Source: a virus
Virus record (IMG/VR): IMGVR_UViG_3300046792_000149
DNA length: 37,282 nt
Reading direction: 5' to 3' (one strand)
Below are positions 1-37,282 of this stretch, piece after piece. Position numbers and translations under genes: made by a program. Positions within the stretch are counted from its first letter, which is position 1; the number at the start of each line of letters is the position of its first letter. The notes under the pieces are model-generated. The model was not told the DNA's origin. It did not search any database and worked only from the letters and a program-made list of their open reading frames with translations.

Positions 1-127
1 ATGAAACCGAGAACATGGGACATGACGAGACTCCGTTGGGAAAGGGGTGGACGAACCACCTGCTTTCGCGCTTTCAGAGTTTCGTCTTCGGTTTCGTCGT
101 GTGCGCTACTACAGGACCAATCTAGAA
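1..127. repeat. Terminal direct repeat, copy 1 (identical to 37156..37282); circular-assembly overlap
   Basis: Bases 1-127 (atgaaaccgagaacatggg...caggaccaatctagaa) recur base for base at 37156-37282. An exact overlap at both contig ends is the signature of a circular molecule. 127 is a common maximum assembler k-mer. Confidence 0.9.
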
Positions 128-313
128 TGCACTTACCAGGCCGATTGGCAAACCTATTTCAGGCCATCATGGAATGATTGCTTCTTCTTTCCGTGCCGTT
201 GCTCCGAATAAGCAATTGCTACTGCCTGCTTAATTGGTCGGCCTGCGTTGCGTTCGGTAGCAACGTTCTGGGAGAATGCGGCCTTTGATTTACCCGGATT
301 CAGCGGCATTGCG
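24..313 (-). promoter_or_regulatory. 290-bp non-coding region between the scaffold stop and the major capsid start (candidate late promoter / structured 5' UTR)
   Basis: Largest non-coding gap in the genome and visibly AT-richer than its flanks. Contains a perfect 10-bp palindrome AGCAATTGCT (211-220) and a hairpin GGTGG-acgaa-CCACC (46-60) about 25 nt upstream of the capsid SD (GGAG, 7-nt spacer). Also has tandem GTTTCGTC (79-86, 91-98), tandem GCTTTC (62-67, 70-75) and a hairpin CGTTGC-N8-GCAACG (247-266) just after the scaffold stop. No convincing sigma70 -10/-35 pair was found by eye. Confidence 0.35.
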
Positions 314-1462
314 TTACCTCAGGTTGAATCGCCTCTTGAGCTCGATGTCGAGCGCGTCGCGGTCGCGGGGCAATGGCTTGGGCCGCGCATCTGGGCGGGC
401 CGCGGGGCGGCGCAGGGATGGCGGACGGGGCGGGGCTGGCGGTTCGCGCCTGGTCGTTCCGCCGTTCTTGGCTGCGATGGCCTCCGTGATTGCCGAATGG
501 TCTGCGATGAGCTTGTCCTCGAGCACCTCGGCTGCCGCCTTGAGGTATGCCTTCTGCTTGCCGGTCGGCGAGCCGGCTTTGGTCCATTCGGCTTCGGCCA
601 GGCCGCCGATCCATTCGGCCGCGGTCAGCGGAGCGCCGGTCTTTTCGTCATGATCGACGATGACGCCGCTTTTCATGGCGGCATGCACCACCGGCACCGA
701 TTCAATCGCCTGCGTGGCCGTGACGACGCGGCCCATGTTCTCCTGACGCTGCAGGCGGCTGATTTCCTTGTCTCGGGTGTCTCGGTCCTTTTTCAGGGCC
801 TCGATGTCCGCATCGCGCTGCGCCTCTCGCTTCTGCTCGGGCGTCAGCTCCTCGGGCGGCTTGCCCTCCTTGCCGGCGATGAGCGATTCCAGCGCGTCGT
901 CGCGGCGCATCCCGCGCATGGCCAGGAGCTCGCCGAGACTGGCATTCTTGAGCTTGCCTTCGAGTTCTTCGCGCCGGCTACGCTCCGCGATCAGATTCGT
1001 CTCGATGGCGCGCGTCTGCTGCTCACGCTCGAGGGCCGCTAGCGCCGCGCGGCGCCGTTCACTTCCGGTGAGCTTGGGCGCCTCTTCTTCGGCATCCGTG
1101 CCCTCGGTGGCCGCCGTTGCTTCGTCGCCTTCGGCCGTGTTGGCATCGAGATGGACGTCAGGGTCTCCCTCGGCATCGGTGCCGGCGACATTGACGTTGG
1201 TCTTCTTGCCCTTGACGGGCCGGCCGACTCCTTCGACGCTGGTCCCCTCGAGGCCCAGGCGCTGGTCGCCGGTAGGCATCCCGCCGCCGTCTTCAGCGTC
1301 GTAGTCATTCCAGGCGAGGGCTACGGGCTCAGTCTCGGCGCTGTCCTCGGCAAAGTTGGGAATGCCCTGCTTCGGTGCCGGCTTCGCGGCGACTGGCGTT
1401 GGCGCGGGTTCTGCCTTGGCAGGCGGCGGCGCGGGGGCTGGTTCTGAACTTCGGTTGGCCAT
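314..1462 (-). CDS. Putative scaffolding protein (382 aa)
   Basis: Lies between portal and major capsid. Has a Pro/Ala-rich N-terminus followed by a long charged, coiled-coil-like E/R/K/A-rich region. An SD-like AAGAGAG lies upstream of the ATG at 1462. Called by position and composition only. Confidence 0.5.
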   Translation of the reverse strand: MANRSSEPAPAPPPAKAEPAPTPVAAKPAPKQGIPNFAEDSAETEPVALAWNDYDAEDGGGMPTGDQRLGLEGTSVEGVGRPVKGKKTNVNVAGTDAEGDPDVHLDANTAEGDEATAATEGTDAEEEAPKLTGSERRRAALAALEREQQTRAIETNLIAERSRREELEGKLKNASLGELLAMRGMRRDDALESLIAGKEGKPPEELTPEQKREAQRDADIEALKKDRDTRDKEISRLQRQENMGRVVTATQAIESVPVVHAAMKSGVIVDHDEKTGAPLTAAEWIGGLAEAEWTKAGSPTGKQKAYLKAAAEVLEDKLIADHSAITEAIAAKNGGTTRREPPAPPRPPSLRRPAARPDARPKPLPRDRDALDIELKRRFNLR

Positions 1463-1492
1463 GTGTTCTCTCTTTCGTCGTTGGGTTGCGTC

Positions 1493-3388
1493 TTACTGAA
1501 CGGGACCTTGCGGCGGCGGCACCGGCGGCGCGCCGGTGGGCATCGGCGTGGCTTGCGGGACCGGCGACGTCGGCAATGGAGCGCCAGGCGGCGGCGCAGG
1601 AGGGCCGGGGAGCATCTGCTGAGCTACGCCCGGCGCAAGCTTCGTCGGGTCGATGGCGTCGATCAGCTTCGAGAGCAGCGCCATGTGGCCGATTGGATAG
1701 TTCGCCTTGCTCGACCAGGCCAACAAGTAGCGTTGCCGCGCGTAGTTGAACAGCGTCTCCGCGTTCAGGTACGGCGGCGGCGTGTTGTACTTCCCTTCTT
1801 CGAGGATGTCGTCAACGATCGATTCCATCGCATACTGCGGCGCGAGCTGCAGATCGATAATCGGCGACAGGTCGGGCACGTCGGCCGCGCGCATGGCGTC
1901 TTCACGCGTGAGCCAACCTTTATCGATCAGGAAGTTCGCGCGCTCGAGACGACCGGCGACCGTGGCGCCGAAGATGCTCGACGGGTAGACGCGAATTTCC
2001 TCGTCATAATCCTTGTTTCCCTCGTCCATCGGGAACGCGATTTCCGAGTAAGAACCGCGACGAATGGCGCGGTACTTGACCTCGGAGGCGCGGCCGTCCC
2101 GAATCAGGTCGCCCGTGAGTCGATTCCACCACTCAGTGGTTTCGACGACAGTTCCCTCCCAGAGCTGCGAGAGCAGCGCTAGGCGGTCCTGCTGCAGCTC
2201 GGTCGATTCCTGGATGGCGACGGCTGCCGTGAGCCCGGCGGGCTTGACGCCAGCGGCAATCTGCGGCGACACGCCAAGCGTCTCATAGCCGAGGCCCTTG
2301 AGGTGCTCGACGTATTGATACCACTCGGGCGAGACGGCCGTTATGGGCGCGAACACTGGCGCAGTGTTCTTGAACCTGACAATCTGGATGTCAGAATTCG
2401 TGACCTTTGTCGGCGCCGTCTCGTTTTCCTGCAGTCCGATCAACTGCATGGCCGACTTTTGGTGTGTCTCGCGGATGCGCTGATAGGAGTCGTTCAGCTC
2501 CAGCTGCAGATCGACCAGCTTTGCCACCGCGCCCACGCCCCACATTCCGATCTGACCCTCATCGAATGTGCGCAGAATCAGCGGCCAGCCGTCATACTTC
2601 CATTCGCGGTCGCTGCCCTCGACGACGTGATTGCCGCAAATCAGGATGGTTCGACCCTGTGGACCACGCTTCCATGCATGAACAATCCGCACCTGACTGC
2701 GCGGCATCGAGCCGCCGTAGACGATTCCCGACGGCGAACCAAGGGACGACTCCTTGAGCTGGTCGAGCGGAATGCGGTACATCTCGGACGCCTGCTCGAT
2801 GGGCAGGTAGGTCACGTGATACGCGCAATCAGGCTTGCGATACCGAGACTCCACCTCGTCGAAGAGAAACTCCCACTCGGGATAGCGCGCGACAGTCACC
2901 TCATCGGCCGAGTCATCGACCTTCAGCACACCGCCGTCGCCGATGAGGAGGTCCCGAAACATCAGGGACGCTTCTTCCTGATATTTGTTCTTGTGCGCCC
3001 ACGCGTCCGAGATGTCGGTTTTGTCGCGAGCTGCGCGGTTCACGCGATAGTCGCCGCCATTGGGCAGGAATTGCGCGCGCGGGCGAAACGAACAGATGCG
3101 ATTGCGAATCGCGTTTACGATCGCATAGCAGATGTTGAAAGTGATGTCCTCGGAGTTCCAGAGCGGGTTCCGCTCGTAGCCGGACATCGAGAGCTGATAC
3201 AGGTCACCCAGCGGGCGCCCCATGTAGAGCTCGGTATAAAACAGGATGTCGTTGCGCCGGGCCATCTCGAGCTGAGTGCGCTCGAGGTGATCGACGGCGG
3301 CCTGCAACGACTTGGCGACCGGCGACGAATCGACCGTATCGCCGCCCTTTGGCTCCTGAAACCATGCCTCGGGAGACGTCCCGGGCAA
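1493..3388 (-). CDS. Portal protein (about 631 aa)
   Basis: A 631-aa ORF downstream of the large terminase and directly upstream of scaffold and capsid. Size, position and the Pro-rich C-terminal tail fit a portal. The longest ORF begins with TTG at 3388, so the true start is uncertain. Confidence 0.65.
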   Translation of the reverse strand: MPGTSPEAWFQEPKGGDTVDSSPVAKSLQAAVDHLERTQLEMARRNDILFYTELYMGRPLGDLYQLSMSGYERNPLWNSEDITFNICYAIVNAIRNRICSFRPRAQFLPNGGDYRVNRAARDKTDISDAWAHKNKYQEEASLMFRDLLIGDGGVLKVDDSADEVTVARYPEWEFLFDEVESRYRKPDCAYHVTYLPIEQASEMYRIPLDQLKESSLGSPSGIVYGGSMPRSQVRIVHAWKRGPQGRTILICGNHVVEGSDREWKYDGWPLILRTFDEGQIGMWGVGAVAKLVDLQLELNDSYQRIRETHQKSAMQLIGLQENETAPTKVTNSDIQIVRFKNTAPVFAPITAVSPEWYQYVEHLKGLGYETLGVSPQIAAGVKPAGLTAAVAIQESTELQQDRLALLSQLWEGTVVETTEWWNRLTGDLIRDGRASEVKYRAIRRGSYSEIAFPMDEGNKDYDEEIRVYPSSIFGATVAGRLERANFLIDKGWLTREDAMRAADVPDLSPIIDLQLAPQYAMESIVDDILEEGKYNTPPPYLNAETLFNYARQRYLLAWSSKANYPIGHMALLSKLIDAIDPTKLAPGVAQQMLPGPPAPPPGAPLPTSPVPQATPMPTGAPPVPPPQGPVQ

Positions 3389-3405
3389 GTCCTCATTTGG
3401 ATAGC

Positions 3406-3735
3406 TCAGTTCAGCGGAGACACGCTTTCCGGCTGTGGCCGCGTCGTTTCATCTTCGTCGGGCGTCGAGAGCCCGAGGGCAATCTCACGCTCTGCGATCC
3501 GTTCCTCAAGTAGGCGATGCATCAGATTCGCAACCCGATTCAAGTACGGCCCGGCATACTCGGCGAACCAGCGCTCCGGGTCGGGCCGAATCAGGTCACG
3601 CGCGCGCAGGCGAGCGCCAGCCTTGCGGGCGACGCGGTAGATTGCGACGGTGCGCTCCCAGGCGTCGACATCGGTTGGCGCGATGCCGCGATAGGTGTCA
3701 CTCATCGACTTCGCGCCCTTCGTCTTCGCCATCAT
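3406..3735 (-). CDS. Hypothetical protein between terminase and portal
   Basis: High third-position GC and basic/acidic helical sequence. An alternative start (MSDTYRG, ATG at 3705) overlaps the stop of the upstream ORF as ATGAGTGA. Confidence 0.5.
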   Translation of the reverse strand: MMAKTKGAKSMSDTYRGIAPTDVDAWERTVAIYRVARKAGARLRARDLIRPDPERWFAEYAGPYLNRVANLMHRLLEERIAEREIALGLSTPDEDETTRPQPESVSPLN

Positions 3736-4036
3736 CGCGAACCGCTGGCGCCGAGCCCATCCACTCGCGCGGCCAGGGAGGCAGATAGCCGAAAGCGCGC
3801 ATGGTCACGCCGAGATTTCTTTCGCGGGTGTGAGTGCCCGCAGGAGCACCGACGCGGCCAAATGTGATTGACTTGACCGCTGAGTCGCAGCCTTCCAAAG
3901 GATCGTCAACATCAGAGAGCGATCGAGCCGCGGAAGGTCTGGCAAGGAGGCCAAGTAGCGGATTCGGCGCAATCTCGTCGATGACGACGAACTCACTGAT
4001 TCCTCTGCCTGTTGCGTCCCGCGAAGTATCCGCCAT
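3698..4036 (-). CDS. Hypothetical protein (112 aa), overlaps the terL 3' end by 44 nt
   Basis: The only plausible frame filling the 3736-3992 gap, with reasonable codon bias. The long overlap with terL makes the start uncertain. Confidence 0.35.
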   Translation of the reverse strand: MADTSRDATGRGISEFVVIDEIAPNPLLGLLARPSAARSLSDVDDPLEGCDSAVKSITFGRVGAPAGTHTRERNLGVTMRAFGYLPPWPREWMGSAPAVRDDGEDEGREVDE

Positions 4037-5417
4037 GTGCTTGCCTTTGCTCTTCGAGATTGTTTAGGTATTCGTCCATCGGGTCAAGTAGGACCTTAGG
4101 TTTTGCAACCGGCAACTCGCGCAACATGTCGCGCGCCTTGCGCCAAGAATAGAGCCACGCGTCGCCGAGGTCTGAATGGTCGGCATTTTCCGCTAGCTTG
4201 CCGGGCTTCTTCCAGCGCACACGCTTGGCCTCACGAATCATCGGCGAACCCTTTTCGACGAAGGTCTTACCCGTGCGCAGGTCGGTATTGAGCCACTCGA
4301 TGTACTGGACCTTCTCTTTCTTGTCGGCCTCCATCCAGTGGATATCGGGCGCATCGACGCGAAACGTCTCGATGGTCTTGCGCGTTGCGTGACCGGCTGG
4401 GTCGTAGACGACGCTCGGGAGCTTGCCGTCCTGACCTGGATACTGCGGCGCGAGCTTGCGGACGCGCGCAAATAGTTGGTGATTGTTCTGCTTGCTCAGG
4501 CCCTCGCAATAGCGCAGCACGCTGAACTGCCGATGCGTCTCGACGCCCGTTGCGGCTATCGCGTCCATGTCATTCCAGCCGAGGTCAAGCCCGAGGACGT
4601 GGGCATAGTAGTCACGTGGCGCGATTTCAATGATGGCTTCTTCGGGAATGAAGTAAACCAGCGCGTCTGGATCCACGATCCACTGGCCGAGCCACTCTCT
4701 ACGATAAGTAACCGAGTCTTCCGTAAGAGCGTACATCGCTCTCGCCTCGGCCAAGCCATCGCGACCAGCACGCACGTAGAACGGGTTTTGGTTGACCGTC
4801 CAGTGGTGGTCGTTCGACCACTCAGGAGAATGGCAACAATCGAAGAAGAACCCGTCCGCGACCTCAGACGGTGTCCCAGTCGCATAGACCTGGCCTCGGT
4901 AGTCGAGGGTCGTCGGCATGATCGCCGCTTTGGCCAGCTTCGCAAACCACTCGGGCGCGAGCTGTGCCTCATCGATCCAAACGAGCCGAAACTTACGACC
5001 GCGAGCCCGTTCGGCGTCTTTGCGCGTGTTGAAGCCGAGAACTTCGATCTTGGACGTGCCCCACGACCAACATCGCTCAGTCCAGCGTTCACGCAGTCCG
5101 AGCTCATAGGCTAGGTTGTACTCCCGGAGGTCTTCCCAGACGATGTCGACGCCTTGCTCATCACTGGGCGCGAAGTAGCAGATACCGGCCGGTCCACCTT
5201 TCCGCAACACACGCAGGCTCTTCCCGAGGAACGTTGTAGTTTTTCCGGCACGCCGACCAGGATCGGCTGCCACCAGTGGTCGCACGTCGTCTCGGAGGCT
5301 GCATTGTTCGGGCCCAAGGAGCTCTTGGAACGCTTTCCAACCCGGCGGCTCATGTGTTTCCTGCGCCTTCAGGACGCGAACCGCGAGCTCCAAAATCCGC
5401 GGGTCCGGGGCGCGCAT
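3993..5417 (-). CDS. terL: Terminase large subunit
   Basis: Walker A DPGRRAGKTT and Walker B-like FRLVWIDEAQ, plus ATGTP coupling motif. The C-terminal RNaseH-like nuclease region has GLDLGWNDMDA and a later HSDLGDAW acidic motif. 474 aa, upstream of portal. Confidence 0.9.
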   Translation of the reverse strand: MRAPDPRILELAVRVLKAQETHEPPGWKAFQELLGPEQCSLRDDVRPLVAADPGRRAGKTTTFLGKSLRVLRKGGPAGICYFAPSDEQGVDIVWEDLREYNLAYELGLRERWTERCWSWGTSKIEVLGFNTRKDAERARGRKFRLVWIDEAQLAPEWFAKLAKAAIMPTTLDYRGQVYATGTPSEVADGFFFDCCHSPEWSNDHHWTVNQNPFYVRAGRDGLAEARAMYALTEDSVTYRREWLGQWIVDPDALVYFIPEEAIIEIAPRDYYAHVLGLDLGWNDMDAIAATGVETHRQFSVLRYCEGLSKQNNHQLFARVRKLAPQYPGQDGKLPSVVYDPAGHATRKTIETFRVDAPDIHWMEADKKEKVQYIEWLNTDLRTGKTFVEKGSPMIREAKRVRWKKPGKLAENADHSDLGDAWLYSWRKARDMLRELPVAKPKVLLDPMDEYLNNLEEQRQAHGGYFAGRNRQRNQ

Positions 5418-5810
5418 TCAAGCGACGGCCTCCCACTTGATCCCATGGCAATCGGCCCAGCGTCTCCAGCACGGCGTGGGCTGTAACACCTTTAGTTCCT
5501 CGCGCGGCCATTCCTTGAGCAGCTGCAACCCGAATCCCTGGCCGCGTAGTCCAGCCTTCACGTAGACCATCGCCAGCGTGCGCGGGTCGCGCCAGACAGC
5601 GAAGCCGACCAGCACGCCGCCTGTCTCGGCAACAGCAACACGCCCGCTCTCGAGCCACTCGTCCACCATCGGGCCGCATTTGGCTTCCCAGCCGCGCCAG
5701 GTCACGCCGTCGCGACGCGGCCAACGCACTTTGAGCGTCGTCTCGCGCACGAATTGGGATTCACCTCGAGCGCGACCGAGCGGGCGGATGACGACGGCGA
5801 GGTCATTCAC
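5418..5810 (-). CDS. GNAT-family N-acetyltransferase (130 aa, GTG start)
   Basis: Acetyl-CoA motif A: VYVKAGLRGQGFGLQLL (R/Q-x-x-G-x-G/A). The GTG start at 5810 overlaps the upstream stop as GTGA. Its own stop (5418-5420) directly abuts the terL ATG (5417). Confidence 0.7.
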   Translation of the reverse strand: MNDLAVVIRPLGRARGESQFVRETTLKVRWPRRDGVTWRGWEAKCGPMVDEWLESGRVAVAETGGVLVGFAVWRDPRTLAMVYVKAGLRGQGFGLQLLKEWPREELKVLQPTPCWRRWADCHGIKWEAVA

Positions 5811-6079
5811 CGACGCACCCAGCGCAGCACAGAGCCCCAACTCGAGCCGACGACGCGCCCAAACCAACGCAACGGCGCAAACAGCCGTGACAGCGCCTCT
5901 CGCCTGCGCTGCGCCTTATCCAGCTTCGCAAGGAACAGCCGTTCAACGCGCGCCATCTCGACCAGGAGACGTCCGCGCTCCGTCTGCGACTGACTGACCC
6001 AATCGCGCTTGACGTCGGCCCACGAGCGTCCCATACGCTGTGCGTAGGTCTGCAGCGTCTGGCGCGCGCCCGGCGTCAT
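5807..6079 (-). CDS. Hypothetical protein (90 aa); small-terminase candidate by position only
   Basis: The ATG at 6079 overlaps the upstream stop (ATGA). Helical, basic protein two genes upstream of terL. No motif recognised. Confidence 0.5.
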   Translation of the reverse strand: MTPGARQTLQTYAQRMGRSWADVKRDWVSQSQTERGRLLVEMARVERLFLAKLDKAQRRREALSRLFAPLRWFGRVVGSSWGSVLRWVRR

Positions 6080-6285
6080 CGCGACAGGTCCGCCAGAATC
6101 TCTGCAGCACAACGCAGTAGGGTCGCGGCGCGCGTAGAGGGACGCGGGTAGTCGGTCGGGCGATTGCGCGCGTCTTTGAGTACCTCGACGGCCAGAAGCG
6201 CGAGACGGGTAGCCTCGGTCAGTGTGGAATCGATTTCATCGAGGCCTGACTGCTTTCGGTCAGGATCGCAGGACGCGCAGCTCAT
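6076..6285 (-). CDS. Hypothetical protein (69 aa)
   Basis: ATGA overlaps at both ends (6282-6285 and 6076-6079) tie it into the operon. Confidence 0.5.
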   Translation of the reverse strand: MSCASCDPDRKQSGLDEIDSTLTEATRLALLAVEVLKDARNRPTDYPRPSTRAATLLRCAAEILADLSR

Positions 6286-6476
6286 TCGTCCACCAACAGG
6301 CTGATCGCCGCCGCCAGATAGCCCGCGGCCATCTTCAGCTCGCCCGCGTCAATCGCCTTCGTCGCGTCGAGCATCGCCATCTTGGCCCCCGCCTTCCGCG
6401 CGTCATTGAAGCTGGGTGCGTGCGGGTTCGTTGCGGCGTGGCGGTCGTACTGGGCCTCAGTCATGCGTTTCGACAT
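6282..6476 (-). CDS. Hypothetical protein (64 aa), first gene of the packaging operon
   Basis: The ATG at 6476 is preceded by a perfect SD, AGGAGG (6484-6489 region). The longer track ORF (to 6617) has no RBS and runs through the intergenic region. Confidence 0.55.
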   Translation of the reverse strand: MSKRMTEAQYDRHAATNPHAPSFNDARKAGAKMAMLDATKAIDAGELKMAAGYLAAAISLLVDE

Positions 6477-6608
6477 CGTTTCGTCCTCCTGACTCGTCCA
6501 GTGTGTAGTCAGGGCCACGCAGCTTTCAAACCGAATTGAAGCTTTTGAAACCATCGAATTCGCATGACACGGTTGACAGCGGACCGTCGCATGTGCACCA
6601 TGACGTGC
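6477..6608. promoter_or_regulatory. Divergent intergenic region (candidate back-to-back promoters)
   Basis: AT-richer 132 bp between divergent genes. Inverted TTTCAAA (6524-6530) / TTTGAAA (6544-6550) gives a TTGAAA -35-like hexamer on each strand. On the minus strand, TTGAAA-N16-TACACA precedes the AGGAGG SD. On the plus strand, TTGACA (6573-6578)-N17-CACCAT ends 7 nt before the ATG at 6609, so the transcript could be leaderless. The -10 elements are weak. Confidence 0.3.
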
Positions 6609-7001
6609 ATGCGCCACCTACTCCCCGCCCTGTGCCTGTTCGCCGCCGCCTGCGGTACTACGCCGACCGCCGAGACTGCCTCAGAGGCGAACGTCTCGCT
6701 GCTCGGGTCCTGGTCGATTCACATGACCCCAACCGACCGCGTGGTGACGACGATTCCGCCGCCCTGCGATGGCTCGATGACGGTCACGCAGGATGACGCC
6801 GCGGGCGTGAATGGCACATGGTCATGTGGCGCCGGCATCGGTTCGCTCGGGGGCTTTCGCGTTCACGAGAGCGGCGGCGCCTGGATTGGCTTCGCTACGC
6901 CCTCGACCATCACGGGAGCGCCTGACTCGTGGCTGCGCGCGTGGGTTCAGATTGCATCGGCATCGACCCTGAGCGGCGATGATCTGACAGCCTCGAGATA
7001 G
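6609..7001 (+). CDS. Lipoprotein (130 aa), opposite-strand moron-like gene
   Basis: The N-terminus MRHLLPALCLFAAAC has a lipobox (F-A-A-A-C) after a short basic n-region and hydrophobic core. It is the only plus-strand gene in this part of the genome and converges on 7161..7586. Confidence 0.65.
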   Translation: MRHLLPALCLFAAACGTTPTAETASEANVSLLGSWSIHMTPTDRVVTTIPPPCDGSMTVTQDDAAGVNGTWSCGAGIGSLGGFRVHESGGAWIGFATPSTITGAPDSWLRAWVQIASASTLSGDDLTASR

Positions 7002-7016
7002 AGGGCACAGGAGTGG

Positions 7017-7055
7017 CAGTCCGGAGTATCCGGTCACTGTCACGTATTCAATTTC
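7017..7055 (+). terminator. Possible intrinsic terminator after the lipoprotein gene
   Basis: Hairpin CAGT-CCGGA-gta-TCCGG-(tc)-ACTG (7017-7039) is followed by a T-rich stretch TATTCAATTT, 16 nt after the stop. The stem is short and bulged. Confidence 0.25.
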
Positions 7056-7160
7056 CCCTCGGTCAAGCATCAGAGCGATTGCAGCAACCGGGCACAGGAG
7101 ACGCGCTGCCACTCGCGTCGGCCGCTCCCGGCGTCACAGCTCACAGGCTGGGTACGCTCG

Positions 7161-7586
7161 TCACTTCGAAGGTGCATCTCCGTTGGTCGGCTTCACATCG
7201 ATCACATCGCTGCGCTTGCGAGCTTCGCGCTCGGCGAGCTCGAGCATTTCGGCTAGACGCTTCTCGACGGCTTTCTCAATCTGCTCGTCGTTGCGAACAG
7301 GGCCGATAAGACGGTCGAGCCACATCGCCATGTATTGCGGCTTGGCGTCCAGTGTGGAGACAAGTTCATCATCGGTTCCCTTGAGATACTTCACCTCTCC
7401 GAAAGCCAAAGCCTTGAGACGCACGAACGTTTCGCGCATCTCATCGACCGTCGCGAACTCGTTTTGCAGCATCTTTTCGATGCGCCTACGTCGCGTCTGA
7501 CGGCTCGGGAACTTGCGGGAAAGTTCGTCCTTAGTTGATCCGGTCAGTGACGTCTCGAAAGCTCCGGTCTTCGGGTCGTACTCCAT
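7161..7586 (-). CDS. Hypothetical protein (141 aa)
   Basis: Last gene of the leftward early operon, with an AGGA SD 7 nt upstream. Charged helical protein with an RRRR patch. No motif recognised. Confidence 0.55.
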   Translation of the reverse strand: MEYDPKTGAFETSLTGSTKDELSRKFPSRQTRRRRIEKMLQNEFATVDEMRETFVRLKALAFGEVKYLKGTDDELVSTLDAKPQYMAMWLDRLIGPVRNDEQIEKAVEKRLAEMLELAEREARKRSDVIDVKPTNGDAPSK

Positions 7587-7603
7587 GCTCCAATCCTAGC
7601 TGA

Positions 7604-8179
7604 TTATGCCGCTCGCCTGCGCAACCGTTCGCCAATCGCAGCACGGCGCTTCTGGCACGTCATGGCGTTGTGCCCTTGCGCGGCACAGAACGAGCAGTGA
7701 TGCGTCTGGCTCTTTTTCTTCGGCACGTAGATGCTCTTGACCCAGCCGCTTGCCGGGCAAAACGACGCGCGGTGCCCAACGGCCCCGCACCCTCGGCAGG
7801 TGGGTGGACCAAGTTTTACCTCGCCCTTCGCAGCCAGCGCGGCCTGGTAAGCGTTACGCCGCGCCATCGACATCAGGGCCCGCGTTTCGGATGAACGCGT
7901 CTTGAGCGCGGACGGCGCGATTGGCGTGCGCACTTGCAGCCGCTCCCAGTCCTCGACGGCTTCGGCCTCGGTCTCACGGCACGGACCTTGGTACACCTGG
8001 CCGTGGTCGATGAACCGATAGGCGTAACGCACGATTCGGCCGCTCGAGACCTTTGCGACGTGCTTGCCTGTCTTCGGTCCGCACTGGTCATCGGGCGGGA
8101 CAAGCTCTCGAATCAGCCGGCGCGCTTGTCGGCGCGAAATGATCTTGTGCTCTTGCCCGTCGTCGGTAATGAGTTTCAT
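7604..8179 (-). CDS. AP2-like DNA-binding domain protein with two CCHC zinc knuckles (191 aa)
   Basis: The ATG at 8179 has a GGAGG SD and an ATGA overlap with the upstream gene. The central part, VAKVSSGRIVRYAYRFIDHGQVYQGPCRETEAEAVEDWERL, is AP2-like. The C-terminus carries CRGCGAVGHRASFC and CSFCAAQGHNAMTC, both exact C-x2-C-x4-H-x4-C with the GH dipeptide. The 110-aa N-terminal extension in the track ORF overlaps two upstream genes and was discarded. Confidence 0.65.
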   Translation of the reverse strand: MKLITDDGQEHKIISRRQARRLIRELVPPDDQCGPKTGKHVAKVSSGRIVRYAYRFIDHGQVYQGPCRETEAEAVEDWERLQVRTPIAPSALKTRSSETRALMSMARRNAYQAALAAKGEVKLGPPTCRGCGAVGHRASFCPASGWVKSIYVPKKKSQTHHCSFCAAQGHNAMTCQKRRAAIGERLRRRAA

Positions 8180-8337
8180 CCTCTCGCCTCCTTCGCTTCC
8201 GCCTCTCGTTTCGCCTTGTTCGCCTCGAGTTCGTCCCGCATCGCCTGGCCGAGTAGCGCGCGCAGGGCCATCACGTATTCGCTGGCCTTTCGCGCGCGTT
8301 CCCGGGCCTGCTGGGCGGTGAGCTTTGGATCGGTCAT
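8176..8337 (-). CDS. Hypothetical coiled-coil protein (53 aa)
   Basis: ATGA overlaps at both ends (8334-8337, 8176-8179). Sequence is charged and helical. Confidence 0.45.
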   Translation of the reverse strand: MTDPKLTAQQARERARKASEYVMALRALLGQAMRDELEANKAKREAEAKEARG

Positions 8338-8813
8338 GGCTTGATCTCGCCAAAGATGACTTCCCACCGCGTGCGGGCAACGCCGCCAGTGCCAATCGGG
8401 TCTCGTATAGCCTTGAGTTCGCCCTGTGTGCAGTCAGCCCAGGACCCGCGCGGCTCGAGCTCCGCGCTTCTGACGAATCCGGCGCCCCTGAGCGACGCTC
8501 CACTTTCACCAGCCTGCGAATAGGTCACTATGCGGTGGTATCCGAGGGCCTTCGCAGCTGCGCGCGCCGCACCGTAAAGCATGCCATTCGCCATTGACGC
8601 CCCATCCGTGCACGTCCTGTTTATCTCGAGTGTCAGGCCGTCATCGAGCAAACGCGCCACCGGCCTACCGCAAATTGCAACGCCGCGGATTCCCGTCTCA
8701 TCGGCGACGGCAAGAGAGAACTTGTGCCCACGGCACGGCTTGTTGTGCCGATGATGGTGAGCCACAAATTCGTTAGCTCGCTTCAGCGTCACCGGGATCA
8801 CGCGTAATGTCAT
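8334..8813 (-). CDS. Small GNAT-fold acyltransferase, Mom-like / XF1762-like family (159 aa)
   Basis: ANEFVAHHHRHNKPCRGHKFSLAV ... GVAICGRPVARLLDDGLTLEINRTC ... YHRIVTYSQAGESGASLRGAGF matches my recollection of the small phage acyltransferase family that includes Mu Mom (VA..S.PVAR.LD.G.TLEL.R). The family assignment is from memory and unverified. Confidence 0.5.
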   Translation of the reverse strand: MTLRVIPVTLKRANEFVAHHHRHNKPCRGHKFSLAVADETGIRGVAICGRPVARLLDDGLTLEINRTCTDGASMANGMLYGAARAAAKALGYHRIVTYSQAGESGASLRGAGFVRSAELEPRGSWADCTQGELKAIRDPIGTGGVARTRWEVIFGEIKP

Positions 8814-9718
8814 GTTCCTACTCCCGCGTCTCGTTCCTTGTTTCGCCTGAACTCCTCACCCTGCGCCAAACGCTCCCGTTCGAGCTGTGCGGCGTCTTTG
8901 GCGGCTCGCTGGCCCATCGCCTCGGCAATCGCGACCGGAGGCCCTGAGGGGCGCGCAGCGCGCACTGGTGCCGGTCTGCCATTGATCTTCGGTTGCCCAG
9001 GCAACCAACCCTGCGTATGGCCGCGACCATTAAGCCATGACGAGAGGTCTTGAACGAAACCGTCTATCGGCCTTTGGGATAGCAGATAAGCTCGCCAATT
9101 GGCTTGCACAGCCACCCATGAAGGCTTACCGACCTTCTTCCATGCTTTGGCTGCGGCGAACTTCCCGCCTCGGCGGCCGGTCTTCTCCCAGATGATCTCG
9201 AACTCGCCGGGATAATCGACCGAACCCGCCGACGCAGTCGGCAAGATATCCGGTTCTTTCTTTGTCTGTGTCTGCGTCTTGAGCTGAGTCTGAGTGTCGT
9301 TACAGGCGCTACCGTCCGCTACGGGGCGTGACGAAGCGTTACTAAGCGTTACTTTGTGTGACTCCCTAAAGCGTTGCTGGCGAACCGCGGCACGTTCGCG
9401 CCTGTCCTCGGCCGAGAGCTGCTGCGAATACTTCTCGTGGTTGATAAGACGCCAGCCGCCGTCGATCACCTCGAGCCGGCGCCCGTCGGCCTCCTTGGTC
9501 CTAGAATCCGGGTCGGGCGACAGGAATGCCTCGAGCGCGGCTTCGCACTGCTCGCGCGTCACTCCCGCGAACTTGGCTAGGCCAGGCACCGAGGCTTGCA
9601 CCTCGCCGTGCCGGTCCGCCATCGCGAGCATGGTGATCCAAACGACCTTGGTTGCTAGCGGCAACTCCCAGACGGTGGACGCCAGAATCGAACCGAACAG
9701 TTTAGTGTAGCCGCTCAC
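8810..9718 (-). CDS. Replication-initiator-like / winged-helix DNA-binding protein (302 aa)
   Basis: The N-terminus YTKLFGSILASTVWELPLATKVVWITMLAMADRHGEVQASVPGLAKFAGVTREQCEAALEAFLSPDPDSR...GGWRLINHEKY is the pattern seen in prophage replication/DnaD-like N-terminal domains. A low-complexity TQTQLKTQTQTKK linker follows. Confidence 0.45.
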   Translation of the reverse strand: MSGYTKLFGSILASTVWELPLATKVVWITMLAMADRHGEVQASVPGLAKFAGVTREQCEAALEAFLSPDPDSRTKEADGRRLEVIDGGWRLINHEKYSQQLSAEDRRERAAVRQQRFRESHKVTLSNASSRPVADGSACNDTQTQLKTQTQTKKEPDILPTASAGSVDYPGEFEIIWEKTGRRGGKFAAAKAWKKVGKPSWVAVQANWRAYLLSQRPIDGFVQDLSSWLNGRGHTQGWLPGQPKINGRPAPVRAARPSGPPVAIAEAMGQRAAKDAAQLERERLAQGEEFRRNKERDAGVGT

Positions 9719-10278
9719 CGGCGCGCGCTCCGGGCGATGCTGAGTAGGAGGTCGCGGAACTCGGGCGGCGTCTTACTCCTGTCGCCTTGACGATCCCATA
9801 GCGAACCGGTCAGGGGGCCGGCGCCGCTCGGTCCCCAGCGCAATTCAGGCGGCTCATCGCCAACGACATAGAGCCACGTCGGCTTGTTTGCAGGGTGGCC
9901 GTAATGCCCCTGTTCGACGTAGCACGTCCAACCGTCGTCGCCGTCCTTGGCCCAGCCCTGCGCCGGCGGAATTGGTAGTCCGAACGTCGCCCAGGCGCCC
10001 GACTTCGCCGGATGCTCGAGGATGCCGCCAAAGCGGCGTACACACGCCAAGGCAAACGAAAAGCAGCCGTTGTCTGCGCCGAAGACACCGCGCTTCGGGT
10101 CTCCCGCCGGCCGGCATCCATGCCACTGCACCCCCCACCGCTCGCACGGCGGATGCGCCACGACCGGCCACGGCCCCGCGTACAGCCGCGCATCCCGCGC
10201 TTCATCCCACGGGTCAACGCCGTCGAGGCCGAAGTAGCAGCCGCCCTTGGCAACGAACAAAGCCGCAACGGTTGTCAT
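9715..10278 (-). CDS. C5-cytosine-methyltransferase-like core protein lacking a target-recognition domain (187 aa)
   Basis: Motif-like strings appear in C5-MTase order: LFVAKGGCYFG (I-like), HPPCERWG (IV, PC), GGILEHPAKS (VI, ENV-like), HYGHPANKPTWLYVVG (VIII-like) and KTPPEFRDLLLSIA (X-like). At about 190 aa it is too short to hold a TRD. Confidence 0.4.
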   Translation of the reverse strand: MTTVAALFVAKGGCYFGLDGVDPWDEARDARLYAGPWPVVAHPPCERWGVQWHGCRPAGDPKRGVFGADNGCFSFALACVRRFGGILEHPAKSGAWATFGLPIPPAQGWAKDGDDGWTCYVEQGHYGHPANKPTWLYVVGDEPPELRWGPSGAGPLTGSLWDRQGDRSKTPPEFRDLLLSIARSARR

Positions 10279-10481
10279 CGCTCCCTAAACTCCGCCAGCT
10301 CGCCAACCCACATCGCCGCCGTAACAACCCCGCCCACAACGACCCCGCCAATCGCCGCAGTGCCCAACGCGAGCGAATACACGCCGACGACGATGCAGCC
10401 GATTGCGAGTTCGGCTGAGTCGTACACGAAACCGCCGGGGCCGCGGGTTAGGAGCTTGTCGCGCAGGGCCTCGAAGATCAC
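10275..10481 (-). CDS. Small membrane protein (68 aa, GTG start)
   Basis: GTGA overlap with the upstream stop. The C-terminal half is one or two Gly/Val/Ala-rich hydrophobic helices. Confidence 0.45.
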   Translation of the reverse strand: MIFEALRDKLLTRGPGGFVYDSAELAIGCIVVGVYSLALGTAAIGGVVVGGVVTAAMWVGELAEFRER

Positions 10482-10951
10482 AGCCCCAACCCTTCCCGGC
10501 GTTCCTTATCCGAGTTCCGACCGGGCGGAGCCAGGAGCGCTTCGCCGGTCAGGCCGCGATCGATTCGCGCATACATGCTATTGCGATGGATTCCTACGAT
10601 CTCCGCCCACTCGCCTATGCACTTTGTATCGGAGCCAATGGTCACGTAACGATTGCTGGAGCGATTCCGATTCTGCGCGGCATAGGTGGCCCATACGCAG
10701 TTGCCAGGATCATAGTTGCCCTTACTGTTCACGCGTTCGAGGGTGTGACGTGGGGTAGGCTTCGGACCCATGTCAGATAGGAAAGTTTCGAAGCAGTCCC
10801 ACCGCGTGCAAAACGTGATTCCGGCTCCGCCGTATATTGACCACTTTTTGATATTGGGGTTACGGCAACGATCGCGAGCCGCGCGCCAGGATGAATACTC
10901 CGGTGACATCCATCCGCCGCTTCGGGTATGTCCATGTCTTTTCTTTCTCAT
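10478..10951 (-). CDS. Degenerate HNH_3-like / homing-endonuclease-like DNA-binding protein (157 aa)
   Basis: HGHTRSG..SPEYSSWRAARDRCRNPN...YGGAGITFCTRW..FETFLSDMGPKP...LERVNSKGNYDPGNCVWAT followed by an HTH-like GEWAEIVGIHRNSMYARIDRG. This is the recurrent phage family usually labelled HNH endonuclease, with the catalytic His apparently replaced. Confidence 0.5.
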   Translation of the reverse strand: MRKKRHGHTRSGGWMSPEYSSWRAARDRCRNPNIKKWSIYGGAGITFCTRWDCFETFLSDMGPKPTPRHTLERVNSKGNYDPGNCVWATYAAQNRNRSSNRYVTIGSDTKCIGEWAEIVGIHRNSMYARIDRGLTGEALLAPPGRNSDKERREGLGL

Positions 10952-11364
10952 AAGCCGAGAGCCTCTCTTCGTTCCTTGTCGTTCGACCAGGCCAATTGCA
11001 CGTCCGACGGATAGAACATGAACGGCGGTCCATCGACGTATAGCCGCGTGCGTCCGCCGGTGCCGAATGGGTCAGTCCGAATCACCTCGCGAACGGCGCG
11101 TAAATCGACGTCGTAACCGGCCAGGTCACATGCTGTTTTGTAATCCAGGATTGCGTCTTCTTTGAGCTTGATTTTGTCGCCTACGCGAACGGTCGTTGGC
11201 AACGACTCGCGTTCCAGTACGTCAACGACGTGCGATGGGCCGCCAATGTCCGTATGCGCCGTCGCGTGGCGTTTAGCATCCGACTTGAGCGCGATTTCGT
11301 CGCGCTGGAAGAGACAGCCGCGATGGGTGCATTTGATCCACCAGCTCGATTTGCCCTTACCCAT
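10948..11364 (-). CDS. Hypothetical protein (138 aa)
   Basis: The ATG at 11364 overlaps the upstream TAA (ATGGGTAA). It ends in the same peptide as its downstream neighbour (NDKERREALGL). Confidence 0.5.
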   Translation of the reverse strand: MGKGKSSWWIKCTHRGCLFQRDEIALKSDAKRHATAHTDIGGPSHVVDVLERESLPTTVRVGDKIKLKEDAILDYKTACDLAGYDVDLRAVREVIRTDPFGTGGRTRLYVDGPPFMFYPSDVQLAWSNDKERREALGL

Positions 11365-11620
11365 GGCCCGCCTCGATGTCATCCGCGCACAGCTCCAATT
11401 GCTCACGGACCTCGCGCGAGATTTGGCCCATGAGGTGACGGCGCGCGACCCAGTCCCGGAGTTCTTTCGTCACCGACGGCTTTTCGGCGACCGCTTCGCT
11501 CGCAGATTCGGCGCAGTAGGCGTCCGCGCACTCTTGGCAATAGGCGGTTTCGTTCTCGTTGAAGTCTCGATCGCAGCCAGAGCAGCCAAGGGTCGGAACT
11601 TCCACTGTGACCGTCTTCAC
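11357..11620 (-). CDS. Cys4 zinc-ribbon-like protein (87 aa, GTG start)
   Basis: CSGC-x15-CQEC plus additional Cys. GTGA overlap with the upstream stop at 11617-11620. Confidence 0.45.
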   Translation of the reverse strand: MKTVTVEVPTLGCSGCDRDFNENETAYCQECADAYCAESASEAVAEKPSVTKELRDWVARRHLMGQISREVREQLELCADDIEAGHG

Positions 11621-11913
11621 GCCGCTCTCCGCGCGTTCCGCTCACGGATGGCCATGACCAGGGAGCGTGTCTTCGTCTCGCATTCGACCTGGACCACGGC
11701 CCGGGCCAGGGGGGACTGGGCCGCGGTAGCGCCGGCCGCCATGGTCGCCGCGACGAGCTCGGCCGCCTGGCGTTTTGTCAGGCCGCAGGTCAGAGCCGCC
11801 TGGAACACCTTGGCGGCCGTCCCGTCGACCTTTCTGGAACGCACCCCTGCGACCTGTGGGGAAATGGGCGAACCAACTTTATAATTGGTAAAGCACTTGC
11901 GCGATGTGGCCAT
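11617..11913 (-). CDS. Hypothetical protein (98 aa), first gene after the int-proximal non-coding region
   Basis: The ATG at 11913 is preceded by GGAGG with an 8-nt spacer. Possible HTH (LTKRQAAELVAA). Confidence 0.5.
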   Translation of the reverse strand: MATSRKCFTNYKVGSPISPQVAGVRSRKVDGTAAKVFQAALTCGLTKRQAAELVAATMAAGATAAQSPLARAVVQVECETKTRSLVMAIRERNARRAA

Positions 11914-11972
11914 AGAACCTACCTCCGTCCAACAACGACCCAAGGAGACGGCGCGCTGCAACCCTGAAACAT

Positions 11973-12035
11973 CCCCCGATGAGCAGCGAGGAGCGCGCGG
12001 CCGCCTTCTTCGATCGTCGTGAAACTCATCGGGGG
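11973..12035. repeat. Perfect 11-bp inverted repeat CCCCCGATGAG / CTCATCGGGGG with a 41-bp spacer
   Basis: 11973-11983 is the exact reverse complement of 12025-12035. The spacer contains the palindrome GCGGCCGC. It lies in the about 300-bp non-coding stretch downstream of int. Confidence 0.9.
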
Positions 12036-12209
12036 TATTGTCCAGTTTGCACGACGTTCGAATGCTTGCAAGTGGGAATTTCGCTTACAGTTGATACGAG
12101 AGAGCTATGGCGGCGGCTCCATAGTGTAACCGCTTGGAAACGCACGCATGTTCAGTATTGCGACCAGCAAAAAATCGTACTAGCGGGTTGACGGCCAGTA
12201 CAAGAATGG

Positions 12210-13175
12210 CTAGCGGCGCGTGCGATCGCGCTCGATGCCGCGCTCAAAAGTCTCACGAGCAGAGCTTAGATCGGTCGGCCTCGAGGCGACGTAATCGGCC
12301 GTCTGCTGAAGGTTCGCGTGACCTAGAATCTGCTGTAGTACCTCGATGCGCACGCCGCGCTCGACGGCCCGGGTGGCATAGCCTCGACGGCCAGAGTGCA
12401 GCGGTACGCGCTTCTCCCCGGCGGCGGGCTTGAGTTCGGCGCGTTCGGCGAGCCCGCGCCAGATCATAGACATCCAGTTGCGCGAGTAGGCGCCCCCCGT
12501 GCGCGGAGAACGCAGCACAAGAGGCGAGCGGATGTCTCGAGGCAGGGCGTCGATAGAAGCAAGCAGGCGGCGCGTGATGGGCACAGAGCGCGCCCTACGA
12601 CTCTTGGTGATGGCTGCGGGCAGGTTGATCTGCAGCCTCGCCCGGTCCACCCAGGAGTGCTCGAGTAGGCGTATCTCGGAATTCCTCAGCCCGGCATCGT
12701 TCGCCGCCAAGATGATGAACGTGTCCCGCGCCAGGTCCGACTCAAACAGGAGGTGTTCGACGTCTTCCTCGGTCGTGGCGCTCTCCCTGTGCTTCTTGGC
12801 CTTGAGTCTCTTCGCCTCGCACAGCTGGGGCACCGCGGGATACATCCCCTCGCGTTTCCCCCAGCGCACCATTGCGAGCAGGCAGGCCAGGACGGAGTTC
12901 AGCGAGGTCGCCGCCAAGTCGCTGCGCTCGACGCGGTAGGCGGTCCAGTCGGCGACCATAAGGGAGGCCACGTCACGCGAGCCCCAGCGCTTGATCAGCG
13001 GTCGCAGTAGGTGCGCGGACGTCACCCAGCCGGGACGATGCTGCTGTGATATCTCGCACGTCCTGTAGAGCTCGGCGACGGTGATAGACGGGCGCGTCGG
13101 CGCAATGCGCTCGGACAGCTCCGTTATGAGTCGTGCCTGCGCCGCTAGAAGCGCGCGCAGCTCTGCGTCGTCCAC
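12210..13175 (-). CDS. int: Tyrosine recombinase / phage integrase (321 aa, GTG start)
   Basis: The C-terminal catalytic box has LHSGRRGYATRAV (H-x-x-R) and ILGHANLQQTADYV (catalytic Tyr), with an upstream ...AGLRNSEI... Arg motif. The N-terminal SAM-like core-binding domain has typical length. Confidence 0.85.
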   Translation of the reverse strand: MDDAELRALLAAQARLITELSERIAPTRPSITVAELYRTCEISQQHRPGWVTSAHLLRPLIKRWGSRDVASLMVADWTAYRVERSDLAATSLNSVLACLLAMVRWGKREGMYPAVPQLCEAKRLKAKKHRESATTEEDVEHLLFESDLARDTFIILAANDAGLRNSEIRLLEHSWVDRARLQINLPAAITKSRRARSVPITRRLLASIDALPRDIRSPLVLRSPRTGGAYSRNWMSMIWRGLAERAELKPAAGEKRVPLHSGRRGYATRAVERGVRIEVLQQILGHANLQQTADYVASRPTDLSSARETFERGIERDRTRR

Positions 13176-13313
13176 CTGGCCACCCCCGGGGCTTCAGCGT
13201 CGCCAAAGCCGAGCCGTGAACTGTCGCGCCAATCTTCTGGCGCGTCTTGGTAGTTGTGTGTGCCCTTACGTCGGCCTAGCAAATGTCAGCTAGCGCAATG
13301 CACCAACGACACA

Positions 13314-13399
13314 GGTTTCGAATGTGCGATGACCGCGGTGTCAGTCCCGACGGTGACGCGTGCTTCGAAACCGTATGGGGCGTCGGTTACGGTTTCGGT
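13314..13399. promoter_or_regulatory. Three copies of an ACGGTTTCG(A/G)-type motif upstream of int
   Basis: GGTTTCGAA (13314-13322, +), TTCGAAACCGT (13364-13374, inverted) and ACGGTTTCGGT (13389-13399, +) sit in the 296-bp non-coding region between 13472..13657 and int. A TGTTCAC operator-like heptamer follows at 13418-13424. Confidence 0.35.
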
Positions 13400-13471
13400 C
13401 ACTGCGTCTTGACGCAATGTTCACCAACAATTCGCGAAAGAAATCGCCGCTCGCACGTTCAATGACGGGCG

Positions 13472-13657
13472 TCACGGTTCGTCGGGCGCATCGAGGCGAC
13501 GCAGGCCCAAGTCATCGTCGTAGAGCCAGGGGCGGCCGTCGGTGTCCAGATAGGCAATGACAATGATGTGCGGCGCTGGCGTGGGCGTCTTGCCCGCCGG
13601 TTTCCACCCTGGCTTCGGGATGGAGATCAAGCGCTGGTCGATGAATCGCGGTTTCAT
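13472..13657 (-). CDS. Hypothetical protein (61 aa)
   Basis: The ATG at 13657 overlaps the upstream stop (ATGA). The N-terminal extension in the track overlaps the upstream gene. Confidence 0.45.
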   Translation of the reverse strand: MKPRFIDQRLISIPKPGWKPAGKTPTPAPHIIVIAYLDTDGRPWLYDDDLGLRRLDAPDEP

Positions 13658-13968
13658 CGCGCCAGCTCCTTCGCGCGCGTGACGGGCTTGGCGTCGAGGA
13701 GAGGATTGATAACGCGGTATAGTTCTCCCGACTCGGCGCACGATTTAGCGACGCAATCAGACCCACATTCCTGCTCAGGAACGGCCTCCCATGCTGTCTC
13801 TGTTTCGAGGACCCCGTTAGGACTCTCGGTATCCATCTCCTTCAGGGAAAGCAAGAGATAACGATGGTGCTTGGTGCACCAGCCGCAGCCTAGTATCCAA
13901 ACGACATCGCCCGCCCGTAACGATGCGAACGACGTCACCAACTCGCATTCCTCGCCGTTGATCTTCAT
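13654..13968 (-). CDS. Hypothetical Cys-rich protein (104 aa)
   Basis: ATGA overlaps at both ends. Several Cys pairs (GCGWC, CGSDC..C). Confidence 0.5.
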   Translation of the reverse strand: MKINGEECELVTSFASLRAGDVVWILGCGWCTKHHRYLLLSLKEMDTESPNGVLETETAWEAVPEQECGSDCVAKSCAESGELYRVINPLLDAKPVTRAKELAR

Positions 13969-14204
13969 CGCTTCCTACTCCTCACTTCCTGAATCCACGT
14001 CGCCGCTTCGGCCTCGCGTTCGGCCCGCGCTTTGTCGCGTGCCTTGTCGCGCGGTTCTGCGATGTGCCGGCCGGGACCTTCGAAAGCGCGTCGTCTAGCC
14101 TCCTTCACATCCTTGGCATGCGTTGGCGATACGCGCCGCTTTGCTTCCATGATCTTGAGGGCCGTGAGCGCAGCGGCGCCGAGGGTTGAATTGGGGTCGC
14201 GCAT
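13965..14204 (-). CDS. Hypothetical basic protein (79 aa)
   Basis: The ATG at 14204 is preceded by AGGAGG with a 4-nt spacer. C-terminus is Arg/Lys/Glu-rich and helical. Confidence 0.5.
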   Translation of the reverse strand: MRDPNSTLGAAALTALKIMEAKRRVSPTHAKDVKEARRRAFEGPGRHIAEPRDKARDKARAEREAEAATWIQEVRSRKR

Positions 14205-14215
14205 GGTTCCTCCTG

Positions 14216-14328
14216 TCGGCGTGTCGGGATTCGAACCCGAAACCCAGGTCGCTTACTGGACGTCTCCAGCCGCAGATTCCCGGGAGCCTGATCAATGGCC
14301 GCGGTTGTCCATTACCGCTCCCACGCCG
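14216..14328 (-). ncRNA. Atypical tRNA-like RNA (113 nt): canonical acceptor, D and T arms but no canonical anticodon arm
   Basis: Read on the minus strand. Acceptor CGGCGTG (14328-14322) pairs 7/7 with CACGCCG (14223-14217), followed by discriminator A. The D arm is GCGG-TAATGGACAA-CCGC (14318-14301). The T arm is TCGGG-TTCGAAT-CCCGA (14240-14224). The interior holds a 4-bp stem with an 8-nt loop ATTGATCA (14296-14289) and a 42-nt extra arm (14284-14243). It sits in a 150-nt intergenic gap on the same strand as its neighbours. Confidence 0.55.
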
Positions 14329-14354
14329 AATAGCCGGCGTAGCCGGCGGGGTGA

Positions 14355-14798
14355 CTAGAAGCCGAGCCGTTGATCTTCTGAGTTCAGGTCGAACCCGGCA
14401 GGATGAGACTTCTTCATCTCGGCCGAGAGCTTCTTCAGGTCGGCGACCGACATGCGGTTTTCGGCCTTCACGCCGTAGGTTGCCGGGTTGACGAATGCGA
14501 TCTTTTGCCGGCGGACGCCTTTGTACTCCTCGGTCTTGACCGTTACGCGGCAACGCCCGTGCGGCTCCTGTTCGTTGAACAGGTCCAGGTCTTCGCCCGA
14601 GAAACCAAGCGCGTGGCAGGCGTCCACCGTGCGATCGTACGCTGCGGCAGAAAGCCACCCGGTCCACTCCATGACGCTGCCATCCTCGATTTCAAACATC
14701 ATGACAGCGGCGGGCTTCTGGTCGTTTCCCAGCCTTCCCCACTGAATCCACTCGCTGCCGCTCTTGATCAGCTTCGCTTTGTAATCGCCGTCGTTCAT
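14355..14798 (-). CDS. Putative ssDNA-binding protein (DUF669-like), 147 aa
   Basis: The ATG at 14798 has a GAGGAGG SD with a 7-nt spacer. It lies immediately downstream of the exonuclease-annealase gene. The beta-rich core is followed by an acidic tail ending in an aromatic residue (DLNSEDQRLGF), as in phage and bacterial SSBs. Family assignment is from memory. Confidence 0.4.
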   Translation of the reverse strand: MNDGDYKAKLIKSGSEWIQWGRLGNDQKPAAVMMFEIEDGSVMEWTGWLSAAAYDRTVDACHALGFSGEDLDLFNEQEPHGRCRVTVKTEEYKGVRRQKIAFVNPATYGVKAENRMSVADLKKLSAEMKKSHPAGFDLNSEDQRLGF

Positions 14799-14800
14799 GT

Positions 14801-16321
14801 TCAGTCCTCCTCGCGGTCGGTCAGCTCCTCGCGGGCGTAGAGCCCGAGAGTCGCCGACGGGTAAACCATGCGCACGAGCTGCACCATCGCAGTCTTGCGC
14901 AACATCTCCTTGCGTCGCTTGTCCCACTGCCCTCGGTCGTCCCTCTTGCCTGGTCCCGGCGGCGGAGCGGGTTCGGCAGCTGCAATGCCCGCTGCTACCG
15001 CGTCATCGATCGAATACGTGAACGTCTCCGGCTGCGGGTGCTTCGCGTGCTTCGTCTCCCACGTCGCCTCAGTCATGCTCGACGACACGCGGCGCAGGTA
15101 GACGCAATCGGGGTGCTTCTCGGCGAGCACTTGAATCGTGTTCGCGGCCAGCGACGGCTTGCCGCTGATGACATGGAACATGTCCAGGCTCGTGAGCACC
15201 GGAAAGCCCATCTCCTTGCCGCGGATCATGGTTGCGAGGATGGCCTCGGGATTGCCGAACTTCGTGTAGAGCCGGCTGTTCATCATCGCCTTGGCCAGCC
15301 AGTACGCATCGGCGACGCTGTTTGGCTGCAATGCCGGGTTCGGCGCCGGCACCGCGAGAGCCTTGGTATCGTTCGACGCCGCCGGCTTTGGCATATCGAC
15401 CAGTTCGCCGATGGCTACGGTTTGCGGCTCCGACTCGGGCGCAATGTGCGTTGTCTCGGCCTTCACGCCGAAAACCTTCTCTGCCGCAATGACGCTACTT
15501 GGTACGTCTTCCACGGGTGGCTCCTCCAGTTTGACGATGGGTTTCACGGAACGACCGCTGTACAGGTCGTCGAAGTTGATCGGGACGTCTCGGCGCAGCT
15601 CAATCAGCTTGCGCGTGGTTGCATAGTCGAAGCCCTGGAGCGCCGCCGTCATTGCCGGCGTGAACTGCTTCTCCTCGAGTGCCTTGACGATGCCGGCCCA
15701 GTCGCCATTGGTCTGCAGCATCGCTGTGGCGCGCTTCTCGCCGACGCCCTGACAGCCCTTGATGTTGTCCGATGCGTCGCCCACGAGGGCCAGCCAGTCG
15801 CCCAGTTGCGACATCTTCACGCCGAACTTGGCTTCGGCTTCGAGCTCGGACCACACCGACCAGTCGTGCGTGCGCAGCTGCTTCACGCCGGGCCGCAGAA
15901 GCTGCATCAGGTCCTTATCGGCGCTGCAGATGGCGACGGGGTGCCCACGGCGGATCGCTTCCTCGCACGCGGTCGCAATGACGTCGTCGGCCTCGAAGCC
16001 CTCCGACTCCCAAAGCAGGTAACCGTCCGCGCGCAGGCGCTCCTTGACCCGGTCAAGCGTGTCGTAGAAGTCGTTGCCGAGCTTCTCCCGCTGCGCCTTG
16101 TACGTCGGGACAAGGTCTTTCCTCCAGCTCTTGCGCGAGTCGAGGCAGATGGCCGTCAGTGCGTTGGGGTCTTTCTTCGCGCACCGGGTGACGGCGTCGA
16201 GCGTGGCGCTGAATGCGACCGATAGCGGCCCGTTTTCGTTAGCTCTCCAAGCGGGATGGAACAGCGACGAAAGGTCTATCAGCACCACGCGCTGCTTCGT
16301 TTCGACGGCTGCGGCGGTCAT
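14801..16321 (-). CDS. Fusion protein: FEN/Pol I-type 5'-3' exonuclease + RecT/Redbeta-like single-strand annealing domain (506 aa)
   Basis: The N-terminal half has VVLIDLSSLFHPAWRA, YKAQR, GFEADDVIATA, SADKDLMQLL and LVGDASDNIKGCQGVGEKRATAML, which are 5'-nuclease and H3TH motifs. The C-terminal half has ILATMIRGKEMGFPVLTSLDMFHVISGKPSL and QWDKRRKEMLRKTAMVQLVRMVYP..LGLYAREE. The latter resembles Redbeta GPWQSHPKRMLRHKAMIQCARLAFG..GIYDKDE. The ATG at 16321 overlaps the upstream stop (ATGA). Confidence 0.7.
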   Translation of the reverse strand: MTAAAVETKQRVVLIDLSSLFHPAWRANENGPLSVAFSATLDAVTRCAKKDPNALTAICLDSRKSWRKDLVPTYKAQREKLGNDFYDTLDRVKERLRADGYLLWESEGFEADDVIATACEEAIRRGHPVAICSADKDLMQLLRPGVKQLRTHDWSVWSELEAEAKFGVKMSQLGDWLALVGDASDNIKGCQGVGEKRATAMLQTNGDWAGIVKALEEKQFTPAMTAALQGFDYATTRKLIELRRDVPINFDDLYSGRSVKPIVKLEEPPVEDVPSSVIAAEKVFGVKAETTHIAPESEPQTVAIGELVDMPKPAASNDTKALAVPAPNPALQPNSVADAYWLAKAMMNSRLYTKFGNPEAILATMIRGKEMGFPVLTSLDMFHVISGKPSLAANTIQVLAEKHPDCVYLRRVSSSMTEATWETKHAKHPQPETFTYSIDDAVAAGIAAAEPAPPPGPGKRDDRGQWDKRRKEMLRKTAMVQLVRMVYPSATLGLYAREELTDREED

Positions 16322-16707
16322 TTTCCAGTCCTTTGCTTTTCGATCAGTCCAGCGATATCGGGCGGCGTCCATCCCTCGGGCTTCGCTATTTTGGCGAGTC
16401 CCGGGATTCGCACCTTGGCCATGTTGGCGTCCGTAATGGCCTGAAACAGTGGCGCAGCGTCGATGCCGAGCCGAACGAGACCGCCGAGGGCATAGAACAG
16501 GTCGTCCAGGTAGCCGTCGGCCAGGTCCGCAATGTTCCTGCGCCGAATCGCCGTCTCGATTTCGCTGTGCTCGCTGTCCATCCATTCGAGCCGCAACGTG
16601 TGCTCGTCCCAATCAACTTGATCCTCGGTCAGCGGCGTTGACGGTTGCGGGCCGAAGAACTTTTCTTGAAACGCGCGGACTAGGGCTTGTGCGTCGGAGA
16701 TGGTCAT
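16318..16707 (-). CDS. MazG-like all-alpha NTP pyrophosphohydrolase (129 aa)
   Basis: E-x2-E ... E-x2-D style metal-binding helices: LRLEWMDSEHSEIETAIRRRNIADLADGYLDDLFYALG, then ITDANMAKV...KPEGWTPPD, typical of phage MazG/PRA-PH-like proteins. TAATG overlap with the upstream gene. Confidence 0.55.
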   Translation of the reverse strand: MTISDAQALVRAFQEKFFGPQPSTPLTEDQVDWDEHTLRLEWMDSEHSEIETAIRRRNIADLADGYLDDLFYALGGLVRLGIDAAPLFQAITDANMAKVRIPGLAKIAKPEGWTPPDIAGLIEKQRTGK

Positions 16708-16910
16708 TACCAGAACTTTCGAATGAAGTGATAAGCAACCCAAACGATTCCGGCCACAATGCCGACGTTGAACATGATGACTAACGGCGCAGTTATGGCC
16801 GCAATACCGAACACCGTTCTCTGCCGGCGCTCAATATTGCGGTGAATCTCGCGCATGTTCATCATTGGAGCATCCTTGAATGGGTCATGGTTTTTGAATA
16901 GCATTTTCAT
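16707..16910 (-). CDS. Small membrane protein (67 aa)
   Basis: One strong TM helix (FGIAAITAPLVIMFNVGIVAGIVWVAYHFI). Preceded by a 121-bp non-coding gap. Confidence 0.5.
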   Translation of the reverse strand: MKMLFKNHDPFKDAPMMNMREIHRNIERRQRTVFGIAAITAPLVIMFNVGIVAGIVWVAYHFIRKFW

Positions 16911-17031
16911 CCTTTCGTCATTTCAACCAAGTGCCGCCAACAGAAATCCCGCCATCTCGAAATCAGCGCGCCGAATCCGCAACGAATGAGCTTGATGGGC
17001 CGCGGGTCGCGATTGCGAATTGTGGGGCAGT

Positions 17032-17430
17032 TCACGGCTTCACCCCATCGCGCCACATGAGCCGGCGCGCGAGCCGATTGCGCAATGCTTCGACACTGTC
17101 CCCGTCGTGATATCGGCAGGCCGATGGGTCATCGGGGTATCGGTTCACCGGCGCTGCGTCGCAGAGCTTGCAGCCTTGGCGCTTCCCGCCGATCACCCCC
17201 TTGGCGTACCGATCGCGGCGCGCGAAGATCAGGCGCATGGCCGCAGCGCGATAGGCGTTTCCGCGCCCCTGCATGTGACGAACCCGGATACGCCGCACCG
17301 TCTCGAAGTAGGTTCCATCTTCGTCGCCGACGAATTCCTGGCCGTCGTACTCCCACTCAATACGCCAGGACGTACGGACGACTTTCGTCACCTTCACGCG
17401 CGAAGGTGACCCAATCGGAGCCTTTGTCAT
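17032..17430 (-). CDS. Hypothetical protein (132 aa)
   Basis: The ATG at 17430 overlaps the upstream stop (ATGA). The N-terminal 90 aa of the track ORF overlap the upstream gene and were discarded. Confidence 0.5.
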   Translation of the reverse strand: MTKAPIGSPSRVKVTKVVRTSWRIEWEYDGQEFVGDEDGTYFETVRRIRVRHMQGRGNAYRAAAMRLIFARRDRYAKGVIGGKRQGCKLCDAAPVNRYPDDPSACRYHDGDSVEALRNRLARRLMWRDGVKP

Positions 17431-17648
17431 CGCCCCACCAAATGACTCAGCTCCCACGCAACCTTGCCGTACCACCCCGCGACGCCAGCCAGGACCAGCG
17501 ACACCAGGAACGCCGTGCCGATCGAAACCAGCGCGATGCGACCGGCGCGATTGAGGATGTGGTGCACGTCCATGTGGTGCGACCAGCACATCCCAATCGC
17601 CGAGCGCGAGCACCAGAAGCAACGGCGCCGCATGAACCAGCCGATCAT
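17427..17648 (-). CDS. Small membrane protein (73 aa)
   Basis: ATGA overlaps at both ends. One TM helix (IALVSIGTAFLVSLVLAGVAGWY) and a Cys/His-rich N-terminus. Confidence 0.45.
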   Translation of the reverse strand: MIGWFMRRRCFWCSRSAIGMCWSHHMDVHHILNRAGRIALVSIGTAFLVSLVLAGVAGWYGKVAWELSHLVGR

Positions 17649-17932
17649 TGCTGCACCTCGAATTTGAACGGCCCGAACCGATCATTGAGCCAGAACTCAC
17701 CCGTCGTTCGATCGACCCTAGAGACGAAGTCGCCGACGCGCGGCGAGCCGTTCTCGCGCTTCAGTTCCTTGATGACGTGGGACATGGCAGCCGAGCAGGT
17801 GTCTGCCGTCGCGGGCTGAACAATCTCGGCCATTGCGTGTGCGTAGCCGTCGGTGGCTACGATCTTCGCCGTCCCGTCGTTCATCGTGAGCAGCCATGCC
17901 TCGACGCCGCCGGGCAGGTACTTGTCTGGCAT
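17645..17932 (-). CDS. Hypothetical protein (95 aa)
   Basis: The internal ATG at 17932 (MPDKYLPGG...) starts the part with protein-like composition. The Arg-rich 104-aa extension in the track overlaps the next two genes. Confidence 0.5.
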   Translation of the reverse strand: MPDKYLPGGVEAWLLTMNDGTAKIVATDGYAHAMAEIVQPATADTCSAAMSHVIKELKRENGSPRVGDFVSRVDRTTGEFWLNDRFGPFKFEVQQ

Positions 17933-17946
17933 CTTCTTCGGGAGTC

Positions 17947-18114
17947 TCACGTTCGCACCACCGCTCGCGACCCGTTGCACTTGTCGCAGACCTCGCCGCT
18001 CTCGTACCTCAGCTCCTCGTCGCACTCGGTACACCGTGGTGGTCGCGGATCGCACCCGTCGCAGCTGCAGCCGTAGCCGTGCTGCAACTCGTACCACTCG
18101 TCCCAGCCGCTCAC
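17947..18114 (-). CDS. Zinc-ribbon-like small protein (55 aa, GTG start), absent from the ORF track
   Basis: My own translation gives VSGWDEWYELQHGYGCSCDGCDPRPPRCTECDEELRYESGEVCDKCNGSRAVVRT*. It has CxC-x2-C ... C-x2-C ... C-x2-C. The GTG at 18114 overlaps the stop of 18111..18449 as GTGA. Confidence 0.45.
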   Translation of the reverse strand: MSGWDEWYELQHGYGCSCDGCDPRPPRCTECDEELRYESGEVCDKCNGSRAVVRT

Positions 18115-18449
18115 GACGCCCCCAGTGCGCCAAGCGCCTTGAGCGCCCGTTCGGCATAGCGGCTAGCAGTGCGCGGCGCGCCAGCCCGCGCCGCCGACAA
18201 ACACGCCTGCGTCGCCTGTATCGCGCGGCGCCTGCGGTCCTCAAGGTCCAGGATGGTCGCCTCCATCAGGGCGCGATCGAAGAAGTCCGAATCAATCGGC
18301 TTGCCAGGGGCCTTCGTCGCTTCGAACTCGCGCGCTTCCCGTGAGCCTGGCGCGATGTACGACTCACAGGACGACTCGGGCATCGCATGCAGGACACAGG
18401 TGATGCCGCAGCGTGCGCAGAAGGGATTGTGACGGGGTTTCGAGTTCAT
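18111..18449 (-). CDS. Hypothetical protein (112 aa)
   Basis: The ATG at 18449 has a GAGG SD with a 6-nt spacer. The upstream part of the track ORF overlaps 18506..18700 in another frame. Confidence 0.5.
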   Translation of the reverse strand: MNSKPRHNPFCARCGITCVLHAMPESSCESYIAPGSREAREFEATKAPGKPIDSDFFDRALMEATILDLEDRRRRAIQATQACLSAARAGAPRTASRYAERALKALGALGAS

Positions 18450-18505
18450 TGTTGGCCTCATCAGGCGCCGAGTTACGGCGCGACCGGCCGAAGCCGGTTT
18501 CGGCC

Positions 18506-18700
18506 TTACGCAGCCTTGATCTCGACCGGCGTACCCAGCGCGGTCATGCGTGCCGCGCACATCTCCGCGATGGCCGTGCGCGAGTCGCCGAGAGCGCGAA
18601 ACTCGGCCATGTCCATCTTGCGGCCCGGGCCGCCGTCGAACTCGCCCTCGAAGTACGCCTTGATCGCCGAAACACTGTTCATCTCCATCGAAGCCTCCAT
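18506..18700 (-). CDS. Hypothetical small protein (60-64 aa), first gene downstream of the operator region
   Basis: Good coding composition. The GGAGG inside codons 2-3 would serve as SD for the in-frame ATG at 18688, so the true start may be 18688. Confidence 0.5.
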   Translation of the reverse strand: MEASMEMNSVSAIKAYFEGEFDGGPGRKMDMAEFRALGDSRTAIAEMCAARMTALGTPVEIKAA

Positions 18701-18763
18701 AAGTGAACACTAGCAACTGTTCACACCGCTAGCAAGCGGAAAAGTGAACACTCGCCACTTTTC
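18701..18763. promoter_or_regulatory. Operator-like region: repeated AAGTGAACACT and inverted TGTTCAC
   Basis: AAGTGAACACT occurs at 18701-18711 and 18742-18752. The inverted copy TGTTCAC at 18718-18724 lies between them. A small hairpin CCGCT-agca-AGCGG is at 18726-18739. The region lies between the HTH regulator gene and the first downstream early gene. Confidence 0.45.
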
Positions 18764-19210
18764 TTAGGAGAGACCGCCCGGCCAGTGCTTCGAGTCGGCC
18801 GGCCAGCCGGTCAGCTCTTCGATCTCTTCGGCCCGGTCACGCGGAATAGGCCGCGGGTTATCGGCTCGGCGCTGCATGGAAAGCAGAGACACGCTACACT
18901 TCAGCCGCTTGGCCAGACTGCGCAGCGTGAACCCCTTAGGCTTGACCGACCTGATAACCTCGATGAATGGGTCAGCCGACCGGCCTTTACTGATGGCGAT
19001 GCGAGATTCGAGTTGCATCTGTTCACTACGAGTGTTAACACTTGAACGGTGAACAGGCAAGCGATGTTCTTCCGCGACCGCCTCGAAAAGCTCGGCCTGC
19101 GCCTTGAGCAAAGCCTCCAGCGCAGCATCTTCGGCCTTCAGCATCGCGGCGGCTTTGTCGCGACGGGCAGTGGCGCGGGCAACCTCTTTATCGAGCGGAC
19201 GACGGGGCAC
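18764..19210 (-). CDS. HTH transcriptional regulator (148 aa, GTG start), repressor/Cro-like candidate
   Basis: C-terminal HTH FTLRSLAKRLKCSVSLLSMQRR and an N-terminal coiled coil. Positioned at the divergence point of the leftward and rightward operons. It contains an internal AT-rich inverted repeat (19020-19055). Confidence 0.6.
   Translation of the reverse strand: MPRRPLDKEVARATARRDKAAAMLKAEDAALEALLKAQAELFEAVAEEHRLPVHRSSVNTRSEQMQLESRIAISKGRSADPFIEVIRSVKPKGFTLRSLAKRLKCSVSLLSMQRRADNPRPIPRDRAEEIEELTGWPADSKHWPGGLS
19020..19055. promoter_or_regulatory. Intragenic inverted repeat TGTTCAC-N22-GTGAACA enclosing the palindrome GTGTTAACAC
   Basis: TGTTCAC (19020-19026), GTGTTAACAC (19032-19041) and GTGAACA (19049-19055). 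This is the same heptamer as the 18701-18763 sites. It is a locally AT-rich patch inside the regulator ORF, immediately upstream of an internal in-frame ATG (19018). Confidence 0.35.
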
Positions 19211-19224
19211 GTCGGGAAGGTAGC

Positions 19225-19746
19225 ATGATCAGCCTGGACGCGATGCCGATACAGCTAGGAAGCCGAGAGGAGTTCGCCTGGGTGAGCCCGGAGGATTGGC
19301 TTCTCGTTAATACGTGCGGCTGGCGACGCCGCATAAGCGGCCTTCGGGTCTACGCCGCCAGCCACCATCGCCGCTGCGGCCATGGACGCCACGAAGGCGA
19401 CCTGCATCGTTTTGTCGGTGCTCTTATGGGTATGTCCGGCGCTCGCATCATGGATCATCGCGACGGCAATGGCCTGAACAATACCAGGCAGAATCTTCGC
19501 TCCGCCACCAGGGCGCAAAACAACTCCAATCGAAGACCCAATCTATCAAACCGTGTCGGCCTTAAGGGCGTTAGGCGCTGTGGCCTTAGGTTTCTGGCTC
19601 AGATAACAGTCTCAAAAAGGAATCGCTATCTAGGCCTTTTTGTTACGGCCGAAGCAGCTGCCAGGGTTTACGACGCATGGGCCAAAGCCGCGTTCGGCGA
19701 GTTCGCATGGATCAACTACCCGGAGGGAATCAATGGACAAGGTTAA
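19225..19746 (+). CDS. HNH endonuclease with C-terminal AP2 domain (173 aa)
   Basis: LHRFV...IMDHRDGNGLNNTRQNLRSATRAQNNSN (HNH_3 pattern) is followed by GLKGVRRCGLRFLAQITVSKRNRYLGLFVTAEAAARVYDAWAKAAFGEFAWINYP (AP2 pattern). Confidence 0.8.
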   Translation: MISLDAMPIQLGSREEFAWVSPEDWLLVNTCGWRRRISGLRVYAASHHRRCGHGRHEGDLHRFVGALMGMSGARIMDHRDGNGLNNTRQNLRSATRAQNNSNRRPNLSNRVGLKGVRRCGLRFLAQITVSKRNRYLGLFVTAEAAARVYDAWAKAAFGEFAWINYPEGINGQG

Positions 19747-20386
19747 TGACGTCCCCGCAGCCGCCCCGCTCGCGGCCGACAGGACGAAGTGCCGTTGGTA
19801 CTGCGGTATGACGATGAACGCCATTTATGAGGACGACCGCCAGGTAATCCTGGGCGAGAAGTTCCATGCTTACGATCCGCGCACGAACGCCGACCAGCGT
19901 TGGTGCTCTGCCGCCTGCCGTGACGCCCGCCTCCCTCCCCTCGCGGCGCAGTCGGCCGAGACCGCTCATGATGAATGTTGCGAACCTGGATGTTCTACTA
20001 GCTGCCCGGCGCGTAAGCCCGCCCCGCAACCCGCCCCGGCGTGCGCGCATGGATGCAGTGACACACAGGCGAACACGGCGTGCCCGACGCACGGCAAGCC
20101 CGCCCCGGCGAAGCCTATGCAGCTCCCGCCACAGCGCACCGATTGCGCTGACTGCGGAGGCCCACATGCGGCAGCGGCGTGTCCTGGACGTCCTGCGGTC
20201 CCGTCGTGCATGCGCCCAGGCCTCGGATACGTCGAATGCGACGGCATCGTCAACGGCGGTCTCTGTGAGTCGCACGCGATGCTGTCGCGGATGTCGGTCG
20301 GCAAGCCTGCACGCGTTGAAGGACTGCGCCGACTCGGTCACATCGCCGGCATGCACGACGACGACCTAATTGGAGGTGCGCGGTGA
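19733..20386 (+). CDS. Cys/His-rich protein A (217 aa)
   Basis: The ATG at 19733 has a GGAGGG SD with a 5-nt spacer. 20+ Cys, including KCRWYCGMTMNAIYEDDRQVILGEKFHAYDP, a variant of the module repeated in the next two proteins. Confidence 0.6.
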   Translation: MDKVNDVPAAAPLAADRTKCRWYCGMTMNAIYEDDRQVILGEKFHAYDPRTNADQRWCSAACRDARLPPLAAQSAETAHDECCEPGCSTSCPARKPAPQPAPACAHGCSDTQANTACPTHGKPAPAKPMQLPPQRTDCADCGGPHAAAACPGRPAVPSCMRPGLGYVECDGIVNGGLCESHAMLSRMSVGKPARVEGLRRLGHIAGMHDDDLIGGAR

Positions 20387-20934
20387 GCGACAACGACGTT
20401 TGCGGCAAGCCGCTGTGCCGTCAGATTCGACGGGCGCACGTCTGGACGAATCACACCATCGCCCACGCCTTCGTCGAACCCGTCCCCGCGCCCCAACCGC
20501 CAGCCGACGCGACGAGTCCTAACGACAAATGCGCCGGGACATGTGTCGACGGCGGTCTCTGTGGCTACGTCAGGCGCGCTCACGGGAAGGAGCTGGGACA
20601 AATCGGTCATCGCTTCGTCGAGCCCAAGCCAGACGACCCACCCGTCACGGGCGATGGGGATGCGGCTGAGTTAGATCGACTGGTTGAGGATGCGGTCATG
20701 TCGATGAACGTGAGGCCATATCATTCGACAAGGCAGGCGATGGACAATCTCGCATACGAAGCCTACGCCGCCGGTATCGCCCGAGGGCGCGCTCTCGGGG
20801 CGAGGGAAGAAAGGGCCGACATCATCCGCGATGCACATGAGTCGCACTGCTATTGCTGCCCGGGACGGCCGAGGTGTCCAATCTGCGAATTCGCCGACGC
20901 CATCGCCCGTCGCGCAGGGAGGGGAACGCCATGA
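20383..20934 (+). CDS. Cys/His-rich protein B (183 aa, GTG start)
   Basis: GTGA overlap with the upstream stop and a GGAGG SD. Two tandem modules: CGKPLCRQIRRAHVWTNHTIAHAFVEP and CVDGGLCGYVRRAHGKELGQIGHRFVEP. C-terminal HCYCCPGRPRCPIC cluster. Confidence 0.6.
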   Translation: MSDNDVCGKPLCRQIRRAHVWTNHTIAHAFVEPVPAPQPPADATSPNDKCAGTCVDGGLCGYVRRAHGKELGQIGHRFVEPKPDDPPVTGDGDAAELDRLVEDAVMSMNVRPYHSTRQAMDNLAYEAYAAGIARGRALGAREERADIIRDAHESHCYCCPGRPRCPICEFADAIARRAGRGTP

Positions 20935-22214
20935 ACGATGCGAAGATCAACGCACTGGCCGAGGAATGGTCAGAGCGAAGCATTGAAGTGGGAGACGGCA
21001 TAACGACGCAGCGAAGGATTCGCGCTGCCCTTCGCGAACTAGCCTACGACCACGACACGGAGATACTGGCGCTGCGCCGTCTCGTCGAGGAAGCGAAGGG
21101 CGAACGGGACCGGCTCAAGTCACTGCTGGAGTTTTCGGCAGGGCTACTGAAGGCCAAAGGTACCGAAATCGACCGGCTCAAGGGCGAGCTGGCCGAGGCG
21201 CGGCGGCTGCTGATGACTGCGCCGCTTAACGTTCATGCCGATAGCTTACTTGCGTGGATGAAGGCGCGCACAAAGCATCTCGCCGCCCCGCCAGCCGAGC
21301 AGGTGCAGCCGACGAAACGCGAGTTGGACGTTTGCGCACGTCCAAATTGCAGGCAACCTCGGCACTGCGACATCCACGACCCCGAACGGGGCAGTCACAT
21401 GTTTCTTGAGCCGAAGGTCGCAACCGAGGATTGCGACACGTGCATCGGTCCCGGCGAGTTGTGCGACGAGCACGAGGAGGAAGAGGACCGCGAAGAGGCA
21501 GCCGAGCAGGCGCAGGGGGAGGGGGCGCTCACGCTCGAAATGCTAGACGAGGCTCTACGGGATCATATCAACGATGAATATGACCGATCGACCGCGCTCG
21601 CCAAGCGGGTGGAGGGGCACGAATTCGAAGCCGACGCGCACGGCATACGCGAGTCGATTGACGCGCTAGAGGGCAGGCTGCGCGATTTCGTTGTGGCCGA
21701 AGTGCGGCGCGCTATGTCGCCGCCTTCGTTCGGCCTGACCAAGGAGCAATTCAAGCCGCCCGTGCCCACGCATGCGTTCGTTGTACCGACAGGCCAGACG
21801 TCGGGTTATCTGCTCTGCGCGTCCGAGGGCTGCGGCAAGAGGTCTGTCGATTCTGTTCATTCGATATCCGCAGCACCATCCCCGCCCGAGGCCACCGGGC
21901 CTGGACATGCGTTTCACTGTCTCTGGTATCAGCAGGGCAAGCACAAAGAGGGACCCTGTGACGACAATTGCCCATGTTGGGTATGCGGCTACTTGCGTGG
22001 TCGTCACACCGTCCCCTGTTCTAACCGGGAGGCTTCTATGTCGCCCGCTCTCGAAAACCCCACGGAAAAAAAGCAACCGCCGGTCACTGGGCATGCGTTC
22101 GTGCGCGACCTCGACGGCAGATGTGATAAGCGGCGCGGTGACTACTATCGATGCGGAGAAAAGGCCGACGACCCCATCCACGCCGTCCCGCCCATCACGG
22201 AGGGGCGCAAGTGA
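20931..22214 (+). CDS. Coiled-coil + Cys/His-module protein C (427 aa)
   Basis: ATGA overlap and a GGGAGGGG SD. N-terminal coiled coil, then CARPNCRQPRHCDIHDPERGSHMFLEP and an acidic stretch. Further modules follow: PTHAFVVP...CASEGCGKRSVDSVH, GPGHAFHC...CPCWVCGYLRGRH and TGHAFVRDLDGRCDKRRGDYYRCGEKADDPIH. Confidence 0.6.
   Translation: MNDAKINALAEEWSERSIEVGDGITTQRRIRAALRELAYDHDTEILALRRLVEEAKGERDRLKSLLEFSAGLLKAKGTEIDRLKGELAEARRLLMTAPLNVHADSLLAWMKARTKHLAAPPAEQVQPTKRELDVCARPNCRQPRHCDIHDPERGSHMFLEPKVATEDCDTCIGPGELCDEHEEEEDREEAAEQAQGEGALTLEMLDEALRDHINDEYDRSTALAKRVEGHEFEADAHGIRESIDALEGRLRDFVVAEVRRAMSPPSFGLTKEQFKPPVPTHAFVVPTGQTSGYLLCASEGCGKRSVDSVHSISAAPSPPEATGPGHAFHCLWYQQGKHKEGPCDDNCPCWVCGYLRGRHTVPCSNREASMSPALENPTEKKQPPVTGHAFVRDLDGRCDKRRGDYYRCGEKADDPIHAVPPITEGRK
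22197..22214 (+). repeat. Gene-junction direct repeat, copy 1 (ACGGAGGGGCGCAAGTGA)
   Basis: Nearly identical to 22326-22342 (ACGGAGGGCGCAAGTGA, one G shorter). Each copy contains an SD, a stop and the next start codon. Confidence 0.85.
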
Positions 22215-22342
22215 TGTTCGCGTCGGTCTGCTACGCCTGGCATCTCGATAATGGCTGGAACGTCGTCCATGTTGGACTGCGACAGCATCAAGGGCTGGCC
22301 TACATGGCGTTTTGGCGAAGATGGAACGGAGGGCGCAAGTGA
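22214..22342 (+). CDS. Small hypothetical protein (42 aa) bracketed by junction repeats
   Basis: The ATG at 22214 overlaps the upstream TGA (TGATG) and has a GGAGGGG SD with an 8-nt spacer. Trp-rich (MFASVCYAWHLDNGWNVV...). Confidence 0.35.
   Translation: MFASVCYAWHLDNGWNVVHVGLRQHQGLAYMAFWRRWNGGRK
22326..22342 (+). repeat. Gene-junction direct repeat, copy 2
   Basis: See 22197-22214. Confidence 0.85.
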
Positions 22343-22641
22343 GCGACGTGACGGCCGAGGAGATTGAGCGGGAGCGCGACGCCGCGCACGCGATGGTGAC
22401 CGAGGCGTATCGGATATTCGGATGGGGAATCCAGGAGCTTGCGGTCATGCAGGAATCCATCGCCACCGCCCTTGCCGTTCGCGCTCGAGAGGCGCGACGG
22501 GAGGCGCTGAAGGAGGCGCGGACGGCCGTCGATGGCGAGCAGTTGCACGAGATTGTCGATAATGAATGCGACCGCGGCTATCGAAACGCCATCGATGACG
22601 CCTGTGGAGCCATTCGCGCGCTCATGGGGCCGGAGACGTGA
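22339..22641 (+). CDS. Hypothetical protein (100 aa, GTG start)
   Basis: The GTG at 22339 overlaps the upstream stop (GTGA) and has a GGAGGG SD with a 5-nt spacer. Helical and charged. Confidence 0.5.
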   Translation: MSDVTAEEIERERDAAHAMVTEAYRIFGWGIQELAVMQESIATALAVRAREARREALKEARTAVDGEQLHEIVDNECDRGYRNAIDDACGAIRALMGPET

Positions 22642-22946
22642 GCAACCACTCGACAAAGCGCGACGCGAATCAAGCCGAAATCGTGGCTGCCCTGTTCGCC
22701 GCGGGGTGTTCCGTTCAGGACTTGCACGCGGTGGGCGGTGGATGTCCGGACTTGCTGGTGGGTCGCCTGGCAGATGGCGGGTTTCGCCGTTGCTATCTGC
22801 TCGAGATTAAGATGCCGAAAAACAAGGCCGGCGAGCCGAAGCCGCTGACCCCGGACCAGGTCAACTGGCATTGGATGTGGCGCGGTCAGGCCGCTATCGT
22901 GACGACGCCCGAGGAAGCGTTGCGCGCGGTGGGACTGCTACCGTAA
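22638..22946 (+). CDS. VRR-NUC domain nuclease (PD-(D/E)xK), 102 aa
   Basis: QAEIVAALFAAGCSV...GGGCPDLLVG....CYLLEIKMPK...LTPDQVNWH..WRGQAAIVTTPEEA matches the VRR-NUC pattern (PD ... E-x-K ... Q-x2-W). Confidence 0.7.
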   Translation: MSNHSTKRDANQAEIVAALFAAGCSVQDLHAVGGGCPDLLVGRLADGGFRRCYLLEIKMPKNKAGEPKPLTPDQVNWHWMWRGQAAIVTTPEEALRAVGLLP

Positions 22947-22950
22947 TGGA

Positions 22951-23640
22951 TCAGGGGCACGTATAGACCGCCATCCCCCACGGCCCTGACAGCCCATACT
23001 CGTCCGGCTCGGCCCAGCAATCGACAGGCACGCCGGTGGCGCCCGAGACGACCAGCTTCAGCGGCGACCCGTAGGGCAGGCCCGGCTTGACGATGCCATC
23101 GCCGATGATGAATGTGGGAAAGTCCGTCGGTTGCCCGGTGTAGTCGTAGGGCGTGTGCGTGCCGGTGCAGTAGTGGATCACAGAGTACCCCGACAAAATC
23201 GGGCACTGAGGGTAGTAGCCGACAATGATTGCCGCGGGAGTCCACGTCAGGTGCGTCGGGTTGTTGCCGTCGCTCGAGATGTAGACTTGCGCCGGGCTCT
23301 GACCCTGGCAGGGCGCGTAGGTCGGCCCCGTCGGCGTGTGGCTGCACGCGAAGGCGAAAGAGCCCTGTAGCGGCGAAACACTGAACCAGCGCGCCGAGAA
23401 CGTCGGGACGATGGTCCGGCCGATATGTCCCGTACCGGTATTGACGTCTCCGCGCCAGCGCTCGCGGTGGGAGAAATCCTCGCTGGCTACGTCCAGGTAT
23501 CCCCAGCTCGGGATCGGATTGGTCACCAAGAAAGGGCCATGGCCGCTCTCGTCGGTTGTGACGAAGTCGGCGGCATGGGCGGCGCCGCATGCAGCAAGGG
23601 CGATAAACAGGGCCAAAAAGAAGACGATGCGTCGAGACAT
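22951..23640 (-). CDS. Secreted or lipoprotein Cys-rich protein (229 aa), last gene of the late operon
   Basis: Signal peptide MSRRIVFFLALFIALAACGAAHA, with a lipobox-like LAAC or an AHA-A cleavage site. The mature part is Gly/Pro/Thr/Tyr-rich with 8 Cys. It is preceded by a 125-bp non-coding gap. Confidence 0.6.
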   Translation of the reverse strand: MSRRIVFFLALFIALAACGAAHAADFVTTDESGHGPFLVTNPIPSWGYLDVASEDFSHRERWRGDVNTGTGHIGRTIVPTFSARWFSVSPLQGSFAFACSHTPTGPTYAPCQGQSPAQVYISSDGNNPTHLTWTPAAIIVGYYPQCPILSGYSVIHYCTGTHTPYDYTGQPTDFPTFIIGDGIVKPGLPYGSPLKLVVSGATGVPVDCWAEPDEYGLSGPWGMAVYTCP

Positions 23641-23765
23641 GAGCGGCTCCTTGTGTCAAGGCCCGCGCGCGCGTCATCGTCGGCCCAGCCGACTGCATCC
23701 CGTTCGCGCGGGACGTGGTTGGTAGGCTCCGCTCGGCGTTGATAGCGCCGGGCGGGGCCGTTACT

Positions 23766-24113
23766 TCATGGGTGCGCGGCTCGCCACGCCTTGAGGTTGG
23801 CCACGACAGGGCTGTACGCGTCCGCCGTGAGCGCCAGCGTCGTTTCGCCAGCCTTTGACTGCAGCGCCCCAATAGCGTCGTCTGCGCCTTGCTGGAGCAC
23901 GCACAGCGCGAATCCGAGCGCATCGATGGCGGCCAGCGCTTCGGCCTGCACCGGGTGAGATGCAGCCTCTACGATGGCCATCTCTTGCGCCGTGGTCGGC
24001 TTGCATGCATCGGCGACGGACACGACGTGCGCGCAGCCGTGCATCATGAGCGCGGCGATGAACGCCGCGACGACGGCAGCCACGATCATGAGAATCTTGA
24101 GAAGTCGCGTCAT
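23766..24113 (-). CDS. Membrane-anchored / lipoprotein-like protein (115 aa), spanin-like by position
   Basis: N-terminal hydrophobic helix ending in ...MMHGC. Located two genes downstream of the holin-like gene. Confidence 0.35.
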   Translation of the reverse strand: MTRLLKILMIVAAVVAAFIAALMMHGCAHVVSVADACKPTTAQEMAIVEAASHPVQAEALAAIDALGFALCVLQQGADDAIGALQSKAGETTLALTADAYSPVVANLKAWRAAHP

Positions 24114-24123
24114 GGTGCTCCTT

Positions 24124-24369
24124 TTACTTCGGGCCTGCGAATCGGATCAGCTCCACTAGCCCGGCCCCTTGCTTGATGAGCTCTGCGAGGTCGTCCGCGA
24201 GACATGTCGCAAAATATTCTCTGTCAGAGTCTGTAAGTTGCTCGAGCAGTGGAACAGCCCGGCTAACGTGCGCTGCGCCAATTGCAAATTGAACGGCGGC
24301 GCTGGCTCTAATTCCGGCGGGCGTACCAGGGTCAGTGGGTTCGTCACGGTCATCTCCGTAGTGCGACAT
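24124..24369 (-). CDS. Hypothetical protein (81 aa) in the lysis region
   Basis: Acidic N-terminus, no TM segment, no recognisable hydrolase motif. Confidence 0.45.
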   Translation of the reverse strand: MSHYGDDRDEPTDPGTPAGIRASAAVQFAIGAAHVSRAVPLLEQLTDSDREYFATCLADDLAELIKQGAGLVELIRFAGPK

Positions 24370-24375
24370 GATGAA

Positions 24376-24558
24376 TCACGGCGCCTTGTCCTTTGGTGTC
24401 TCGGCGCGGCTCTGCATTGCGTTCCCGCCAGCAATCCCGGCGATGGCCAGCGCGAAGCCCACCACCTTATCCAGCGAGCCCTGACACGTGGTGCTGACCT
24501 CGCACGCCATGACCACCGCCGCGGCGATTGCGATCAGTGCTACGTGCTTCCATGTCAT
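24376..24558 (-). CDS. Holin-like small membrane protein (60 aa)
   Basis: Two hydrophobic helices (VALIAIAAAVVMA; VVGFALAIAGIAGG) and a charged C-terminal tail (RAETPKDKAP). Positioned after the tail fibre genes. Confidence 0.45.
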   Translation of the reverse strand: MTWKHVALIAIAAAVVMACEVSTTCQGSLDKVVGFALAIAGIAGGNAMQSRAETPKDKAP

Positions 24559-24567
24559 CGGGTGTAC

Positions 24568-25563
24568 CTAGAACCCTAGCGCTCCCCGGATGCCGCCGAA
24601 GACCTTGGCCGCGCCAAAGTCGTTCGGGTGCAATGCGTTCGCGGCGGGCGTCTCCTGATAGTCGGTGTTCACATTCAGGCCCATCGACGTCCCGTCGAGC
24701 GTGATGATCTTCGTACTGGCCACTGCGGCAATCGCAGCCGTGATTTGCGCGCGGTACTGACCCAGCGTCGTCGCGCCCGTCTCGGTCCCTCTCGTGAGCG
24801 GCGTAACCACAAGTAGCTTGTTCAGGTTCGCCATCGCGACCATGAGGGCAAATTGGGTCGTCAGCTGCGCCGTCAGGGACGGCAATTGACCGCCGTAATC
24901 GTTGGTGCCCAGCAGGATGCAAATGTCGAAGGTGGCCGCGCCAGCAACGTGACGAGCGAAGCGAGAGATAAGCGATACGTTGTCGGACCACATCGTATAT
25001 GTGGCGCTTCCCATGGCCTCGACGGTCACGCGACCCGGATAGTACGTGCGGAGAAGGCCGAGAATATCGGTCACGCCCAGTGGCGACGTCCCGGTATTGG
25101 CCGGGATGATCGAATCGCCGAAATAGATCATCTTGCGGGCTGCAACGATCTTGGCCAGCTTGATGTTCGTCCCGGCGATTCCCAGGATGCTGCCCGTACT
25201 GACCATCGCGGCACCACTGAGGCCGCCTTGGCCTCCTTGAATCTCGACGACGTGATCTCCGGCCGACATGCCCAAGAACGTGTACCAGGCGACGACGCTC
25301 GCGGTCGGCGTGATCTTGCCGGCGTAAACTCCATCGACAAAGACCGGACAGTCATTGAAATTGGCGACACCGGCAATCACCGAATCGCGCGCAATTCGCA
25401 CCTGGAACGACGTCCCAGAGCAGGTGAACCGCAGACGCGGACATTCGGTGCCGCAACAGAATCGGTCCGTGCCGACGACGGTAGTTGTCGCACTGGTCGG
25501 GACCAGCGTGTTTCCAATGCCGTCGGTGAAATCAGCGGGCTGAATCGGGATGTAGTTTGTCAT
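24568..25563 (-). CDS. Tail fibre/spike protein with SGNH (GDSL) esterase domain (331 aa)
   Basis: SGNH blocks appear in order: MIYFGDSI (block I, GDS), GTNDY (block III) and ALHPNDFG (block V, His). The N-terminal about 140 aa form a beta-rich putative binding domain. Confidence 0.7.
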   Translation of the reverse strand: MTNYIPIQPADFTDGIGNTLVPTSATTTVVGTDRFCCGTECPRLRFTCSGTSFQVRIARDSVIAGVANFNDCPVFVDGVYAGKITPTASVVAWYTFLGMSAGDHVVEIQGGQGGLSGAAMVSTGSILGIAGTNIKLAKIVAARKMIYFGDSIIPANTGTSPLGVTDILGLLRTYYPGRVTVEAMGSATYTMWSDNVSLISRFARHVAGAATFDICILLGTNDYGGQLPSLTAQLTTQFALMVAMANLNKLLVVTPLTRGTETGATTLGQYRAQITAAIAAVASTKIITLDGTSMGLNVNTDYQETPAANALHPNDFGAAKVFGGIRGALGF

Positions 25564-26406
25564 TTATCCACTCACCGGCCAGATTGCAGAGCACCACGAC
25601 ACATCAGATTGCGTTCCGGCTAGGACGATGCGAACGCAGCCGAGCAGATTGCTGAACGGATTAGCGTTGGGCAGCGACACCGGGGCCTCGCCATCAATGG
25701 AGAATTTGTAGAACCCGCTGGCATCGGCGAACACATAGCCAACGTGCCAGGCGCCGTCGAGTTGCACCGTCGATGGCAAATTGTCGACACCAACACCACC
25801 TCCGGCGTTTGTCTTGTACCCCTGGTAAAAACGGCTGTTGGTGCCGTGCTCGAAACCGCAGTAGACGCCCTTCGGCGCTGCCCCGGTTGACGTCGGGTCC
25901 GACATGCCGAAGAGGCAATAGCCGCCGCCGTCGGTGATCATACGGAACTTGCAAGCCACGCCCCACGGCATGACCTGATCGAGCATCGCCGTTCGTGGGT
26001 TTTGATTGCTGAACGTGCCGGCCAGATTGATTACATAGCCGCGCAGGAGCGAATCGGTCCCGTTGCTGCGGATGAAGGAGTTGCCGTCATATTCGGCGAC
26101 TACGCGCGGGATTGCGGCATTGTTCGCGCCCGCCGCAGTCATGTTCTCTTCCGTCCAGCCGGCGAGGCTGTCGAAGTTGTGGACGAAGTTCTGCGAGCGG
26201 ATCGAATCGAGTCCGGTCAGCGCATAGAGCTTGGCAAGCGATGCCTGAGCCTGGGTCGGGCTGCCTGCGTCGATGATTTGGGGCGGCCCGCCGTCCACGC
26301 TCTGGGCTAGACCAAGCGCGCCTCTAGACACGCGAACGCTACCCTGTGGGCCGACGATGCCGGCTCCCGGTCCGGTGTTGAAGTCGATGAAATCAACGGG
26401 GCACAT
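25564..26406 (-). CDS. Putative tail fibre / receptor-binding protein (280 aa)
   Basis: The ATG at 26406 overlaps the upstream TGA (TGATG). The beta-rich C-terminal region looks like a jelly-roll/lectin-type domain. Called by position next to the SGNH protein. Confidence 0.4.
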   Translation of the reverse strand: MCPVDFIDFNTGPGAGIVGPQGSVRVSRGALGLAQSVDGGPPQIIDAGSPTQAQASLAKLYALTGLDSIRSQNFVHNFDSLAGWTEENMTAAGANNAAIPRVVAEYDGNSFIRSNGTDSLLRGYVINLAGTFSNQNPRTAMLDQVMPWGVACKFRMITDGGGYCLFGMSDPTSTGAAPKGVYCGFEHGTNSRFYQGYKTNAGGGVGVDNLPSTVQLDGAWHVGYVFADASGFYKFSIDGEAPVSLPNANPFSNLLGCVRIVLAGTQSDVSWCSAIWPVSG

Positions 26407-26816
26407 CAGTCGTTTCCTTTCCGCGTGACGCCGATGTTCAGGCCCGTCGCGCTTCCGCCAGCCGAACGCGTCGAGCGCATCCGCATCCACTTCGCCGCGG
26501 GCAACTTGCTGCAGTTGGTGGACTCGGCGATGCTGAATGTGAAGACGTGATTGACGACGGTGGCGGCCGGGGTCGCCAAGGTCTGTTCAGCCGACGGGAG
26601 GATCACCAACGCAATCTGCGCGGCGCTGGGTGCAATCTTGTTCGGGTCCAGCTCCGCCGACAGGCTCGTGACCTCCCAAACGTAGGTCCCGGTAACGCTG
26701 TCCGAGGAGACGTGCCAGCCAACTTCGGTCATCCCCTCGATGTAGACCCAGGGATAGCTTGCCGCGGCGGCGGCGCTGTTTCCGCCGTTGACGTAGTGCG
26801 GATTGGTTGACTGCAT
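26406..26816 (-). CDS. Hypothetical virion protein (136 aa)
   Basis: In-operon, beta-rich composition. Confidence 0.45.
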   Translation of the reverse strand: MQSTNPHYVNGGNSAAAAASYPWVYIEGMTEVGWHVSSDSVTGTYVWEVTSLSAELDPNKIAPSAAQIALVILPSAEQTLATPAATVVNHVFTFSIAESTNCSKLPAAKWMRMRSTRSAGGSATGLNIGVTRKGND

Positions 26817-27367
26817 CAGGAAGCCTTTCGTTGTCGCACGGAGATTTCGCGTCTATCGGCGGGAGTTGCGCCGGTGTCCTGGTCGTCCTTGCCGCCCGAC
26901 GGCTTGCCCTGCGATGCCGGCTGTTGCGGCGGCTCCTGGTAGGCTTTCGCCGCCGGCTCGCCGAAGAGAATTGACAGCGTCTGCTCGGCCCATTGGGCAT
27001 AGGGCGGCGGCGTCTGCGCCATCTCGAGGCGAGCGCCCGCGGCGAGCTCGCCGTATGCCTGCGGCGCTGTGACGGCGAGACATTCGGCCTCGCCAGGGTC
27101 GAGGGTGCCCGAGCGGATCAGCGCTTGGCCGCGACCAGCAGGGTCGAGCGCAACGGCATAGAGCCGATCAATGCGCGCCTGGTCCGGGTCTGACAGGGGC
27201 AACGGCTGGCCCCATTTGTCGAGCTGGACACGCGGGCAGACGGTACGCAGGAAGGCGAGCGCCGGGGAAGACTGGCCACGCTGTTCTGCCTCGGCAGCTG
27301 CGCCCATGAGCTCCGTCGCGTCGACAGGCGCGGGCATCGCGGGAGCGGGCGCAGGAGGCGCCAGCAA
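26816..27367 (-). CDS. Hypothetical virion protein (up to 183 aa; start uncertain)
   Basis: The longest ORF starts with TTG at 27367. In-frame ATGs lie at 27337 and 27307. Pro/Ala/Gln-rich. Confidence 0.4.
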   Translation of the reverse strand: MLAPPAPAPAMPAPVDATELMGAAAEAEQRGQSSPALAFLRTVCPRVQLDKWGQPLPLSDPDQARIDRLYAVALDPAGRGQALIRSGTLDPGEAECLAVTAPQAYGELAAGARLEMAQTPPPYAQWAEQTLSILFGEPAAKAYQEPPQQPASQGKPSGGKDDQDTGATPADRREISVRQRKAS

Positions 27368-27421
27368 CCAGCTTTGTCCGGGATTCAGCGGTGCGAGCCG
27401 CCGATCTGCTTGTGAGCCGTC

Positions 27422-28495
27422 TTATTCACCGGTGATTGCCTTTTTGACCGCCGCGTGGGCCGCTGCCCTGTTACCAACGATATGATACACGGACGTTTGC
27501 GGCACACCAGCATCAATGGCCTTTTGGATCAAGTCCGGTGTCACTGTCCCGGTCTTTGCCGCAACCCGTAAATCCCCCATGATTTCGATCGATGCCTTGA
27601 GCTTGTCTTCGAGGCTCATCGGGTTCTGAACGGGCGCATGGGGAGCCGCAGTTTGCCTGAACGGCGCATTGGCCTCGAGGTCGGCAACCTTCTGCTCGGC
27701 CACCTTTTGGATTGGAACATACTTTTCCGGTACCGTTACCTCCTCAGCAACAGGAGTCGGAACCGCCGCAGCTTCTCCGGCCGCCGCGCGCATCGCCGCC
27801 ATTCGGGCCATGTGGCGTTCCGCCAGCCGCTGAGCAAGGCTGTTCACGCCTTTGTTGATGACGCCGCGGGCCTGGCTACCCGCCAGCGCACCGGCAGCGG
27901 CGCCAACGGGTCCGCCGACCCTGTGCCCGACAACGCCACCGACCGCAGTCCCGACCGCGTCGGCGACCTTGGACATTGCGCCCGGTGCCTTCGTCGGCGC
28001 TGTCACATGCTCGAGCGCAGCTTCGCCGAGAGACGTATCGGCAGACCTGACGGCTCCGGGAACGCCAGGGAGCGCGCCTAGGGCGGCGCCTGCGACAGGA
28101 TGGTCAGGACTCGCTGCGGCTCCGCCGATTGCCCGTGAGAGTAGCGGGCCCGCGATCGGCGCGAGGACCTTGGCCAACCCGCCGGCCGGCAGACCCTGCA
28201 CGATAGACCCAGCGAGCGGGTCGTTCTTGATCGGGTCTTCGCGTTGCGCCCGAGCGTCGATGGCCGCGCGGGCATCCGGGGTGGTGATCAGGTCTTGTCG
28301 TCCCTGTGCCGTGCGGCGCGGGTCGCGCTTGCTGTAGTCGCTGCGCAAGTCTTCGGGCGCAACCTCGTCAGGGGCCACCGCTGGCCGCATGCTGCTCGTA
28401 TCGCGTTGCGCGCGCGCCTGCGGTCCCATGTCTACCTTGGGCGTCCCGGTGTCGCCCTGCAGGAGCGCAATGACCTGCTTGTCTTCGTCGGTCAT
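27422..28495 (-). CDS. Putative internal virion / ejection protein (357 aa)
   Basis: The ATG at 28495 overlaps the upstream stop (ATGA). The Gly/Ala-rich hydrophobic central region (GGAAASPDHPVAGAALGALPGVPG...VGGVVGHRVGGPVGAAAGALAG) suggests membrane insertion. Position matches podovirus ejection proteins. Confidence 0.35.
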   Translation of the reverse strand: MTDEDKQVIALLQGDTGTPKVDMGPQARAQRDTSSMRPAVAPDEVAPEDLRSDYSKRDPRRTAQGRQDLITTPDARAAIDARAQREDPIKNDPLAGSIVQGLPAGGLAKVLAPIAGPLLSRAIGGAAASPDHPVAGAALGALPGVPGAVRSADTSLGEAALEHVTAPTKAPGAMSKVADAVGTAVGGVVGHRVGGPVGAAAGALAGSQARGVINKGVNSLAQRLAERHMARMAAMRAAAGEAAAVPTPVAEEVTVPEKYVPIQKVAEQKVADLEANAPFRQTAAPHAPVQNPMSLEDKLKASIEIMGDLRVAAKTGTVTPDLIQKAIDAGVPQTSVYHIVGNRAAAHAAVKKAITGE

Positions 28496-30051
28496 CGCAA
28501 ATCTTCCTGTGAAATGCCGAATTTCTTCATGGTCAAGTCGCGCAATCCCGGACTGACCTTCCCTGACCTCAGAAGCTGGATAGCCTGCAGCTTCGGCGTA
28601 CCCGGCTGCGCGGTAGCCGTGATTTCGGCTGGCGACTTCTGCGGAACGAACGGCGGCGGCTGCGTGGGAGCGGGAGCGGGAGCGGCGGGCGCGGGCGGCT
28701 TGCCGCGCGTCCCGGCGCTGTCCTTTTCGATCTCCGCGGGAGGGACGCCAGCTAGCGCCAGATGCTCCTTGCGCATGTCCATCATTTCGTGGCGCGTCTC
28801 TTCGATCTTCGAGCGCCAAGCGTCCCACGCCTGTTTCGGCGCGACGAACGAAGGAGGATCGGGAATCGCGTCCGCGAGCTCCTTTGCGTTCGCCTCTCCC
28901 ACGCTCTCTTTCTTAGAGGCCGCATAAGCCGAACGAAATCGCGTCATCTGACCATTGAGTCCTGCCTGCGCCTTGGCGTCGTCCGAGCCTAGGTATTTCA
29001 TCCACTCGGGCGCGTGCTGCTCACCGTTCGCGGTCTTCCCGGTCACGGAATCGAGAATCTTGATAGCCCCATTGATATTGGGCAGGTTCGCTACGGCCGC
29101 ATTGTGCTGGCGCATGTCGGTGCGATTCGGATCGATCGGAAAGTCGGGACCGCCCATGGTGTCGGTAAGGACCCCGGGCGTCTGCCCCGGCTTGCCCTGT
29201 GCCGATCGGAACGTCTCCGAAACCTGCTGTCCCTTGTTCGCGAAATGGCTCTCGACCTTCTTTGCGGTCGGCGCGACCACCGCGGCCATTTCGGCGTTTC
29301 GCTTTTCGCGAAGGGCCTGAATCTCTTTCGAGTTGGTGATTTCGTTGTTGTCCTTACCGAGCGCCGACATCCGCGCTGCCGCAAGCTTGATCAATCGGTC
29401 GTAGGCCGTCGCCGCTGCCTGCTTGCGATCGGCCAACATCTGCTCGCGCGCTTCGTTCGCATCCTTGAGGCCCGTGTGCGCTTGGACCACGGAATCCTTG
29501 AGCTGCGCAATGTGATCTTCCTGTTGTTTCAGGTCGCGATCGATGATGTCGCCAACGGTATTGATGTGCGGCGCGGCTTGTCCGAGACTGACCGCGGCTG
29601 ATTTCTGGGCGGCATCTCCGATGGTGGCCAAACCAAGCCCCAGCCCGCGGAGAACATTCCCCCACGTGTCGCCATGGTGAAACCATCCACTCGGGTGCGT
29701 GTTGTCGAGCACCTTCTGTCGCTGCTCAATACGCGCCTTCGCCGCCGCGATATCGGTGTTCGCCTTACCCGTAGCCTCTGCATCAAGCGTCGCCTGATGC
29801 GCGGCTTCGTTGTACATGGCCAGGTCATGGCCAGCCTGGACATCGGACTGCTTGTTTTTGAGCTCCAGCTCCCGTTTTGCCGTCGCTTCCGAATCGGCCA
29901 GATTCAGATCGCGATGCGTCTCCACCTCGCGCTGCTCGGGGCTGAGGACAGTCGTTGTCGTTCCGCCCGACGTTTCGGTCTGCGGTGCTTCGACGCGCTT
30001 CTCGTATTCGGGAAGCGGAACGCCGATGTATGTGGGGTCGCCTTCAGCCAT
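28492..30051 (-). CDS. Putative internal virion / ejection protein, coiled-coil (519 aa)
   Basis: Long charged helical segments. Called by position between the nozzle-like protein and the fibres. Confidence 0.35.
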   Translation of the reverse strand: MAEGDPTYIGVPLPEYEKRVEAPQTETSGGTTTTVLSPEQREVETHRDLNLADSEATAKRELELKNKQSDVQAGHDLAMYNEAAHQATLDAEATGKANTDIAAAKARIEQRQKVLDNTHPSGWFHHGDTWGNVLRGLGLGLATIGDAAQKSAAVSLGQAAPHINTVGDIIDRDLKQQEDHIAQLKDSVVQAHTGLKDANEAREQMLADRKQAAATAYDRLIKLAAARMSALGKDNNEITNSKEIQALREKRNAEMAAVVAPTAKKVESHFANKGQQVSETFRSAQGKPGQTPGVLTDTMGGPDFPIDPNRTDMRQHNAAVANLPNINGAIKILDSVTGKTANGEQHAPEWMKYLGSDDAKAQAGLNGQMTRFRSAYAASKKESVGEANAKELADAIPDPPSFVAPKQAWDAWRSKIEETRHEMMDMRKEHLALAGVPPAEIEKDSAGTRGKPPAPAAPAPAPTQPPPFVPQKSPAEITATAQPGTPKLQAIQLLRSGKVSPGLRDLTMKKFGISQEDLR

Positions 30052-30879
30052 TTATGCCGCCGCTGCCGGTCCCGCCGCGCTCGCCGCCGAGCTTCCTGAC
30101 CCAGAGGCCAAGCCGCCGAAGAACTGCTGATTCGCCGCGCCGTACTTCTGTTGATTCTGCGCATTCGCCTCGGCGCCGCCCATGAGCGCCTGCAGCGCCT
30201 TCTGCTGTTCATCGGTCAGACCGAGATAGAACGCGTTGTTCGCCTGCTGTTGCTGAAGGTTCGCGGCCTGGTTCGCCTCGGCCTCCTGGACCGTCTGTCC
30301 GCGCGTCTGGGTCGCCAGGTCGCCATAGGCTCCGCGCGCCGTGGCCATCTCCTGCGCTCGCAGCGCGCCCGCGCCCGCCGAATTATTGAGCGCGACCTGT
30401 TGCGCGCCATTTAGGCCAGCGCGCTGCGACATGCCGGGGTTTTCGCCCTGCGTGGTAGCGGCCAGCGCGAGCTGAGACGCCATGCCCTCGTCAGTGCCCT
30501 TGCGGTAGAGGTTTTCCGCTGCGCTGGGTGTCTTGCCCTCGGCCGCATCCTTGTCGAGGCCAAGGGCGAAGTTCTGATTGTTCAGTCCGTTCGGATCGGC
30601 GTACTGGGTTTGCGTGTCTGTCGCGGGGGCATGCCGCGCGCCGCCCCAGACCGATCGCCCGGCAGACTTCACGTCAGTCAGATTCCCGGTCGGCTGCGGA
30701 GCGCTGCCCTCTACGACCCTCGGCGCCGACGTCGGGGTGAAGCCCGATCGCTGGTCACCCAGGCCAGTCGCGAAATCAGTGGTCGCAACGCCCGCCGGTG
30801 ACTTGTTCGGGTCGGGTGGCGCCTTCGGGAGAATCTTTCCGATGGTGTCGTCGTAAAGCGTGTCGTACCAATGGCCCAT
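30052..30879 (-). CDS. Gln/Asn/Ala/Gly-rich low-complexity virion protein (275 aa)
   Basis: The ATG at 30879 overlaps the upstream TAA (TAATG). The C-terminal half is QQQQANN / AANQQFFGG-type low complexity. Confidence 0.4.
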   Translation of the reverse strand: MGHWYDTLYDDTIGKILPKAPPDPNKSPAGVATTDFATGLGDQRSGFTPTSAPRVVEGSAPQPTGNLTDVKSAGRSVWGGARHAPATDTQTQYADPNGLNNQNFALGLDKDAAEGKTPSAAENLYRKGTDEGMASQLALAATTQGENPGMSQRAGLNGAQQVALNNSAGAGALRAQEMATARGAYGDLATQTRGQTVQEAEANQAANLQQQQANNAFYLGLTDEQQKALQALMGGAEANAQNQQKYGAANQQFFGGLASGSGSSAASAAGPAAAA

Positions 30880-33800
30880 TACGTCCACCTTTCCGCGGTC
30901 GTAAGCTTCTGTGGCCCGCGCTTGATGCCGACGACGGCCGCCCATTGCTCGAGACGAAACGTTGTGTTCCCCGACGGCAACGTGAGTTGCAAGCGGAACG
31001 CGGTGCACTTCTGGTTACGCGGCGCGAACTCGGCGCGCACCGTTGACGCGACGTCGGTAATCGGGGCCGACGGTGAGCCGTGCTCACTAACGGGCGAGAT
31101 GGCCCCCGTTTCGTCGAAGTTCCAGAGGACCGTCATGGTTGGCGTGATACTACCACCGCCGGAAATGGTTGCGCCAAGCGCGCGCGCGCGCCGCAAGCGA
31201 AATCGACCTTGCGGGCCGGCGGATTGAATCCAGGCAGAACCAATTGACGGTACGAATGCTACTCCGCCATCGTCAACGGAAGTCGAGTCGCCCTCAAATG
31301 ACATCGTTCCGGCGTTCGTGTAACGGATTTCGATGCCGTTGGCAGACATTCGGGAGATGGCAAAGCCGGTGCTACTGACCCCCGTCCCGGCTCCCTTGTC
31401 CACGTACCAGATTTTCTGCTGCCGGTAGTAGACCAGGGTGATCATCTGACCACCGAACGACGTCATGCCGATGAATCGCACCTCGTTCGTCTTCGACGAG
31501 AAAACGCCGCTCAAAATCGGATACTGGAACCCGCCGAGGTCAGGCTGGTTGAGAAATACGTCTACGCCCGCACCCACGAAGTCGATTTGACCGCTTCGGT
31601 CAACACGCTGGAACCCGCGAGCGCTCACAAAGAAGGCTTCGGCGCCCGTGGACACTACCGGAGTGCCGACCAGAGAGCCGACATCGGAATCGATGCGCGT
31701 AACCGTGATGGACGAGCCGCCGCCGAGGTTGTCGGGTCCGTCGCCCGCCACGGCGTACACCGCGCCTAGCTTGTGCACCATGAGCTTGTCATCGAGCGCA
31801 TAGAGCGCCGTCGGAGCGCCCTTCTCGTCGGCCAGCGGGATCACCCAGGGAGTGACGCCCGTAAACTCGGGCTGCAGCCCCCTTTGGAGAGGCTTCGACA
31901 TCCACAGATTAGGGAAGTCGCGCTCGATGCCCCAGAAGCGGTTTCCGAAGATGGCCGTATGGGAGAAAGCCGGCGTGATAGTCGCGGGCACCTCGCCAAA
32001 GTAGAAATCGCCGGTAGCAAGCGTCACGTCGGAGACCTGGTCCAGGAACGTGAACGACGTCAGGGCCGACGCCTTGCCGGTGCGCGCGTTCACCAGCTGG
32101 AACACGCTCCCGTTGGCCTTGGTGCGGTAAATCTTGACGGTGACAATGCGGTTCAGGAGCTCTAGGCCCGAGATGACCACCGCGACCGAAATCTGATTCT
32201 GGCCACCGGTCAGGACCGTGACCGTCGGCGTGCTCGGCGGACTGCGCCAAACGTCGCCATTTTCGTTGGGCACCTCGACTACGACTTGATGCCCATAGGT
32301 TGACGTCACGGTCAAGGCTCCGCCAACGCCAGGAGTCGTAACCGGCTTGATCGGAATCGCCGAAAGCCCATGGCCCACGAGCTGCGCTCCGGCACAGGTC
32401 AGGAGCTGCCCAGCCGGCAGAAACGATGCCGAATTCGTCGAGATACCTACGCCTAGGTTCTGCGTGTTGAAGTCGAACGTGTTCAGGTACGTGACCGTCC
32501 AGCGGTCAATCGCGAACTGACTCGCATCCGCGCCGGCCGCCACGCCATAACGACCCTTTCGCAGCAGGCCGCACGTATAGATTCCGGCGCCCTGCACGTG
32601 CACCAGATGGCCCGGGGTGACCGCGCCGGCTGCTGGGCCTGCCTGGAGAGGCAGCAAGCGCGCCTGCGGCTCAGGGAACGCATTGACGCCAACGTTGGAG
32701 CCGGTGGCGAATGGTATCGCCATCTCGAAGTAAGAATCCTGCGGGTCGGTTACCGCATTGGCGTGGATGCCGGCCAGGAAATGCATGGCGTCAGTGCCGG
32801 CGTCTCTCCAGGCCACGCTATCGATCGAATACGGGCCCGTGGCGACCAGCTGCATGCGTGCCCCGACCACGCCAGCAACCTTTTTGACCGAGGCCAGCGC
32901 GCCACCGCCACCGGAATAAACAATCATCCAGTCGGTGCTGGAATAGGCGCAGCCCGTGACCTGATTCGACGAAACCGGGTCGGCCATCTCTGCGGTTAGG
33001 AAGGCCCCCGCCGAGCTCACCCGGACGACCGTGGTTTGCGGGAGCGTGCTTGAAAATGCGATGAACCTGACGCCGCTATTGGTCGGGTCAGGCATCAGAG
33101 ACAGCGCCACATCAGGGTTGAAGCCGGCCGGGGCCGTGAACACGGTATTGGCGCCAGACGTCGCATCGAACTCGATGAACTTGCAATCGGGAACGTTCGA
33201 CCTATAGACGACAGTGACAGTCGCGCCGCCGTAGTAGTAGGCGTCCATGAAATGGATGGCATTGACCGTCCCGGGCTGTGTCGCGCTGTGAACCACGAGA
33301 GCACCCGTGGTTCCGTCCCAGCCGTGGACGTTGACGACGTTCGTGGACGTCTCGACGTAGATCAACCACAGGCGATTCCCGGCAGTGATGCAGCGCGGAC
33401 GGATGCCCGTCGCCGATACCAAGCCAGTCGGGAACGTGGCCGAATTCGGGAACGTCGTCCCGTCCGCCTTGTTCTGAATCCGGTAGAACAGACCGAGGCT
33501 AGCGCCCACGGTCCCCGCCCAAGCGGTCAGCGAATACACCGACCCTTCGCAGTAGTCCACCTGGACGGGCGCATCGACGGCAGCCACCGGCGAGCGCGAC
33601 CAGACCATCGGCGTTGTCTGGCCGCATGACGTCGCGTCCATGCGTTGCCAGCGGCTCGAGGTGGCGCCTGACTGATAGAGCAGCGCGGCCGGCGACACGC
33701 CGACTTCGTTGGTCATCGCGATACGGCCGCCGTTAGGCAAGCCGATTTCGCGCACCGGGAATGAAGGGATGTCATCGATCGCGTTGTGGGTGTTGCCGTT

Positions 33801-33941
33801 GCGCGCGCGCCATTCGTTGTCGCGCTCCTGGCGAACATTCTCCAGCTTGATGAACGAGCCCGGAGCCACTGCGAGCGGGGATTTCTTCGTCTCGATGCCG
33901 CCGGTCAGCGGCCACGAGATGGGAGACCATTCGACGCCCAT
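30879..33941 (-). CDS. Large tail structural protein (1020 aa), nozzle / tail tubular B-like by position
   Basis: Largest ORF and beta-rich throughout. It follows an adaptor-like gene, in the same order as T7-type gp11-gp12. Confidence 0.4.
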   Translation of the reverse strand: MGVEWSPISWPLTGGIETKKSPLAVAPGSFIKLENVRQERDNEWRARNGNTHNAIDDIPSFPVREIGLPNGGRIAMTNEVGVSPAALLYQSGATSSRWQRMDATSCGQTTPMVWSRSPVAAVDAPVQVDYCEGSVYSLTAWAGTVGASLGLFYRIQNKADGTTFPNSATFPTGLVSATGIRPRCITAGNRLWLIYVETSTNVVNVHGWDGTTGALVVHSATQPGTVNAIHFMDAYYYGGATVTVVYRSNVPDCKFIEFDATSGANTVFTAPAGFNPDVALSLMPDPTNSGVRFIAFSSTLPQTTVVRVSSAGAFLTAEMADPVSSNQVTGCAYSSTDWMIVYSGGGGALASVKKVAGVVGARMQLVATGPYSIDSVAWRDAGTDAMHFLAGIHANAVTDPQDSYFEMAIPFATGSNVGVNAFPEPQARLLPLQAGPAAGAVTPGHLVHVQGAGIYTCGLLRKGRYGVAAGADASQFAIDRWTVTYLNTFDFNTQNLGVGISTNSASFLPAGQLLTCAGAQLVGHGLSAIPIKPVTTPGVGGALTVTSTYGHQVVVEVPNENGDVWRSPPSTPTVTVLTGGQNQISVAVVISGLELLNRIVTVKIYRTKANGSVFQLVNARTGKASALTSFTFLDQVSDVTLATGDFYFGEVPATITPAFSHTAIFGNRFWGIERDFPNLWMSKPLQRGLQPEFTGVTPWVIPLADEKGAPTALYALDDKLMVHKLGAVYAVAGDGPDNLGGGSSITVTRIDSDVGSLVGTPVVSTGAEAFFVSARGFQRVDRSGQIDFVGAGVDVFLNQPDLGGFQYPILSGVFSSKTNEVRFIGMTSFGGQMITLVYYRQQKIWYVDKGAGTGVSSTGFAISRMSANGIEIRYTNAGTMSFEGDSTSVDDGGVAFVPSIGSAWIQSAGPQGRFRLRRARALGATISGGGSITPTMTVLWNFDETGAISPVSEHGSPSAPITDVASTVRAEFAPRNQKCTAFRLQLTLPSGNTTFRLEQWAAVVGIKRGPQKLTTAERWT

Positions 33942-34303
33942 TAGAATGACCCCTTGCGCCAGCGCCCCGGCTTCCCGCCAAGCGAAAGCGGCTGAATCGT
34001 CGCCGCGTCATCGTCGGCGAGCGTTGACGTCGCATCCCAGACGTAGACGCCTTCGCCACCGTCGAGCGGTCCCGTACGGCCCGCGACGATGCAGGCACGC
34101 GGACCGAGTTGGCCGGCGTAGTCGCCGACCTGGTTGCGCAAGGAGCGATGGTCCTGGACTGTGATCGCCTTGAGCGCAGGAACGGTATCAGGTGTGCGCA
34201 TTCCAAGGAGCGACCGAATATTGTCATAGAAATTGGCGAGAAGACCCAGCAAGGAATCCGGGTCACCGGTCGCGCCCCTGTTTGGCTTTTGGAGCTGCGC
34301 CAT
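33941..34303 (-). CDS. Hypothetical virion protein (120 aa)
   Basis: 1-nt and 4-nt overlaps couple it to its neighbours. GGEGVYVWDATSTLADDDAATIQP...GRWRK resembles N-terminal segments of some phage fibre/spike proteins (from memory). Confidence 0.4.
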   Translation of the reverse strand: MAQLQKPNRGATGDPDSLLGLLANFYDNIRSLLGMRTPDTVPALKAITVQDHRSLRNQVGDYAGQLGPRACIVAGRTGPLDGGEGVYVWDATSTLADDDAATIQPLSLGGKPGRWRKGSF

Positions 34304-34992
34304 CAGAACGTCGGCCAGTTGGTGCGTGAACGCCGCGAGCCGCGGACGTCTTCGACCTGGTCAGGGTCGGCGCTGCGCTGGTCGGAGGCCCACCGCATGA
34401 CCTTGCCGCGTTCGCCCTTTTTGCCGTCGCCATTCGGGTCGAAGAGAGCCAGGAAGGTCGCCGCCTGCTCGTCGCTCTCTTCCTTGCCGAGAGCCTTGAT
34501 CGTGGCATGGAGAATCACGTACTCCGCGAACTGGTCGAGCTCCAGGTCCAGTACCGAACCGTCGGCAGCAAGGCGCGGAGACTGCGGGATATAGATTAGG
34601 TCGTAGGCCGCTACGCTGTTCAGGAACGGCTCGATATAGAGATTGGCGTCCTGTAGGCGGTATGACTGCTCGGCCTGCATCGAGCCGGAGCGCATGCCGA
34701 GCTTATTCAGGATTTTCTGATTCGTAGTCCCCGGGTCGCGACGCACATAGCGGACTTCACGAAAGTCGGTGACAACGGACGAAAGGACGATGAAGTTCGT
34801 AGCCGTCGAAGTGATGTTGAACGCGAAAACCTTGTTGCGAAAATCCTTGTTGACTGACGTCACGTCGGCCCAGAGTGCGTCAATTCCATCGTTCACCAAG
34901 TCGTTGAACTCGGCATCGGTCAGGAACTGAGTGTTCGTCATGTCCGCCAAAACGCGGGCACGAGCGCGCAGCTGGGCCAACGTGGCCGCCAT
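34303..34992 (-). CDS. Head-tail adaptor / tail tubular A-like protein (229 aa)
   Basis: Position is after the capsid module and before the 1020-aa protein. The N-terminal LRARARVLADMTNTQFLTDAEFNDLVNDGIDALW is connector/adaptor-like. Confidence 0.4.
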   Translation of the reverse strand: MAATLAQLRARARVLADMTNTQFLTDAEFNDLVNDGIDALWADVTSVNKDFRNKVFAFNITSTATNFIVLSSVVTDFREVRYVRRDPGTTNQKILNKLGMRSGSMQAEQSYRLQDANLYIEPFLNSVAAYDLIYIPQSPRLAADGSVLDLELDQFAEYVILHATIKALGKEESDEQAATFLALFDPNGDGKKGERGKVMRWASDQRSADPDQVEDVRGSRRSRTNWPTF

Positions 34993-35367
34993 TTACTTCC
35001 CCTTGCTCTGCTTCTTCACGCAGGCAGCGACGTAATCGGAAAGCGCCGACTTGAACGCCTCCCGCTTGTCGTCCGGCACGCCGACGATGCCGGCCAACTC
35101 CGACGCGGCGTCATCTTCCACCGCGTCGTAGCTGCCCATCTCCGGCCCTTCCCCTTCGTCGCCGATGTCCGATGGTCCCTCGGAGTCGCCGGTGTCGCTG
35201 GGCTCGGATTTGCCGCTGTCACCGGTGGCCATGTCGGCCGACCCAGTCTCATCCTCGGTGTCGGGGTTGACCGGATCAGCCGCGTCCATGAACCCCGGCT
35301 TTTTCTTGCCACCGCCGCTGCCGCTCATCTTGAGCGCAACGGCGCTGGACATTCCGCCGTAGCCCAC
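34993..35367 (-). CDS. Highly acidic, low-complexity protein (about 120 aa)
   Basis: D/E/G/S-rich core (TEDETGSADMATGDSGKSEPSDTGDSEGPSDIGDEGEGPE) with a short basic C-terminus. GTG at 35367 or ATG at 35352. Confidence 0.45.
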   Translation of the reverse strand: MGYGGMSSAVALKMSGSGGGKKKPGFMDAADPVNPDTEDETGSADMATGDSGKSEPSDTGDSEGPSDIGDEGEGPEMGSYDAVEDDAASELAGIVGVPDDKREAFKSALSDYVAACVKKQSKGK

Positions 35368-35369
35368 GA

Positions 35370-35819
35370 TTACACCCCCGTCTCGGCGTCGATTTCGACG
35401 AGGAATGAGACACCGCTCGGAACCTCGGCATCGGCATAGGACGTCTGGATGAACTGGAGTTCGATCGTGCCGTCCTTATTCGAGGTGCCGTTGACGTTCG
35501 CGGTGTCGATGTCGTTGCGACGCCAGAACCACTGAAGGCCGGTGGTATTGGCGCCATAGTTCGCGGTGTCGGGACCGAGAATGGTCACGTCCGCGCCTCG
35601 CAGGTTGCGAAACAGCGACGGCAACCGGAACGTGTACCGCCCGGTTGTCGCCGCCGTCTTCACGGCCTGGTCCATGCCCGTGAATTCGCTCTTGTCCTGG
35701 CTCGAGATGGCCCCAGCGCCGCCGATGGTGACCAGCGCGCCGAAGCGAATGACCCCCTTACGCTTGGACCATCCCAACTCGGGAAGGGCCGCCTGACGAT
35801 TGCCGAATTGGAACGCCAT
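35370..35819 (-). CDS. Putative head decoration / minor capsid protein (149 aa)
   Basis: Starts 4 nt after the major capsid stop. Composition is all-beta-like. Confidence 0.4.
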   Translation of the reverse strand: MAFQFGNRQAALPELGWSKRKGVIRFGALVTIGGAGAISSQDKSEFTGMDQAVKTAATTGRYTFRLPSLFRNLRGADVTILGPDTANYGANTTGLQWFWRRNDIDTANVNGTSNKDGTIELQFIQTSYADAEVPSGVSFLVEIDAETGV

Positions 35820-35822
35820 GGC

Positions 35823-37178
35823 TTAGGTCCAGAAAGCAACGCCGTTGTGGCAGGGAGCGTTGCACCCGACCGTTGCGTAATAGCCGGCGCGGCATTCGAT
35901 CGCGTCCTCGTCGGTCATGCGCAAGATTTTGTTTCCGTCCTGGCGCAGGATGTCGGGGATTTTCGAGGACCCCGCTCCATACGCCTTCCAGCTCGGCATT
36001 TCGAGCAGGAACAAACGGTTCTTCTGGCAGTACAGGTCAGGGAAAATCGTGATGTCCCCGAACTGCGTCTTGACCTGCACGCCGTCGAAGCCGATGCCCG
36101 CGGGCCCGGTTACCGTCGCCGGCCGGTACTTCGCTTGCCCCTGGAGCAGCAAGTTCGCATAACGGGTCGGGTTGATGTAGCCCATCTTCGGCTTGCCGCC
36201 GACGCGAGCGCACTCGGCCGCCAGCTTGATCAGGGCCTCTTCCTCCGACAGGGCAGACGCATCGAGGATGGTCCCGACGAGTCGCGAATCCGTCGAGCGG
36301 TCCGGCATGCTGAAGAACGAATCTCCGCCGCCGGGCTGAGCCGTCGGCAGCCACGCATCCATGCCCGCAACGCAGGTGCGCACCGGGCTCGCGTTGTCCT
36401 GTCGATCGCCACGAGCGAAGACCGAATCCAGGACCGCGACCGCAACGCCACCGAGGGAGTTGATGTTCGCGTTCAGGGCGAGGGTCTTCGTCGAATAGTT
36501 GATGCCCAGAACGGTCAGAAACCCGCCGGCCCCCTTCAGCGCGCCCGACGACTCGGTCAGCGCGAACTGAATGTCCATGTTCTTTTCGAACAGGTACATA
36601 TCCTCGAGGTCCTGAATGACGAGGTTCGCGGTCGCGACGTTGGTTGACGCATCGACAACGCCAATCTTGCCGAAGCCCGCCCGATACACCTTCGTGCAGA
36701 AGGAGTGCATCGTCGCGTCCATGATTCCGTCGACCTGGAGAACCATGTCGTCGTAGAACGTGCCGAGCTTGTCGCCAGCGGTCGCCAGCAACAGGCCGTC
36801 AATGGTCGCGCGGCCATAGTCGCGGAACCACGTCAACGTCGGCTGCGCAACGCTGGTAAAGCCAAACGTCGCGTCCTCCGACTTGGCCTTGACGACGCTG
36901 AACGTCGCAGAACGAGCCGGCGAGTTACCGATGCGCATGGGATAGGCAACGTTCTTGCCCGTCCATGCGACTTTCTTGATCATCGCGCCAAGCGGGCCCT
37001 TGGACCAGCCGACCGCGCCGAGAAAGTTGTTGTCGTAACGAATCTTGAGAGCGCCGACGAGGTTGTTGAACGAACCCCCGACGGTGGCGAGCGTGCCGAA
37101 CCCGAGCGCCCCGGCGAGCGAATCGAGCGCCGCGCCCGCGATGAGCAGCAGCAGAATGAAACCGAGAACATGGGACAT
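35823..37178 (-). CDS. Major capsid protein (451 aa); its 5' end lies in the terminal repeat (also seen as 1..23)
   Basis: A 451-aa ORF following portal and scaffold across the circular junction. The ATG at 37178 has a GGAG SD with a 7-nt spacer, and GC3 is high throughout. The N-terminus is unusually hydrophobic (MSHVLGFILLLLIAGAALDSLAGALGFG). Confidence 0.7.
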   Translation of the reverse strand: MSHVLGFILLLLIAGAALDSLAGALGFGTLATVGGSFNNLVGALKIRYDNNFLGAVGWSKGPLGAMIKKVAWTGKNVAYPMRIGNSPARSATFSVVKAKSEDATFGFTSVAQPTLTWFRDYGRATIDGLLLATAGDKLGTFYDDMVLQVDGIMDATMHSFCTKVYRAGFGKIGVVDASTNVATANLVIQDLEDMYLFEKNMDIQFALTESSGALKGAGGFLTVLGINYSTKTLALNANINSLGGVAVAVLDSVFARGDRQDNASPVRTCVAGMDAWLPTAQPGGGDSFFSMPDRSTDSRLVGTILDASALSEEEALIKLAAECARVGGKPKMGYINPTRYANLLLQGQAKYRPATVTGPAGIGFDGVQVKTQFGDITIFPDLYCQKNRLFLLEMPSWKAYGAGSSKIPDILRQDGNKILRMTDEDAIECRAGYYATVGCNAPCHNGVAFWT

Positions 37179-37282
37179 GACGAGACTCCGTTGGGAAAGG
37201 GGTGGACGAACCACCTGCTTTCGCGCTTTCAGAGTTTCGTCTTCGGTTTCGTCGTGTGCGCTACTACAGGACCAATCTAGAA
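37156..37282. repeat. Terminal direct repeat, copy 2 (identical to 1..127)
   Basis: See 1..127. Confidence 0.9.

Follow-up and report, generated by a model that had tools for sequence, protein, structure and literature searches.

A tRNA-shaped RNA element without a decoding arm among exchangeable cassettes of a temperate phage lineage

A temperate phage of an uncultivated lineage carries, between two genes on its minus strand, a 113-nt element that structure modelling describes as a real and well-formed tRNA mimic without a decoding arm. This element, which we call type A, is one of a few exchangeable tRNA-like cassettes in this phage lineage. Rather than a decoder, it is most likely either a tRNA mimic or a mark at which the tRNA-processing enzymes of the host cut. 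Our best explanation, to which we give a probability a little short of even, is that the non-decoding element is excised from an operon transcript, an event that would punctuate the mRNA and set free a stable tRNA-like RNA.

Location and predicted fold of the type-A element

The window, by which we mean the whole stretch of 37,282 nucleotides that was analysed, has a 127-bp terminal repeat. The circular genome is therefore complete and measures about 37,155 bp. Its products include a large terminase, a replication initiator, HNH endonucleases and a tyrosine integrase, and most of the remaining proteins gave no family match. Type A is a single haplotype, found in at least six metagenome contigs with 0–1 differences. 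Table 1 lists the element, its parts and its neighbours; the limits of the exonuclease–RecT gene were taken from an identical contig (L007). The 147-residue protein encoded directly upstream matched nothing in Pfam, PHROG or the PDB sequences. Judging from the DDDIPF end of a homologue (P0005) and from its position after the exonuclease–RecT gene, it is possibly an SSB; an alternative gene in the related contig L013 ends in DDIPF. A terminator scan made no call at the GC hairpin that precedes the element and none around the element itself, and a promoter scan of positions 11800–17000 on both strands found no promoter-like site.

Table 1 Positions of the type-A element, its parts and the adjoining genes.
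Feature	Coordinates	Strand	Basis or remark
Exonuclease–RecT fusion (5'-3' exonuclease and RecT-like annealing protein)	14801..16321	minus	Pfam 5_3_exonuc_N, 5_3_exonuc, RecT; PHROG exonuclease, RecT-like
147-aa gene, directly upstream of the element	14355..14798	minus	possible SSB
GC hairpin GCCGGC-UAC-GCCGGC, then UAUU (14332-14329), just 5' of the element	14333..14347	minus	sequence and in-context fold
U(-1)	14329	minus	directly 5' of the type-A acceptor strand
113-nt tRNA-like element (type-A cassette)	14216..14328	minus	MFE = centroid fold
Acceptor stem, 5' strand CGGCGUG	14322..14328	minus	7/7 Watson-Crick pairs with 14217-14223
Acceptor-to-D connector GGA, 3 nt, no U8	14319-14321	minus	sequence
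D arm GCGG / UAAUGGACAA / CCGC, GG within the loop	14301..14318	minus	sequence and RNAfold
4-bp hairpin GGCC/GGCU, 8-nt loop AUUGAUCA, at the place of the anticodon arm	14285..14300	minus	RNAfold
42-nt extra arm, outer stem CCCGGG/CCUGGG	14243..14284	minus	RNAfold
Inner hairpin of the 42-nt arm, CUGGA-GACG-UCCAG	14269-14256	minus	RNAfold
T arm UCGGG / UUCGAAU / CCCGA, includes GGTTCRANYCC motif	14224..14240	minus	sequence, fold and minihelix scan
Acceptor 3' strand CACGCCG and discriminator A (14216), then C, no CCA	14216..14223	minus	sequence
Shine-Dalgarno AGGAGG	14209..14214	minus	one base (C 14215) past discriminator A 14216
79-aa gene downstream, ATG start after AGGAGG	13965..14204	minus	genes for 104-aa and 61-aa proteins and for the integrase come next
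Tyrosine integrase, 1.04 kb downstream of the element	12210..13175	minus	Pfam Phage_integrase, PHROG integrase

Read along the minus strand from 14328 to 14216, the element runs CGGCGUG-GGA-GCGG-UAAUGGACAA-CCGC-GGCC-AUUGAUCA-GGCU-(42-nt arm)-UU-UCGGG-UUCGAAU-CCCGA-CACGCCG-A. For this strand the minimum free energy and centroid structures from RNAfold agree on the helices in Table 1 at -54.7 kcal/mol, and both coincide with a fold that an earlier note had drawn from the letters. Each part of that fold was found where it had been placed: the acceptor stem (CGGCGTG, 14328–14322, with CACGCCG, 14223–14217, and discriminator A at 14216); the D arm (GCGG, 14318–15, loop TAATGGACAA, CCGC, 14304–01); the 4-bp GGCC/GGCT hairpin with its 8-nt loop ATTGATCA at 14296–89; the 42-nt arm (14284–14243) with its inner CTGGA-GACG-TCCAG; and the T arm (TCGGG, 14240–36, TTCGAAT, CCCGA, 14228–24). 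No CCA is encoded, as had also been said, and C comes after the discriminator. Dinucleotide shuffles folded at -41.7 ± 3.5 kcal/mol, which places the element at z -3.7, with none of 200 shuffles as good. The fold persists in a 251-nt context, in which the GC hairpin forms just upstream. U(-1) can pair with A73 to give a possible 8-bp stem, and such a pairing could shift RNase P cleavage.

When we scanned for minihelices (a heptamer resembling a T loop on a 5-bp stem, together with a 7/7 acceptor), the type-A element was the sole site in the 37-kb genome with a canonical T arm and a 7/7 acceptor. Minihelix sites that ARAGORN does not call numbered 7 in 0.17 Mb of this phage group, against 2 in 1.10 Mb of unrelated bacterial DNA.

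Relation to tRNA, tmRNA and Y RNA families

By its defining features, the type-A element lies outside the tRNA, tmRNA and Y RNA families. ARAGORN in its default mode found 0 tRNA and 0 tmRNA genes in the whole window, and no Rfam family was matched at the gathering thresholds. Even at E ≤ 10, a search of 351 nt against Rfam returned only two chance-level fragments, and the tRNA and tRNA-Sec models were unmatched. We dropped a standard tRNA or tmRNA from consideration, because neither ARAGORN nor Rfam calls one. ARAGORN in intron mode, at its default threshold, did call a tRNA-Tyr(gta) with a 37-nt intron, in which 3 of the 5 pairs of the anticodon stem are formed; this stem led us to drop the intron-bearing tRNA-Tyr as well. 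To our knowledge, the only introns in bacterial tRNA genes are group I introns, which are much larger, and we counted this against the intron-bearing reading.

Changing the element in silico also forced calls. Shortening the long arm or deleting the small hairpin made ARAGORN report tRNA-Ile(gat), which it called with the arm shortened, or tRNA-Gln(ctg), again with stems of 3/5 pairs. All of these calls draw a D arm identical to that of RNAfold; they are driven by the acceptor, D and T arms, and a real anticodon arm is absent. No scheme yielded a proper one, so the earlier note's observation that it is missing holds.

Set against a tRNA, the type-A element stacks a 7-bp acceptor on a T stem of 5 bp, its T loop fits UUCRANY, and it has a 4-bp D stem with GG in the loop. 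In a tRNA the D arm, with G18 and G19, follows a connector of 2 nt to which U8 belongs; the connector of type A is 3 nt long, and both U8 and position 26 are missing. Where a tRNA has an anticodon arm (a stem of 5 bp and a loop of 7 nt, in which position 33 is U and position 37 a purine), type A offers a 4-bp stem and an 8-nt loop; where a tRNA has a variable region of 4–5 nt, or up to ~24 nt in class II, type A has 44 nt from the small hairpin to the T stem. Set against tmRNA, its third acceptor pair is G3–C70 and not G3·U70, its 113 nt are too short for a reading frame, and neither the ARAGORN tmRNA search nor the Rfam models produced a match. In YrlA the ends of the RNA form the Ro60-binding stem and the tRNA-like module is internal; in type A the ends form the acceptor stem.

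A genuine decoding tRNA would have to be one of two things: a decoder of quadruplets or of some other odd kind, whose anticodon loop has 8 nt and whose variable arm is giant, or a tRNA-Tyr with a 37-nt intron. The intron-mode call of tRNA-Tyr(gta) at the default threshold and the tRNA-Ile(gat) call on the shortened arm speak for such a tRNA, but every call of this kind rests on 3/5 anticodon-stem pairs, the Rfam tRNA models stay silent, and the 4-bp stem, the missing U8 and position 26 and the 44-nt variable region all argue the other way, as do the tetraloops of the sister cassettes described below. We consider decoding extremely improbable. The earlier note had listed among its readings a tRNA in which an 8-nt anticodon loop goes with a giant variable arm, a reading that the 3/5 stems and the tetraloops make very unlikely; its other term, a tRNA mimic, is apt as a description of a tRNA-shaped molecule that has no anticodon arm and whose sisters carry tetraloops.

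Cassettes at the same position in related phages

We reached related contigs through homologues of the flanking proteins. In L001, whose upstream gene is 95% identical to that of the window, nucleotide homology with the window (91%) stops at 14332, 4 nt ahead of the first base of the element. The slot beyond it holds a sequence of 72–73 nt that is unrelated to type A, and nearly the same cassette occupies the slot of L014. This cassette has a 7-bp acceptor, a 5-bp T stem with the loop UGCGAAU and a discriminator A, and is followed by CGGAGG and ATG. The slot of L004 contains two elements in tandem, a 71-nt homologous type-B copy with the T loop UUCGAUU and a second element of 68 or 109 nt. Type-B elements comprise an acceptor stem, one central arm with a GGAA tetraloop and a T arm, and have no D stem. 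The second element of L004 has the central hairpin CCGAA-GACG-UUCGG, and the same GACG cap is found on the inner hairpin of the long arm of type A. With no D stem and a GGAA-capped central arm, type B cannot decode; because these central arms end in GGAA or GACG tetraloops, decoding is not the function that the cassettes have in common.

What the differing cassettes share is the 12-bp stack of acceptor and T arm, with a T loop that keeps U54, C56, G57 and A58. Five independent cassettes retain this minihelix in perfect or near-perfect form on unrelated bodies. A count of pairs over six minihelices is circular, since most of them were chosen by the pairing scan, and we use it as description only. 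Every syntenic cassette has U at -1 and, as its discriminator, A or G; C comes next, and CCA is absent. The surroundings are also alike: the GC hairpin ahead of the type-A element recurs in L001 and L014 and is replaced by CCGCC-UUCG-GGCGG at that place in L004, and a Shine-Dalgarno sequence (CGGAGG or CGGGAGG) lies directly behind the cassettes of all three.

The type-B cassettes were located by synteny rather than by a structure scan, and in an alignment of the three sequences none of the 17 pairs that make up the three helices is broken, and 5 are compensatory. Only 1 of 500 shuffles scored as high, and slid controls were 39–49% paired. These compensatory pairs belong to type B; type A, with its one haplotype, offers no variation of its own for its D arm, small hairpin and long arm.

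The element is an optional, exchangeable cassette. L013 encodes a 79-aa protein 92% identical to that of the window and has no element in the slot; there and in L095–L099 the 79-aa gene starts 2 nt past the upstream stop codon. A cassette that close relatives do without is dispensable. Other relatives hold different structures in the slot: a perfect hairpin of ~19 bp in L005, and a 115-nt multi-stem fold (z -3.4) in L002 and L003. These could represent a different processing signal. A tRNA-like reading of the L005 spacer was dropped, as its minimum free energy structure is the plain ~19-bp hairpin.

Such structures bear on the idea that the element stays in the transcript as a cis-regulatory 5'-UTR structure governing the translation or stability of the 79-aa gene. 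The Shine-Dalgarno sequence lies one base past the discriminator, at the foot of the acceptor stem, the slot structures of L005 and L002 can pair with the Shine-Dalgarno region, and a base-paired 5' end could protect an mRNA. In the cassettes, however, the Shine-Dalgarno sequence is unpaired, and regulation of this kind leaves the detailed imitation of a tRNA (the T-loop sequence, the 7 + 5 bp stack and the discriminator) unexplained. We judge it very improbable.

Alignments of the exonuclease–RecT protein led to more distant relatives. One of them, L105, has a bare minihelix of 45 nt, GCGCGCG ... UCGGG-UUCGAUU-CUCGA-CGCGCGC-A, flanked by an 83-aa gene and, two bases further on, by the start codon of a DNA methylase gene. 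Relatives of this methylase lack the minihelix. Its T arm, 3' strand and the GGAACCA that follows align locally with type A at a score of 35, which none of 2,000 shuffles reached, and unrelated tRNAs scored 15–30; the resemblance to the T arm and 3' strand of type A, seen in sequence, is suggestive only. Another relative, L107, has a genuine array of at least 7 tRNA genes, which places tRNA genes within the gene pool of this group.

Wider searches added little. Nucleotide searches of GenBank phages, plasmids and E. coli found only short T-arm or chance-level matches to type A; three plasmid matches were at chance level (E 0.3–3), and the one inspected, in Rhizobium H75, holds no tRNA. Scans of IMG/VR for the patterns of type A, of type B and of the 3' half, alone or joined to the leader, found nothing or else only L105 itself. 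A metagenome scan with the 147-aa alignment gave one short contig with no downstream sequence. No related prophage was among the matches to the exonuclease–RecT alignment in a genome collection; these were chromosomal 5'-3' exonuclease homologues, apparently of the PolA type, with 26–39% identity over the N-terminal ~250 residues only.

The element might be the relic of a decaying phage tRNA gene with no present function, in which the acceptor and T arms are the last to erode. The tRNA array of L107, the dispensability of the element in close relatives, a one-base insertion in the acceptor strand of the L001 cassette and the single haplotype of type A are all in keeping with decay. Decay does not readily account for five independent cassettes that keep the 12-bp minihelix on unrelated bodies, for compensatory pairs in type B with none broken, for the constant layout of hairpin, element and Shine-Dalgarno sequence, or for added arms that are well-formed helices rather than eroded sequence. 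On balance we find a relic rather unlikely.

The earlier note had also raised integration, and the element could be the attP core of the integrase encoded 1 kb downstream, carrying a copy of the 3' end of a host tRNA. It is the sole tRNA-like sequence in the genome, the integrase gene lies 1.04 kb away, and in L002 the integrase gene is directly followed by a sequence resembling tRNA-Lys(UUU), whose anticodon arm is intact and whose D region measures ~42 nt. The acceptor of type A, with C1–G72 and A73, is presumably like that of bacterial tRNA-Pro, which we also counted in favour. Yet cassette type does not track integrase similarity, and this disfavours attP: L001 and L014 share nearly the same cassette with integrases 41% identical, and the window and L014 have different cassettes with integrases 58% identical. 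An attP site has no need of the full 5' strand and D arm that type A keeps, nor of the 5' strand that type B maintains by compensatory change. Two cassettes stand in tandem in L004, and the L105 minihelix lies beside a methylase gene, where a scan of five neighbouring ORFs turned up no integrase.

The local arrangement points the same way. Three genes (79-aa, 104-aa and 61-aa) separate the type-A element from the integrase gene, and the gaps between coding regions are too small for arm sites. Non-coding DNA of 250–300 nt borders the integrase gene itself on both sides, and a search for repeats around that gene found no convincing attP arm sites. The 3' half had no exact match in 2.9 million viral contigs, and E. 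coli genomes contained no match to the element. A site that adjoins the integrase gene and co-varies with it is thus not what we see, and we regard attP as quite improbable.

Possible functions and known systems

RNase P, RNase Z and the CCA-adding enzyme require, at the least, a minihelix of acceptor and T arm, and the U(-1) of the cassettes, their discriminator (A or G, then C) and their lack of CCA are compatible with RNase P and RNase Z substrates. Since the minihelix recognised by these enzymes is the only thing common to the cassettes, we favour processing. The occurrence of other structured signals in the same slot of relatives fits an intercistronic processing site. The fold, the lack of an anticodon arm, the behaviour as a cassette and the selective retention of the minihelix are all observed; the absence of the element from close relatives stands against. 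A cis-acting role in processing was missing from the readings of the earlier note, and it fits the conserved features best.

In the mechanism we propose, the element would be transcribed within an operon of the exonuclease–RecT, 147-aa, 79-aa and integrase genes. Its functional core would be the coaxial minihelix of 7 + 5 bp, with its canonical T loop, U(-1), A73 and no CCA, and the D arm of type A could form a tRNA elbow. Host RNase P would cut at 14329/14328, and a 3' tRNase would cut after A14216, either RNase Z or RNase E followed by trimming. These cuts would split the polycistronic mRNA, leaving the upstream recombination mRNA with a protective GC hairpin at its end and a downstream mRNA that starts at the Shine-Dalgarno site, and would set free a stable tRNA-like RNA of ~113 nt, probably CCA-tailed.

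The D arm and the 42-nt arm are surplus for a pure processing signal and may point to a function in trans. A released RNA could titrate a host factor that reads the elbow or acceptor end of tRNAs, and so shield tRNAs of the host or the phage or reprogramme the cell; such a factor might be RNase P, the CCA-adding enzyme, or a defence nuclease or toxin directed at tRNAs. A cleavage signal needs neither the full elbow (D-loop GG and canonical T loop) nor two extra arms; the cassette occurs sporadically, can be exchanged and lies in an accessory region beside recombination genes, where counter-defence genes often sit; and the real tRNA arrays of relatives suggest that tRNA biology is under selection in the group. 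Against this, the cassettes that replace type A have neither a D arm nor an anticodon-like loop and L105 is a bare minihelix, so any target must read the acceptor and T arm alone. The best-known tRNA nucleases relevant to phages cut anticodon loops, and because the element has none, a decoy against tRNA-targeting defence fits poorly. Nor was a partner gene found nearby; the neighbours have no Pfam or PHROG match. We consider titration unlikely. It is rather doubtful, too, that the exchangeable non-decoding acceptor/T-arm RNAs of the lineage form a family that acts in trans after excision and CCA addition, whether as chargeable minihelices or as decoys or sponges that occupy host enzymes or immune effectors directed at the elbow or 3' end of tRNAs.

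Should RNase P and RNase Z cut the element, it would be the counterpart in a bacterial virus of tRNA punctuation and of t-elements. The phage would have borrowed the tRNA-maturation enzymes of its host to split an operon transcript, recombination genes from integration genes, with a processing signal that phages can swap as a cassette. tRNA finders would then be systematically missing a class of phage tRNA-derived RNAs, which a minihelix model could catalogue. Action in trans would instead mean that the phage counters its host with the top half of a tRNA rather than the whole, and would widen the tRNA-based conflict of phage and host to molecules without an anticodon.

Several known systems share parts of this design. 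Among the stable RNAs of phage T4, species 1 and 2 from the tRNA gene cluster are said to have tRNA-like termini and to be processed with the tRNAs, and have no known function. In the tRNA-like/miRNA units of MHV68, a tRNA mimic guides the cut by RNase P or RNase Z and accumulates as a small RNA. MALAT1 mascRNA is likewise a non-aminoacylated tRNA mimic at which RNase P or RNase Z cuts a longer transcript and which accumulates as a small RNA (PMC8457004). Both are eukaryotic systems with no homology to type A. The tRNA-like domain of tmRNA, like type A, joins an acceptor stem to a T arm with no anticodon arm between them; type A differs in having no tag reading frame, no pseudoknots, and G3–C70 in place of the alanine identity pair G3·U70. 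The bacterial Y RNA YrlA is likewise a non-coding RNA that imitates the D arm, T arm and acceptor of a tRNA, but its topology is the opposite, as the RNA ends close the Ro-binding stem and a loop closes the acceptor mimic (PMC4201824). The attP cores made of tRNA 3' ends are also tRNA-derived sequences in temperate phages with a tyrosine integrase; type A, unlike them, has a full-length fold, and among the cassettes the 5' strand is compensated and the type is independent of integrase similarity.

Closest to the proposed role are transcripts that unite a tRNA-shaped unit with a protein gene. In the E. coli secG–leuU mRNA–tRNA transcript, RNase P separates the two parts (PMC2241853, PMC2190699); the units in such co-transcripts are real decoding tRNAs, whereas the type-A unit cannot decode. 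The t-elements of plant mitochondria have a T-arm motif, GGTTCRANYCC, and an acceptor stem in a non-canonical cloverleaf, and cuts by RNase P and RNase Z, proposed and partly shown, make mRNA ends and a small stable RNA (Forner et al. 2007, PMC1920247). Type A shares with them the non-canonical tRNA-like fold, the T-arm motif, the acceptor and a place beside protein genes in what would be a longer transcript: GGTTCGAATCC at 14237–14227 matches GGTTCRANYCC, a 7-bp acceptor is present, the element lies between two same-strand genes, and its ends show the compatible features U(-1), A73 and no CCA. It differs in its full D arm and 42-nt extra arm, and in belonging to a phage and not an organelle, with no sequence relationship; its processing is proposed by analogy. 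On its modelled structure and by that analogy, the type-A element would work most like a t-element.

Genome context of the window element

The window, which ends in the perfect repeats of its own start, is a complete phage genome of ~37,155 bp, circularly assembled. It recurs in several metagenome samples with 0–1 differences across the compared loci (~1.0–5.2 kb, within 11465–16704). A FEN-type 5'–3' exonuclease, with its N-terminal and SAM-fold domains, and a RecT-like annealing domain are encoded together by a single gene, and this Exo-RecT fusion is retained among the related phage contigs L002–L005 and L101–L108.

Copies of a 13-nt sequence flank the window element together with the 79-aa gene. 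The search covered 2.6 kb, a length in which chance alone would produce about 0.05 such repeats; the repeat could be microhomology for module exchange or a coincidence. The 79-aa protein is highly charged and is named 'rubrerythrin' in one source; this identity looks spurious because no support for it was found in Pfam or PHROG. The 8-nt loop of the window element, AUUGAUCA, contains the palindrome TGATCA, with a GATC site inside it.

Coordinates of features in the window and in related phage contigs
Feature	Contig	Position	Strand	Remark
Terminal direct repeat	Window	1–127; 37156–37282		127 bp, perfect
Direct repeat GCCGTTGATCTTC	Window	13954–13966; 14366–14378		13 nt, perfect
79-aa gene	Window	13965–14204	-	
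8-nt loop	Window	14289–14296	-	
Exonuclease-RecT fusion gene	Window	14801–16321	-	
Tandem tRNA-like cassettes	L004	2197–2267; 2318/2359–2426		
Acceptor/T-arm minihelix	L105	4052–4096	-	45 nt
Perfect hairpin	L005	1984–2027		~19 bp; slot 3' of 147-aa gene
Multi-stem structure	L002; L003	5445–5559; 2940–3037		115 nt; slot 3' of 147-aa gene
tRNA-Lys(UUU)-like sequence	L002	7449–7545		195 nt past integrase stop codon
tRNA gene array	L107	46–1198		At least 7 genes
tRNA-Arg(UCU)-like gene	L107	46–116		

Cassettes and other structures in relatives

Each of the two L004 cassettes is followed by a Shine–Dalgarno site and then an ATG, which after the first cassette opens a frame of only 12 codons. For the second, the 5' acceptor strand can be either of two sequences, and the element is accordingly 68 or 109 nt long. 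The L105 minihelix resembles the window element in its 3' half and leader. It separates an 83-aa gene from a DNA methylase gene, sitting 2 bases ahead of the start codon of the latter, and was absent from relatives of that methylase.

L005, L002 and L003 have no tRNA-like cassette in the slot. The multi-stem fold of L002 and L003, whose z of -3.4 comes from the L002 copy, and the L005 hairpin may each be a different kind of processing or regulatory signal.

tRNA genes and a tRNA-Lys-like sequence

L107 (Exo-RecT identity 49%) carries an array of genuine tRNA genes. Also present there is the tRNA-Arg(UCU)-like gene, which has an A.G mismatch at 31–39 and was missed by default ARAGORN. The tRNA-Lys(UUU)-like sequence of L002, for which ARAGORN made no call, has an intact anticodon arm (CUUUUAA), a T arm, a 7-bp acceptor and a D region of ~42 nt; it may be the attP of that phage or another odd tRNA-like gene.

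Follow-up and report, generated by a model that had tools for sequence, protein, structure and literature searches.

The window, the whole 37,282-nucleotide (nt) stretch of viral DNA analysed here, carries, next to a regulator, an early operon in which three overlapping genes, A, B and C, are followed by further small genes.

19225..19746, + strand: HNH-AP2 homing-endonuclease-like gene
19733..20386, + strand: gene A, 217 aa with 17 Cys, scaffold family A
20383..20934, + strand: gene B, 183 aa
20931..22214, + strand: gene C, 427 aa
22211..22342, + strand: 43-codon ORF, inserted between two GGGCGCAAGTGA junction copies (repeat D20)
22339..22641, + strand: fourth mosaic gene, listed as a 109-aa ORF from 22312

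Gene A starts at an ATG preceded by GGAGGG, the GTG start of gene B overlaps the stop codon of gene A (GTGA) and the ATG start of gene C overlaps that of gene B (ATGA), in agreement with the translational coupling proposed in the original prediction. The early operon lies next to the regulator, as that prediction had it, but its first gene is the HNH-AP2 gene and not gene A. The HNH-AP2 gene fills the place of the N-terminal cassette of gene A: it starts at the position of the gene A start codon in the related locus L013, and ends just 5′ of linker A1 (below). Downstream, the 43-codon ORF, which has a 42-aa ORF at the equivalent position in L002, behaves as a gene-sized cassette. The fourth mosaic gene probably starts at GTG 22339 (VSDVTAEE...) and has the same island pattern as A, B and C, at 22332–22374, 22457–22536 and 22606–22642. 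Homologues of A, B and C in other phage contigs are conserved at the protein level and keep the gene order, so the frames are translated, as had been assumed. A, B and C are nevertheless three different scaffold families, rather than the paralogous family expanded within the operon that was first suggested.

Conserved linkers around variable cassettes

Each of A, B, C and the fourth gene encodes a mosaic in which short conserved linkers surround cassettes that cannot be aligned; alignments of all three families A–C show near-invariant linkers with unalignable segments between them. In protein A, the linkers VPAAAPLAA, PPLAAQ(S/P)AE, KPAPQPAPA and ...LGHIAGMHDDDLIGGAR surround Cys-rich cassettes. 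Protein B begins with a Cys-Cys-His-His (CCHH) module, the APQPPADA linker, a cassette (here a second CCHH module) and the PPVTGDGD linker, and continues with a helical cassette, the AAGIARGRALGAREE helix, a Cys cassette and an ADAIARRAGRG tail. Protein C opens with a coiled coil (RRLVEEA, DRLKGELAEARRLL), which had been predicted and is modelled by AlphaFold as a helix at residues 23–96 (pLDDT 80–92), followed by PPAEQVQ and AAEQAQ linkers flanking cassettes, an LAKRV helix, the PPEATGPG linker, three H-C-C-H knuckles and an HAVPPITEG tail. The acidic stretch noted earlier is also present. Across 24 B proteins, the four slots hold 16, 18, 16 and 14 cassette types, and many pairs have a common cassette in one slot and different ones in the adjacent slot. 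Cassettes of the same type are found in different proteins and different slots. Cassettes contain 5–10% Cys, against 0.93% in the other proteins of the phage.

The linkers form islands of conserved DNA:

19748..19778, + strand: island A1 (VPAAAPLAA), 31 nt, 100% identical to L001 and 97.8% to L013–L015
19934..19962, + strand: island A2 (PPLAAQSAE), DNA-conserved linker
20015..20041, + strand: island A3 (KPAPQPAPA), DNA-conserved linker
20339..20365, + strand: island A4 (HIAGMHDDD tail)
20485..20511, + strand: island B1 (APQPPADA), 27 nt including rare codons CAA and CCA
20629..20662, + strand: island B2 (PPVTGDGD), DNA-conserved linker
20761..20807, + strand: island B3 (AYAAGIARGRALGARE helix), shared 14-mers in up to 7 of 7 loci
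20901..20935, + strand: island B4 (AIARRAGRGTP and stop), with the RBS and stop/start overlap for gene C inside
21074..21095, + strand: island C1 (RRLVEEA), shared 14-mers in up to 7 of 7 loci
21170..21209, + strand: island C2 (DRLKGELAEARRL), 40 nt, shared 14-mers in up to 7 of 7 loci
21289..21303, + strand: island C3a (PPAEQVQ), with CCGCCAGCCGA common to C3a and B1
21499..21527, + strand: island C3b (AAEQAQGEGA), shared 14-mers in up to 7 of 7 loci
21592..21613, + strand: island C4 (ALAKRVE helix)
21880..21893, + strand: island C5 (PPEA(T/A)GP), DNA-conserved linker
22178..22214, + strand: island C6 (HAVPPI) and junction CGGAGGGGCGCAAGTGA, with an RBS and stop/start overlap in the junction

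These nucleotide-identical linkers framing hypervariable cassettes are the main feature of the locus, one that the original prediction did not contain. Down to the rare codons, linker DNA differs little or not at all among the sequences that carry it, five of them for APQPPADA and up to eleven for RRLVEEA. For APQPPADA, the 24 coding nt are the same in the five listed sequences (four loci and the window), and 14-mers of B1 are shared by as many as 6 of the 7 distinct loci; for RRLVEEA, 10 of 11 listed copies agree over all 21 coding nt, the copy in L009 differing by one base. Throughout the 37-kb window, hardly any 14-mers other than those of the B and C linkers are common to three or more of 7 loci. 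Where 6 or more consecutive residues are identical, linkers show 88% codon identity versus 58% in control genes (p = 1e-19) and, for the same loci on both sides, 82% versus 55% in neighbouring genes (p = 7e-8); the homologues were collected by shared 5-residue words, which biases the set towards linkers conserved as protein but leaves synonymous sites unaffected. Searches with blastn return colinear 24–48-nt islands at 90–100% identity only in 19748–22642, and long matches at 67–80% for other genes of the window.

Such islands might instead be cis-acting DNA or RNA elements within the coding sequence, for example binding sites for phage or host proteins, origin elements or homing-endonuclease targets, with cassette variability being secondary. 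They are the most conserved DNA in these phages and keep rare codons, the HNH-AP2 endonuclease gene adjoins island A1 in the window and the related motif CCGCCAGCCGA is present in both B1 and C3a. We nonetheless regard this explanation as quite improbable: the islands comprise 15 or more different sequences rather than one repeated motif, no iteron-like regular array was found and there is no Rfam match. The islands also fall exactly on the in-frame cassette boundaries and RBS/stop-start junctions, the Pro-rich linkers differ in distant groups of the same architecture, and other loci are without the HNH gene.

Helical islands B3, B4, C1, C2 and C4 are conserved as protein even in distant relatives, which would suit A–C being ordinary early proteins, such as replication or recombination proteins or late-gene regulators, with the conserved segments as their core and no dedicated diversification. 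Variable segments would then be loops that tolerate insertions and undergo drift or neutral replacement, at a location like that of lambda O/P and the nin genes. Like lambdoid replication and nin genes, the trio lies between cro-like/regulator genes and a RusA or VRR-NUC resolvase, and no replication gene emerged when the larger ORFs of the window were scanned. However, L001 has its own DnaB helicase upstream yet keeps A, B and C, gene B is absent or a remnant in L009 and L008, and synonymous sites in linkers are more conserved than those in neighbouring genes. Nor are the cassettes featureless, with their high Cys content and recognizable knuckle patterns, and we consider the ordinary-protein explanation unlikely. 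Identity as lambda O/P- or DnaB-type replication proteins was rejected, given the absence of any Pfam, PHROG or NCBIfam match or iteron array and the separate DnaB of L001.

Cys/His cassettes of several types

Seven Cys/His cassettes can be delineated in A, B and C:

20401..20481, + strand: CCHH-HxF copy 1 (B, C7–P33), CGKPLCRQIRRAHVWTNHTIAHAFVEP
20542..20625, + strand: CCHH-HxF copy 2 (B, C54–P81), CVDGGLCGYVRRAHGKELGQIGHRFVEP
21333..21413, + strand: CCHH-HxF copy 3 (C, C135–P161), CARPNCRQPRHCDIHDPERGSHMFLEP
19790..19918, + strand: four-Cys cassette of A (C-x3-C-G...W-C-S-A-A-C), a type other than CCHH-HxF
21771..21869, + strand: H-C-C-H knuckle 1 of C, HAFVVPTGQTSGYLLCASEGCGKRSVDSVHSIS
21906..22016, + strand: H-C-C-H knuckle 2 of C, HAFHCLWYQQGKHKEGPCDDNCPCWVCGYLRGRHTVP
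22092..22190, + strand: H-C-C-H knuckle 3 of C, the family-conserved C-terminal knuckle, HAFVRDLDGRCDKRRGDYYRCGEKADDPIHAVP

The CCHH-HxF module is an undescribed Cys-Cys-His-His ‘HxF(V/L)EP’ knuckle with the consensus D-R-C-A-x3-C-G-x2-R-x2-H-x5-12-H-A-F-V-E-P. The repetition that drew attention to the locus is real: B and C contain seven H-x-F matches versus 0.51 expected (none of 20,000 shuffles reached 7), four HAF versus 0.05, and three full C-x4-5-C...H...H-x-F patterns versus 0.002, although one of the seven, HEF at C230, is in a predicted helix and probably incidental. A profile built from homologues only, excluding the window copies, finds copy 1 at 24.5 bits (B residues 4–35), copy 2 at 22.5 bits (B 45–83) and copy 3 at 18.0 bits (C 133–162), and none in protein A. 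Three of the four copies originally singled out as clearest, two in B and one in C, therefore stand. The fourth, KCRWYC...FHAYDP in A, is rejected, and with it the claim that all three proteins carry the module, because the profile is blank in A and homologues show a four-Cys cassette in the same segment (C-x3-C-G...W-C-S-x2-C-R-D-A-R), with H-A-Y not conserved. This four-Cys cassette has no Pfam match.

That B and C both carry the module is explained by its being one of many interchangeable cassettes across slots and proteins. The end of copy 2, KELGQIGHRFVEP, recurs in proteins P0009, P0011 and P0015. Copy 3 occupies the slot between two AEQ-Q linkers of C; its BLASTP matches are N-terminal B-family cassettes, and it has close relatives in P0072, P0073 and P0091. 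Alone or in tandem, the module occurs in unrelated small proteins (four times in P0070, three times in P0085, and in P0087, P0089, P0090 and P0092). Conservation of its C, C, H and H is complete or at least 90%, and C, C, R, H, H, F, V, E and P vary little or not at all among distant B-like proteins, which keep module and helices with different, group-specific Pro-rich linkers. As first supposed, none of the libraries searched names the module: it has no match in Pfam, NCBIfam, PHROGs, PADLOC, PDB sequences (a profile search included) or, by Foldseek, PDB and BFVD. No Pfam family appears at E ≤ 1 for whole proteins or at E ≤ 10 for isolated modules, distant carriers give only sub-threshold Pfam matches, and no well-described zinc-finger family was matched in profile searches. 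At E ≤ 1e-3 the module profile finds only 35 of 1.84 billion representative proteins.

AlphaFold predicts copy 1 as a β-hairpin and short helix (pLDDT 81–89), the helix covering only residues 16–20, around the first His; confidence is low (pLDDT below 50) for the second module of B and most of the C terminus of C. One Zn is probably bound per module, with C, C, H and the H-x-F His as ligands. The module resembles C2H2/CCHH fingers in the order C, C, H, H, in having its Cys pair on a predicted hairpin and one His on a short helix, and in tandem copies with conserved linkers between them. Its spacing, C-x4(-12)-C-x6-7-H-x5-12-H, is unlike that of classical C2H2 fingers (C-x2-4-C-x12-H-x3-5-H), as had been pointed out, and its second His lies outside the helix, in the H-x-F-V-E-P strand, whereas both His of a classical finger are on one helix. 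With no Pfam zinc-finger match at E ≤ 10, a classical C2H2 finger was rejected. THAP domains, of about 90 residues, have the pattern C-x2-4-C-x35-53-C-x2-H with H-x-F-P and a C-terminal AVPTIF box. The likeness of the module (C-x4-C, then H-x-F-x-x-P) and of the H-A-V-P-P-I tail of C is superficial: the unit is about 27 residues, without a second C-x2-H pair at 35–53 residues or a Pfam THAP match.

The three H-C-C-H knuckles of the window's protein C lie in tandem. What had been described as ‘permuted’ module copies are real and correspond to the conserved C-family C-terminal knuckle (GPG-H-A-F...C...C-G...H-A-V-P-P), in which H, C and H are invariant among 17 aligned copies. Short conserved peptides on both sides of variable Cys-rich segments, and AEQAQ and EAAGP linkers repeated around optional cassettes, would also be expected of precursors, as in polyproteins or multi-core RiPP precursors, with linkers as recognition or cleavage sites and cassettes released or modified as small peptides. 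We find this barely credible. Among the other operon genes, no protease or modifying enzyme is named by Pfam, PHROGs or NCBIfam, and related loci have none annotated there; the scaffolds contain long predicted helices and a coiled coil; and peptide recognition does not require conserved synonymous sites.

Apparent cassette exchange and its possible role

L016 matches the window at 19748–20113 with 96.7% identity, and the neighbouring cassettes are not shared. L013–L015, which have the same arrangement and come from three different samples, match 20637–20935 at 95.7%, and the cassette to the left is not shared. From their sequences, related phages appear to exchange mini-domains like cassettes, which reassort between phages and move between proteins. 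Many homologues sit on 1–4-kb metagenome contigs, and assembly chimerism at linkers in common could account for some of what looks like reassortment. That it is largely such an artefact, and real genomes less mosaic, seems very improbable to us. Co-occurring strains that share 25–40-nt linkers would lead de Bruijn graphs to join wrong paths, contigs are very short for most homologues, and several variants can come from one sample (3300049448 is the source of both L006 and L009). Nonetheless, the 37-kb window shows the linker/cassette layout, as do contigs of 56, 44.5, 36, 24, 17.8 and 9.9 kb, P0003 lies on 7 contigs, the three shown being from three samples with the same arrangement, and the DNA-level island pattern is independent of cassette joining.

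The best explanation as a whole, to which we give an even chance, is that a temperate phage makes, from A, B, C and the small gene after them, a set of co-translated early accessory proteins, scaffolds displaying exchangeable zinc knuckles and diversified by homologous recombination at the linkers, where zinc, mechanism and function are the putative elements. A constant scaffold of coiled coil or helices and short Pro/Ala/Gly-rich linkers would display a string of exchangeable mini-domains of about 25–60 residues each, most of them Cys/His-rich zinc knuckles of several unrelated types, CCHH-HxF being one. Kept nucleotide-identical across related phages, the linkers would serve as 15–40-nt homology anchors, allowing homologous recombination with co-infecting phages or resident prophages to swap single cassettes in frame. 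The swapping agent would probably be the phage's own exonuclease/annealase, with homing-endonuclease cuts perhaps stimulating exchange at times; the window has an exo/RecT-like fusion gene at 14801–16612, and related loci have exonuclease/Mgm101 or DUF3799 genes. Repeated linkers (AEQAQ, EAAGP) would let cassettes be gained or lost, and populations would in this way come to carry a combinatorial repertoire.

The window contains no silent donor copy of any linker, each occurring once and on one strand, and any exchange would therefore have to take place between genomes. Shufflons or invertible segments were rejected on the same grounds, the integrase at 12210–13175 being the only recombinase found. 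A diversity-generating retroelement target was also rejected: there is no second island copy in the window, variation is by whole-cassette replacement, and the family scans run on the window found no reverse transcriptase.

As the weakest step of the proposal, cassettes may be recognition surfaces for variable host targets, either defence/takeover targets or nucleic acids, in which case diversification would reflect an arms race. The A–C proteins probably target the host, perhaps its defences, and the host-takeover or nucleic-acid-binding role put forward in the original prediction is plausible. PADLOC, a library whose scope excludes anti-defence proteins, gave no matches for A–C.

In polymorphic toxins, cassettes are swapped at a delimiting junction, VENN in CdiA and PxxxxDPxGL in Rhs, and a related idea is the ‘linker sequence’ form of the modular theory of how phages evolve (Botstein 1980, cited in PMC3157838). 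A–C would resemble both in that conserved junctions mark the exchange of unrelated downstream modules by homologous recombination. Unlike CdiA and Rhs, with one junction, they have many per protein, both within genes and at RBS/stop-start overlaps, and their cassettes are predicted metal knuckles of 25–60 residues without immunity partners.

In the gp38 adhesins of T2/T6-type phages, conserved glycine-rich motifs separate hypervariable segments, recombination in or close to these motifs generates chimeras, and a population-wide library of interchangeable binding elements has been described (Trojet et al. 2011, PMC3157838). A–C would work alike, with conserved motifs delimiting hypervariable segments and exchange at the motifs, which does not imply membership. 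Homology to gp38 was rejected, as there is no PHROG or Pfam match or sequence similarity and the genes lie in an early operon, not a tail-fibre locus. Whereas gp38 is a virion receptor-binding protein, A–C have no evident signal peptide and, judged from their sequences, are presumably intracellular early-operon proteins. Their conserved motifs are Pro/Ala-rich linkers and helices rather than Gly-rich, their variable units are autonomous Cys/His knuckles rather than loops and, unlike in gp38, the pattern covers three to four consecutive genes.

Early operon and its relatives

Genes A, B and C belong to a rightward operon in the roughly 37-kb genome of a temperate phage with a G+C content of about 62%. 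A and B overlap by 4 nt at their stop and start codons, as do B and C, with a GGAGG-like sequence upstream of each overlap.

Genes of the phage considered here
3993-5417 (-): large terminase
12210-13175 (-): integrase
14801-16612 (-): exonuclease/RecT-like fusion
18764-19210 (-): HTH-like gene, leftward, adjoining the rightward operon
19225-19746 (+): HNH-AP2 endonuclease gene, first in the rightward operon
19733-20386 (+): gene A
20383-20934 (+): gene B
20931-22214 (+): gene C
22211-22342 (+): 43-codon ORF, directly after C
22339-22641 (+): small fourth gene, GTG 22339 being the probable start; listed as a 109-aa ORF, 22312-22641
22638-22946 (+): VRR-NUC gene, after the fourth gene in the operon

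The fusion gene at 14801-16612 is a single 603-aa ORF in which an exonuclease domain (phrog_107) and a RecT-like annealing domain are fused. In the related phage locus L002 the partner of the 5'-3' exonuclease is an Mgm101-like domain, and such exonuclease–annealase fusions seem to recur among these phages. No replication gene (initiator, helicase or primase) came up when the larger window ORFs were scanned with Pfam and PHROG, whereas the related locus L001 does carry DnaB. The tRNA and Rfam scans gave no match, the promoter scan returned nothing and terminator-like sites occurred at chance level.

No relative of the window was found among 50,697 phage records by blastn and tblastn, and 185,579 reference genomes, scanned with the C profile and the large terminase, yielded no related prophage. 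Homologues of A, B and C come from metagenome and MAG phage contigs only and form about 20-25 clusters per family, in a search that favours proteins with conserved linker words. Pattern scans of viral and metagenome sequences yielded 3 loci only, and most loci were reached through contigs encoding homologous proteins. The gene order of the homologues is kept in an early-right operon, usually followed by RusA or VRR-NUC and then by opposite-strand lysis or structural genes.

Scaffold-plus-cassette architecture

The main feature of the locus is an intragenic cassette-exchange architecture. In all three families, short near-invariant segments (linkers, or islands) alternate with wholly unalignable ones (cassettes, each occupying a slot). 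Short metagenome contigs are possibly chimeric; the window and the long contigs display the same design.

Conserved segments of the three families
A: VPAAAPLAA, PPLAAQPAE, KPAPQPAPA, ERLERPKLAH
B: APQPPADA, PPVTGDGD, AAG(I/L)ARGRALGAR(D/E), ADAIARRAGRG
C: RRLVEEA, DRLKGELAEARRL, PPAEQAQ (1-3 copies), LAKRV, PPPPEAAGPG (1-2 copies), HAVPPIPEG

Our comparison shows that the cassettes are reassorted and enriched in Cys and His. Across the 24 B proteins, the four slots are filled by 16, 18, 16 and 14 cassette types, and many pairs of these proteins have a common cassette in one slot and different ones in the adjacent slot. The cassettes, unrelated in sequence, contain 5-10% Cys and 2-8% His, compared with 0.93% and 1.55% in the phage's other proteins, and most have at least four Cys+His residues. 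Furthermore, the same cassette type recurs across different proteins and slots: the CCHH module described below occupies B slot 0, B slot 1 and C; B and C proteins alike have an eight-Cys cassette, C-x2-C-x7-8-C-x2-C-x3-C-x2-C-A-E-R-E-G-x-C-C; and the W-C-S-type ribbon of A also forms the end of a B-like protein in locus L010. P0037, a C protein (L006, 7995-8876), switches after PPPPEAAGPG to a B-type C-terminus (DDEAVVREIA...ADAIARRGGK) and is apparently a chimera between genes, joined at the GPG/GDGD linkers.

The homing-endonuclease-like HNH-AP2 gene (19225-19746) fills the slot of A's N-terminal cassette; other loci lack the gene and have about 65 residues of cassette in its place. Its start has the same GTAGCATGA context as that of gene A in locus L013, and its last 14 nt overlap the re-started A, up to a point just before linker A1 (the VPAAAPLAA island, 19748-19778); the enzyme may have the conserved linker region as its target and thereby stimulate exchange. 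The RBS/stop-start junction that closes C, GGGCGCAAGTGA (22203-22214), recurs at 22331-22342, and the 128 nt between the copies are the 43-codon ORF (GTG 22211 to TGA 22342), which ends in the same GGRK* junction, its stop overlapping the GTG start of the next gene (22339). Locus L002 has a 42-aa ORF ending KKGRK* in the same place, and the 43-codon ORF has the look of a complete small gene placed, cassette-like, in a conserved junction between genes (22198-22342). The fourth gene itself (109-aa ORF, 22312-22641) shows the same mosaic pattern as A, B and C, with partly Cys-containing variable segments between its islands.

DNA islands of the fourth gene
22332-22374: encodes VSDVTAEE
22457-22536: encodes IATALAVRAREARREAL
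22606-22642: encodes AIRALMGP

The CCHH-HxF module

The original prediction, that a repeated Cys/His module ending in H-x-F-(V/L)-E-P recurs in all three proteins, is largely correct and holds for B and C. In these two proteins together, H-x-F occurs 7 times (0.5 expected), HAF 4 times (0.05 expected) and the full C...C...H...H-x-F pattern 3 times (0.002 expected), counts that none of 20,000 shuffles reached. A profile built without the window copies recovers B 4-35, B 45-83 and C 133-162. The same profile finds no copy in A, and the A segment that had been read as one belongs to a different, four-Cys cassette, C-x3-C-G...W-C-S-x2-C. A lacks the module, and the proposed expansion of a paralogous family within the operon is not upheld; the idea of an unnamed unit in translated early proteins survives, with metal binding as its putative property.

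Alignment of 19 module copies from the window and its homologues gives the consensus D-R-C-A-x3-C-G-x2-R-x2-H-x5-12-H-x-F-V-E-P, in which C, C, H and F never vary. The supposedly permuted copies are real and correspond to a conserved knuckle of the C family, GPG-H-A-F...C...C-G...H-A-V-P-P, whose H, C and H are invariant in 17 copies and which window C carries three times in tandem. The profile–profile match between the C-C-H-H module and this H-C-C-H knuckle is weak (probability 10%) and covers the C...C-G...H core only; a true circular permutation is thus just a candidate relationship.

As had been suspected, the module has no name in the libraries searched. A, B and C matched nothing in Pfam, PHROGs, NCBIfam or PADLOC; isolated modules had no Pfam match at E<=10, and distant module carriers had only sub-threshold matches to Pfam and PHROGs. 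PDB sequences searched with B, the module profile and the B- and C-family profiles gave no match, nor did Foldseek of the B model against PDB and BFVD. The searchable literature contained no paper with the linker and module peptides, and keyword searches returned nothing relevant. Membership tests rejected the THAP domain and the classical C2H2 finger as its identity.

A 37-position module profile, run exhaustively with HMMER against 1.84 billion representative proteins, returned only 35 proteins at E<=1e-3. Among them are distant B-like proteins with M-x-D-R-C-A...C-G..R..H...H-A-F-V-E-P at the extreme N-terminus. Others bear 2-4 copies in tandem or are stand-alone proteins of 60-68 residues, and some of these others are Lys-/Asn-rich, as in low-G+C genomes. 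AlphaFold predicts a hairpin and a short helix for module copy 1 (pLDDT 81-89), which fits a small CCHH zinc knuckle with putative metal binding. The CCHH-HxF knuckle would be a very small, unnamed metal-binding unit and a new mini zinc finger, and its scaffold evidently tolerates extreme sequence variation, suggesting a possible use in engineering. Outside the operon, a 301-aa ORF (7604-8509, -) has a weak, sub-threshold match to a CCHC zinc knuckle (PF15288, E=0.003).

Linker DNA and proposed cassette exchange

The linkers are conserved at synonymous sites. Their codons are identical or nearly so in every carrying locus, rare CAA, CCA and CGT included. Within runs of at least six identical residues, codon identity is 88% in A/B/C versus 58% in control genes (regulator, integrase, exo-RecT, 109-aa and VRR-NUC; Fisher p=1e-19), and 82% versus 55% when both sets are restricted to L002, L004 and L009 (p=7e-8). 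Across the whole window, exact 14-mers that recur in at least 3 of 7 distinct loci all fall within eleven islands of B and C, apart from three trivial matches elsewhere. In blastn, this appears as a 'picket fence' of colinear 24-48-nt islands at 90-100% identity from 19748 to 22642, fourth gene included; other window genes align over long stretches at 67-80%. Some cassettes are nearly unchanged in particular loci while their neighbours are replaced: 19748-20113 is common to L016 at 96.7% identity, and 20637-20935 to L013-L015 at 95.7%, in the same arrangement in three different samples.

More distant B-like proteins keep the module and helices and use different Pro-rich linkers, which does not fit linkers as universal peptide motifs; the sequences fit linkers that would be homogenized within a recombining group. 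The window holds no extra, silent-donor or inverted copy of a linker or island, and exchange would therefore have to be between genomes.

There is a long-standing argument over whether conserved linkers direct the exchange of modules between phages, or whether mosaicism reflects nothing but illegitimate recombination and subsequent selection. With about 15-20 islands of 15-40 nt, conserved at synonymous sites, framing in-frame cassettes in consecutive genes, the locus is a compact test case for these alternatives, and the islands stand next to the phage's own recombinase genes. Exchange would proceed by homologous recombination at the linkers, with a probable contribution from the phage's own annealase. 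Polymorphic toxins swap cassettes delimited by junctions, and A/B/C, although not members, work in a like manner. Exchange at conserved motifs is described for the gp38 adhesins of T2/T6-type phages, whose motifs are glycine-rich and mark off hypervariable segments (PMC3157838). A/B/C resemble these in having conserved segments that frame variable ones, with exchange there, but are not gp38 members. A DGR target, a shufflon and a recognizable replication protein or initiator were likewise rejected as identities by membership tests.

Tail fibres and DGR targets are the best-known settings of hypervariable binding modules; the diversified proteins of this locus, by contrast early and apparently intracellular, form a new class of hypervariable phage protein. 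The cassettes may bind zinc and could be recognition surfaces aimed at variable host targets, a role suggested by their early accessory position, their extreme diversity and the analogy with receptor-binding proteins. Tentatively, and with considerable doubt, we propose that the nucleotide-identical linkers are dedicated intragenic recombination anchors, kept because they allow the phage population to redistribute zinc-knuckle cassettes from a large common library among its three to four early proteins. Variable host defences or targets would then be faced with a combinatorial repertoire at the level of the population, an intracellular counterpart of tail-fibre cassette swapping, with the module as a new zinc-finger class.

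In L008, a related locus on a 17.8-kb contig, a second, partial B/C set with the islands APQPPADA, ARRAG, RRLVEEA, DRLKGEL and PAEQAQ lies at 13086-14580, about 5 kb downstream of the first, and could be an intragenomic donor.
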